This document shows, in pieces, positions 1 through 64,000 of a stretch of 64,000 bases of DNA (its first letter is position 1; each line of letters starts with the position of its first letter). Where the stretch lies: positions 196,354,001-196,418,000 of the forward strand of contig OZ024742.1 in the NCBI GenBank assembly GCA_964016885.1. The letters are read 5' to 3'. Under the pieces are notes generated by a model, which saw nothing but the letters and a program-made list of their open reading frames with translations, did no database searches and had not been told where the DNA came from. Source of the DNA: Eledone cirrhosa (Eukaryota). The position numbers and the translations under genes are program-made.

Positions 1-505
1 TTCTTTATAACGTTCACATATTCTTCACATTCAATGTTCATGTCTCACTACCACAACATCACAGTGTATGCAGATATCATACAATCTTCAAAGAGAAAAC
101 CCCTTTGTTACCAACAAAGGTAGTAGTTCTCTGAACGTTTTGCACACCATTTTTACTCTGGCTTCTATACTTTCAGAACACCTAATGGTGTGGCTGATTT
201 GGTTGCCAAGGTTAACAGAAGCTGTCAACAATTCAGAGGGAGCCTTCCCTGAATTGAAAAAATTCATTTTGTAGGTATTCTTACTACCAACTACTCCACT
301 GCCCAATGCATCTGCTACTTATAATATCTACCTTCTCTATTGGCCTCCCTGTGATTGCACAATATCTCTTCACCCCCATAGTTTTCATGGGTACACTGCA
401 TGGAATTCTTACCAACCTCTGATCCCCCAGTATCTTTTGTACACTTATAGTTTACACAGCATGGAATTCTTGCCTACATTGTTTCTGTATAATGAACATG
501 ACTAT
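1..505 (-). mobile_element. Degraded RTE LINE fragment (PHD-like and post-RT region)
   Basis: ORF 88..306 reads GNQIS...CSESIEARVK...FRELLPLLVTKGFSL, homologous to the RTE copies elsewhere in the window. Confidence 0.8.
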
Positions 506-625
506 TCACAGTTTACAGTGTAGTCATATCTTATTTTCAGCATACAAAAATTTGAGTCTTTGCTAGGTTGAGTCTTTCTAGATTTAAAAAAAATTGAGAA
601 ATACAGGGCAAATATATATATATAT

Positions 626-965
626 CTCATCATCGTTTTTACCCCTGTTTTTCGATGCTTGCATGGGTTGAATGGGTCCCTTACAGCACAGCATCTCTCT
701 ACTAGCCATATTTCTTCATCATCTCCTCTTTGAGGCATTGTGATTTGAGGTCAGCTCTCACCTAGTCTTTCTTGGTCTTCCTCTACTGTGACTTCCTTCA
801 ATTGGGATTTCCTGGCACTTCTTCACCCAACGGTCATCGTTCATGTGCATCATGTGTCTGTACCAACGCAGTTTTCTCTCCTACACACCACCTCAGATTC
901 CTCTTAAACCCAGTTTCTCGCTCAGTTCCTCCAAGTCCTTCCTTTCTCTCACACTTACATTGCGC
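626..965 (-). mobile_element. RTE LINE 3' end, degraded
   Basis: Minus strand resembles the LRWYGHV...WVKKCQE...RGRPRKT region, followed by the aacccatgcaagcatcgaaaaacag 3' UTR and a (GAT)n tail. Confidence 0.75.
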
Positions 966-1482
966 ATATATATATATATGACTGTGTTTTTATAAATAAG
1001 TGTGTGTACACACACACTTATTTATAAAAACACATATACACTATAAGGATGTTAATCCTCAGAGAAATTTTAATTATTCTATGAATGAAATAAAAATTAC
1101 TTAAAAGAATTATCACATACATATGTTTTTATGAAGTTACACAATAGCATGATTGGCTAACAAACAGGAACTGAACATGACGTAAGTCATACACAAAAAA
1201 CACACACAGGCAGAGGTTTTGAGCTGGTGGCCTGAAAATAAACAAGTAGACTGTAGGATCTCGTAACTAACTGGCCTAGATCTAAATAATGTTTAACAGA
1301 CGACTACGATAATATTCCGTATGACATGAAAGTTAAGCCATATATATATATGTGTATGGGGGTGAGTGGATGTGTGTGTATATATGTGTGTATATATATA
1401 TATATACACACTGCAATTGTGTATATGCATGTGGTGTATATATATATACACACCACATAGATATACACAATTGCAGTTATAG

Positions 1483-1520
<38 letters not shown>

Positions 1521-1543
1521 CACATACATATACACAATTGCAG

Positions 1544-1590
<47 letters not shown>

Positions 1591-1775
1591 CGAAGCATAA
1601 GTTAATTGCATGAACTCATAATCCTTTATTTACTGCTATATATATTTTGATGATGTCCATTGAATGGCTATGACCTCATCAGGCAGTTAGTTAGTTCTTA
1701 GATATGCCAGGTCTGTGATTATGGTGTTGATGGTATCAGAGCCTTGGGACATATGTATGTATGTATATATATATA

Positions 1776-2000
1776 TCATCATCATCGTTTAACATCCATG
1801 TTCCACGCTTGCATGGGTTTGGACGGGAGTTTTCCCACTTGAGGCAAGAGTGGTTGTCATTGCTCGCATAGGACTGTCTGGCGGGTTTTCTACAGCTGGA
1901 TGCCCTTCCTAACACCAACCACATTTACGGTGTGGGGCTGGGAGGTTTCTACCATGTTGCCTACACGGCCACATTACAGCGTGGACTGTGTGTTTTTTTG
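1776..2000 (-). mobile_element. RTE family B 3' UTR fragment
   Basis: Near identical to 11338-11560 and 31783-32020; (CAT)n tail on the plus strand. Confidence 0.85.
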
Positions 2001-2100
2001 TATATATATAATGTGGGTAATAATAAATATTACCCAATTACAAATATGAAAATAGCTCTATGTAAAATGCCAAGTATACTACAGAGCCGAAATACAAGGT

Positions 2101-2562
2101 AGATATATACATATATATACATATACATACATATATATATACATACATACATAGATATACATATACATACATACATACACACATATATATACATACATAT
2201 ACATGCACATACATACATACATACATACACACACATACATATATATACATACATACATACATACATATATACATACATACATACATATATATACATACAT
2301 ACATACATACATATATACATACATACATACACATATATATACATACATACATACACATATATACATACATACATACACATATATACATACATACATACAC
2401 ATATATATACATACATACACATATATATACATACATATATATATATACATACATACACATATATATACATACATACACATATATATACATACACATATAT
2501 ATACATACATATATATATACATACATATATATATACATACATACACATATATATACATACAT
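2101..2562. repeat. (TACA/TA)n compound microsatellite
   Basis: Direct reading. Confidence 0.95.
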
Positions 2563-3500
2563 GGAATAAAGCCTGATATAAATCTCTCACCCAGAGAAAT
2601 CGGAAGATCCTATTCAATGTTCAAACAAGAAAAAAAATTGACCAATTTACAGAGAAAGTTGTGCATGGATACTTGAGGCGTAAAACACAGACCATAGAGG
2701 GGATAAACCACTCAAAAAGCCTGGCATGGAGTTCCGACAAGTTTATGACATCACACCTTGAGGGATATCTCTATGCAATACAGGAACAAGAACTCCCTAC
2801 CAAATATCTGCTGCACAAAAGAGGAGGGCCAGCAGCTGACAATAAATGTAGGCTATGTAAAACAAAGATCGAGGATGTAAGCCACATTGTTGCCAGCTGC
2901 GAAAGAATGTCATCTCGCTACTACCTCCCCATGAGACACGATGGGATAGCTAGAACTATCTGGAACGCACTTCGGAAAACAAAATTAACAACAAACGAGG
3001 AAGAATATATTGAGACAGATGGCACTAAGGAATACTGGTGGAACCTGAAAATAAAAACTGCCACCAAATTAAAGCACAACCGGCCTGATATTGTAGTTTG
3101 GGACCACACATTGAAAACGTGTTCTGTTGTGGAGATCAGCTGCCCACTTGATGTAAACGTTGTCAGAAAAATACAGGAGAAGGAGGACATCTACGGACCA
3201 TTGATGAGGAGCTTACAAATCCAGTATCCAAGATACACCTTTAGCTTCATACCCATCATTATTGGTGCTACGGGTTATATACCAACCCGCTTGGACCAAA
3301 GTATGACCGAACTTGGATTTGCGGACAAAAAGCGCAGCTCCCTAATTCATAGTCTACAAATGGCTGCGATAGCTGGCACCTTCAAAATATGCAAAACATT
3401 CTTGCGATTCAAGGGATGACAATTTCTTTTCTTTTACAACCTTGCCACCAGGAAGGTGGCCGGTCAAAAAAATATACTCGAAATTAAGAGAAAGAGAAAA
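2563..3500 (+). mobile_element. 5'-truncated R4/Dong-like non-LTR retrotransposon (CCHC knuckle plus restriction-like endonuclease), inserted in a microsatellite
   Basis: Open ORF 2661..3419 with AIQEQEL, CRLC..EDVSHIVASC, RHD, HNRPDIV..D, EISCP and EK..Y motifs; short 3' UTR; (CATA)n on both sides. Confidence 0.9.
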
Positions 3501-3673
3501 CATACACATATATATACATACATACATACATACACACACACACATACATACATACACATACATACATACATATATATATATACATACATACATACATACA
3601 TATACATACATACATACATATACATACATACATATACATACATACATATACATACATACATACATACATACAT

Positions 3674-3708
<35 letters not shown>

Positions 3709-4017
3709 TACATACACACACACACACACATATTCATACACACACACATACATATTCATACACACACACATACATATTCATACATACACACACACATACA
3801 TATTCATACATACACACACATACATATATATACATACATACACACACACACATACATATATATACACACATACACACACACATACATATATATACACACA
3901 TACACATACATACATATATATACACATACATACATATATATACATACATACATACATACATATACATACATACATATATATATATACATATACATACATA
4001 CATATATATATATACAT

Positions 4018-4050
<33 letters not shown>

Positions 4051-4053
4051 CAT

Positions 4054-4086
<33 letters not shown>

Positions 4087-4175
4087 CATACATACATACA
4101 TACATATATATACATATATATACATATACATATATATACATATATACATATATATATATATACATATATATATAC

Positions 4176-4206
<31 letters not shown>

Positions 4207-4217
4207 CATATATATAC

Positions 4218-4268
<51 letters not shown>

Positions 4269-4278
4269 CATACATATA

Positions 4279-4310
<32 letters not shown>

Positions 4311-4329
4311 CATATATATACATACATAC

Positions 4330-4372
<43 letters not shown>

Positions 4373-4471
4373 CATACACACACACACATACACACACATA
4401 CATACATATATATACATACATACATATACATACATACACATATATATACATACATACATACACATATATAC
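3501..4471. repeat. (TACA/TA/CA)n microsatellite
   Basis: Direct reading. Confidence 0.95.
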
Positions 4472-4976
4472 ATGACGAAGAAGGGTTTCTCCCTGCGTAC
4501 GAAAGGCCGGTTGTATGATACCTGTGTGAGGAGCGCGATGCTGCATGGTAGTGAGACATGGGCAGCAACCGCAGAGGATATGCGACGGCTGGAGAGAAAT
4601 GAGGCAAGCATGCTCCGTTGGATGTGCAGTGTAAATGTGCGTGAACGACCCAGCATAAATGTGTTGAGAGAGAAACTGTGTCTGAGAGGGATAGAATGTA
4701 GTGTACGGGAGAGTAGACTGAGGTGGTATGGACATGTGATGCGCATGGAGGATGACCGATGGGTGAAGAAGTGCCAGGAAATGCCAGTTGAAGGAAGACG
4801 TGGTAGAGGTAGACCACGAAAAACATGGGCGGAGGTGGTGAGAACAGACCTCAGATCATTGAAGCTCACGGTGGAGATGACGAGGGACCGTGACGAGTGG
4901 AGAGATGCTGTGCTGAATAAGACCCGTCCCACCCTTGCAAGCAGGGAAAAGCGGACGTAAAATGATGATGATGAGA
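4472..4976 (+). mobile_element. RTE family A 3' end with intact frame
   Basis: ORF 4472..4960 [20 protein letters not shown]...LRWYGHV...GRGRPRKTW; (GAT)n tail; closest to the 3' end of the 24.3-27.5 kb element. Confidence 0.92.
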
Positions 4977-5452
4977 ATATACATACATATACATACATAT
5001 ATATATATACATATATATATATATACATATATACATACATATATACATACATATATATATACATATATATATATATATACATATATACATATATATACAT
5101 ATATACATATATACATATATACATATATACATATATATATATACATATATATACATATACATATATATACATATATATATATATATATACATATACACAT
5201 ATATATATATACACATATATATATATATACATATATATACATATATATATATACACATATATATATATACACATATACATATATATACATATATATACAT
5301 ATATATATATACACATATATATATATACACATATACATATATATATATACACATATACATATACATATATATATACATATACATATATATACATATATAT
5401 ACACATATACATATATATATATATACACATATATATATATACACATATACAT

Positions 5453-5486
<34 letters not shown>

Positions 5487-5530
5487 ATATATATACACAT
5501 ATATATATATATACATATATATATATACAC

Positions 5531-5563
<33 letters not shown>

Positions 5564-5941
5564 CACATATATATATATATATACACATATATATATATAT
5601 ATACACATATACATATATATATACATATACATATATATATACATATACATATATATATACATATACATATATATATACATATACATATATATATACATAT
5701 ACATATATATATGCATATATATATACATAAACATATATACATATATATATACATATATACATATATATATACATATATATATACATATACATAAACATAT
5801 ATACATATATATATACATATACATATACATATACATATATATATATACATATATATACATATATATATATACATATACATATACATATATATATACATAT
5901 ATATATACATATACATATATATATACATATACATATATATA

Positions 5942-5974
<33 letters not shown>

Positions 5975-6549
5975 ACATATACATATATACATATACATAT
6001 ATATATATACATACACATATATATATATACATACACATATATATATATACATACACATATATATATATATATATACATATATATATACATATATATATAC
6101 ATATACACATATATATACATATACACATATATATATACATATATATATACATATACACATATATATACATATACACATATATATACATATACACATATAT
6201 ATATACATATATATATACATATACACATATATATATACATATATATATACATATACACATATATAATATACATATATATATACATATACACATATATATA
6301 TACATATATATATACATATATATATACATATATATATACATATATACATATATATATACATATATATATACATATACATATATATATACATATACATATA
6401 TATACATATACATATATATATATATACATATATATATACATATATATATATATACATATATATATACATATATACATATATACATATATATATACATATA
6501 TACATATACATATATACATATACATATATACATATACATATATATATAC

Positions 6550-6582
<33 letters not shown>

Positions 6583-6690
6583 CATATATATATACATATA
6601 TATATATATACATATACATATACATATATATATACATATATATATATACATATATATATATATACATATATATATACATATATATATACA
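4977..6690. repeat. 1.7-kb (TA)n/(TACA)n microsatellite
   Basis: Direct reading. Confidence 0.95.
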
Positions 6691-7288
6691 TGGTGGCTGC
6701 CAACTCGTTTTCGAGTACGGCCACTACTTTATATCCATGTAGGAGAACCCCCGAGTGTGACTTTTCAGTCCAGCCAGCGACTTGAAAACTCTGGTACAAA
6801 CACTACACCTGTGACAATTATTGACACATAGTGCTTGGCCCATGGTACCATGTGACGACAAGTGCAGAGAGATCAGAGATCTCCAGATATAAAGCAATGC
6901 CTGTGCCGTGAAGCTTTTATAGTGAGCAAAGGCACTGCACAAAGCCAGTCCCACTCTCTTAACCAAGATGATATTTACCAAAAAGAAGAACAAGTCAACA
7001 TCATTGGATACCATCAGGGTTGCAGGTGTTATATCAGAGTTTTCCTTCTAGAATTCTGCCTTGACAAAGGCTAAGGGGTCATCTCTCCCAGTGATTTTGG
7101 ATGGCCATTGACTCTTAAGAGCTCCTTTGCCCTTTGACAGGTTTTGTTTTTAGTCCTGCAGGATGTCCAAAGTCACCCTCCTCACCAAGAAACCTTGGTG
7201 GGGTTGCCAGGTTAGTCGCCAACGACCCGACCATGGGACAGGTTGTACTGGGATACATGTTACCAGTAGCACCAACTGGTGACCTGAC
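6691..7288 (-). mobile_element. Non-autonomous RTE-derived element, longest copy (RTE-like 5' UTR plus C2H2-finger 3' end)
   Basis: Shared with 10482-10663, 27608-28017 and, diverged, 22535-22845; contains an agaaggaaaactctga RTE-UTR-like motif and [17 protein letters not shown]; all copies share the 3' terminus ggcagccacca. Confidence 0.8.
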
Positions 7289-9531
<2,243 letters not shown>

Positions 9532-9744
9532 ATAAAATATTAAAAAAATAATGAATAAAACAATGAAACAGTTCCTTATATTAAACAAAAAAAGTTCATT
9601 ATTTAACGATCGTTTCTAGGATATATATGTGTTAGAATTGGCATGCATATTCAACAGATCTATGTACAAAATTATACAAAATTATACAAACTATCAAGAT
9701 TAAATATACATACCAAACACACATATATGCCGTCTTCAGAAATA
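9532..9744 (-). mobile_element. Single-arm copy of the 55162-55588 palindromic hammerhead element
   Basis: Near identical to 55162-55374; the ORF track gives the same [13 protein letters not shown] peptide at both loci. Confidence 0.85.
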
Positions 9745-9749
9745 TATAT

Positions 9750-9788
<39 letters not shown>

Positions 9789-9920
9789 TACATATATACA
9801 TATATATATATACATATATACATATATATATATACACATATATATATATATATACATATATACATATATATATACATATATACATATATATATACATATA
9901 TACATATATATATATACACA

Positions 9921-9965
<45 letters not shown>

Positions 9966-10224
9966 AAATATATATATACACATACACACATATATATACA
10001 TATATATATATATACATATACATATATATACATATATACATATATATATATATACATATATATACATATACACACATATATATATATACATATACACATA
10101 TATATATACATATATATATAATATATACATATATACAGATATACATATATATATAAGAATTAAGATACTAGAGTGCGTTGGAGTAAAACACACTCATCAT
10201 ATTATAGAAATGACAGTATATACA

Positions 10225-10330
10225 GAGGTGTAAGTGTGTGAGGTCGGAGTTTATCAGCTCGTCCCAGGTTTTTCTGGGTCTGCCTATTCCGTGGCTACCG
10301 TCTATCTTTATTGCCCTGCACTTTGTTATA
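10225..10330 (-). mobile_element. Internal RTE family B fragment
   Basis: [35 protein letters not shown]. Confidence 0.85.
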
Positions 10331-10418
10331 CTCAATGTAATACAACAGAGCCGAAAAATTATAAAAATAGACAAAGAAGTCTTCAATACATCAAAAATCT
10401 TTATTAGCCTACATATAC

Positions 10419-10449
<31 letters not shown>

Positions 10450-10481
10450 TATATATATATACATACATATATATATATACA

Positions 10482-10663
10482 TGGTGGCTGCCAACTCGTG
10501 TTCGAGTACGGCCACTACTTTATATCCATGTAGGAGAACCCCTACCGATGCGCTGAACGAGCGACTTTTTAGTCCAGCCAGTGACTTGAAAACTCTGGTA
10601 CAAACACTACACTTGTGACAATTATTGACACATAGTGCTGGGCCCATGGTACCATGTGACGAC
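10482..10663 (-). mobile_element. Non-autonomous RTE-derived element, 5'-truncated
   Basis: Matches 6691-6860. Confidence 0.8.
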
Positions 10664-10771
10664 ATACATATATATACACATACATATATACATACATATA
10701 TATATACATACATATACACATATATATACATACATATACACATATATATACATACATATACACATATATAT

Positions 10772-10811
<40 letters not shown>

Positions 10812-11062
10812 ACATATATACATACATACATACATACACACATACATATATATATATACATACATACATACATACACACATACATACACATATACACACA
10901 TACATATACACAATATATATATACATATACACATATATATATACACACATATATACACACATATATATATATACACACACACATTTATATACATATACAC
11001 ACATATATATACACATATACACATTTATACATACATTTATATACATACATACATATGCACAC

Positions 11063-11101
<39 letters not shown>

Positions 11102-11337
11102 CATTTATATACATACATATATGGTACATATAGTGTTTCTCAAGTCATGCATTACATATCTGTTGACAGGAAGACAGTGAAATAAAACCAGACATTCAGT
11201 CAAATTATACAACAGAAATATTTTCACTGAAGACAACACTAACAATAACAACACCAGCGGCAACAGCAAGAAGAGCAGACTTTGAAGTAGTTTAGCTTAT
11301 GTGTGTGCGTGTGTACAGTGTATGTATGTATGTATAT

Positions 11338-12100
11338 ATCATCATCATCAACGTTTAACGTCCGTGTTCCACGCTTGCATGGGTTTGGACGGGGGTTTTC
11401 CCACTTGAGGCAAGAGTGGTTGTCTTGCTCGCATAGGACTGTCTGGCGGGTTTTCTCCAGTTGGATGCCCTTCCTAACACCAACCACATTTACAGTGTGG
11501 ACTGGGAGGTTTTTACCGTGTTGCCTACACGGCCACATTTACAGCGTGGACTGTGTGTTTTTTTTTGTCGTGACACCTACACGATCTCATTTGTTTCGGC
11601 CTGGGTGGTGTGGCACCAACATAACTTTACATAGAAGGGGGCGGTGTGGATGGGGTGGGGGTGGTGGGACGGGGGTGTATGTTGTTAGAGATGCCTACTG
11701 ACTGTAGTAGGTATTACTTTGTATTTAGGTAAGGCGGGTCTTCTCTATTACTGAGTACTGCCAAAGGTCTCGGTCCAGTGACATTGTCTTGGTGAGGTGT
11801 AAGTGTGTGAGGTCGGAGTTTATCAGCTCGTCCTAGGTTTTTCTGGGTCTGCCTATTCCGTGGCTACCGTCTATCTTTATTGCCCTGCACTTTGTTATAC
11901 AGCTATCGTCCTTAATGCGCATCACGTGACCATACCAACGTAGCCTTCTCTCTAGTAAACAACATCTGATCCCTCTTATTTCTAATTTTTTCCTTAGTTC
12001 GTTTATGCTTTGTCGTTCACGTATATTACTATTACACATCCAGCGGAGCATGCAAGCTTCGTTCCTCTCTAGTCTGCGTATATCCTCTGCACTCAAAGCC

Positions 12101-12102
<2 letters not shown>
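11338..12102 (-). mobile_element. RTE family B 3' fragment
   Basis: ORF 11833..12096 plus 3' UTR and (GAT)n tail. Confidence 0.92.
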
Positions 12103-12144
<42 letters not shown>

Positions 12145-12180
12145 ATTAATAAATGGAAACTATATTTATAAAACCATATT

Positions 12181-12245
12181 TATTTCATTATACATATTTC
12201 AAGGATACCAAGTTAAATTATGGTATGCCTTCATCAGACAAAATA
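12181..12245 (-). ncRNA. Minimal type I hammerhead ribozyme motif, family H1 (single arm)
   Basis: Minus strand: UAUUUUGU CUGAUGA AGGCAUACCA-loop-UGGUAUCCUU GAAA UAUGUA UA AUGAAAUA; surrounding 12141-12250 is homologous to 55843-55945. Confidence 0.65.
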
Positions 12246-12436
12246 CAATATATATCAGTTTTACAAATAAGCATTGACGTACCCTTTCAAAATGCGACCC
12301 CATTACTTTTGGAGGACATCAGGATACATCTACTCCAAATACTTGTCGAGTGCTTTATATCAGTTATAAAAATATTTACTTGTTGTATCCCAACAATTTA
12401 AATAGAACTTTTGCATATATATATATATATATATGC

Positions 12437-12468
<32 letters not shown>

Positions 12469-12502
12469 ATACTTGGGGAGGGTCATATTTGTGTAATATT
12501 GC

Positions 12503-12996
12503 CAGAATTAATAATAGAACACACTCACTGTTTGGTTGGTTTTCGCTTCTCGCTGTCTTTTATATCTGCAATCTAACTTACTCGGTCCTCAATGTTGCCA
12601 TTGACTGACCGGCGGTCAAAAATAATACAGATACAATATAGACACAAACACATATATATAGTTTACATAATTTACATAAATCTTTCGTTGCACATCAGCA
12701 ACATCGTCAGTGGTGTTATATTTTTTCCTCCTGTTGTGTTGTATGTCTACGCCATTTTTTTTATTCAGGAGGAAAAAATATAACACCACTGACGATGTTG
12801 CAGATGTGCAACGAAAGATTTATGTAAATTATGTAAACTATATATATGTGTTTGTGTCTATATTGTATCTGTATTATTTTTGACCGTCGGTCAGTCAATG
12901 GCAACATTGAGGACCGAGTAAGTTAGATCGCAGATATGAAAGACAGCGAGAAGCGAAAACCAACCAAACAGTGAGTGTGTTCTGTTATTAATTCTG
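12503..12996. repeat. Long inverted repeat (about 231-bp arms, 32-nt spacer) with a hammerhead core
   Basis: 12503-12733 is the reverse complement of 12766-12996 with few mismatches; CTGACGA-T-GTTGCA-gatg-TGCAAC-GAAA at 12789-12816. Confidence 0.9.
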
Positions 12997-13012
12997 ACTC
13001 TTTTCCTCATGT

Positions 13013-13806
13013 GCATCATCATCACCGTTTTCCATCCGTTCTTCCACGCTAGCATGAGTTAGACGGGTTGTCCTGTTGTGGGCAGTGTCTGGTCGGCTGA
13101 CCATGCCTTGCTCATACAGGAACTGATTTGGCTTGATTTCTACAGCTGGATGCCCTTCCTAACACCAACCTCATTTACAGTGAGTGCTGGGTGCTTTTTT
13201 GCCGTGGCACCTCCACGATCACCTTGCAGTGGGGAGTGTGGGGGCATATTGTCTATATGCTTCAGCTTGTACCCAAGGGAGGTCGGGTACTCTGTATTAC
13301 TGCGTGACGCCAGAGGTTACGGTCGTGTGTCATTGCTTTGAGAGGTGTAATTGGGTAAGGTCGGCTTTTATCACCTCATCCCAGGTCATCTCCCCACTCC
13401 GCGGTTTCCATCGACTTCTAGTGCTCTACACCTTTTTATGCAGCTGTCATCCTTCATACGCATCACATGTCCATACCAGCGTAACCGCCTCTCCTGCACG
13501 CAGCATTTGATTCCTCTTATGCTCAGTCTCTCTCTCAATTCATTTATGCTTTGTCGTTCACGTATATTACTGTTACACATCCATCGGAGCATGCAGGCTT
13601 CGTTTCTCTCTAATCTACGTAAGTCTTCCACCTTCAGCGCCCAGGTCTCACTACCATGCAACATTGTTGTTCGGATACACGCATCATACAGTCTGCCTTT
13701 CATTCTGAGGGAGAAGCCTTTTGCAGCTCGCAGTGGCAGTAGTTCCCTAAACTTCTTCCATCCCGTTCTTACCCTAGTTATTGTACTTTCTGAACACCCA
13801 CTACCT
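13013..13806 (-). mobile_element. RTE family C 3' fragment
   Basis: ORF 13386..13811 plus 3' UTR and (GAT)n tail. Confidence 0.92.
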
Positions 13807-14195
13807 CGCATGTATGTATATATTTATAGTATTGGTGCTCTGAAATAACAATGCATATATGAATCTATATATAGTATATTTACTCATATACTGTATGTTT
13901 ATCTAAAAACATTTTCAAGGCCATTCGCTATGAATTTTAAAGCGGAGTGGAGTAATCGACGGTCACCGTTTCTCACTTGTAAGTGATTGATAAGACTACA
14001 TACCCCTTCGCTTCTACTGCGATTTATAGAAGCTGGATTCTTATAGAATTCCATATATATAATCCTATATATAACCAAAAGTTTCTATGGTTCGTTGATT
14101 ATTCAACAAATACAATTTTACAATAGATTAGAAGCACCCGACAGAAATTTATTTGGAGTATTTAATATTATTCAAAATATTAATAAACGAAAAAT

Positions 14196-14420
14196 ATTCT
14201 CATCACCAAAATATATATTTTATTCTACATATTTCAAAGGTACAATGGTGTTTCAGTACGTTTTCATCAGATAAAATATATGAGAGATTGGATATGCGAC
14301 ATACTTTAGCGGTATGTCGCATATCCAATCTCTCATATATTTTATCTGATGAAAGCGTACTGAAAAACCATTGTACCTTTGAAATATGTATAATATAATA
14401 TATATTTTGGTTATGAGAAT
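14196..14420. repeat. Palindrome (about 109-bp arms, 7-nt loop) carrying family H1 hammerhead motifs
   Basis: Centre gatatgcgacatac-tttagcg-gtatgtcgcatatc; CTGATGA at 14346, GAAA at 14381. Confidence 0.9.
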
Positions 14421-14905
14421 CATCATCATCATCATCATCATCAGGTTTAGCGTCCGTGTTCCACGCTTGCATGGGTTTGGATGGGGGTTTTCCCACTTGA
14501 GGCAAGAGTGGTTGTCTTGCTCGCATAGGACTGTCTGGCGGGTTTTCTACAGTTGGATGCCCTTCCTAACACCAACCACATTTACAGTGTGGGGCTGGGA
14601 GGTTTTTACCGTGTTGCCTACACGGCCACATTACAGCGTGGACTGTCTGGCGGGTTTTCTACAGCTGGATGCCCTTCCTAACACCAACCACATTTACAGT
14701 GTGGGGCTGGGAGGTTTTTACCATGTTGCCTACACGGCCACATTTACAGCGTGGACTGTGTGTTTTTTTGTCGTGACACCTACACGATCTCATTTGTTTC
14801 GGCCTGGATGTTGTGGGACCAACATAACTGTACATTGAAAGGGGCGGTGTGGATGGGGTGGAGGGACGGGGGGGGTGTTTTGATAGAGATGCCTACTGAT
14901 ATTCT
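14421..14905 (-). mobile_element. RTE family B 3' UTR with internal duplication
   Basis: The ggactgtctggcgggttttctacag...cctacacggccacat block occurs twice (14529 and 14640). Confidence 0.88.
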
Positions 14906-14934
14906 AAACATATATATATAAACATATAGACACA

Positions 14935-15792
14935 ACGGAGGTGGGTGCTCAGAAAGTACAATAACTAGGGTAAGAACGGGATGGAAGAAGTTTAGGGAAC
15001 TACTACCACTGCTAGCTGCAAAAGGCTTCTCCCTCAGAATGAAAGGCAGACTGTATGATGCGTGTATCCGAACAGCGATGTTGCATGGTAGTGAGACCTG
15101 GGCGCTGAAGGTGGAAGACCTACGTAGATTAGAGAGAAACGAAGCCTGCATGCTCCGATGGATGTGTAACAGTAATATACGTGAACGACAAAGCATAAAG
15201 GAATTGAGAGAGAGACTGAGCATAAGAGGAATCAAATGCTGCGTGCAGGAGAGGCGGTTACGCTGGTATGGACATGTGATGCGTATGAAGGATGACAGCT
15301 GCATAAAAAGGTGCAGAGCACTAGAAGTTGATGGAAACCGCGGAGTGGGGAGACCCAAGATGACTTGGGATGAGGTGATAAAAGCCGACCTTACCCAACT
15401 ACACCTCTCAAAGTCAATGACACACGACCGTGACTTCTGGCGTCACGCAGTAATACAGGGTACCCGACCTCCCATGGGTACATGCTGAAGCATATAAACA
15501 ATATGCCCCCCTCCCCCCCACCGCAAGGTGGTCGTGGAGGTGCCACGGCAAAAAAGCACCCAGCCCACACTGTAAAGTGGACGTGTAGGCGCCACGAAAA
15601 AGCACCCAGCACTCACTGTAAATGAGGTTGGTGTTAGGAAGGGCATCCAGCTGTAGAAATCAAGCCAGATCAGTTCCTGTATGAGCAAGGCATGGTCAGC
15701 CGACCAGACACTGCCCACAACAGGACAACCCGTCTAACCCATGCTAGCGTGGAAGAACGGACGTAAAACGGTGATGATGATGATGATGATGA
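14935..15792 (+). mobile_element. RTE family C 3' fragment, young
   Basis: Intact ORF 15039..15488; 3' UTR; (GAT)n tail; nearly identical to the inverted copy at 33351-34018. Confidence 0.93.
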
Positions 15793-16044
15793 CACACACA
15801 TGTACATATATATACATGTAAATATAAATGTATAAATATACACATACACACACTGTGTGTATGTGTATATCATTATCATCATTCATTCTACATTCTATAA
15901 AAATGATATATATATAACTTGATATCCATTATGATTAAGTAAAGAGACATCTATATAAATATGGTATATGATTCTATTGATATAGTGTGAGTGCGCGTGT
16001 GCGCGTGCGTGTGTGTACGTCATAAAATAAACAGCACTCTCTGT

Positions 16045-17557
16045 CTCTAGAGATAGCTAGGAGTAGATGAGTGGTTTGTGAAGGTTGTACAAGCCATGTA
16101 TAGGGGGGGCAGTCAGGAAAGTTAGGATTAATGACTATAGCAAGGAATTTAACTTGCAGGTTGGCAGCCACCAGCGCTCCGTTCTTAGTCCTCTCCTGTT
16201 TATTATCATATTACAGGCTATAACAGAGGAGTTTAAGACTGGCTTCCCATGGAAACTCCTGTACGCAGATGATCTTACACTCATAGCTGAGTCTATGGCA
16301 GAACTAGAGAAGAAATTTCAAACATGGAAGAATAGCCTAGAAAGAAAGTGTCTTAAAGTCAACCTGACAAAGACAAAGGTCCTAATAAGTAGAAGGGAAA
16401 ACAGTGCCCTGATCCCCTTGAGGAAATGGCCTTGCTCAGTGTGCCGGAATGGTGTAGATAGAAATTCCATCCTCTGTCCCAAAAGCAAACTATGGGTACA
16501 CAAGAGATGTAGTCGGATCTCAGGTAGTTTAGCTAAGAATGTAGGTTTTACATGTAGCCATTGCACCGTAGCAGTAAGCAACAAACAACCACAGGAAACA
16601 AGCACTATCAAATTCTGGGAAGGTTTGGTAGAAGCAGCAAACAACTTCTGCTACCTGGGTGACCAAATTAGCAGAGGATGTTCTGAAAGAACTGAAGCCA
16701 GGGTGAGAAAGGGGTGGAAGAAGTTCAGAGAACTACTACCACTGCTAGCTACAAAAGGCTTTTCCCTCAAAATGAAAGGCAGACTATATGATGCATGCAT
16801 ACAAATAGCAATGCTGCATGGTAGTGAGACCTGGGCACTGTGATTGGAAGGAAATGAAGCTTGCATGCTCCAATGGATGTCTAATAGTTCATTTATGCTT
16901 TGCTGTATATTACTGAGAGAGAAACTAGGCATAAGAGGAATCAGATGTCATGTGAAGGAGAAGAGATTGCGTTGGTGTAGACATGTGATGTGTATGAAAG
17001 ATGACAGTTGTTTAAAAAGGTGCAAAGTTGATGCAAGCCATGGGGTGGGGAGACCCAAGAAGATTTGGGATGAGGTGATAAAAGCTGACCTTGCTCAATT
17101 GCACCTCTCAAAGATGATGACACAGGACAGATATCTTTGGTATTATGCAGTAATATAGAAGACCCACCTTCCCATGGGTATAGGCTGAAGCATACATATA
17201 ATATGCACCACCCTCAACTCGACCCACCCCACTCATCCATACATCTCCCATGAGGTCAGACTGAAGCATACAACTACTGAAGTCTCCAGCCCACACTGTA
17301 AAGTTGTCATGATGGCGACACAACAGAAAGCACCCAGCCAACCTTGTATAGTGGTTGTTTAAGTGTTACAACAAAAAGCACCCAGTACTCACTGTGAATG
17401 TTGTTGGTGTTAGGAAGGGCATCCAGCTGTAGAAACCAAGCCAAGATCAGTTCAGTATGAGCAAGACATGGTCACCTGACCTGGCATTTCTCACAACAGG
17501 ACAACTCATCTAACCCATGTTAGCGTGGAAAAATGGACGTTAAACAGTGATGATGAT
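16045..17557 (+). mobile_element. Older RTE (family C-like): RT, PHD-like finger, 3' end
   Basis: HQRSVLSPLLF, LLYADD, WPCSVC...WVHKRC; stop codons present; (GAT)n tail. Confidence 0.92.
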
Positions 17558-17761
17558 TATATATATATATATTCGTAAATAAGGGTTTTTTATTAAAATA
17601 TCCCACACAGGTAAAAATATAGGAAAAATAAGTTCAAAATGCAATTGGACTCTTTAAGAATTACATAATTCATTAATAACACACACATATATGGAAATAT
17701 ACAAACATATATCTGTACACGAATATATAATTATATATATATCTATATATCTATATATGTA

Positions 17762-17907
17762 TGGAGGCACATAGCTTAGTGGTTAGAGCATTGGCCTTGC
17801 AATCGAAAGGTTGTGAGTTCAATTCTCAGACTGAGTGATGTGTTGTTTCCTTGAGCAAGACACTTTATTTCACATTGCTCCAGTTTACTCAGCTGTAGAA
17901 ATGAGAT
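17762..17907 (+). mobile_element. tRNA-derived SINE
   Basis: A box tagcttagtgg, B box gagttcaattc, core ccttgagcaagacactt. Confidence 0.75.
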
Positions 17908-17984
17908 GATAGGGACTGGGGATATGCCATAATGTGATGATTACATGCCTCAGCTTATAAATGGGGTTGGAAATTTTGCCCATT

Positions 17985-18176
17985 TGACTGGGGTCCCTAT
18001 CATTCCACTGCAAAGTGGTCGTGGAGGTGACACGGCAGAAAAGCACCCAGCACTCACTGTAAATGAGGTTGGTGTTAGGAAGGGCATCCAGCTGTAGAAA
18101 TCAAGCCAGAATCAGTTCCTGTCCCATCCTTGCAAGCAGGGAAAAGCGGACGTAAAATGTTGATGATGATGATGAT
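17985..18176 (+). mobile_element. Chimeric RTE 3' UTR (family C body, family A terminus)
   Basis: Family C UTR joined to cccatccttgcaagcagggaaaagcggacgtaaaatg, as at 4928-4963. Confidence 0.7.
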
Positions 18177-18488
18177 ATATATAATATGGAAAACAAAGAA
18201 TCAGTGATGCATCGAAACACAATTTATTAACGTATTACAATTGTTTCTCATAGAACAGCTCGAGGTGCTCAACCGGCCTACCGCCCATGGAAGCATTCAA
18301 GCAACATTACCACAAATATATATATATAAATTAATATATGATAAACACTTACGTGTTTTTGTTGTAATTGACAATAAAATTACAACAAAAACATGTAAGT
18401 GTTTATCATATATTAATTTATACTGCTCAGAATTGATTCTTAGAGCTAAAATAATTGTAAATGACCCCATTGAGTGTAAACTCTAAAT

Positions 18489-18519
<31 letters not shown>

Positions 18520-18823
18520 CATACATATAATCATATAACGTCTGCTTTCCAGAGTGGCATGGGTTGTACATATTGTCACGGTGCAAGACACGAAGGGTTG
18601 CAGACCCATGTCTTTGCGCATATCTCCCATTACTGGCATGGATGCCCTTTCTATCATCAACTGCTTTATAGACAATGAGTGTATCTGTATATATCACGTG
18701 TTTTTAGAATAGGTACACCATATCCCTGTGTCATAAAAGGTGACTAAGGGCATCTGGTTCTATTACAGTCACAAATCCTCCCATGCCAACATGGAAAAAT
18801 GGATGCAAAAACAACAATGATGA

Positions 18824-18897
<74 letters not shown>

Positions 18898-19406
18898 TTC
18901 AAGATTCAAAAATACAAACACAGCGATACAATTACACAAAATCTCAATAGTTTCACGGTTGTTGGAAAAGGAAAAAAAGAATGTCTTAATTTATCGGACA
19001 TGAGTCTTTCATTGGGAGAGAGTAGGTGAAGAGAAAGAGGAGGTAGGAAAGTTGAAAGGAAAAAAAGTTTTTATCCTGATGGGTGAGGTTTATTTATATA
19101 TATATATATTAATGGAAGTAGAGGATCTACCACAAGCTCAGCAGTTTCGGCTAGTTACCTCTTTTACTAATATACTCACTCTGCATCTTGCCATGTATTG
19201 AATACTTCTTTGATTTGTGGTCTTTCCAGTCTCAGCACCACAGACTATCATATATATATCTCATTAACTATATAGGTTAACTTTGCCTTTCATCCTTATG
19301 GGGTCGATAAAATAAAGTACCAGTAATACACTGGGTGATTGCTGGCCTTGTGCCAAAAGTAGAAACAATGTTTAACTATATATATACACACACACAAACA
19401 CATGTC

Positions 19407-19455
<49 letters not shown>

Positions 19456-19479
19456 CGTTTTTACATCTGTTTTGCATCA

Positions 19480-20270
19480 AAATAGTCAAATACTGAAATC
19501 TGAAATAGGGTTCAGAAATGAGTATCATCTTTAAATCTTTTCATCATTTTATGTAAAAAACATTAAGTTATGCTACAAACACCAGCTTAATAGTGGGAAA
19601 GTTAACATTCTTGATTATTTCCAAATTTCACTTGGAGATAATAGGCAATGCCTTTCATGAGAAATATGCTAACAAAGGGGTTAAACTGTTTATTTATCGT
19701 TATTTATCTAAAAACCTATTATAGTTTTATGCATGAACCTGTATAAAGCTATGCTCCAAATACCAGCTTAATGATGAGAAAGTTAGTTATACTACTAAAT
19801 CCCTTCAAATTCCTGTATATTTTCAAAATTATTACAAATTAATACACAGTGTCTTGCATTAGAAACATCATGGCAGGAGGGTTAAAATGAAATCCATCAA
19901 CCCAATGAATCCATAATAGGATGTATCCACAACAAAGGATCAAATGGAATAGAAATATTAAAAAATAAAAGCAATGTTGACATAATGGGTTATGTGGAAA
20001 AGGAAAAAGAAATTATATATGTTTAGAGTATTGGCTCATCTTTAATCCTTTTGATGCCAAACCACCTGAAAACAGCTCTGGTTCTACAATTTGAAACTGT
20101 TTGGGTTAAAGTATATGTATTTTTCTATAAATCTTTCATCATAATTTCTAGTAAGAATGTTTAAGTTATGTTCCAAAAACCAGCTTAATAATGAGGAAAT
20201 TTAGTTATATTAACTAAATCACTCCAAATTCTTATTTTCAAAATCATTGGCAGTGTCATTATAAATATGA
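19480..20270. mobile_element. Cluster of degraded TTAA-ended MITE-like repeats
   Basis: Recurrent taagttatg.tccaaa.accagcttaata blocks ending in ...agggttaa; inverted relatives at 28735-28915, 29455-29610 and 43020-43220. Confidence 0.55.
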
Positions 20271-20271
20271 T

Positions 20272-20450
20272 AGGGCGGTGTATTGGCAGTATCGGTAGAG
20301 TGTCAGACACCATGCTTAGCAGCATAGAGTTACGGCCCTTTAGGGTCTAAGTTCAAATCCCGCCGAGGTTAACTTTGCCTTTCATCCTTTCAGGGTCGAT
20401 AAAATAAAGTACCAGTAATGCACTGGGATAATTGCTGGCCTCGTGCCAAC
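20272..20450 (+). mobile_element. SINE with tRNA-like head
   Basis: tggcagtatcggtagag...gttcaaatcccgccgagg...ggtcgataaaataaagtaccag; also at 46677-46860, with the 3' part at 19275-19370. Confidence 0.8.
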
Positions 20451-20454
20451 TGTA

Positions 20455-21020
20455 AGGGTTGCTGGGGCAGAATCCTCAAACACTTTCCAGCAGGTCATAC
20501 CAGAAGCAATTGTTTCCAACTGATCTGGTTAGACCGCCAAGTGAGACCAGCTCATGGATGTTATCCAACCATCTTGATTGGGGTCTAACCCTGGGTCTCG
20601 TGCAGGTTGGTTTTGCCCATAAAATCTGTCCAGCAATTCTTTCCTGAGGCATTCTAACCACATGCCCATAGTATTGGAGCTGTGATCTCTCAATTCAGAG
20701 AAGTAACAGCTCTACCTGGTGTGACTCTCTGATCTCCGAGCTATGCACTCTAGCAAGTAACGTTACTCCAAAGACCCTTCAGAGGAATCACATTTTGGCC
20801 GCTTGTATTCCCGATCATAAACTTTCGGTCATTACCCAAGATTCCCGACCATAGGTAAGGGTTGACATAAATACCGAATTGAAGATAGCGAGTTTGGCTT
20901 TTACACCTACCTCCTAATTACTAAATGTTGAAGCTGGTGCATTACTGCACCAGCTCCCGCACTTCTTTCACTTAATTCAGCATCCTGCCTTCCATCACTT
21001 GTGAACACGGCCCTGAGATA
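20455..21020 (-). mobile_element. Rex3/Expander-like RTE 3' fragment, degraded
   Basis: LTYGRESWVMT...IERSQLQYYGHVVRMPQERIAGQILWAKPT..RPRVRPQSRW. Confidence 0.8.
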
Positions 21021-21779
21021 GAGAGTTTGGCTTTTACACCTACCTCCCTTTTTCTGATTACTATATACTGAAAACTAAAAAATGATTGTTTCTAATATAG
21101 GCATAAGGCCAGCTGAAAAACCATAAATAATAACTTGTTGGTTGTCATGTACCTTATTAATTTGTTTACTTTTGCATTTCAGATTTACACATATACAAAG
21201 TGTCTATATGTATGTATATCGTGTCTATATGTATGTGTATCAATTTGAGTATTTAGGCATGTTAACATGCCAAATTCACATATTTCCATGTAAATTGAAA
21301 AAAAAAAAAAAAAATTTACAGGGAAATACATGAAACTGGCATGTTTATGTCAATATACACAATGTGTAAATTTATGTACACATTTATGCAGTTATGGTTA
21401 CTTCTGCACTGTATATATATATCCATCGTATACTTCATCTGCTTAGCGGTATATCTGTCCAAATTGGTTATAGAATGGATGAACACTCATAAAATAAAAT
21501 AAAACATAACATACATCGATCCACACCACAAATTCATAGTATATACTACAAATTACCAATATATAAAACTTCCTTAACATGTAACCACAGATTAGTAAGC
21601 TGCAAAATGTACTGCAGATGATCAAAGTGATATAAATTCCAAAGCAAACATGAAAGTTGTGAACTTTATAACCAAAACTGTTACATCAGCACTACAATTT
21701 CCCAATCAGTTAACCATGCACTTACAACAGAGAGCCATTGCAGTACGTTTCCTTACAGTACATGTAAAAAAAAATGTAT

Positions 21780-22076
21780 GTACAATGTATGAGAGAAAGG
21801 CAGAGCTTGGGCGAATTGAGGGAGAAGCTGGGTTTAAGAAGAATCCGAGGTGGTGTGCAGGAGAGAAGACTGCTTTGGTTTGGACATGTGATGTGCATGG
21901 TCTATGATTGTTGGGTGAAGAAGTGCCAAGAAATGCCAAGTGAGAGAAGCTGCAGTAGAGGTAGACCAAAACCAGATTCGTATGTGCAAGATGTGGTCAC
22001 CTGACCTGGCCAGCCTCATAACATGACAGCCCATCTAACCCATTAAAGCAGGGAAAATAGATGTTAAATGATGATT
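21780..22076 (+). mobile_element. Degraded RTE 3' fragment
   Basis: LREKLGLRRI..VQERRLLWFGHVM..DCWVKKCQE. Confidence 0.8.
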
Positions 22077-22097
22077 ACATATATACACAAACATAAG

Positions 22098-22412
22098 CAT
22101 ACAGTTTTAAAAAACTTTAATAATTTAGGCAAGTCACTGTTTAGAATGATCTCTTTAAATATTGCAGAAAACAAAGAATTAAATACAATGTTTCTGTTAT
22201 GTTTTTCTAAATATTTAAAACCTAACATTTCTACCCCTTCATTTCTTTATCTAATGTTTTTATTCTATTTAATTTTATTTGGATTTTTTGTTTTATAATT
22301 TTAAATTAGATCTTTTAAAAGTGGCACATGGTCTCTTCTGTCTCCCAGCTCTCAGCATTTAGATAATATAAAGATTGGTGAGGGGTGGAGCCATAGAGAA
22401 ATAGAGAGAGAG
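22098..22412. repeat. About 315-bp segment directly duplicated at 28067-28381
   Basis: Two copies with scattered substitutions. Confidence 0.9.
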
Positions 22413-22480
22413 GCCGTTGACTTGCATGATTTCTTACACAAACAATTAGCTCCATCCAAAACTGTGTGTGTGCGTGTGCG

Positions 22481-22534
<54 letters not shown>

Positions 22535-22537
<3 letters not shown>

Positions 22538-22845
22538 TGGCTGCACACTCTGGTAAGAGTACTGAAATCGCTTGTCAGATTATAGAGCTTGGTGTACTTT
22601 TAGGCTGCCGCCAGCCACACGAACCTGTAACATATCCTCTACAAGCAATGCCTGTGCTTTGAAGCTTTTTTTTTAAGTGGGTAAAAGCCTTACACTCGAC
22701 CAATGCCACTCTTTGAGCATCAAAAACACTACCCGAAAAGGCGAACTGGTCAACATCATCAGATGCTTCCGAAGTCGCAGGTTTTTTTTCAGAGTTTCCC
22801 TCTCCTAGAAAGGTGTTATGACAACTCGGAGCCTTTCACTCCCAG
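22535..22845 (-). mobile_element. Diverged relative of the non-autonomous RTE-derived element
   Basis: Same ordered motifs: tggtggctgc, aagcaatgcctgtgc, ccactctt, gtcaacatcat, cagagtttcc..ctcctagaa. Confidence 0.7.
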
Positions 22846-23261
22846 GTAAAAAAAAAAAAAAGTATTGTCACAAGCTGAGAATGAATACTCCATAACATAG
22901 CAAAGATTAATAGTTTACTATGGATGTTCCAGTAGCCTGATACACATGAATTTCTTTTGCATGCAACAGTTTCCTCAAACAGTTGTAGACGACTGTCCTC
23001 AACAACCTCCCTAATGCTGGTGCCAAAATAAATTGCACCCAGTACACACTAAAATAGTTGGCATAAAAAAGGCATCTGAGCACAGGAACCATGACAAAAT
23101 GGAACATATGAGCAACACGGGCAGGTCATCAATTCTGTTCAGTCTCAGAATGTAACAATTCATCCAGCCCATGCTAGCGTGGAAAATGGATATAAAATAG
23201 TGGTGGCCGTGGTGATATATATATATATACACACACACCCATATATTTGTATTGTTCTAAA

Positions 23262-23460
23262 TGTCTAATGTGGAAAACATAGTTGTCTTTAAGCACAACA
23301 ACATCTATACATGGTATGTTGATACTACGTTTATTGAATGGATTGATCATCTTGAAGATTTCGAGAATAATTTCATTCTGACATTTACAATCCACCACAA
23401 CACCTGATACAAATTCAGTCCAGAATATCCCCTCATTCTTGAACATAACTGTAGGAATTT
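23262..23460 (+). pseudogene. Possible degraded Penelope-like reverse transcriptase fragment
   Basis: Manual translation VENIVVFKHNNIYTWYVDTTFI..HLEDFENNFILTFT resembles the PLE Y.RYVDD.F...FENNS.L.FT region; stop codon follows. Confidence 0.4.
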
Positions 23461-24306
23461 GGAATAATCTATATAACACTTCTGTTTACACAAAACACAC
23501 AGACAAAGACCTGTATATGTACACATAGAGTGAGTACCCTCTACAGATATATATAATATCTGAATTTAAAAGCTTCATTAGAGAAGCTTTTAAATTCTTG
23601 TCCACTAAGGATGATTTAAATAAGTAAATCTCACATGTAAAACAAATATTAGTTAATAACAGATATACCTACATATTAGTAGACTACTATGCCACAGAAT
23701 AATATTACTGTATTACTCTTTTGTGTGTTCCAGCCGACAGACTATGGACATACTGGGGCACTGCTAGGCTTTTATTCCGTGTCTCTCCTTTGTACTGTCC
23801 TACACCACCTGGTGTATGACAGAACAAAGGAGAGACACAAAATAAGAAATCGGTCACTGAGAAGGTCACAGAATGTGTGACAAAGGTGCTTTGACAATAT
23901 ATAAACCACCATCTGGTTATCGAACCAACCAACCAACCGGAAATTTATAATAAATTGAAGTGAAAACCAACACATGCGTGTGTTTTTATTGGAAGCATGA
24001 TCCTCCAAAAAGAATAATATATATATATATATATATATATATCCAGGGTGTGTAACGCAAAGTTACTGTAGTTTCACCCGGGTGAGCACTCAGTGTTTAG
24101 GTTCACATCAGTATTGACGTGTAGAGCTAGACGGAGTGTCATATAATAATGATTTCTTTCTTTTTTTTTTAATGATTTCTTTATAATGATGAATGGTTAC
24201 TCTTTCATTACGTTTATTGGCTGGTTCAATCTGTATCAATCTAGCCCAACTCTGGAATCAAAAGCTCATCGGACACCTGTGGTAGTAATGTGTGTGTATG
24301 TGGGTA

Positions 24307-27300
24307 TCATCATCAATTTACGTTCGCTTTTTCCAGCTTGCAAGGGTGGGACGGGTCCTATTCAGCACAGCATCTCTCCACTTCTCACGGTCATTTGTCA
24401 TCTCTACCGTGAGCTTCAGTGATCTGAGGTCTGCTCTCACCACCTCCGCCCATGTTTTTCATGGTCTACCTCTACTACGTCTTCCTTTAACTGGCATTTC
24501 TTGGCACTTCTTCACCCATCACTCATCCTCCATGTGCATCACATGTCCATATCATCGAAGTCTCCTCCCCCACACATTACAATCTATCTCTCTCAGACAC
24601 AGTTTCTCTCTCAACAAATACATGCTCGGTCGTTCACACACATTGACACTGCACATCCAACGGAGCATGTTTGTCTCATTTCTCTCCAGCCGTCGCATAT
24701 CCTCTGCAGTTGCTGCGCATGTCTCACTACCATGCAGCATCGCGCTCCTCACACAGGCATCATATAACCGGCCTTTCGCACGCAGGGAGAAACCCATCTT
24801 CATCAGCATAGGAAGCAGCTCCCTAAACTTCTTCCAACCCGTCCTTATTCTAGATACTATGGCCTCAGAACAACCCCCCTCCCATGCTAATCTGATCACC
24901 TAGGTACAGGAAACTAGCAACCACTTCTATAGCACCCTCCTGCCTGCATTTGAAAATGTGTCTATCAATGTGACTTCTACTGTTAAATTTCCCTGTACAT
25001 CTACTGCATACATATTTCTCCCTACCTGTTAATTTGCCTGCTCTCCCACTACATCTCTTGTGTATCCAAGATCTGCATTGTGTGCATTTTATAGAATTTA
25101 TGCCAGTTCCTTTTCTGCATATCGAACATGGCCATTTCCCTGGCGGAATCAGAGTTTTGTCCTCTTTTCTACTCAACACTTTTGTCTCAGTCCTCTTGAT
25201 TCCAACTGCTGTTTCCATAGCCAGAATTTATTCTGTACCTCCTCTACTGATTCTGCTATGAGAACCAGATCGTCAGCATAGAGAAGTTCCCATGGGCAGC
25301 CAATCTTAAACTCCTCTGTTATGGCTTGGAGGACTATAATGAACAAGAGCGGGCTGAGGACCGAACCCTGATGTACTCCTACTTGTATCTGGAATTCCTC
25401 ACTAAACTCTATTCCTACCCTCACTTTATTGACAGCACCTCTGTACAAAGTTTGCACTGTCCTCACAAGCCATTCCTCAACACCTAGTTTCCTTAGGGAC
25501 CACCAGATGATAGATCGGGGGTACCCTATCAAAGGCCTTCTCTAGGTCAACAAAAGCTAAGTATAGTGGCTTATTCTTCTCTAAGAACCTCTCTTGTAAT
25601 TGTCTCACCAAGAAGAGGGCATCTGTTGTACTTTTCCCAGGCACAAAATCAAACTGCATCTCATCTAGTTTGACCCTTTCTCTAATTAGTTGCGCTAATA
25701 TCCTTTCTGCCACTTTCATAACCTGATCTATCAGTTTTATACCCCTATAATTGTTCCTCTCCAGCGCATCTCCTTTAGCTTTGTAGCAATTTATGAGAAT
25801 ACTGCTGCACCAGTCTTTGGGTATGACACTGCCATATATAGCCTGATTGTTGATGCGTTCAACCAGTTTAGTGCCTACGTCCCCTGATGCCTTCAGCATC
25901 TTAGCAACTATCCCCGACTGTCCAGCGGTCTTACCATTTTTCATTTCCTTAATCGCCTCTTGGACCCTATATTTGTCAATCTCAATAGCTGGTCCCTCTG
26001 TTGGATCTACTGAGGGTACTTTCTCTCTCTCCCATTCGTTCAGTCTCTCAATGACATTTCCAGGCCTCCTTTTTCTGATCATTCGTGACACTAATTACAC
26101 CGGCATCATTCCGGACACATTTATCTCCAACAACATCCTGATTTGCATCGACACACTGCCTTGCAATGTGGAACACCGCACGTCTCTGATCTTCCCATCA
26201 CAGAAGATTGGCAAACCTCCTACTCTCAGCCTCCCTGCGTGCTAAGTACACCTGACGTCTAGCTTCCCTCTTAGCGGCTGTATATCTTTCTCTACTCCCA
26301 CCCTTTTTCCAAGCATTCCATGCTAGTCTTTTGTCTCTAAAGGCCCTATCTACTGTGCTGTTCCACCCACAAGTTTCATCAGTAGCATGCAGTAAGTTGT
26401 CACGTAAGAAATTCCAGTTACCATCTATGTCATACGACTCTAAATCGTCTTCTTTTTCGTCACACACATCTTGAAGGGCTTTCCTAAATTTGTATTTTAG
26501 TGAAAGGTCTTTTAGCTTCCTGACCTTTCTTCTCCACACCTTCCTGTACGTCTCATTCTGTCTCTTAGATATCACTAACAACTAACCCGTGCTGTGGGGT
26601 ACATTCTTCCCCAGGGTATGCCTTGGTATTTGACACCATCTGCCTGTCCTGCTGCCTAACTAGTAAGAAGTGAATCTGGCTTATGTGCTTGCCTGATTTG
26701 TAGGTTAGTAGGTGGTTGGCAGGTTTCTGGAAGTTAGTGTTGCAAATGGTTCGTGTACTTGCATCACAAAATTCAAGAAGCCACACTCCTTCATTTCTTG
26801 AGCCGTAACCGTGCCCACCATTTACCCCAGTGTAACCATCCTGGAGCTGTCCAACATGACCATTGAAGTCCCCTGCTAGCATAACGATGTCTCCGTCCGC
26901 TGTCATTGTGGCTGTTTGTAAAAGTTGCTCGTAAAAGCAGTCTTGCTGTTCTTTACCTAGGCCTGCCTGGGGAGCATAGGGAGAGATGATTGTCAGTAGT
27001 CTCTTGCCTACAACTAACCTAAGCTTAATTATTCTATTACTAACTAACTATCTCTATTGTCTTATCGATCCATCTCTCAGCCAGGAAAATGCCTACTCCC
27101 CCTAACCCATCCTCCTTACCTACCCAGAAAAGCTTATAACTAAGATGTTTGCCTGCGATTAGTCTCGCAGAGGCACCTCTCCATCTTGCACGCAGCACAC
27201 ATCCACACCTCTCCTCTCTTGCACGCAGCACACATCCACATGCCTTCTCTCCAGCATCTCTGCCATTTCACCAGATCTAGCTGTGAGAGTGCCAACATTA

Positions 27301-27540
27301 AGTGTAGCAACTCTGAGATGCGACGTCTTCATATTCTTGTTCCTTTTCCTGTAGTGTGATTGCCTGAAGACAGTCGGGAGGGTTCTCGCACATGGCCGCA
27401 CCAGCCACCTCACTACCGTGCGCAGCCCTAACATGGTTAGTGTTATTGCTGTTGACGCAGTTGTTGCAATTCTCATTTGTTGTGCTCATAGTTTTTGACA
27501 GTAGTATATATACTGGTTGGATGCCCTTCCTAACACCATA
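24307..27540 (-). mobile_element. Near full-length RTE LINE (family A), frameshifted
   Basis: LRVATLNVGTL..VDVCCVQE and AGDFNGHVG (APE); NYRGIKL, LAFVDLEKAFDRVP, HQGSVLSPLLF, LLYADD (RT); WPCSIC...WIHKRC; (GAT)n tail. Confidence 0.95.
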
Positions 27541-27607
27541 CACACACACCATATATACACACACCCAAACACACACATACATACATACACACATACACAT
27601 ACATACA

Positions 27608-28017
27608 TGGTGGCTGCCAACTCGTTTTCGAGTACGGCCACTACTTTATATCCATGTAGGAGAACCCCTACCGATGCGCTGAACGAGTGTGACTTTTTAG
27701 TCCAGCCAGCGACTTGAAAACTCTGGTACAAACACTACACTTGTGACAATTACTGACACATAGTGCTGGGCCCATTGTACCCTGTGATGACAAGTGCAGA
27801 GAGATCTCCAGATATAAAGCAATGCCTGTGCCGTGAAGCTTTTATAGTGAGCAAAGGCACTGCACAAAGCCAGTCCCACTCTCTTAACCAAGATGATATT
27901 TACCAAAAAGAAGAACAAGTCAACATCATTGGATACCATCAGGGTTGCAGGTGTTATATCAGAGTTTTCCTTCTCCTAGAATTCTGCTTTGACAAAGGCT
28001 AAGGGGTCATCTCTCCC
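27608..28017 (-). mobile_element. Non-autonomous RTE-derived element, 5'-truncated
   Basis: Matches 6691-7089. Confidence 0.82.
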
Positions 28018-28034
28018 GGACATACATACATACA

Positions 28035-28066
<32 letters not shown>

Positions 28067-28926
28067 CATACAGTGTTAAAAAACTTTAATAATTTAGGCA
28101 AGTCACTGTTTAGAATGATCTCTTTAAATATTGCAGAAAATAAAGAATTAAAGACTGTTTCTATTTTTCATGTTTTTCTAAATATTTAAAACCTAACATT
28201 TCTACCCTTTCATTTCTTTATCTAATGTTTTTATTCTATTTAATTTTATTTGGATTTTTTGTTTTATAATTTTAAATTAGATGTTTTAAAAGTGGCACAT
28301 GGTCTCTTCTGTCTCCCAACTCCCAGCATTTACGTAATATAAGGATTGGTGAGGGTTTGGGGTATAGAGAAATAGAGAGAGGGGGTGTGTAGAAAGAGGA
28401 GGAGTGTAGAGAAACAGAGAGAGGGAGGTAGAGAGAGAGAGATAGTGACTGGGAGTAAGTATTGGTTAGACAAAAGACTAGTATTATACACATACACACA
28501 CACACACACACACGTGTGTATGTTTCATTCATCTATATAATACAAGGGCTCTCAAATTCCAAGTTGGCATGCAGATGGTGGGAGGTGGAGATGATGAGAA
28601 AGTGAAATATATTTACAATGTTGCTCTCTACAACATTGTGAATAAATTCACTGGATTTGCTGATGAATGAACCAGCAGGCAACTCTGAGAAATAGTCAAG
28701 AATGCAACAGTTTTCTTCTCTTTTTTAATTTTCCTTTACATCCTTTCCATGTCATATTTCTAATGAAAGACACTGCCTATATCCTTCAAATAATTGTGAA
28801 AATAATCAAGAATTTGAAGGGATATAAGTAATATAACTAAATTTCTCATTATTAATCTGAAGTTTGGAGCAAAAGCTCTTGGAAGGTTTCTAGGTAAATA
28901 TAAGCAATTTAACCTTTTTGTTTCCA

Positions 28927-29453
28927 TCATAACTATAATAAAGGGAAGAGTGTGGGACAGCGTCCTGAATATATTTTTTTATCCCATTAGTAAAATATGT
29001 TAGATTACTTTGAAAAAATAATGAATGAATATTACATAATTTATCTACTAAATTTCGTAGCTGTTGATTAAACATAAATATATAATATATAATGATTGCT
29101 TATTTTAAGATTCACTTCTTTTAACATTTTTAAATGCCTACACTTTTGGTTAGCGTCCGTTATATCATAACACTTATTACATTGCTTATATAAACATTTG
29201 CATCGTTATATAAGGTTTCATTACATTTCACCGTAATGTAGTTTATATATAATATCGTCTTTTTTAAATATATCATGGATTACTTTACTGATTACAGAAG
29301 AGAGTGTAACACAGTCTCTCTTCAATTTCTGTGCATATTGTCAATTACGATTTTATTTGACATATATCTACATGTATGTATATTTGCATATCATATCAAT
29401 ATGCACACTACACATGCTACCAGAAACCACCTGAAGGGTGGTTTTTCTGCTAG
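28927..29453 (+). mobile_element. Non-autonomous Helitron
   Basis: 5' TC (a|tcataactataataaag), 3' hairpin aaaccacc-tgaag-ggtggttt then CTAG|t; A|T target, no TSD; second copy at 53242-54086. Confidence 0.85.
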
Positions 29454-29614
29454 TATTTATAATGAAAGACACTGCATTTGGGTTTCAACTCATTTTGGAA
29501 GGATTTAGTATTATAACTAACTTTCTCATTAGTAAGCTGGTGTTTGAAACATCACTTAAAGATTCTTATGTAAGATTATTACAGAAGGTTTTTAGATAAA
29601 TATAAACAATTTAA

Positions 29615-29824
29615 CCCTTTAGCATTCACATTACTCTATATATACTATTATATTTTCATGGTAAAGCCTTTATCTCACATAATTATCTCACATAATATCG
29701 AATCTATGAGATTTTGAAAGTATTTATTTTGAGAACAATACCTTAACATCAGTTTGAGCGACCAGTTACAGCCAGTTTCAACAGAAAGAGGTAGAGAATT
29801 CTGGCCGGTTTGAACATTAAAGGG
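29615..29824. mobile_element. piggyBac-type MITE
   Basis: TTAA-CCCTTTAGCATT...TAAAGGG-TTAA. Confidence 0.8.
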
Positions 29825-30726
29825 TTAAGCAAGTGAATTGACAGAGTTGTAAGAGCATCAGAAAGAATGTTTTGCAGGGATCTGTTCCAGCTCTGTGTGT
29901 TCTGATTTCAAATCCTACCATGCACAACTTCGTTGTCTTTCACTCTTTCAGGGTCGATAAAATAGAGTATGATTTGGTGGATTTGTGCTTCATTTTAAGT
30001 GTTTGACAGAAATACTTTTGTCTTGAATATACACAGCCGATTCTGTTTAGTGGTAGTGCTGGTGCTACAATAATATAGACCCAGCCGACTAACTATTTAC
30101 TGGTAGTACTGGTGCCATGATAAAATACACCAACTGACTTTAGTGGTAGAGCTGGTCCCAGAATAAAATACATGCAGTACACTTTGTAAAGTGATTAGTT
30201 TTAAGAAGAGCATCCAGCCATAGAAACCATGTCAAAGAATGGAACATATAAGCAAGATGCGATCCTTCAATCTATCCAAACCATGTCAACATAGAAAGCA
30301 TATATAAAATGAAGAAAACGAGGGTGATATATATATATAAAACTAAGTGGCAATTGACAAAACGTAAAACAGCAGGCTAGTTTACAACAGGGAGATGTAT
30401 AACCTCTCTCATGTCAGAGGAAATGATCCAAAAGAGTTTACTTGAAAATGATTTACCTCATAACATCATACTTATATAACACACTCAGCCATAATTAGCT
30501 ACTCCTATCTGTGTAAAATCATCATCATCGTCATTTTACACCTGCTTTCTATAGTTGCATGGTTTCTACAGTTAGATACCCTTCCTAACATCAACCACCT
30601 TACAGTGTGTGCTGAGTGTGTTTTTCATGACACCAACACTCCCACTTCACAGAGAGAACTGGGTGTATCTTATAGTACCATCACTAACACTTTGCAGAGT
30701 ATACAGGGTGCATTTTATAAGAGCAT

Positions 30727-31075
30727 ATATGATGGCTGCATCTTGATTTCAAGAACTGTAACCAGCTGGTCCTCCTCTCACACATGGATGGCACGAACAT
30801 GACACTTTAGTCCTGCCAAGGATTTACATTCCTTTCTGCATATGCTTCAGTGATGAACATTACTTCCACTTTGCGTCACTGTTTCATTTTGATGAGTTTT
30901 CAAATGACGGTGTCTACTGGCCGAGGTATATTGTTCTCTACACTTCCAATATACTAAAGCGACCAAACTCGACAATATTTTGTATATGGTTTCTACAATG
31001 ACTTCTAAGACCAACTTTACGGAGACAAATTTGGCCACACTCATTCCACAAAGTCATTTTGAGCATCTGAAAATC
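30727..31075 (-). mobile_element. 3' end of a LINE carrying three degenerate C2H2 zinc fingers
   Basis: Manual translation: ECGQICLRKVGLRSHCRNH / WKCREQYTSASRHRHLKTH / SICRKECKSLAGLK; terminus gcagccatcatata. Confidence 0.6.
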
Positions 31076-31165
31076 CAGATAAATATCATATAGAGCCTAC
31101 AAACACACACACACAGATGGTGTGTGTGTGTGTGTGTATATATATACATATATATATATATACAT

Positions 31166-31196
<31 letters not shown>

Positions 31197-31782
31197 TATA
31201 CATACATGTATTATGAGTGTTCATTTATGTATATATACATGTATGCGTGTGTGTATATATGCATACATATATACACACGTGTGTTTGTGTACAGAGAGAC
31301 ACATGCATACATACGCGTGTGTGCGTGTGTGTGTGTACATATGTAAGTGTATAAGCATATACATAACAAAACTGGATACAGTACAAATTGAGAATATTAG
31401 GTTAATGCTCTGGAGTGTTAATCATAATGTATTTGTGTCCTTCGTCAAAATATATATTGTCATCATCACTATTTAACATCCATTTTCCTTGCTTGCATTG
31501 GTTAGAAAGCTTGTCACATCATGAGACTAGTTAAGGCAGGTGACTATGTCTTGCTTATATGGATCTGTTTTTTTTGGGGGGGGGGGCTGGTCTCGAGAGC
31601 TGGCTGTCCCTTATGCCAACAACACACACCATCATCATCATATAGCGTTCATTTTCTCTGCTAGCAAGGGTTGGACACGGACACACACATATATATATAT
31701 ATTATATACACACATATATATATATACATACATACACATATATACATATATATATATACATACATACACATATATACATATA

Positions 31783-33034
31783 TCATCATCATCATCATCA
31801 TCAACGTTTAACGTCCGTGTTCCACGCTTGCATGGGTTTGGACGGGGGTAGTCCCACTTGAGGCAAGAGTGATTGTCTTGCTCGCATAGGACTGTCTGGC
31901 AGGTTTTCTACAGTTGGATGCCCTTCCTAACACCAACCACATTTACAGTGTGGGTCTGGGAGGTTTTTACCGTGTTGCCTACACGGCCACATTACAGCGT
32001 GGACTGTGTGTTTTTTTGTCGTGACACCTACACGATCTCATTTGTTTCGGCCTGGATGGCGCGGCACCAACATAACTTTACATAGAACGGGGTGGTGTGG
32101 ATGGGGTGGGGGTGGCGGCGGGAGGGGTGTATTTTGTTAGAGATGCCTACTGGCAAGGCGGGTCTTCTCTGTTACTGAGTACCGCCAAAGGTCACGGTCC
32201 AGTGACATTGTCTTGGAGAGGTGTAAGTGTGTGAGGTCGGAGTTTATCAGCTCATCCCATGTTTTTCTAGGTCTGCCTATTCCGTGGCTACCGTCTATCT
32301 TTATTGCCCTGCACTTTGTAATACAGCTATCGACTTTCATGCGCATCACGTGTCCATACCAACGCAGCCTTCTCTCGAGTAAACAACATCTGATCCCTCT
32401 TATCTCTAATTTTTTCCTTAGTTCGTTTATGCTTTGCCGTTCACGTATATTACTGTTACACATCCAGCGGAGCATGCAAGCTTCGTTCCTCTCTAGTCTG
32501 CGTATATCCTCTGCACACAATGCCCAGGTCTCACTACCATGCAACATTGCTGTTCGTATGCAGGCATCGTACAACCTGCCTTTCATTTTTAGGGAGAACC
32601 CTTTAGCAGCTAATAGTGGTATAAGCTCTCTGAACTTTTTCCAACCAGTTCTGACTCTAGCTACAGTACTTTCAGAGCACCCTCCCCCACTGCTGATTTT
32701 ATCGCCCAGGTAACGGAAGCTGTCCACTATTTCTATAAAACCCTCTGCGCAATTGAAAGAGCTAGTATTTTGTGGGCACTTGCTGCTACTTATTGCACCA
32801 GAACACCGGCCACATGTAAAGTCTATGTTCTTAGTTAGCTTACCTGTGATCCCACTACATCTTTTATGCACCCATACTTTGCATTTAGGACATAAGATGG
32901 AGTTTCTACCTACGCCTTTCCTACATACCGAGCACGACCATTTCCCAGAAGGGACCGCCGCCTTGTTTTCTTTCCTACAAACTAGAACTTTGGTCTTAGC
33001 CAGGTTAATTTTAAGTCCTTTTGACTCTAGGCCG
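31783..33034 (-). mobile_element. RTE family B 3' portion with intact frame
   Basis: Non-repeat part of ORF 32137..33327: [13 protein letters not shown]-like finger, FRYLGD, C terminus, then 3' UTR. Confidence 0.95.
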
Positions 33035-33350
33035 TATATATATATACATACATACACATATATACATATATATATACATACATACATACATACACATATA
33101 TACATATATATATACATACATACACATACATATATATATATACATACATACACATATATACATATATATATACATACATACACATATATATATATATACA
33201 TACATACACATATATATATATATACATACATACACACATATATACATATATATATACATACATACACATATATACATATATATATACATACATACACATA
33301 TATACATATATATATACATACATACACATATATACATATATATATACATA

Positions 33351-34018
33351 CATCATCATCATCATCATCATCATCACCGTTTTACGTCCGTTCTTCCACG
33401 CTAGCATGGGTTAGACGGGTTGTCCTGTTGTGGGCAGTGTCTGGTCGGCTGACCATGCCTTGCTCATACAGGAACTGATCTGGCTTGATTTCTACAGCTG
33501 GATGCCCTTCCTAACACCAACCTCATTTACAGTGAGTGCTGGGTGCTTTTTCGTGGCGCCTACACGTCCACTTTACAGTGTGGGCTGGGTGGTTTTTTGC
33601 CGTGGCACCTCCACGACCACCTTGCGGTGGGGGGCGGGGGGCATATTGTTTATATGCTTCAGCATGTACCCATGGGAGGTCGGGTACCCTGTATTACTGC
33701 GTGACGCCAGAAGTCACGGTCGTGTGTCATTGACTTTGAGAGGTGTAGTTGGGTAAGGTCGGCTTTTATCACCTCATCCCAAGTCATCTTGGGTCTCCCC
33801 ACTCCGCGGTTTCCATCAACTTCTAGTGCTCTGCACCTTTTTATGCAGCTGTCATCCTTCATACGCATCACATGTCCATACCAGCGTAACCGCCTCTCCT
33901 GCACGCAGCATTTGATTCCTCTTATGCTCAGTCTCTCTCTCAATTCCTTTATGCTTTGTCGTTCACGTATATTACTGTTACACATCCATCGGAGCATGCA
34001 GGCTTCGTTTCTCTCTAA
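33351..34018 (-). mobile_element. RTE family C 3' fragment
   Basis: ORF 33659..34027 plus UTR and tail. Confidence 0.93.
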
Positions 34019-34043
34019 TATACACATATATACATATATATAT

Positions 34044-34676
34044 GAGGGATCAGATGTTATCTACTCGAGAGAAGGCTACGTTGGTATGGTCACGTAATGC
34101 GCATGAAGGACGATAGCTGTATAACAAAGTGCAGGGCAATAAAGATAGACGGTAGCCACGGAATAGGCAGACCCATAAAAACCTGGGATGAGCTGATAAA
34201 CTCCGACCTCACACACTTACACCTCACCAAGACAATGTCACTGGACCAAGACCTTTGGCGGTACTCAGTAATAGAGAAGACCCGCCTTACCTAAATACAT
34301 AGTAAAACCTACTACAGCCAGTAGGCATCTCTAAAAAATACACCCCCGTCCCACCACCCACACCCCATCCACACCACCCCCTCCTATGTAAAGTTATGTT
34401 GGTGCCACAACATCCAGGCCGAAACAAATGAGATCGTGTAGGTGTCACGACAAAAAAACACACAGTCAACGCTGTAATGTCGCCGTGTAGGCGACACGGT
34501 AAAAACCTCCCAGTCCCACACTGTAAATGTGGTTGGTGTTAGGAAGGGCATCCAACAGTAGAAAACTGCCAGACAGTCCTATGCGAGCAAGACAATCACT
34601 CTTGCCTCAAGTGGGAATACCCCCGTCCAAACCCATGCAAGCGTGGAACACAGACGTTAAACGTTGATGATGATGA
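34044..34676 (+). mobile_element. RTE family B 3' fragment
   Basis: ORF 34097..34294 plus UTR and tail. Confidence 0.92.
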
Positions 34677-37482
<2,806 letters not shown>

Positions 37483-38490
37483 TGACAAAATCAGCAGTGG
37501 GGGAGGGTGCTCTGAAAGTACAGTAACTAGAGTCAGAACTGGGTGGAAAAAGTTCAGAGAGCTTATACCACTATTAGCCGCTAGAGGGTTCTCCCTAAAA
37601 ATGAAAGGCAGGTTATACGATGCCTGCATACGAACAGCAATGCTGCATGGCAGTGAGACCTGGGCATTGTGTGCAGAGGATATACGCAGACTAGAGAGGA
37701 ACGAAGCTTGCATGCTCCGCTGGATGTGCAATAGTAATATACGTGAACGGTAAAGCATAAACGAACTAAGGAAAAAATTAGAAATAAGAGGGATCAGTTG
37801 TTGTTTACTCGAGAGAAGGCTACGTTGGTACGGTCACGTGATGCGCATGAAAGACAACAGCTGTATAACAAAGTGCAGGGCAATAAAGATAGACGGTAGC
37901 CACGGAGTAGGCAGACCCAGAACAACATGGGACGAGCTGATAAATTCCGACCTCACACGCTTACACCTCTCCAAGACAATGTCACTGGACCGAGACCTTT
38001 GGCGGTACTCAGTAATAGAGAAGACCCGCCTTACCTAAATACCAAGTAAAAGCCTACTACAGTCAGTAGGCATCTCTATCAAAACACACCCCCGTCCCAC
38101 CACCTCCACCCCATCCACACCGCCCCTTTCAATGTAAAGTTATGTTGGTCCCACAACATCCAGGCCGAAACAAATGAGATCGTGTAGGTGTCACGACAAA
38201 AAAACACACAGTCCACGCTGTAAATGTGGTTGGTGTTAGGAAGGGCATCCAGCTGTAGAAAACCCGCCAGACAGTCCACGCTGTAATATGGCCGTGTAGG
38301 CAACACGGTAAAAACCTCCCAGCCCCACACTGTAAATGTGGTTGGTGTTAGGAAGGGCATCCAACTGTAGAAAACCCGCCAGACAGTCCTATGCGAGCAA
38401 GACAACCACTCTTGCCTCAAGTGGGAAAACCCCCGTCCAAACCCATGCAAGCGTGGAACACGGACGCTAAACCTGATGATGATGATGATG
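37483..38490 (+). mobile_element. RTE family B 3' fragment
   Basis: [13 protein letters not shown]...; in-frame stop near 37751; UTR with partial duplication; (GAT)n tail. Confidence 0.93.
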
Positions 38491-39497
38491 ACACACATAT
38501 ATATATATATATATACATACACACATATATATATATATACATACACACATATATATATATATACATATATATATACATACATATATATATACATACACAC
38601 ATATATATACATATACATACACACATATATATACATACACACATATATATATATATACATACACACATATATATATATATACATACACACATATATATAC
38701 ATACACACATATATATATATACATACACACATATATATACATACACATATATATATACATACACATATATATATATACATACACACATACACACACATAT
38801 ATATACATACATACATACACATATACATACACATATATATATACATACATACACATATACATACACATATATATATATACATACATACACATATATATAT
38901 ATATATACATACATACACATACATACACATATATACATACATATATACATACATACATACACATATATATATATACATACATACATACACATATATATAT
39001 ATACATACATACACATATACATACATATATATATACATACATACACATATACATACATATATATATACATACATACATACATACATACACATATACATAC
39101 ACATATATATATATATACATACATACACATATATATATATACATACATACATACATACACATATATATATATATATATACATACATACATACATACACAC
39201 ATATATATATACATACATACATACATACACATATATATATATATATACATACATACATACATACACACATATATATACATACATACACACATATATATAT
39301 ATACATACATACACATATATACATACATACACATATATATATACATACATACACATATATATATATACATACATACACACATATATATACATACATACAT
39401 ACACACATATATATATACATACGTACACACATATATATATACATACGTACACACATATATATATACATACATACACACACATATATATATATATATA
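38491..39497. repeat. (TACA/TA/CA)n microsatellite
   Basis: Direct reading. Confidence 0.95.
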
Positions 39498-39537
39498 GGC
39501 TTCCGTATGAAACAGTTCTAGTCCTGTAGAAGCCATT

Positions 39538-39625
<88 letters not shown>

Positions 39626-40454
39626 CTTGTGTAGGTGAACACAACAAAAAGCACCCAGTACGATAGGAATGGCATCCAGCTGTAGAAACCAAACCAAAAT
39701 CAGTTCGGTATATGCAAGACATGATCACCTAACCTAGGCATTGCCCGCAACAGGACAGCTTGTCTAACCCATGCTAGCATAGAAAAATGGATGTAAAAGG
39801 GTGATGATGATGCTGTAAATGTGGTTGTTGTTAGAAAAGGCATCTAGCTGTAAAATCCCTGGCTAAATTTACAATCGTGTTGGAGCAAGGTATGGTGTGG
39901 CCAAATCTGGCCAGACTTGTTTCTCGATGTGGGCGAACCATCTAACCCATGCAAGCATGGAAAATTGATGCTAAACAGTGATGATGGTACATACATACAT
40001 ACATACATACATACATACATACATACATACATACATACATACGTGTGTGTGTGTGTATATATATGTTTGAAGAACTTTGTAACGCGAACTGGCGCGAAAT
40101 TTATTATAATTATTGACCAACCAATCAAATTACTTCTTTCGAGCCACTTTTTTTCCATATAAAACAGAAGTAACATTCAGAGACCAACCAGATATGAGAA
40201 AAACCACAGACCCTCCATCTCAACTCTACTTTTGAAAAGCAGAAGAACTGCGAAACCGGTAAAGGAACCAAATAAATATATATATATTTTTTTAAATAAG
40301 AGTCCAGTTGCATTTTCGATTTCATCTATTTTTTCTTTATATATATATATATATATACACATACATACATACATACATACATACATGTGTGCGTGTGTGT
40401 ATATATATATATATACATACATACATGCAGGATAAGTTGCTTGACCATGAAGCT

Positions 40455-41480
40455 TAGATCATTTTCATTAATAAGATGAGACACTATACTGACAGCATCT
40501 GTGTACACAGCTTGCTCTGTTCTCACAAGCCACTCATCTAAGAACTGGCAGATAACACATAGTGGTAATCCATCAAAGGCCTTCTCCAGATCAATAAAAG
40601 CTAGATATAGCAGCTGAAACTCAGATAGAAACCTCTCTTGTAGTTGTCTCATTAAGAAGAAATCTGTTGTGCTCCTCCTGGGCACAAAACCACACTGCAT
40701 CTCATCTATTTGACTCTTTCTATAATTAGATATGCTGTCACCACCACTTTCATAATGTGATCCTTTAGTTTATGTCTACAATTGCTCCTTCCTAGAACAT
40801 CACCTTTCCCCATTTAATAATGATTATACTGCTACACCAATGCATATTACCTTATTGACTACATGGGTAATTATCTTGACTCCTATATTTCATTAGACTG
40901 TCCTCTATATCAGACGTGTCTATTTCCTCCTCCATCTCATCATATGCATCATTCTGAACTTTCCTGAACCTATATTGCACTCTTTAGCATTTAAACCGGC
41001 CATATCCAGCCAGAATTCTCGCATCTCTTTCAGTTAAAACCAGCCATAACTGGCCGCTTATACTAACATTAAGGTATTGTTCTCAAAATAAATAATATCA
41101 AAATCTTGTAGATTCGATATGTGAGATAAAGCCTTTACCGTGAAAATACAATCGTAAATATAGAGTAATATGAATGCTAAAGGTTTAACAGAGAGCTCCT
41201 TTACCTTCCATACCTTCCTTCTCCAGGTTGCCCTCTACTTCCGATTCCAGCTGATTCTTATTCTGTTGCCACTAACAACTAATTTGTGAAGACTTAGTAT
41301 TCAAAACTATCTGTCTATACCATTTTGTAACAAGTAAAAAGTCAATCTGGCTTATGTGTTCACCTGGTTGGCAGGTAATCAAGTGGCTGGCCAGTTTCCT
41401 TAAGTTAGTGTTGCAAATGGTTAAGTCATTTGAATAACAGAATTCAAAGAGCCTTGATTCTTCTCATTTCGGGGGCTATA
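40455..41480 (-). mobile_element. Highly degraded RTE (APE-RT) interrupted by a MITE
   Basis: MQCGFVPRRSTTD..RQLQERFL..LYLAFIDLEKAFD; an ICNTN..K-like APE segment near 41400. Confidence 0.8.
40980..41184. mobile_element. piggyBac-type MITE, opposite orientation
   Basis: Reverse complement of the 29615 and 59838 family; ctttagcatt / aatgctaaag ends. Confidence 0.78.
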
Positions 41481-42159
41481 TCATTAGCCATCAAGCACTC
41501 CAGTGTAGTCATCGTTGTGCTGTACAACATGTGTATGTGTGTGTGCAGAGAGAAAGAGAGAGTGAGACAGATTGGGAGTTACCAGTTTAGACTAGTAAGG
41601 CCATGTTCAGTTAAGTACTCGATACTTGGAAACAGCATGAGCTCAGCAGCCAGGCAATAACTATATATGTATATATATAGTTTAAAGCTGCCATTATTTG
41701 GTCTAATACTTATCTATTAAAACAAATTAAAAAAACCTTTTTAAATACAATTCCAAAAACATAACACTGGTTTAACTCTTAACATCCTGTACCACATGAG
41801 CCTGCATTAATAAAATATTCCTGAAAAGTACAAAACAACACTATGATTATATCATATCAAAAATTAAAGTCTTTACTCTAATATTGCAAATTTTCTTATC
41901 AACCTGTCCACTACTAAAAGTACTACAATCATTTGAATTTACAAACGCTTTTAAATAATTTCTGCTAAATTATTACAGAATTTCAAGAGTTAATTTTAGA
42001 AATGATTTTTGTCATCTGATATTAACTTCTAAATCTTATAAACATGTTTATAAAATGCCTTGTATATCAACACACTATAAAACTCAGCTGAAATGATGTC
42101 AATGGGTGGGAGATGTGAAATTATGAATAAGTAATAGATACAACTGCAACACTACCACA

Positions 42160-42164
42160 AATAT

Positions 42165-42253
<89 letters not shown>

Positions 42254-42291
42254 CATATATACATATATTTATACACATATAAACATATATG

Positions 42292-42325
<34 letters not shown>

Positions 42326-42370
42326 TATATATATACACACATATATATATATATTTATACACATATAAAC

Positions 42371-42407
<37 letters not shown>

Positions 42408-42793
42408 TATATATATATATATACACATATATATATACATATATTTATACACATATATATATACACATATATATACATATATACACATATATACATATAT
42501 ATACATATATACACAAATATATATACATATATACACAAATATATATACATATATACACATATATATATACACATATACACATATATATATATACACATAT
42601 ATATATACCCATATACACATATATATATATACACATATATATATACCCATATACACATATATACATATATATACACACACTTATATATATATATACACAT
42701 ATATATACATATATATACACATATATATATATACACATATATACATATATTTATACACATATATATATACATATATTTATACACATACATATA

Positions 42794-42836
<43 letters not shown>

Positions 42837-42855
42837 ACATTATATATATATATAT
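42160..42855. repeat. (TA)n/(TACA)n microsatellite
   Basis: Direct reading. Confidence 0.95.
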
Positions 42856-43409
42856 GAAACATTGCAATTTAATATGGTGACTAAATTTAATTTTACAGTT
42901 TTATAAATAAACAATTAGAATTCGAGAAACATTTTTGAAACAAAATAGTTTAATGTTTTTTTTACAACCCTTTATTTTTTTTTTGTTCAAAAAGCTTCAT
43001 TTGTCAAATTTAATTTTTTTAACCCTTCCATTACCATATTTCTAATGAAAGACACTGCTTATGATTTTCAAATAATTTTGAAAATATTGACGAATTTCAA
43101 GGGATTTGCTAATATAACTAACTTTCTCCTTATTAAGTTTGCGTTTGGAACATAAGTGCTTTTATATAAAAGCATGATGGAAGGTTTTTAGATAAATATA
43201 AAGACTTTCAAACAGTTTTCCCTTGTTGGAGCAAGGGGGTTTCATGCAGTTTGATATGAGACCGGGTAACATAACCATCTTTCAACAACAACCAGCAGCA
43301 TGCAATGTTGACATAGCTGGAATATTTAAAAATATTCATCATACAACCAACCTCTATACACTATTACCAACAAACAAAAACAAAAAATTATGGTACCCTG
43401 GACCATTAT

Positions 43410-44040
43410 TCACGAAGCCTCTTTTCAGCCAACCTGATTGCTCTTAGGAAGAAAGACGGTGACATATGCTTTATTGTTGCAGGCAATGTCTTCAGATGGT
43501 TGGCTGTCAAAGACATCTGCAAGTCCGTTGCCTCTGAACTGGGCAACAAACTAAGCTCTCTGCAGCTAGGGGTTGGTGTGGCTGGCAGATGTAAGGGGTC
43601 ACCCATAGTGCTAGGCTGTTTTACAATGACAACCCACCTGAGCCAGCATCAAGAGATTCCAGGCATTTCCTCATCAAACTTAACACAAGGAATGCTATCA
43701 ACTGTCTGAACCTTGACTATTTGCTCAAGGTTTGCCTCAGTCGTGCCGTGGCCACCCACACACTGGCCTCCCTGTATATGTGTCTCTGAGTCTACTCCTT
43801 ACTGCAGGCAAGGTCATATCTTGTTTCGCTGGCATTCAACAGGGCAATCTATTGGGCCTCCTCCTCTTTGCTCTCAGCATAAACAACACTGCTCAGAACA
43901 TCACAGCTCCAGTCAACACCTGGTTCCTGGATAATAAGAAGGTCCATGGAGACTGCCATGATCTCTGATTGGTGGTTCCAGCTCTGGCAAGAAACAGCCT
44001 CGAGAGCAAGTCATCGAAGTGGAAGGTTGTGAACGACAAT
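43410..44040 (+). mobile_element. Degraded CRE-clade non-LTR RT fragment
   Basis: LFSANLIALRKKDG..GNVFRWLA..LQLGVGVAG..GIQQGNLLGLLLFAL..TWFLD. Confidence 0.75.
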
Positions 44041-44683
44041 TACAAAGCAAGGGACCCCAAAGGAAGACATTCTCAAAGTATATAAAGTGAATGTGTGTGT
44101 CTATATGTGTTTGTGTGCGCGTGTGTCTGTATATATATATATATATATTAAAATAACAGATTATACTGTAAAAATATTAATGTAATTCAATTTGAGAACT
44201 CAACATGCATTATCAGGGTTGGCTGACTGGCAACCTACTACCACAAGCGAGGGAGGGGATGATCATCCCTAAGATAATTTGCTATGGTTTACAATAGTAA
44301 TCAGCTATAAATCTACTTTTACGCAGACCTGTTGGCATGCATGAATTGAAGCTCACAGGGGAACTGGCATTCGATTCATGAACATCGCTGTTTGTCCGTT
44401 CCCTTGTCACTTCAATGTTGGATTACCTCCTTGATTGTAACTTTATTAAGTAAGACACTCTCTGAAGAGAGCATGGCAGTGGATTCTATGCCGAATTGCG
44501 TAACCAATGGCGTCCTCAAAATATGTATCACAGCCTTATCAATAAAGGACTTTATCATCTAAACTTTGTATTTCCTTATTCTATAATATATATATTGGAG
44601 ATGTACAAAAGAGTGGAGAACTTAATATTGCTAACATAAATTTATTGGACCATTTTACACAACCAATAATGCACCTTACTATA

Positions 44684-44726
<43 letters not shown>

Positions 44727-44807
44727 GTTTAGACAAGTTGCTGACACCAACATATAAGGCAAAGAATAATTCAAAGCTCAAGTGTGTGTGCGTGTGTGTT
44801 GACACAA

Positions 44808-45130
44808 CATGGCTGAAGGGTTAAGAGGTTCACTTTGCAATCATCAGATCTCAATTTCAATCCTATTGTGTGGCATCTTGAGCAAATGTCATTTACCATA
44901 GCTTCAGGTTGAGCCATACCTTGTGAATGAAACTGGATAGATGGAAACTGTTTAGAAGCTCATCAGATGGACTATACTTGTAATTTAGCCTTGTCACACT
45001 GAGTCTCTCTGAGAATTACAATAAGACTATACATGTTTGTGGAATGCTCAGACACTTGCACATTAATTTCATAAGCAGGCTGTTCTCGAGATGAAACAAC
45101 TGGAACACACACTGTCAAAACTAACAGAGG
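44808..45130 (+). mobile_element. Degraded tRNA-derived SINE
   Basis: Shares gatggaaactg..gaagc..tcagatgg and gaatgctcag.cactt blocks with the 48.2-48.9 kb and 50.2-50.5 kb copies. Confidence 0.65.
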
Positions 45131-45309
45131 TCAATTCTTATTCTTATCATCATCATCATCATATTTACGCCCATATTCCATACTGGCATGGGTTGGACAA
45201 TTTGTTTTGAGACAATGTTTCACTATTAGAGGCCCATTTTGGCACCAAACCTTTTATTCACCTATTACGACACGCAGGGGTACGATGCGTTTATTCTAAC
45301 AACTGGAAC

Positions 45310-45740
45310 ACAGACACATACATGTGTGTATTGTGTTGTATCAGATGAAAGAATGGTATTTAACTAATGTATTGGTACGCGATGGGGCCCACCCACAGCC
45401 CTGGTGGACAGAATGGAGAAGACGTTTCCCCGGAGGACGGCAAGGGAGACGCGCTGGAAAAGCCACTCCAACACGCGGGGCTCACACCTGCGGCTGGCCA
45501 GCTCAGCGCCTATATTGGTGAGTAAGGAGGTAGCCCTGGGGCCGAAGACACCAGAAGTCTCCACTGCCAGGGGAACGACCGCAAACCTGTCGGAGAGCGA
45601 CCGGTATTTGAGGAGTTTGGCCCCCTCAGCCCGACGTGCAGCAGAACCTGGGTCAGTCGCAGACTGCACCAGGTTGCGGCTGCAGAAAGTGTCGGTGCAA
45701 GTGGTATCCCAGACGAGGGGTTTGCCACCGTGGAACGGGA
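45310..45740 (-). mobile_element. CRE-clade non-LTR 3' end (restriction-like endonuclease), GC-rich, open frame
   Basis: PFHGGKPLVWDTTCTDT..GSAARRAE..K..KY..VPLAVETSGVFG..FQRVSLAVLRGN. Confidence 0.85.
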
Positions 45741-46222
45741 GTCACCAACACCACCACTAACTCAACAGAGAAAATGTTAAAATTTCAGAAAAATATTATA
45801 AACACAAACAAAACGAAAGAATGCCCATTAACTAACATTAAAATAATTAACAATAAACACTAATAACGACCTCTCTCTCTCTTTCCAACAACCTTTTGAC
45901 GAGAGGTATTTTATATTCTATTTACCTCTGAATTATGCCATTGTTTCAAACTAAACTCCTCTACCCTTCCACTAACACATCAAACCATTGACAGCAATAT
46001 AAGAGTATACACTATGCACTTTATATAATGGTTATGTTACTAAATGAACATTCTTAATGAAATTTTTTTTAATTAGTATAAATGCTGGAATTGAAAAGAC
46101 CAAGGAATACCAAAGAAGGTTTTGTTGGTTTATTTGTTGTTTTAAAAAATATTTCAAAGCAACAGAAAAATATGGAAAAAAAAAAATTACCAGAATATAT
46201 GGCTTTATTGAAGGAGCATAAG

Positions 46223-46250
46223 ATGTTTGTTTGTGTAGGATATGGTGTTG

Positions 46251-46315
<65 letters not shown>

Positions 46316-46420
46316 AAAATAGTCAAGAACCTGACGGCTGAGCTCCAGCCATTTTGACAGGTATTTTTGAAATAGCTGTCGAAACAGCCGGAGCTCAGCT
46401 GTCAGGGTCCTGACTCTTTT

Positions 46421-46460
<40 letters not shown>

Positions 46461-46487
46461 AACACCATATCCTACACAAACAAACAT
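46223..46487. repeat. Imperfect palindrome with (TA)n inside both arms
   Basis: atgtttgtttgtgtaggatatggtgttggt...accaacaccatatcctacacaaacaaacat; inner ctgacggctgagctcc...ggagctcagctgtcag. Confidence 0.85.
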
Positions 46488-46592
46488 TATATTACCCACT
46501 CTACTACCCATAGTATTGAGTTCTCTGGTGCGTTATGGTCCACCTGATTCCTTACCACACTTCCTTCGTTGTGTGTATATATAGTTGTCTCT

Positions 46593-46857
46593 ATGGCCTA
46601 GTGGTAAGTACTAGAGACAGTGGAGGTCCTGGCCTTGGGTTCAATCCCGGTGAAGCGGTACATGTAACCTTTCTAGGGCGGTGGATTGGCAGTATCGGTA
46701 GAGGGTCGGACGCCATGCTTTCCAGCATAGTTACGTCCCTTTACGATCTGAGTTCAAATCCCGCCGAGGTTGACTTTGCCTTTCATCCTTACGGGGGTCG
46801 ATAAAATAAAGTACCAGTAATGCACTGGGTAATTGCTGGCCTTGTGCCTAAAGTAGA

Positions 46858-46862
<5 letters not shown>
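46593..46862 (+). mobile_element. Two stacked tRNA-headed SINE segments
   Basis: tggcctagtggtaag...gggttcaatcccgg followed by the 20272-type SINE. Confidence 0.75.
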
Positions 46863-46898
<36 letters not shown>

Positions 46899-47204
46899 AA
46901 GGAAGTGTGGTAGGAACCAGATGGACAAAAATGCACCAGAGTACTCAATACATGATGGTGGTATATGTACGATATATGTTTTATTGAGGAGAGAAACCAT
47001 CCATCTGAGAAGTCAGTAACTCTACTTAAGTACTAACTCAGTCTGTGACAATTTATCCAACCCTTGCTAGCAGGGAAAACGGATGTTCAAAGTTGATGAT
47101 GTATTCATTAAAATAGGAAATTATCTGTTAAGGATAAAACAAAATTATTGGGTGTATATAAATGTATAAATTGGTCAATGTGTGAATATATAAACATAGC
47201 AAAT

Positions 47205-47610
47205 AGTTGGTGTGTATACATAAACATAAAAAATAGTTCATTTGTATATAAAAACATAAAAAATAATTGGTGTGTGTATAAACATAGAAAAAGATTGGTG
47301 TGTGTATAAACATAGAAAAAGATTGGTGTGTGTATAAACATAGAAAAAGATTGGTGTGTGTATAAACATAGAAAAAGATTGGTGTGTGTATAAACATAGA
47401 AAAAGATTGGTGTGTGTATAAACATAGAAAAAGATTGGTGTGTGTATAAACATAGAAAAAGATTGGTGTGTGTATAAACATAGAAAAAGATTGGTGTGTG
47501 TATAAACATAGAAAAAGATTGGTGTGTATATAAACATAGAAAAAGATTGGTGTGTGTATAAACATAGAAAAGGATTGGTGTGTATATAAACATAGAAAAC
47601 AGTCGGTGTA
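47205..47610. repeat. 28-bp minisatellite (ttggtgtgtgtataaacatagaaaaaga), about 12 near-perfect units with degenerate edges
   Basis: Direct reading; no spacers. Confidence 0.95.
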
Positions 47611-47699
47611 GGTATATGAACAGAGGAAATGCCTTATATGCTACTAACTAAACCATTGATCTCAGTAAACAAAGAAAAAAGACCTGCCTCTATAATCAC

Positions 47700-48005
47700 C
47701 ACAATAACAACAGCACCACCAGCAAAACTACTATGACGATTACCAACACCACCACCGCCACACACCACCACCATCATCATACACCACTACCACCACCACT
47801 ATCACACATTCCACCACCATCATCACATCCCCACCACCCACCACCATCATCATCACCACCACACACCACCACCACCACACTACCACCATCATCACACACC
47901 ACCACCACCACCATCATCATCACACACCACCACCACTACCACAATCATCACATACCACTACGCACGACTACCACAATCATCATCACTACACACCGCCACC
48001 ACCAA
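47700..48005. repeat. (CAC/CAT)n low-complexity tract
   Basis: Direct reading. Confidence 0.85.
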
Positions 48006-48599
48006 ATTATTATATACAGCATTTGTTTTCCCCTGTTTTCCCCAGTCTCTCTACAATCTCTGTCAATTCCATTCCCAAGGTGTTAGCCAACCAGAAGCTT
48101 TAGTAGAAGACACTTGCACACAATGGGCCAGAACCTAACCCATGTGGTTCTGAATCAAGCTTCTTAACTGTACGGTCATTATTCTTGACATGTGAATGGA
48201 GCCTAACCAAATGGTCAAGATGGTCAAGATGTTCACTTCGAATCATTGGGTCTCAGGTTCAATCCTATGGCATAGCTTCTTAGGGCAAATATCATTTATC
48301 ATTACCAGACCTGGGCAGATGTTGTGAGAGCGGACCTCAAATCGCTAAGACTGGCAGGGGAGATGACGAAGGAACACAAAAAAACTGGAGAGATCCCGTG
48401 CTGAGTAAGACCTGTCCAACCCATGCGAGCATGGAAAAGCGAATTTAAAAATGATGATGATGGGATGACTAATCCCTTGTGAGTGAAATCTAGGTTGGAA
48501 ACTGTTTGGAAGCCTGTCAGATGGACTGTACATGTAATTTAAAGTGCCAGCTTTGTCACACACTGAATTACGCTGAACCCCAAAAGAAAATTATATTAA

Positions 48600-48807
48600 C
48601 CCTTTGGCCTTTACATTACTCTATATTTACTATTGTATTTTTGTGGTAAAGACTTTATCTCACATAATATTGAATCTATGAAATGTTGATGTTATTTATT
48701 TTGAGAACAATACCATAACGACAGTATGAGCGACCAGTTATGGCCAGTTTGAACAGAAAGAGGTGAGAGAATTCTGGCCGGATATGGCCGGCTTAAATGC
48801 TAACAGT
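48600..48807. mobile_element. piggyBac-type MITE inserted at the TTAA of a SINE
   Basis: Flanks attatattaa|gggtatacatgtct match the empty site attgcattaagggtacacgcgtct at 50403. Confidence 0.8.
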
Positions 48808-49339
48808 TTAAGGGTATACATGTCTATGGAATGCTCAGCCACTCTCATATCAATTTCATGAGCAGGCTATTCCACTGATTAAACAATTAGGGATTAGGGA
48901 CTCATCATGGAAACCAACAGAGATCCATTCCATTCTTGACATCAAAAACATGAGGTAAAAACCCTTTGTTCTATTTACAAGTTATTCTTTAAAAACTGGA
49001 AAAAACAAACCAAAAGAAGATCAGTGTTGAGAAATGTCAGCAATTTGTCTGGTATCTAGACTGGCTAAAGGTTAAATATGGAGCTATTCTGTTTCTGTCA
49101 CACATGTCTTGGCAGATCACATGCTTTAATGGACATTTATGGACAGGAAAACATTTCAATAATAATAATGGTTTCTGATTTAGGCATAAGGCCAACAAAT
49201 TTGGGATAAAGGAAAGTCAATTAAATCAACCTCAGTTCATGACTGGTGCTTTATTTTATCAACCCTGTAAGGATGATAGGCAAAAACTGAATCACTGCTG
49301 ATCTTAGCCTAAGACCAAGCTTTAAGTACAAAGTCAGTA

Positions 49340-49930
49340 TATATCATCTTAGTGAAAGAGTGAAGAAGACATGACAAAGTCTGTATGTACCTTCACTGGT
49401 CAATGTGTAAATATGGATATCAGGTGTTACAAGTGGTAACAACAGAAAGTGTTTATGGTGATAGAAACAAACCCAAGATAATCTGAAACTTCATTATTCA
49501 AATGGACCACAGATTTGAACACAACAGATGTGATATTATAATTATGACAGAAATAACTAAAAATGTCAGATTATTGATGTTACCATCCAAAAAGATCACA
49601 AAATATATTTGAAAAAAATTGGAAAAATAAAATATTGAGAATTGAAATTGCACAAACAAGGTCAACACCACCTTACAACATCAAGATAATTCCAGTTGTC
49701 ATAAGATACCTGTTAAAGCATATATTGCAAACAAACTTTGAAGCTCAAATTGCACAAATATGATTAATAACACATAACATCAAGATAATTGCAGTTGTTA
49801 TAGTTTTGGACATTATACCATTGAGCAAATTGCTCTCCAACAAAAGACTGATCTATAGGGCAATACACATATTCAGAAGTACTGTCTGTCTAAGGTCCTT
49901 CATGAGACTCAGCAGGCAGTAGAAGATCTA
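49340..49930 (+). mobile_element. Degraded R4/Dong-like RLE fragment
   Basis: RRHDKVCMYLHWSMCK..IIQMDHRFEHNRCDII..CQIIDV..LRIEI..KIIPVVI, with stops and frameshifts. Confidence 0.7.
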
Positions 49931-51189
49931 GTAATTATCATATTTACTGTGTAAAACATAAATAATTTTCTTTTAATATTTATTTCTAATTTGGGCACAA
50001 GACAGAAATTGTGGGGAGGGTACTTTAATTTATAGTCTTCTAGAAGGAAGAAAAGCAAAGCTGACCTCAATGGAATTTGGGCTCAAAAACGGAAAACACT
50101 TGGTTGTGCAGTAGAAACTCACATGAAACTGAGAATATGATAATTCCTGCTGTCTGGATGTAAATTTTATAAAGGGAAGGAAATATATGAAACCTCAAAA
50201 TGATGGATACAGTAGGGCTGAAGGGTTAAAAGGTTTGCTTCACAATCATTAGTTTACAAGTTCAATCTCACTGTGTGACATCTTGGGGAAACCCATGCCT
50301 TGCGAGGGAAATTTGGTAGATGGAAACTGCGTGGAAGACAGTCAGATGGAATGTATCTCTAATTCAATTGGCCAAACTGTGTTACGCTGAATCTCCTTCA
50401 GAATTGCATTAAGGGTACACGCGTCTGTAGAATGCTCAGCCACTTACACAATTTAATGAGCAAGTTGTTCCATTGATACAATTGAAACATTTATTAATGA
50501 AACCGACAGCAGTGGGGATTCAAGTCAACAATGAAGAGGTTTTGAAGTCTCTAAGCAGAGGGATGTAGCTAAGTACCACAAGGTATTATTATGGCTACCT
50601 CACTGCAACCCGACAAGTGTCACTGTTGCTCTACCGATCCTGCTATTCACCAGCTTTTTCTCATGACACAATGACAATGACAAAAATGCGAAAATGACAA
50701 CAATATCATAGAAATATATGATATAATATAGGTCAGATTTCAAATCTTGAGATTATTTAATGTAGCCAAGGTCGTACACATAACATATTTCTATATTCTA
50801 ACACAATACACTTTTAAATATAACCAGAGAGTGGGGGGGGGGAGAAAGCGGGAGAAAGATGGAGAGAGAGAGATATTTTATATATATGAAAGAGAAACAG
50901 ATTATATATATCTGAGAGAGAGTGAGAATGAAGGAGATAGAGAGAGATACAGTGAGAGAAAGAGAGAGGGGGGAGAAAGAGGGGGAGAGAGAGAGAGAGA
51001 GAGAGAGAAAGAAAGACAGAGAGAGAAAGAAAGAGAAAGAGATCATATGGTTACCAAATTTAAGTTACAAATTTCCCATACAAGTGAAATATTTTGTTTG
51101 AGATAAACTTTTAAATTCAACTAACTTCTTTTGTTTAATCTAAAACAAAAACAAAGAAAAAACCCTTATCTTTTTTAGTAAAGTCTTAG

Positions 51190-51400
51190 TGAACCTTCAT
51201 GACATCAAATGTGGTGTCATTGAAGGAGGTATACTGTGTCCCCTATTGTTGGAAGTTGATTGGGTGGTGGAGAAGACTTTACAGTGAAAAGTTTGTGGAA
51301 TGCAATGGAGGTGCAGTAATAAGATACTAACTAATCTAGATTATATTGATGATATGGTAGTGGTGACAACAGAAGATATGCTATTTCATTTTGTATGTGA
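51190..51400 (+). mobile_element. Degraded LINE RT fragment
   Basis: GVIEGGILCPLLL..DWVV..GMQW..LTNLDYIDDM. Confidence 0.6.
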
Positions 51401-52295
51401 TGACAGCTACTTTTTTTTTGGGGGGGGGGGGGGGGGGGATTTAGTCAACGAGGAAAGGCCAATGCCCATGATGCTTTTTAGGGACCCCAAGATTGGGAGG
51501 ATGGAGGATTAAGGTATCCTTAGGCAAGAGACCTGATCCTGGTCCAAATGCTTACAACAGAGTGGACCCAATGGTCAAGCAGTGAAGTTACCAATCTGGG
51601 CAAAAATAATGTCTGACTGACACACACACACACAGATCACAACAAAATCATCAACATCATTATTTTATGCCTATTTTCCATGCTGGTAGGGGCTGGACAG
51701 GTTATCATAGTCTGAGACTTGAAAAGTCAGAGACATCTTACTTATACATTCCATATTTGGCATGATTTCTACACTTGGAGGCCATTTCTAATGCCAATAA
51801 CCTTACACGGTGTATTGAGTACAATTTATTTTGATACTAGCACTAATACTTCACAGAGGAGTTGACAAAGAAAAGTGATAAGTAGAGAGATGTTATGCTG
51901 AGGAGGACCCATCCAACCCATGCTAGCGTGGAAGAACGGACGTAAAAACGATGATGATATATATATATATATATATACATATATATACATACATATGTGT
52001 GTGTCATTTTACATCCACCTTCCATGCTGGCATGGGTTGGACGGGTTGTTGCAACCCAAGACCAGATGGGTCAAAACGACCTGTCTTGCTTAGAGGTTCC
52101 ATATTTGACATGGTTTCTTATAAATCATTATTTCAAAAGAAAGGAAAGTGTGAGGGTACAGATGAATGTAGGTCAGGCGTAAAGTTTCATTTTGTTTGTC
52201 TTACAACCCACTTGTCTGCACTCCTTATTTCTAACTTGCATTGCACTAGCTTTCAAAAAACATTCCTCACCACATCTCTCGATACTTCACATAAA

Positions 52296-52326
<31 letters not shown>

Positions 52327-53130
52327 AAACATAATGGGGGGGGGGGGGGGATTAGGGCCATTTTTCAAATGAAATGAGGGGAAAGTAAGTGATAATAGGT
52401 GGAGCACTTATTTCAGCATAGCTCTGCTTGTCATCTACACCACACTCCATTTCTTCTTGTTTGATAAAAAGGTCATTACCTTGAAATATCATGTATATAA
52501 GGTAAACTTATGTCTTGTTTTGCTAGTCTTATTTTACTCTAGTTTCCACTCATGTATTTCTAGCTTGCTAGTCGACAGTTTGCATGGAAAATAAATATAG
52601 AAAAACAAATAGACACAAAGGAAACTCTAAATGACTAACATTCTGTGGCGGAAAGATAATCTAGACCAATATAGAACTTGGGAGTGGTGGTGGACACAGT
52701 ATGAGAGATAAGCAAGTCAGATGCACCTGAGTGGAGGTGACATGAGGCCTGCCAGATCAAGCTTGCATTGTACCAGCTTTCCCAAAACAATCCTAACCAC
52801 AATGCTTCATATAAACTATATATATATAAAGGGTAAAGACCCCCTTTTGGTCACAAATGCCCAAGGGTTTTGCTCCTAGAAAGTTCCTCTCTGAAGCACA
52901 AGTTTTGTGGAAGACCAACAGTTGCTCATGCATACCAGTCTCATCACACAACTGATGATCCTATGAATACACAAGTGAAGCACCAGAGTAAGAAGAATCA
53001 TCAATTAGCCATAATGAAGAATGTGTGTATGTGTGTGTGCGTGTCTGTTTAAAAGGTAAATAAATAACAATGCAAATGACACAGTAGATTGAAGAGATAT
53101 ATTAGTTTAATGCTTGAAATAGCAGGAAAA

Positions 53131-53171
53131 GCATCTTAACATTTCAGACGCTGGCCTTTCATCAGAAATAG
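53131..53171 (-). ncRNA. Minimal hammerhead motif, probably decayed
   Basis: CUAUUU CUGAUGA A AGGC-cagc-GUCU GAAA UGU UA AGAUG. Confidence 0.45.
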
Positions 53172-53241
53172 AAGATAAATAGAAAGATAAAGAGTGAGAA
53201 GAGGAAGGAATGACGAGAAAATGAGAAGTACAGTATATACA

Positions 53242-54086
53242 TCTAAACTATAATAAAGTAAGGAGTGCAAGACTGCGTACGGTTTATAATTTTTTATCCC
53301 ATTAGTAAAATAAGTTGGATTACTTTGAATAAATAATGAATGAATATTACAATTTATCTACTAAATTTCATGGCTGTTGATTAAATATATTTTGTTTATT
53401 TAAAGATTCAATTCTTAAAAATTTTTGAAATGTCAACACTTCCGGTTGGCCATCGCTTAAATAAACATACTAATTTTCTCTTAATGCAGGTTATATATAA
53501 TATCGTCTTTTTTAATGTATCATGGATTACGTTACTGATTACATAAGACAGTGTAACGCAGTCTTCGTTCAATTTCTATGTATTATATATTGTCAATTAC
53601 GATTTTATTTTATGTATCATATCATCATCATCATCATCACCGTTTTACGTCCGTTCTTCCACGCTAGCATCGGTTAGACGGGTTGTCCTGTTGTGGGCAG
53701 TGTCTGGTTGGCTGACCATGCCTTGCTCATACAGGAACTGATTTTGGCTTGATTTCTACAGCTGGATGTCCTTCCTAACACCAACCTCATTTACAGTGAG
53801 TGCTGGGTGCTTTTTCGTGGTGCCTACACATCCACTTTACAGTGTGGGCTGGGTGCTTTTTTGCCGTGGCACCTCCACGACCACCTTGCAGTGGGAGGGT
53901 GTGGGGGCATATTGTCTATATGCTTCAGCTTGTACCCATGGGAGGTTGGGTACTCTGTATTACTGCGTGACGCCAGAGGTCACGGTCGTGTGTCATCGCG
54001 TTTGTCTACATGTATATATACCTGCGTATAATATACACACTACACATGCTAGCTGAAAACTACCCGAAGGGTGGTTTTTCTGCTAG
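53242..54086 (+). mobile_element. Non-autonomous Helitron with a nested RTE fragment
   Basis: a|tctaaactataataaag ... aaactaccc-gaa-gggtggttt..CTAG|t; homologous to 28927-29453. Confidence 0.85.
53621..53997 (-). mobile_element. RTE family C 3' UTR nested in the Helitron
   Basis: Matches 13013-13335. Confidence 0.9.
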
Positions 54087-54172
54087 TATATATAATAAAA
54101 AGTCAGGACCCCAACGGCTGAGCTCTTACCATTCCAACAGCTAGTTCCAGACTTTATAATATAACCATACTT

Positions 54173-55003
54173 TACTACCCCAAGTATTGAGTACTCTGTT
54201 GAGTAATGGTCTAACCAGTTTCAAACTGAATCCATCCTGATATATATATAAAATTAGTCCTTCATCAGTGATCTTCCAACCATCATTGGTATTTCTCCGC
54301 ATTAAAGATCATATACCTCTGGTTGGTGCAAGCAATAACTGAAACAAGTTATTGGGACACGTAAAATAGGGTGAAGCGAGTGAGACATGTAAACAAACAG
54401 AGATGGTAATGCAATGGACAGAGAGGAAGAGGAGAAACAAGTCCGTGATATCTGTGGACTTAAGTTCGATCAAATCATAGACGAGGAGAGACACAGACCA
54501 TCCGAGCCGAGAGAGATGTAAGCGAGAAAAGGATTTCACACAGGTCAAACGGGAGGAAGTGAGAGAGGGGGAGTAGCAGAGAGTGAGTGAGTGAAAGTGT
54601 AAGGAAGAGGCCAGCTGAGAGAGAGAGTGACTGGCAGAGGGGGTAAAACGAAGGTGAGAGATACAGAGAAAGGGGAAGCAGTAAGAAAGAAACAGACAGG
54701 TCACAGCAGAGGGAAAGTTCACAGATATCACGGACTTGTTTCTCCTCTTCCTCTCTTTCCGTTACATTACCATCTCTGTTTGTTTACATGTCTCGCTCGC
54801 TTCACCCTATTTTACGTGTCCCAATAACTTGTTTCAGTTATTGCTTGCACCAACCAGAGGTATATGATCTTTAATGCGGAGAAATACCAATGATGGTTGG
54901 AAGATCACTGATGAAGGACTAATTTTATATATATATCAGGATGGATTCAGTTTGAAACTGGTTAGACCATTACTCAACAGAGTACTCAATACTTAGGGTA
55001 GTA
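54173..55003. repeat. Long inverted repeat (about 289-bp arms, about 250-nt GA-rich spacer) with a hammerhead-like core
   Basis: 54173-54461 versus 54715-55003; CTGATGA-A-GGACT...AGTTT-GAAA-CTGG-TT at 54908-54963. Confidence 0.9.
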
Positions 55004-55012
55004 GTGTGGGTA

Positions 55013-55124
55013 ATAGGAGAAAGTATGACCCCAACGGCAGAGCTCAAGCCGTTTCAATGGCTATTTCTGGACTAGAAATAGCCGTTGAAACGCCTTCAGC
55101 TCTGCCGTCGGGGTCATACTTTCT

Positions 55125-55129
<5 letters not shown>
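55013..55129. repeat. GC-rich palindrome related to the 46.3-kb inner hairpin and the 54.10-kb half copy
   Basis: taggagaaagtatgacccc...ggggtcatactttctccta. Confidence 0.9.
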
Positions 55130-55161
<32 letters not shown>

Positions 55162-55170
<9 letters not shown>

Positions 55171-55588
55171 TAAACAAATAATGAATAAAACAATGAAACA
55201 GTTCCTTATATTAAACAAAAAAAGTTCATTATTTAACGATCGTTTCTAGGATATATATGTGTTAGAATTGGCATGCATATTCAACAGATCTATGTACAAA
55301 ATTATACAAAATTATACAAACTATCAAGATTAAATATACATACCAAACACACATATATGCCGTCTTCAGAAATATTATTTCTGAAGACGGCATATATGTG
55401 TGTTTGGTATGTATATTTAATCTTGATAGTTTGTATAATTTTGTATAATTTTGTACATAGATCTGTTGAATATGCATGCCAATTCTAACACATATATATT
55501 CTAGAAACGATCGTTAAATAATGAACTTTTTTTGTTTAATATAAGGAACTGTTTCATTGTTTTATTCATTATTTGTTTAATATTTTAT
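55162..55588. repeat. 427-bp near-perfect palindrome, 213-bp arms, 1-nt centre at 55375
   Basis: Direct reverse-complement match with one arm mismatch seen; mirror ORFs 55262..55477 (-) and 55273..55488 (+). Confidence 0.97.
55374..55522 (+). ncRNA. Type I hammerhead ribozyme candidate with a very long stem II (family H2)
   Basis: AUUAUUU CUGAAGA [116 nt, self-complementary] GAAA CGAUCG UU AAAUAAU; 7-bp stem I; palindromic loop III. Confidence 0.65.
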
Positions 55589-55719
55589 CTTGACTCTGTA
55601 TTCCGTTTATCTTTCACCGAAAGTGATTTTTCATTACATCTCTTCTTTCCATGATATCCGGAATACATTGAGTTCTTCATACGGATTGGACACTACCGTA
55701 AACTCTTGGTAGATTTATC

Positions 55720-55753
<34 letters not shown>

Positions 55754-55846
55754 CAAAGAGATATTTAATTTGTTGGTAATTCAATAAATATATTTATAAC
55801 AGATTTGAAACACTCAACAGGTTTTCTGGAGTGTAATATCAATGAT

Positions 55847-56133
55847 ATTAATAAATGGAAACTATATTTATAAAACCATATTTATTCTATTATATATATT
55901 TCAAGGGTACCAAAAACTTTGGTACGCTCATCAGATAAAATACAAAATTTGTTTTATAAATAGTGACTATCCAAATGGAACCTGAACTGTTATGGTCCGA
56001 TTCCTGGGTATGTCACTATTTATAAAACAAATTTTGTATATTATCTGATGAGAGCAAACCAAAGATTTTGGTACCCTTGAAATATATAATAGAATAAATA
56101 TGGTTTTATAAATATAGTTGCCATTTATTTAAT
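55847..56133. repeat. Palindrome with family H1 hammerhead motifs in both arms
   Basis: Arms 55847-55967 and 56012-56133; minus-strand motif at 55883-55942, plus-strand motif at 56037-56096. Confidence 0.88.
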
Positions 56134-56514
56134 CTCTCTCTCTCTCTCTCTCTCTACTATAGTCTTCCCTCCAGTATTTCTAGCTTGCATTATACCAACT
56201 TTCTCAAAACAATCCTAACCAAACATTTGATGGCAGAAGTGACAGAAAATACATGAAAAAGCTGGATATAGAACTATTGGGTGAAATAAGAGAAAAGCAA
56301 TATCTATGGAAATTGTATTTCTCCACCACCATCTCATTTCACACCCTCTCTGTCTCTCGTCCCCAATGCACCCTCTCTGTCTTTCTATTTCCCTCTTCTC
56401 CAATGCACCTCCCCCTCTCTCTTTCTACATTAGATCTTCAGTTTAAACACCCTTTCATTCCAAACCAATATATCAATAGATGAAAACACTCCCTACAATG
56501 TACATACATTGGTT

Positions 56515-56790
56515 TTATGATGGTAGTGATGGTGTAGATATATGGGGTGGTGAAGGTAGTAGTCATGGTAATGGTCAGGTCATGGTGGTGTCATAGTGAT
56601 GTTATGTTGGTGGCAGTGGTGGTAATGTGGTAATGGTGGTGATATAATGATGTTGGTGGCAGTGGTGGTGACATAGTGATGTTGGTGGTGGCAGTGGAGA
56701 TGGTGGCAGTAGTGATAGTGATGACAGTGGTGGTGGTGATGGTGGTGGCAGTAGTGATGGTAATGGTGGTGACAGTGGTGGTGATGTCAC
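56515..56790. repeat. (GGT/GAT)n low-complexity tract
   Basis: Direct reading. Confidence 0.85.
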
Positions 56791-56985
56791 ATTGTTGGGT
56801 GTGGATGAAATATAAAAAAGCTAAATAAGAAAACATTGATTTTTATCAAAAACAAAGACGAAATATGACTAAAGACTGATGGAAAATAATAGATATATTT
56901 ATTTTTATATGTTGTTATATCATCATCATCATCATCGTTTAACATCTATCTTCCACGCTAGCATGGGTTTAGATGGGAGCATGGG

Positions 56986-57017
<32 letters not shown>

Positions 57018-57102
57018 TATCATTGTTTGTTATATATTATATATCTACATTATATGTATGTGTGTGTATGTGCCTGTATGCGTCTTTGTGCCTGTGCGCG
57101 CA

Positions 57103-57145
<43 letters not shown>

Positions 57146-58879
57146 GCGTGTGCGTGTTATATGAATAAGATCTCAACACAAATGCATGCTACCTAAGGTT
57201 TCAAACCTCAACCAACAATAGTAGTGCTGGTACCATGAAAAAAGCTCCCAGTACATGGTGTAATGTGGTTGATGTTAGGAATGGCCTACACGTTTATTAT
57301 AACATATCGTACATATATACATTTGAAAATGCACGAGGCCCACACAGACAATGAGCACCAGGGTTTAACCCTGTGGCATATTGGTGTTCTGTCCAGGGGG
57401 AAGTTATGTACTCTCAATCCCTTAAAGTCACGGAAACCAAGATAAGCACCAGCTTGATGAGCCTCCAGGCTCAAGACAGACTTTAAACTTTTATAATATC
57501 ATCATCAACAATAACCATCACCATCATCAATAACAACAATAACAGTGTTTGTTCCTTCCATTCCTTATACAGCATCATGTGACCAATATTACAATAAAAT
57601 AAGTGTGTGCCATATGAGTGGAGAGAGAGATAGAGATAGAGAGGGGGGTGAGGGGGTGGGGGGAGAGAGAGAGAGAACTACTAATATTTCGAGCATGCAG
57701 CTCTTATTCAAGTATTGCTACCATTCTTTCATGTTCAACTTCACAACTCCATTATTATAGGCATGTAACCTTAACACCTGTCATACTGCATCGACAAGGG
57801 GTATATTTCTCAATTCTGGACCTGTCTAATGAATTGTGCCTGTAATACAAAGGTACAGTCTTGCCACACACTTGTGTCATGCTAATTCTCCCTCAGAGTT
57901 ACATTAAGTGTACACATGCCTGGAATACTCAGCCACTTACACTATAATACAAAATGAACTGTGTCTGTAATTTAAAGGTCCAGCTATGTTACATATTATG
58001 TCATGTTGATTCAGCTAAAGAATGTATAACATTACAAATTATTCATACAGAAATTCTCATCGAAATTTGAGTGTCTTTCTCCTCCATTTTAATGGAACTG
58101 TAAAAATATTACCAAGAATAAAATGAAATATTTCATCTGTTTGAGTCATTCAACTGTGACCAATGCTGAGACACTGCCACCACCCTCTTCAGTAGAGTTG
58201 AATACATCAACACCCAAGTATTTATTTTATCAACAGGTATTTATTTTATTGGTTTCAATCAGTGGACTGTGACCATCATAAGATACTGCTGCCACCACCC
58301 TCTAAGTTGAATATATCCAACTCCCACCACATCTCCAGTACTTATTTTATTGACTTCCAGAAGGATAAAAAGCAGAAGGGAGCCCACAAACTGAGAAAAT
58401 CAAAAGGAGTAATAAAATACCAACACATATGCTGTATAATTCTCTATCAGTGTTACATTCCACCAGTCTTATTAAATCATTTAAAATGGTGGGGAAAGAC
58501 AGTAATAGGTGCAGACCTAGCTGTGTGGTTTAGGAGTTTGCTTTGCAACCGCATGGTTTCAGGTTCCATCTTACTGCATAGTACCTTGGGCAAGTGTTTA
58601 CTATAGCCTCGAGTTAATCAATGCCTTGTCAATGAAATTTGGTGGTCTGTTTTATATGTAGAAGTGTTTGTTGGTGTGAATTGGTGTAAAAAGGACAGTA
58701 ACTCAAAGACTGGTCTTTCTCTTCAAAACCACAAATATTCCAGCTCCTATCAACTACTGACCATCTGAAATATTCTGGTGAGACCCACAATGAAATACTA
58801 CTTTTATACACACATTTTAGATTGCAGCCAGAAAAATTCTACAACTTGACTGATTCACACAAACTTGCTCTTCAACACA

Positions 58880-59090
58880 CTCAAACTTCTAGCCCCTAGA
58901 TAAGATGTTAGTCCACTGCAGGGTGAATCCCCAGCTACTGTTTCTACTCATCCTTTCTAGTTGAGTGAACAGGAGCAATGTCAAATGAAGTGTCTTTCTC
59001 ATGAACACAACACAATGTCAGGTCTCGGACTCAAACTCACAACCTTATGACTGGGAGTCAAACAATCTAACAACTAGGTCACATGCCTTT
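58880..59090 (-). mobile_element. tRNA-derived SINE, degraded
   Basis: Minus strand aaggcatgtgacctagttgttagattg...ggttgtgagtttgagtcc, resembling the 17762 head. Confidence 0.6.
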
Positions 59091-59837
59091 ACTTTCCATG
59101 TCCGAAGTCTTACCAATTATGAAAACACACAGTACCTCTCTCTATCTCTCTCACACACAGTACAAATCCCCCCCCCCACAGACACACACTATAAATCCTA
59201 CACACAGAGCATATGCCTTACACACACACACACACACACAACCACAACCTTCTAAATTTTGTAGATTCTATGTTGTTATCAACCCAATAACAGACAGTGT
59301 TTTCCAGAAATAACTTAAAAACCTCTTAATCTTTAGTAACATGATAGAGCCAATAACAGATAAAAAATAAAAATCACCAAAATAAAGAATTTAAAGGACA
59401 AAGATTGGTTAACCCTCCTAATACCAACTTCCATGAGACCACCCATACTGTAGTGTACATATTAAGATAATAATCTCCATTAAAATCTCATTGCAACATC
59501 AACAAAAGCATAAATTTCAGATGGTCAACAATATATGTTTTGCAAAATTCTTGATATGAAATCATGTGTTAAAATGTTTTTATATTTTGCAAGTGTCATG
59601 CTACCAATAAAAACACAGGCACTAGTTGAATTATACTTCAGTTTTTATTGTTAGTCAAGTATCTAACCCATTCATTGGTTGGTCTAATAACCAGATATTT
59701 CTTTATCAAAATTCTTTCATCAGACATTGTGACTTTCTCAAAGATTATTTTAGCCTCCTGTGTCCCTTCTTCATTTTGATTTTGTTTTAGTTACTCAACT
59801 GGTGCATGTGTTTTTATTGTCAGCATGTTCCTCTTAA

Positions 59838-60065
59838 CCCTTTAGCATTTTCCATTTACATTAGTCTATATATATTGTTGTATTTTCATTGTAAAGGATT
59901 TATCTCTCATAATTATCTCACGTAATATTGAATCTACAAGAGTTTGATGTTATTTATTTCGAGAACAATACCTTAACATCAGTATGAGTGGCCAGTTACA
60001 GCCAGTTTGAACAGAAAGAGGTGAGAGAATTGTGGCCAGATTTGGTCGGTTTAAATGCTAAAGGG
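59838..60065. mobile_element. piggyBac-type MITE, best-preserved copy
   Basis: TTAA TSDs at 59834 and 60066; 13-bp perfect TIR CCCTTTAGCATTT. Confidence 0.88.
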
Positions 60066-60562
60066 TTAAAGTATAACAATGTCATCATTTCATCATTTTC
60101 CCTGCTAGTAAGAGTTGAACAAGTTATCATGAACTGAATACATGGTTAGGATTTTTTGAGAAAGCCTGTACAATGCATGTTAGAAATAGAGGAGTGAAAT
60201 CTGAAGTAAAGGAAGAAAAGACAAGCAAACAACAGTTTACACTTTTTATCTTATATTTCATATTTTAGATTTGTTGAAAGGGCTAGAAATAATGAACAAC
60301 ACTACTGTGTAGAAATAGCCATTCAGCTATCTATCTATAAAGACACACACACACCAGTTGGCCAACACCAATAGATATATACAAATACATTAAGCAACAG
60401 ATATTTTACTAAAACCCTAAAAAAATGTTGAGTATATTGGAAATTAATTGAAACAATGGATGAGCTAAAAGAAAAACTGGACATAAGAGGCATTGTGAAT
60501 AGTGTGCAAGAGATACAACTGCACTGGTTTGGGCATGTGATAAATATGGATGTGATAAATAT

Positions 60563-63513
60563 GGGGTTGCCAAACGAACTTAAGGATAGGTTTTATGAGT
60601 CCCTAATACACACTACTGCTCTAACAAACGACAATGACTTCCTAATCATCGCAGGAGATTTTAACAGACACATAGGTAAACACTGTGACGGCTTCAATAG
60701 AGTCCATGGAGGCCACGGGGTTGGTACAAGAAATGAAGAAGGATTCAGACTTCTAGAATTCTGCGACGTCAATGACATGTCGATATGTAACACAAACTTC
60801 AAAAAACCCAACAACCACCTGATCACCTATAGATCAGGGGAGCATTCTAGTCAGATAGATTTTATCCTCATCAGAGGACGTGACAGATGGACGGTTGTAA
60901 ACACAAAAGCCTACCCTAGTGAGGAATGTACCTCCCAACATAGCTTAGTTGTCAGCGACCTCACGGTCAGAACTAGATGAACCTGGAAACAGAGGTCAAC
61001 CTGGAGAAGAAAGATCTGGAAGCTGAAAGACCCCTCAGCCAGTAACAGATTTAAAGATATTTTACTCAACGCCTACAACAGTAAAGAAGAACAGATAGAG
61101 ACATTCAATGTAGAAGAGCACTGGGAGTTCCTAAAAAATAACTTACTAGAGGCGACGGATGAGGTCTGTGGCTGGAGTAAGACCACAAGCAGGAGGAGAG
61201 TGACTTGGTGGTGGAACAATAAGGTAGATGAGGCAGATAAGGCCATGAGACAGGCATGGAAAGAATGGAAGAACGGGGGGAGCAGGGTACATTACATAGA
61301 GACCAAGAGGGAAGCTAGGCGACAAGTATACTAAGCTAGGAGGGAAGCAGAGGATAGAAAATTCAAGCAGCTTTTGCAATGTGAGGACCAGAAATAGGTG
61401 TTCAAGATTGCGAGGCAGTGTGTCAGAGAGAATTGTGATGTCATTGGAGAGAAGTGTATCCGGAATGATAAAGGTGAGCTTGCCCTCACAAGTGCTGAGA
61501 AGAAAGATGCATGGAAGAGCCATTATGATAGATTACTAAATGAGGAGAATGCATGGGAAGAAGAGACCCTACCCCAAGTAAACCCTATAGAGGGGCCAGC
61601 AGTACAAGTCAGCAGCAGAGTAGTAAGTAAGACAATCAAAGATATAAAGATGGGGAAAGCAACTGGTCCATCGGGTATAGCTGCCGATATACTGAAAGCA
61701 TCTGGGTCTGTATGTCACAATATAACCACACGTATTGTTAACCAGGTAATACTAGAGGGTATAATACCAAAAGATTGGTGCAGTAGCATCATTGTCAACT
61801 GCTACAAAGGTAAAGGTGATGCACTAGATAGAGGAAACTATAGAGGTATAAAGCTGATGGACCAGGTCATGAAAGTAACAGAAAGAGTTATAGCACAGTT
61901 GATTAGGGGCCGGGTGAAACTAGAAGAGATGCTATTTGGGTTTGTACCAGGAAGAGGCAGCATTGATGCCCTCTTCCTTGTGAGGCAGTTACAGGAAAAG
62001 TACCTAGCTAAAAGTAAGCCACTCTACCTGGCATTCGTCGATCTCGAGAAAGCCTTTGACAGAGTTCCCCGTGCTATAATGTGGTGGGCTCTTAGAAAAC
62101 TAGGAGTAGATGAATGGCCTGTGAAAGCTGTACAAGCCATGTATGGGGAGCAGTTAGCAAAGTTAGAGTTAGCAATGACTATAGCGAGGAATTTAGCGGC
62201 TCTGTTCTTAGCCCTCTCCTGTTCATCATAGTCCTGCAGGCAATAACGGAGGAGTTTAAGACCGGATGCCCATGGGAACTCCTGTATGCTGATGACCTCG
62301 CACTTATAGCTGAATCTATGGTAGAACTAGAGAAGAAATTCCAAACTTGGAAGCAGGGACTAGAAAGAAAGGGTCTCAAAGTCAACATGACAAAGACTAA
62401 GGTCCTTGTAAGTAGATGAGAAAACAGAACCCAGATCCCCTCAGAGAAATGGCCTTGCTCAGTATGTAGAAAAGGTGTAGGTAGGAACTCCATTCTCTGC
62501 CCCAAATGCAAACAATGGGTACACAAGAGATGTAGCGGGATCTCAGGAAGCTTAATTAAGAATGTAGGCTTCACATGCAGCAGCTGTGCTGGAACAGCAA
62601 GCAGCAAATAGCCACAGGAAACAAGTACCACCAATCTCTAGGAGGGCTATGTAGAAACAGTAGACAGCTTCTGCTACCTAGGTGACCGAATTAGCAGCGG
62701 AGGTGGGTGTTCAGAAATTACAATAACTAGGGTAAGAACGGGATGGAAGAAGTTCAGGGAACTACTGCCACTGCTAGCTGCAAAAGGCTTCTCCCTCAAA
62801 ATGAAAGGCAGACTGTATGATTCGTGTATCCGAACAGCAATGTTACATGGTAGCGAGACCTGGGCACTGAAGGTGGAAGACTTACGTAGATTAGAAAGAA
62901 ACGAAGCCTGCATGTTCCGATGGATGTGTAATAGTAATATACACGAATGACAAAGCATAAATGAATTGAGAGAGAGACTGAGCATAAGGGGAATCAAATG
63001 CTGTGTGCAAGAGAGGCGGTTGCGTTGGTATGGACATGTGATGCGTATGAAGGATGACAGCTGCATAAAAAGGTGCAGAGCACTAGAAGCCAATGGAAAC
63101 CGCGAAGTGGGGAGACCTAAGAAGACCTGGGATGAGGTGATAAAAGCCGACCTTACCAAATTACACCTCTGGCGTCACGCAGTAATACAGAGTACCTGAC
63201 CTCCCATGGGTACAAGCTGAAGCATATAGACAATATGCCTCCACACCCTCCCACTGCAAGGTGGTCGTGGAGGTGCCCCGGCAAAAAAGCACCCAGCCCA
63301 CACTGTAAAGTGGACATGTAGCGCCACGAAAAAAAGCATCCAGCACTCACTGTAAATGAGGTTGTGTTAGGAAGGGCATCAAGCCAAAATCAGTTCCTGT
63401 ATGAGCAAGGCGTGGTCAGCCGACCAGACACTGCCCACAACAGTACAACTCGTCTAACCCATGCTAGCATGGAAGAACAGACGTAAAACGGTGATGATGA
63501 TGATGATGATGAT
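60563..63513 (+). mobile_element. 5'-truncated long RTE LINE (family C): APE C-terminal half, RT, PHD-like finger, 3' UTR
   Basis: AGDFNRHIG, SQIDFIL, QHSLVV; NYRGIKL, LAFVDLEKAFD, LLYADD; WPCSVC..WVHKRC; multiple stops; (GAT)n tail. Confidence 0.95.
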
Positions 63514-63739
63514 TGTTGGGTGAAAAGGAACAAAGAAGTTCCAGTGAAAAGAAGCTGAGAAGTGAAAATCTTGGGCAGAGGTGATGAGAGTTTATTTCAA
63601 ATCATTAAACCTCACAGAGATGCTGAAGGAACAAAAGTAGAGGCAGGCTGTGGAGAGGACCCATGCAGACATGGAAAAGTAGACATAAAATGATACTGAT
63701 GATGATGACTTAGGCAGTTAACTCATTAAAAATTTAATC

Positions 63740-64000
63740 ATTCAGCTGTCATCTCTCCTGCCACTTCTTCACCCAACAATCCCCATCTGTGCACATCACA
63801 TCTATACAAGCAATCTCCTCTCTTGCATATATTATATTGAATTCTTCTTATATCTAGTTTTTTTTTCTCTCAACTCATATGTGCTTCGTTGTTCATGCAC
63901 ATTAACATAACACATCCAATGGAGCATGCTCAATTCATTTCATTCTAGCCTTTGCATATCCTCCACGTTCAGTGTCCATGTCATATCAAATGATATTGTA
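63740..64000 (-). mobile_element. Degraded RTE 3' fragment
   Basis: WTLNVEDMQRLE*NE..MLHWMC..IGWVKKWQE-like. Confidence 0.7.

Follow-up and report, generated by a model that had tools for sequence, protein, structure and literature searches.

A long-armed hammerhead motif in the pseudo-LTR of a young Hydra-type Penelope-like element of Eledone cirrhosa

A 64,000-nt stretch of Eledone cirrhosa DNA (contig OZ024742.1; hereafter the window, with positions counted from its first base) carries at 55374-55522 a motif that the evidence from its sequence supports as a type I hammerhead. The motif lies in a pseudo-LTR, that of a Penelope-like element (PLE) which is young and of Hydra type. PLE pseudo-LTRs are already known to contain hammerheads, whose role PMC7761336 describes as unknown; what is unusual about the present motif is its long stem II alone. 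The best explanation of the whole, which we hold with moderate confidence, is a conditional PLE hammerhead in an element whose transcription would start internally and whose reverse transcription (RT) would run on uncut RNA.

Anatomy of the motif

The motif of the window is composed of the following parts.

55374..55380, plus strand: ATTATTT, 5' strand of stem I; transcription likely starts at its first base
55381..55387, plus strand: core box CUGAAGA (CTGAAGA in the DNA; C3-A9), in which N7 is the sole position with recurrent change
55388..55503, plus strand: 116-nt insert forming stem II, assigned from folds and covariation
55407..55412, plus strand: splice-donor-like GTATGT, paired inside stem II, at the 34th nucleotide from the putative transcript start and present in 18 of 19 aligned copies
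55504..55515, plus strand: GAAACGATCGTT, comprising the GAAA box, the self-complementary stem III ACGAUCGU and the GUU triplet; cleavage is predicted after 55515
55516..55525, plus strand: 3' strand of stem I, of which AAATAAT (55516-55522) provides the 7 bp paired at the locus; up to 10 bp in read-through RNA

The boxes, the 116-nt insert and stem I lie exactly where the first-pass annotation had put them, and the two stem II helices that it described were found at their places, the second with three non-Watson-Crick positions, all of them U-G. From the base outward, stem II consists of C.A, G.U, G-C and C.U, followed by a 13-bp helix, a 17-bp helix holding the three U-G pairs, and a conserved apical element. 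A stem I of 7 bp holds for the window copy, which ends after seven pairs; full-length elements can have ten.

The required boxes CUGANGA and GAAA, with A15.1-U16.1, are present in the window copy, and the triplet GUU at 55513-55515 is of the required NUH form. The pair G10.1-C11.1, typical but not obligatory, is absent and replaced by C.A; relatives have U-A in one subfamily and G-C or G-U in another family. Natural U.U variants at 10.1-11.1 are on record (PMC3088659), and File S2 of PMC8557442 contains both U.U, which is common there, and C.A, which occurs in PLE-X1_cBra as it does in the window motif. A conserved C.C mismatch lies three positions outward from the C.A, and the two together make for a weak base of stem II, bearing out the earlier description of that base as imperfect. 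At 55500 a C-to-T change private to the window copy faces an unpaired C. No tertiary contact between stems I and II was recognisable in the window motif by eye; PLE hammerheads are described as lacking this contact (PMC7761336). GUU, which the first-pass annotation had called a weaker triplet, is ordinary for the Hydra clade, and older subfamilies of the element have GUA.

The expectation that descriptors with short helix limits would miss the motif was borne out by Rfam, which returned no hammerhead at gathering score across the whole 64-kb window, nor any at E<=10 over 54800-56300, where just generic hairpin models matched the palindrome described below.

The locus and its surroundings

The motif sits in a 213-bp palindrome (55162-55588) with one mismatch and a 1-nt centre at 55375, flanked on both sides by (TA)n tracts (55127-55164 and 55723-55751). 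The palindrome is formed by two truncated pseudo-LTR copies placed head to head, and a third copy lies elsewhere in the window.

55374..55725, plus strand: 5'-truncated pseudo-LTR copy, from -7 to +344 relative to the core C, its long 3' end running into (TA)n; 99.4% identical to the full-length element L031
55162..55374, minus strand: second 5'-truncated copy, inverted; it runs into (TA)n at the short 3' end (+207), and a hammerhead core of its own begins at 55369
55589..55725, plus strand: 137-nt 'tail' that separates the short from the long 3' end of insertions
9532..9744, minus strand: third pseudo-LTR copy, inside an (AT)n array

The first-pass annotation had read the locus as a single hammerhead; the motif stands, and the second copy on the minus strand had been missed.

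Several other repeats share the window. A 56-bp foldback at 55013-55129, which has a (TA)n tract in common with the PLE pair and a relative flanking an insertion elsewhere in the genome (L018), is by its sequence another (TA)n-associated repeat. In a foldback of a different repeat family at 55850-56129, each strand bears a short hammerhead-like motif (core at +56045 on one, at -55934 on the other), with a stem II of ~26 nt and a stem III formed by palindromic ATATAT; this foldback has a related copy at -12237, and a similar family is present at +14346, -14270 and -14444. Each arm of a 289-bp inverted repeat (98%) at 54173-55003 has a degenerate hammerhead-like motif with a stem II region of 38 nt (cores at +54908 and -54268), and at 12710 (minus) and 12789 (plus) two copies of a further family stand head to head, with CTGACGA and 17 nt in the stem II region. 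A weak tRNA match (31 bits) at 17770-17833 is probably a tRNA-derived SINE head, and frames of 120-280 codons with higher GC at 24289-26581 and 61398-62637 resemble decayed fragments of LINE-type RT.

The parent element

Twenty ten-kb stretches around perfect copies of the motif were inspected. In L031, two direct motif copies 6,140 bp apart surround a frame of 839 codons; several others of the 20 hold long frames with inverted 5' parts. Tandem arrays are spaced 6.6-6.9 kb, and the element unit measures 6.1-6.9 kb. Its single ORF of ~815 aa encodes an RT with a C-terminal GIY-YIG domain, and the presence of direct repeats around such a frame in full-length copies secures the link with PLEs that the first-pass annotation had drawn. 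At least 144 scored genomic matches to the RT region are 99-100% identical, many of them in frames near 830 codons.

The representative protein P0001 (813 aa) has YRDD at 345 and YIG at 707, together with RWR at 36, DKT at 114, CxCx5C (CNCRNKANC) at 673, CxxC (CRLC) at 771 and CxH (CNH) at 799. RWK-like, DKT, the CxCx5C linker, and CxxC and CxH flanking a conserved E and N constitute the diagnostic set of the Hydra clade, which inserts in (TA)n (PMC8557442), and the match to this set underlies our assignment of P0001. A Pfam search gave no match for P0001 or for three of four homologues, and the homologue P0041 matches RVT_1; 98 database homologues of P0001 were found at 30-48% identity, one of them labelled Octopus. 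The pseudo-LTRs, the tandem and inverted insertions and the (TA)n target are all traits that the element shares with the Hydra clade. The length below 3 kb given for that clade in PMC8557442, a general and not a defining trait, is exceeded by the 6.1-6.9 kb unit, which includes a long microsatellite-rich 3' region. Judged from its motifs and from visual comparison with the Octopus family Hydra-1_Obim of PMC8557442, whose N-terminus is visibly homologous to P0001, the element is a new Hydra-type family. Two other assignments were rejected: Naiad/Chlamys, on account of the C-terminal endonuclease and the DKT motif; and a retrozyme, given the autonomous ORF, the lack of short head-to-tail tandems and the derivation of the copies as truncated parts of an ORF-bearing 6-kb element.

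Abundance, conservation and covariation

At least 11,074 sites in the genome have the two core boxes 95-125 nt apart, and a reversed control gives 0, so that the motif cannot be ascribed to chance. The best 40 of 593 candidates are ~100% identical over 217 nt, and a 26-mer just downstream of the motif occurs 5,444 times; by these sequence counts the pseudo-LTR repeat is young and abundant. A looser pattern, with loop III relaxed and 85-125 nt between the boxes, yielded 24,251 matches against 1,191 for its control.

We aligned 19 copies, including the window copy, which were hand-picked for diversity and selected on the core and GAAA box. On the hammerhead structure 92% of 887 cells of this alignment pair, against 24-57% in shifted controls. 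Nine of the 47 pairs change on both sides, among them four of five at the base of stem II and three of ten in stem I (one well supported); the rows come from few master lineages and thus represent few independent events, and the pairing of columns 71-88 is probably an effect of alignment register. At the base of stem II one pair appears as A-U, G-U and G-C, and three more pairs show two-sided changes; in one subfamily the outer helix of stem II is replaced by GGGUAGU/ACUACCC. One pair of stem I passes through the series U-A, U-G and C-G across subfamilies. The stretch of GAAA, stem III and triplet, on which the rows had been selected, is invariant except at H17. The apical pairs GAT/ATC and TGTA/TACA are the same in 19 of 19 rows and are conserved in a distant family, a recurrence which suggests a binding site.

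A search on the arm alone, which imposed nothing on the core, gave 12,393 matches. Among the first 100 listed, 15 loci lacking the core pattern were inspected: an A-to-G change at N7, seen in five of them, is the sole repeated core change, and the remainder are truncations or changes confined to single copies. At H17 the copies show U, A or C, although most patterns demanded H, and GUA and GUC triplets are found in related families. Across subfamilies the core and stems I and II are kept with compensatory changes; the view of the first-pass annotation that the long stem II is a variant at the RNA level is upheld by covariation of stem II across subfamilies.

Stem II varies in length from 97 to 116 nt. 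Other families keep the core and have the same stem III box, their stems I and II being unrelated in sequence; the arms are branched structures of 82-95 nt, arms of 40 nt, or arms of 20 nt with a plain helix of 7-8 bp. Two families with 92-95-nt arms adjoin remnants of PLE ORFs with ~49% RT identity, and short-stem relatives with the same stem III number 136 matches. In the first 25 Mb of one contig (C1) we noted at least six further families with 85-100 nt between the hammerhead boxes and differing loop III. Contigs of four sequencing runs contained related sequence from two other organisms in short pieces, which were left out of the covariation analysis.

Folding and predicted cleavage

The 157-nt region around the motif folds at -42.7 kcal/mol (z -4.58), and 0 of 200 shuffles were as good. 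As RNA, the 116-nt insert reaches -40.3 kcal/mol on the ribozyme strand versus -17.5 kcal/mol on the opposite strand, an asymmetry expected if the G-U pairs matter, and one that agrees with the earlier proposal of RNA-level structure on the ribozyme strand. The hammerhead fold is not the minimum: for a monomer starting at stem I it lies 4-6 kcal/mol above the minimum-energy fold, and for a dimer about 7 kcal/mol, because UUUCU pairs with AGAAA. The gap shrinks to 1.2 kcal/mol with the 10-bp stem I of read-through RNA. RNAalifold applied to the 19-copy alignment predicted an alternative that sequesters the core, and not stem I. Stem III has 2 bp in the monomer and becomes an 8-bp self-complementary duplex of -10 kcal/mol in the dimer; it is invariant in the lineage of the element and hence without covariation.

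Traces of cutting were sought among the starts of copies. Sixty-three copies begin at the predicted cut site, versus 12 at one control position. In a wider scan of starts, read by eye in the first 100 of 427 rows, positions +133..135 account for 18 (four by stem I microhomology) and +140 alone for 13, so that no peak stands out clearly and much of the excess at the cut site can be explained by AT microhomology. Five of 25 insertions examined are palindromes or repeated restarts from the predicted cut (L277, L278, L282, L284, L289). Cleavage of the hammerhead, as predicted from sequence and fold, is in our estimation somewhat probable as a conditional event, and likely only as such, because most new copies appear to have been copied from uncut RNA.

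Insertion ends and a proposed life cycle

The ends of insertions were determined at 21 unselected sites, which provided 31 ends. At the 5' side, 18 of 31 lie at -4..-8 from the core C. At the 3' side, 30 of 31 fall at one of two places, +204..207 (15 ends) or +344..346 (15 ends), and nine of ten head-to-head pairs have one arm ending at +207 and the other at +344, as in the window. In the youngest subfamilies, at least 1,380 copies start exactly at -7, the first base of stem I, without the preceding C. In intact elements this base is the A of an initiator-like TCATT, which we take to resemble the insect initiator consensus. For Penelope, an internal promoter that includes an initiator is described (PMC2377424). 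To judge by the ends of the copies, the first base of stem I is likely the transcript start. Some copies, L082 and L099 among them, have short repeats of the first 10-30 nt of the element at their 5' junctions, as if RT re-primed again and again at the 5' end of the RNA.

In a lizard PLE, RT in vitro starts at two internal sites and proceeds to the 5' end of the RNA, unprocessed RNA is the dominant template and the hammerhead is protein-assisted (PMC11167929). By our reading of that work, the 137-nt tail likely marks two RT start sites. At 55670-55680, ~45 nt upstream of the long 3' end, there is a GAGTTCTTCA motif that is kept in families of ~49% RT identity (L268, L265); it is a candidate signal for RT binding or initiation. 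The templates were uncut or religated, because the cDNAs cross the cleavage site, and it is likely from the extent of the copies that most insertions were copied from uncleaved RNA.

We propose a life cycle in which transcription from an internal promoter would start at the first base of stem I, and RT would start at the internal site +207 or +344 and copy uncut RNA back to its 5' end. The palindrome of the window would result if two cDNAs of this kind were joined head to head within a (TA)n target. The hammerhead would be a slow, conditional ribozyme that needs a partner copy or the protein of the element, and the long stem II is predicted to act as one paired arm keeping the two halves of the core together. 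Cleavage after 55515 would take place in a minority of molecules through the 8-bp intermolecular stem III, formed between tandem or separate copies. At the window locus itself, host read-through RNA would have its arms paired together, masking both ribozymes, and folding would be open only to RNA initiated at the start of the right arm itself.

Alternative readings of the fold and the arm

The conserved fold might serve without cleavage, as a site for binding or positioning the PLE protein at the 5' end of the RNA or as an overlap with the promoter, with cleavage negligible in vivo. Most short insertions span the entire motif up to stem I, the hammerhead fold is not the energy minimum and the invariant apical pairs recur in a distant family, all of which agree with such a function, as does the report for the lizard PLE that hammerhead mutants left insertion in vitro unaffected and that no RNA-seq ends fell at the cut site (PMC11167929). 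The variation among copies nevertheless obeys catalytic rules, with N7 as the sole recurrent change, H17 seen as U, A or C (under patterns that mostly demanded H) and stem I covarying, and a few insertions are the palindromes or restarts from the predicted cut described above; we regard a fold that does not cleave as unlikely. The arm alone could also be a tolerated, neutral, microsatellite-like expansion of loop II, its pairing due to (TA)n/(TG)n/(CA)n composition or to a past DNA foldback. It is AT-rich, contains a 10-nt tandem repeat and varies in length, the genome is rich in foldbacks, and short-stem relatives share its stem III; but the strand asymmetry from G-U pairs, the two-sided changes that include replacement by a G/C-rich helix, and the recurrence of long arms of unrelated sequence in other families largely refute neutrality as far as pairing is concerned and leave the reading very improbable.

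The position of GTATGT raises the further prospect that the long arm is a splicing switch hiding a donor in the 5' UTR, so that folded RNA would remain unspliced as the RT template and spliced RNA, without the 3' half of the ribozyme, would serve as mRNA. GTAAGT stands at the same place in a family of ~49% RT identity, the leader of ~502 nt has 8-11 upstream ATGs (12 copies), and in Penelope an intron follows 46 bp after the start (PMC2377424). However, GTATGT is common in the microsatellite-rich DNA around the element, other long-armed families have no such donor, and a decayed copy from the distant family does not preserve the candidate acceptor AG. No genomic copy lacking the long candidate intron was found, which carries little weight as PLEs retain introns, and one imprecise copy resembles the loss of a mini-intron. 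We consider this switch distinctly improbable. The related notion that the enlarged stem II is a grafted regulatory domain that buries the splice donor, separating an unspliced ribozyme template from a spliced mRNA without the ribozyme and the upstream ATGs, seems to us quite unlikely on the sequences at hand. The conditional hammerhead with an internal start remains the reading that we prefer.

Comparison with known systems

The element shares with the C-terminal EN+ PLEs of the Hydra clade (Craig et al. 2021, PMC8557442) the motifs RW[K/R], DKT, CxCx5C and CxxC/CxH and the (TA)n targets, and with their hammerheads the type I form in the pLTR, GUU/GUA triplets and a mismatch at 10.1-11.1. The entries in PMC8557442 differ in both helices: stem II is at most about 26 nt in the listed Hydra entries and about 53 nt in the longest PLE-X, against 97-116 nt in the element, and stem III has 3-4 bp, against 2 bp with a fully palindromic loop. 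The folded arm would thus be, by sequence, about four times longer than in described relatives. A search of titles and the beginnings of abstracts found no report of a stem II of ~100 nt in PLEs.

The PLE hammerheads of Cervera and De la Pena 2014 (PMC4209133) are likewise of type I in the pLTR, are predicted to act as dimers through a palindromic stem III and have copies in opposite orientation 100-700 bp apart; their helix II has 6-8 bp with a conserved G10.1-C11.1, whereas the element has a multi-helix arm of >30 bp on a C.A base. Poseidon PAc of Anolis (Frangieh et al. 2024, PMC11167929) has in common with the element two discrete 3' ends, AT-rich targets, a hammerhead near the RNA 5' end and uncleaved RNA as the dominant template, the last deduced for the element from its copies. 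It belongs to a different PLE clade, and its hammerhead overlaps the ORF start, while that of the element lies ~360 nt upstream of the ATG; the tail of 137 nt compares with 30-40 bp described for PLEs in PMC11167929. Metazoan non-LTR retrozymes (PMC7229834; bioRxiv 10.64898/2026.07.22.740005) also have a type I hammerhead with a weak helix III, and ORF-less copies of ~350 nt, pLTR-derived or related. Retrozymes are, however, head-to-tail tandems of 150-400 bp (PMC7229834), whereas the short copies of the element are dispersed, single or head to head, and 5'-truncated, and have an autonomous parent.

Significance

The element of this family is very young; many of its ORFs are intact, and its ribozyme copies exceed 11,000. 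Counts of hammerheads in such genomes are likely underestimates, given the excess of long-stem-II matches over their control and the failure of Rfam to detect the window copy; about 23,000 long-armed hammerheads in this lineage would escape standard annotation. Genomic support, from a second PLE clade, for internal initiation of RT on uncleaved RNA comes from the sharpness of the 5' boundary at stem I together with the two fixed positions of the 3' end. If true, the splicing-switch arm would offer a way to explain why Penelope-like elements retain introns, a puzzle of long standing. The fixed 5' and 3' ends define exact constructs for work on cleavage, dimerisation and splicing.
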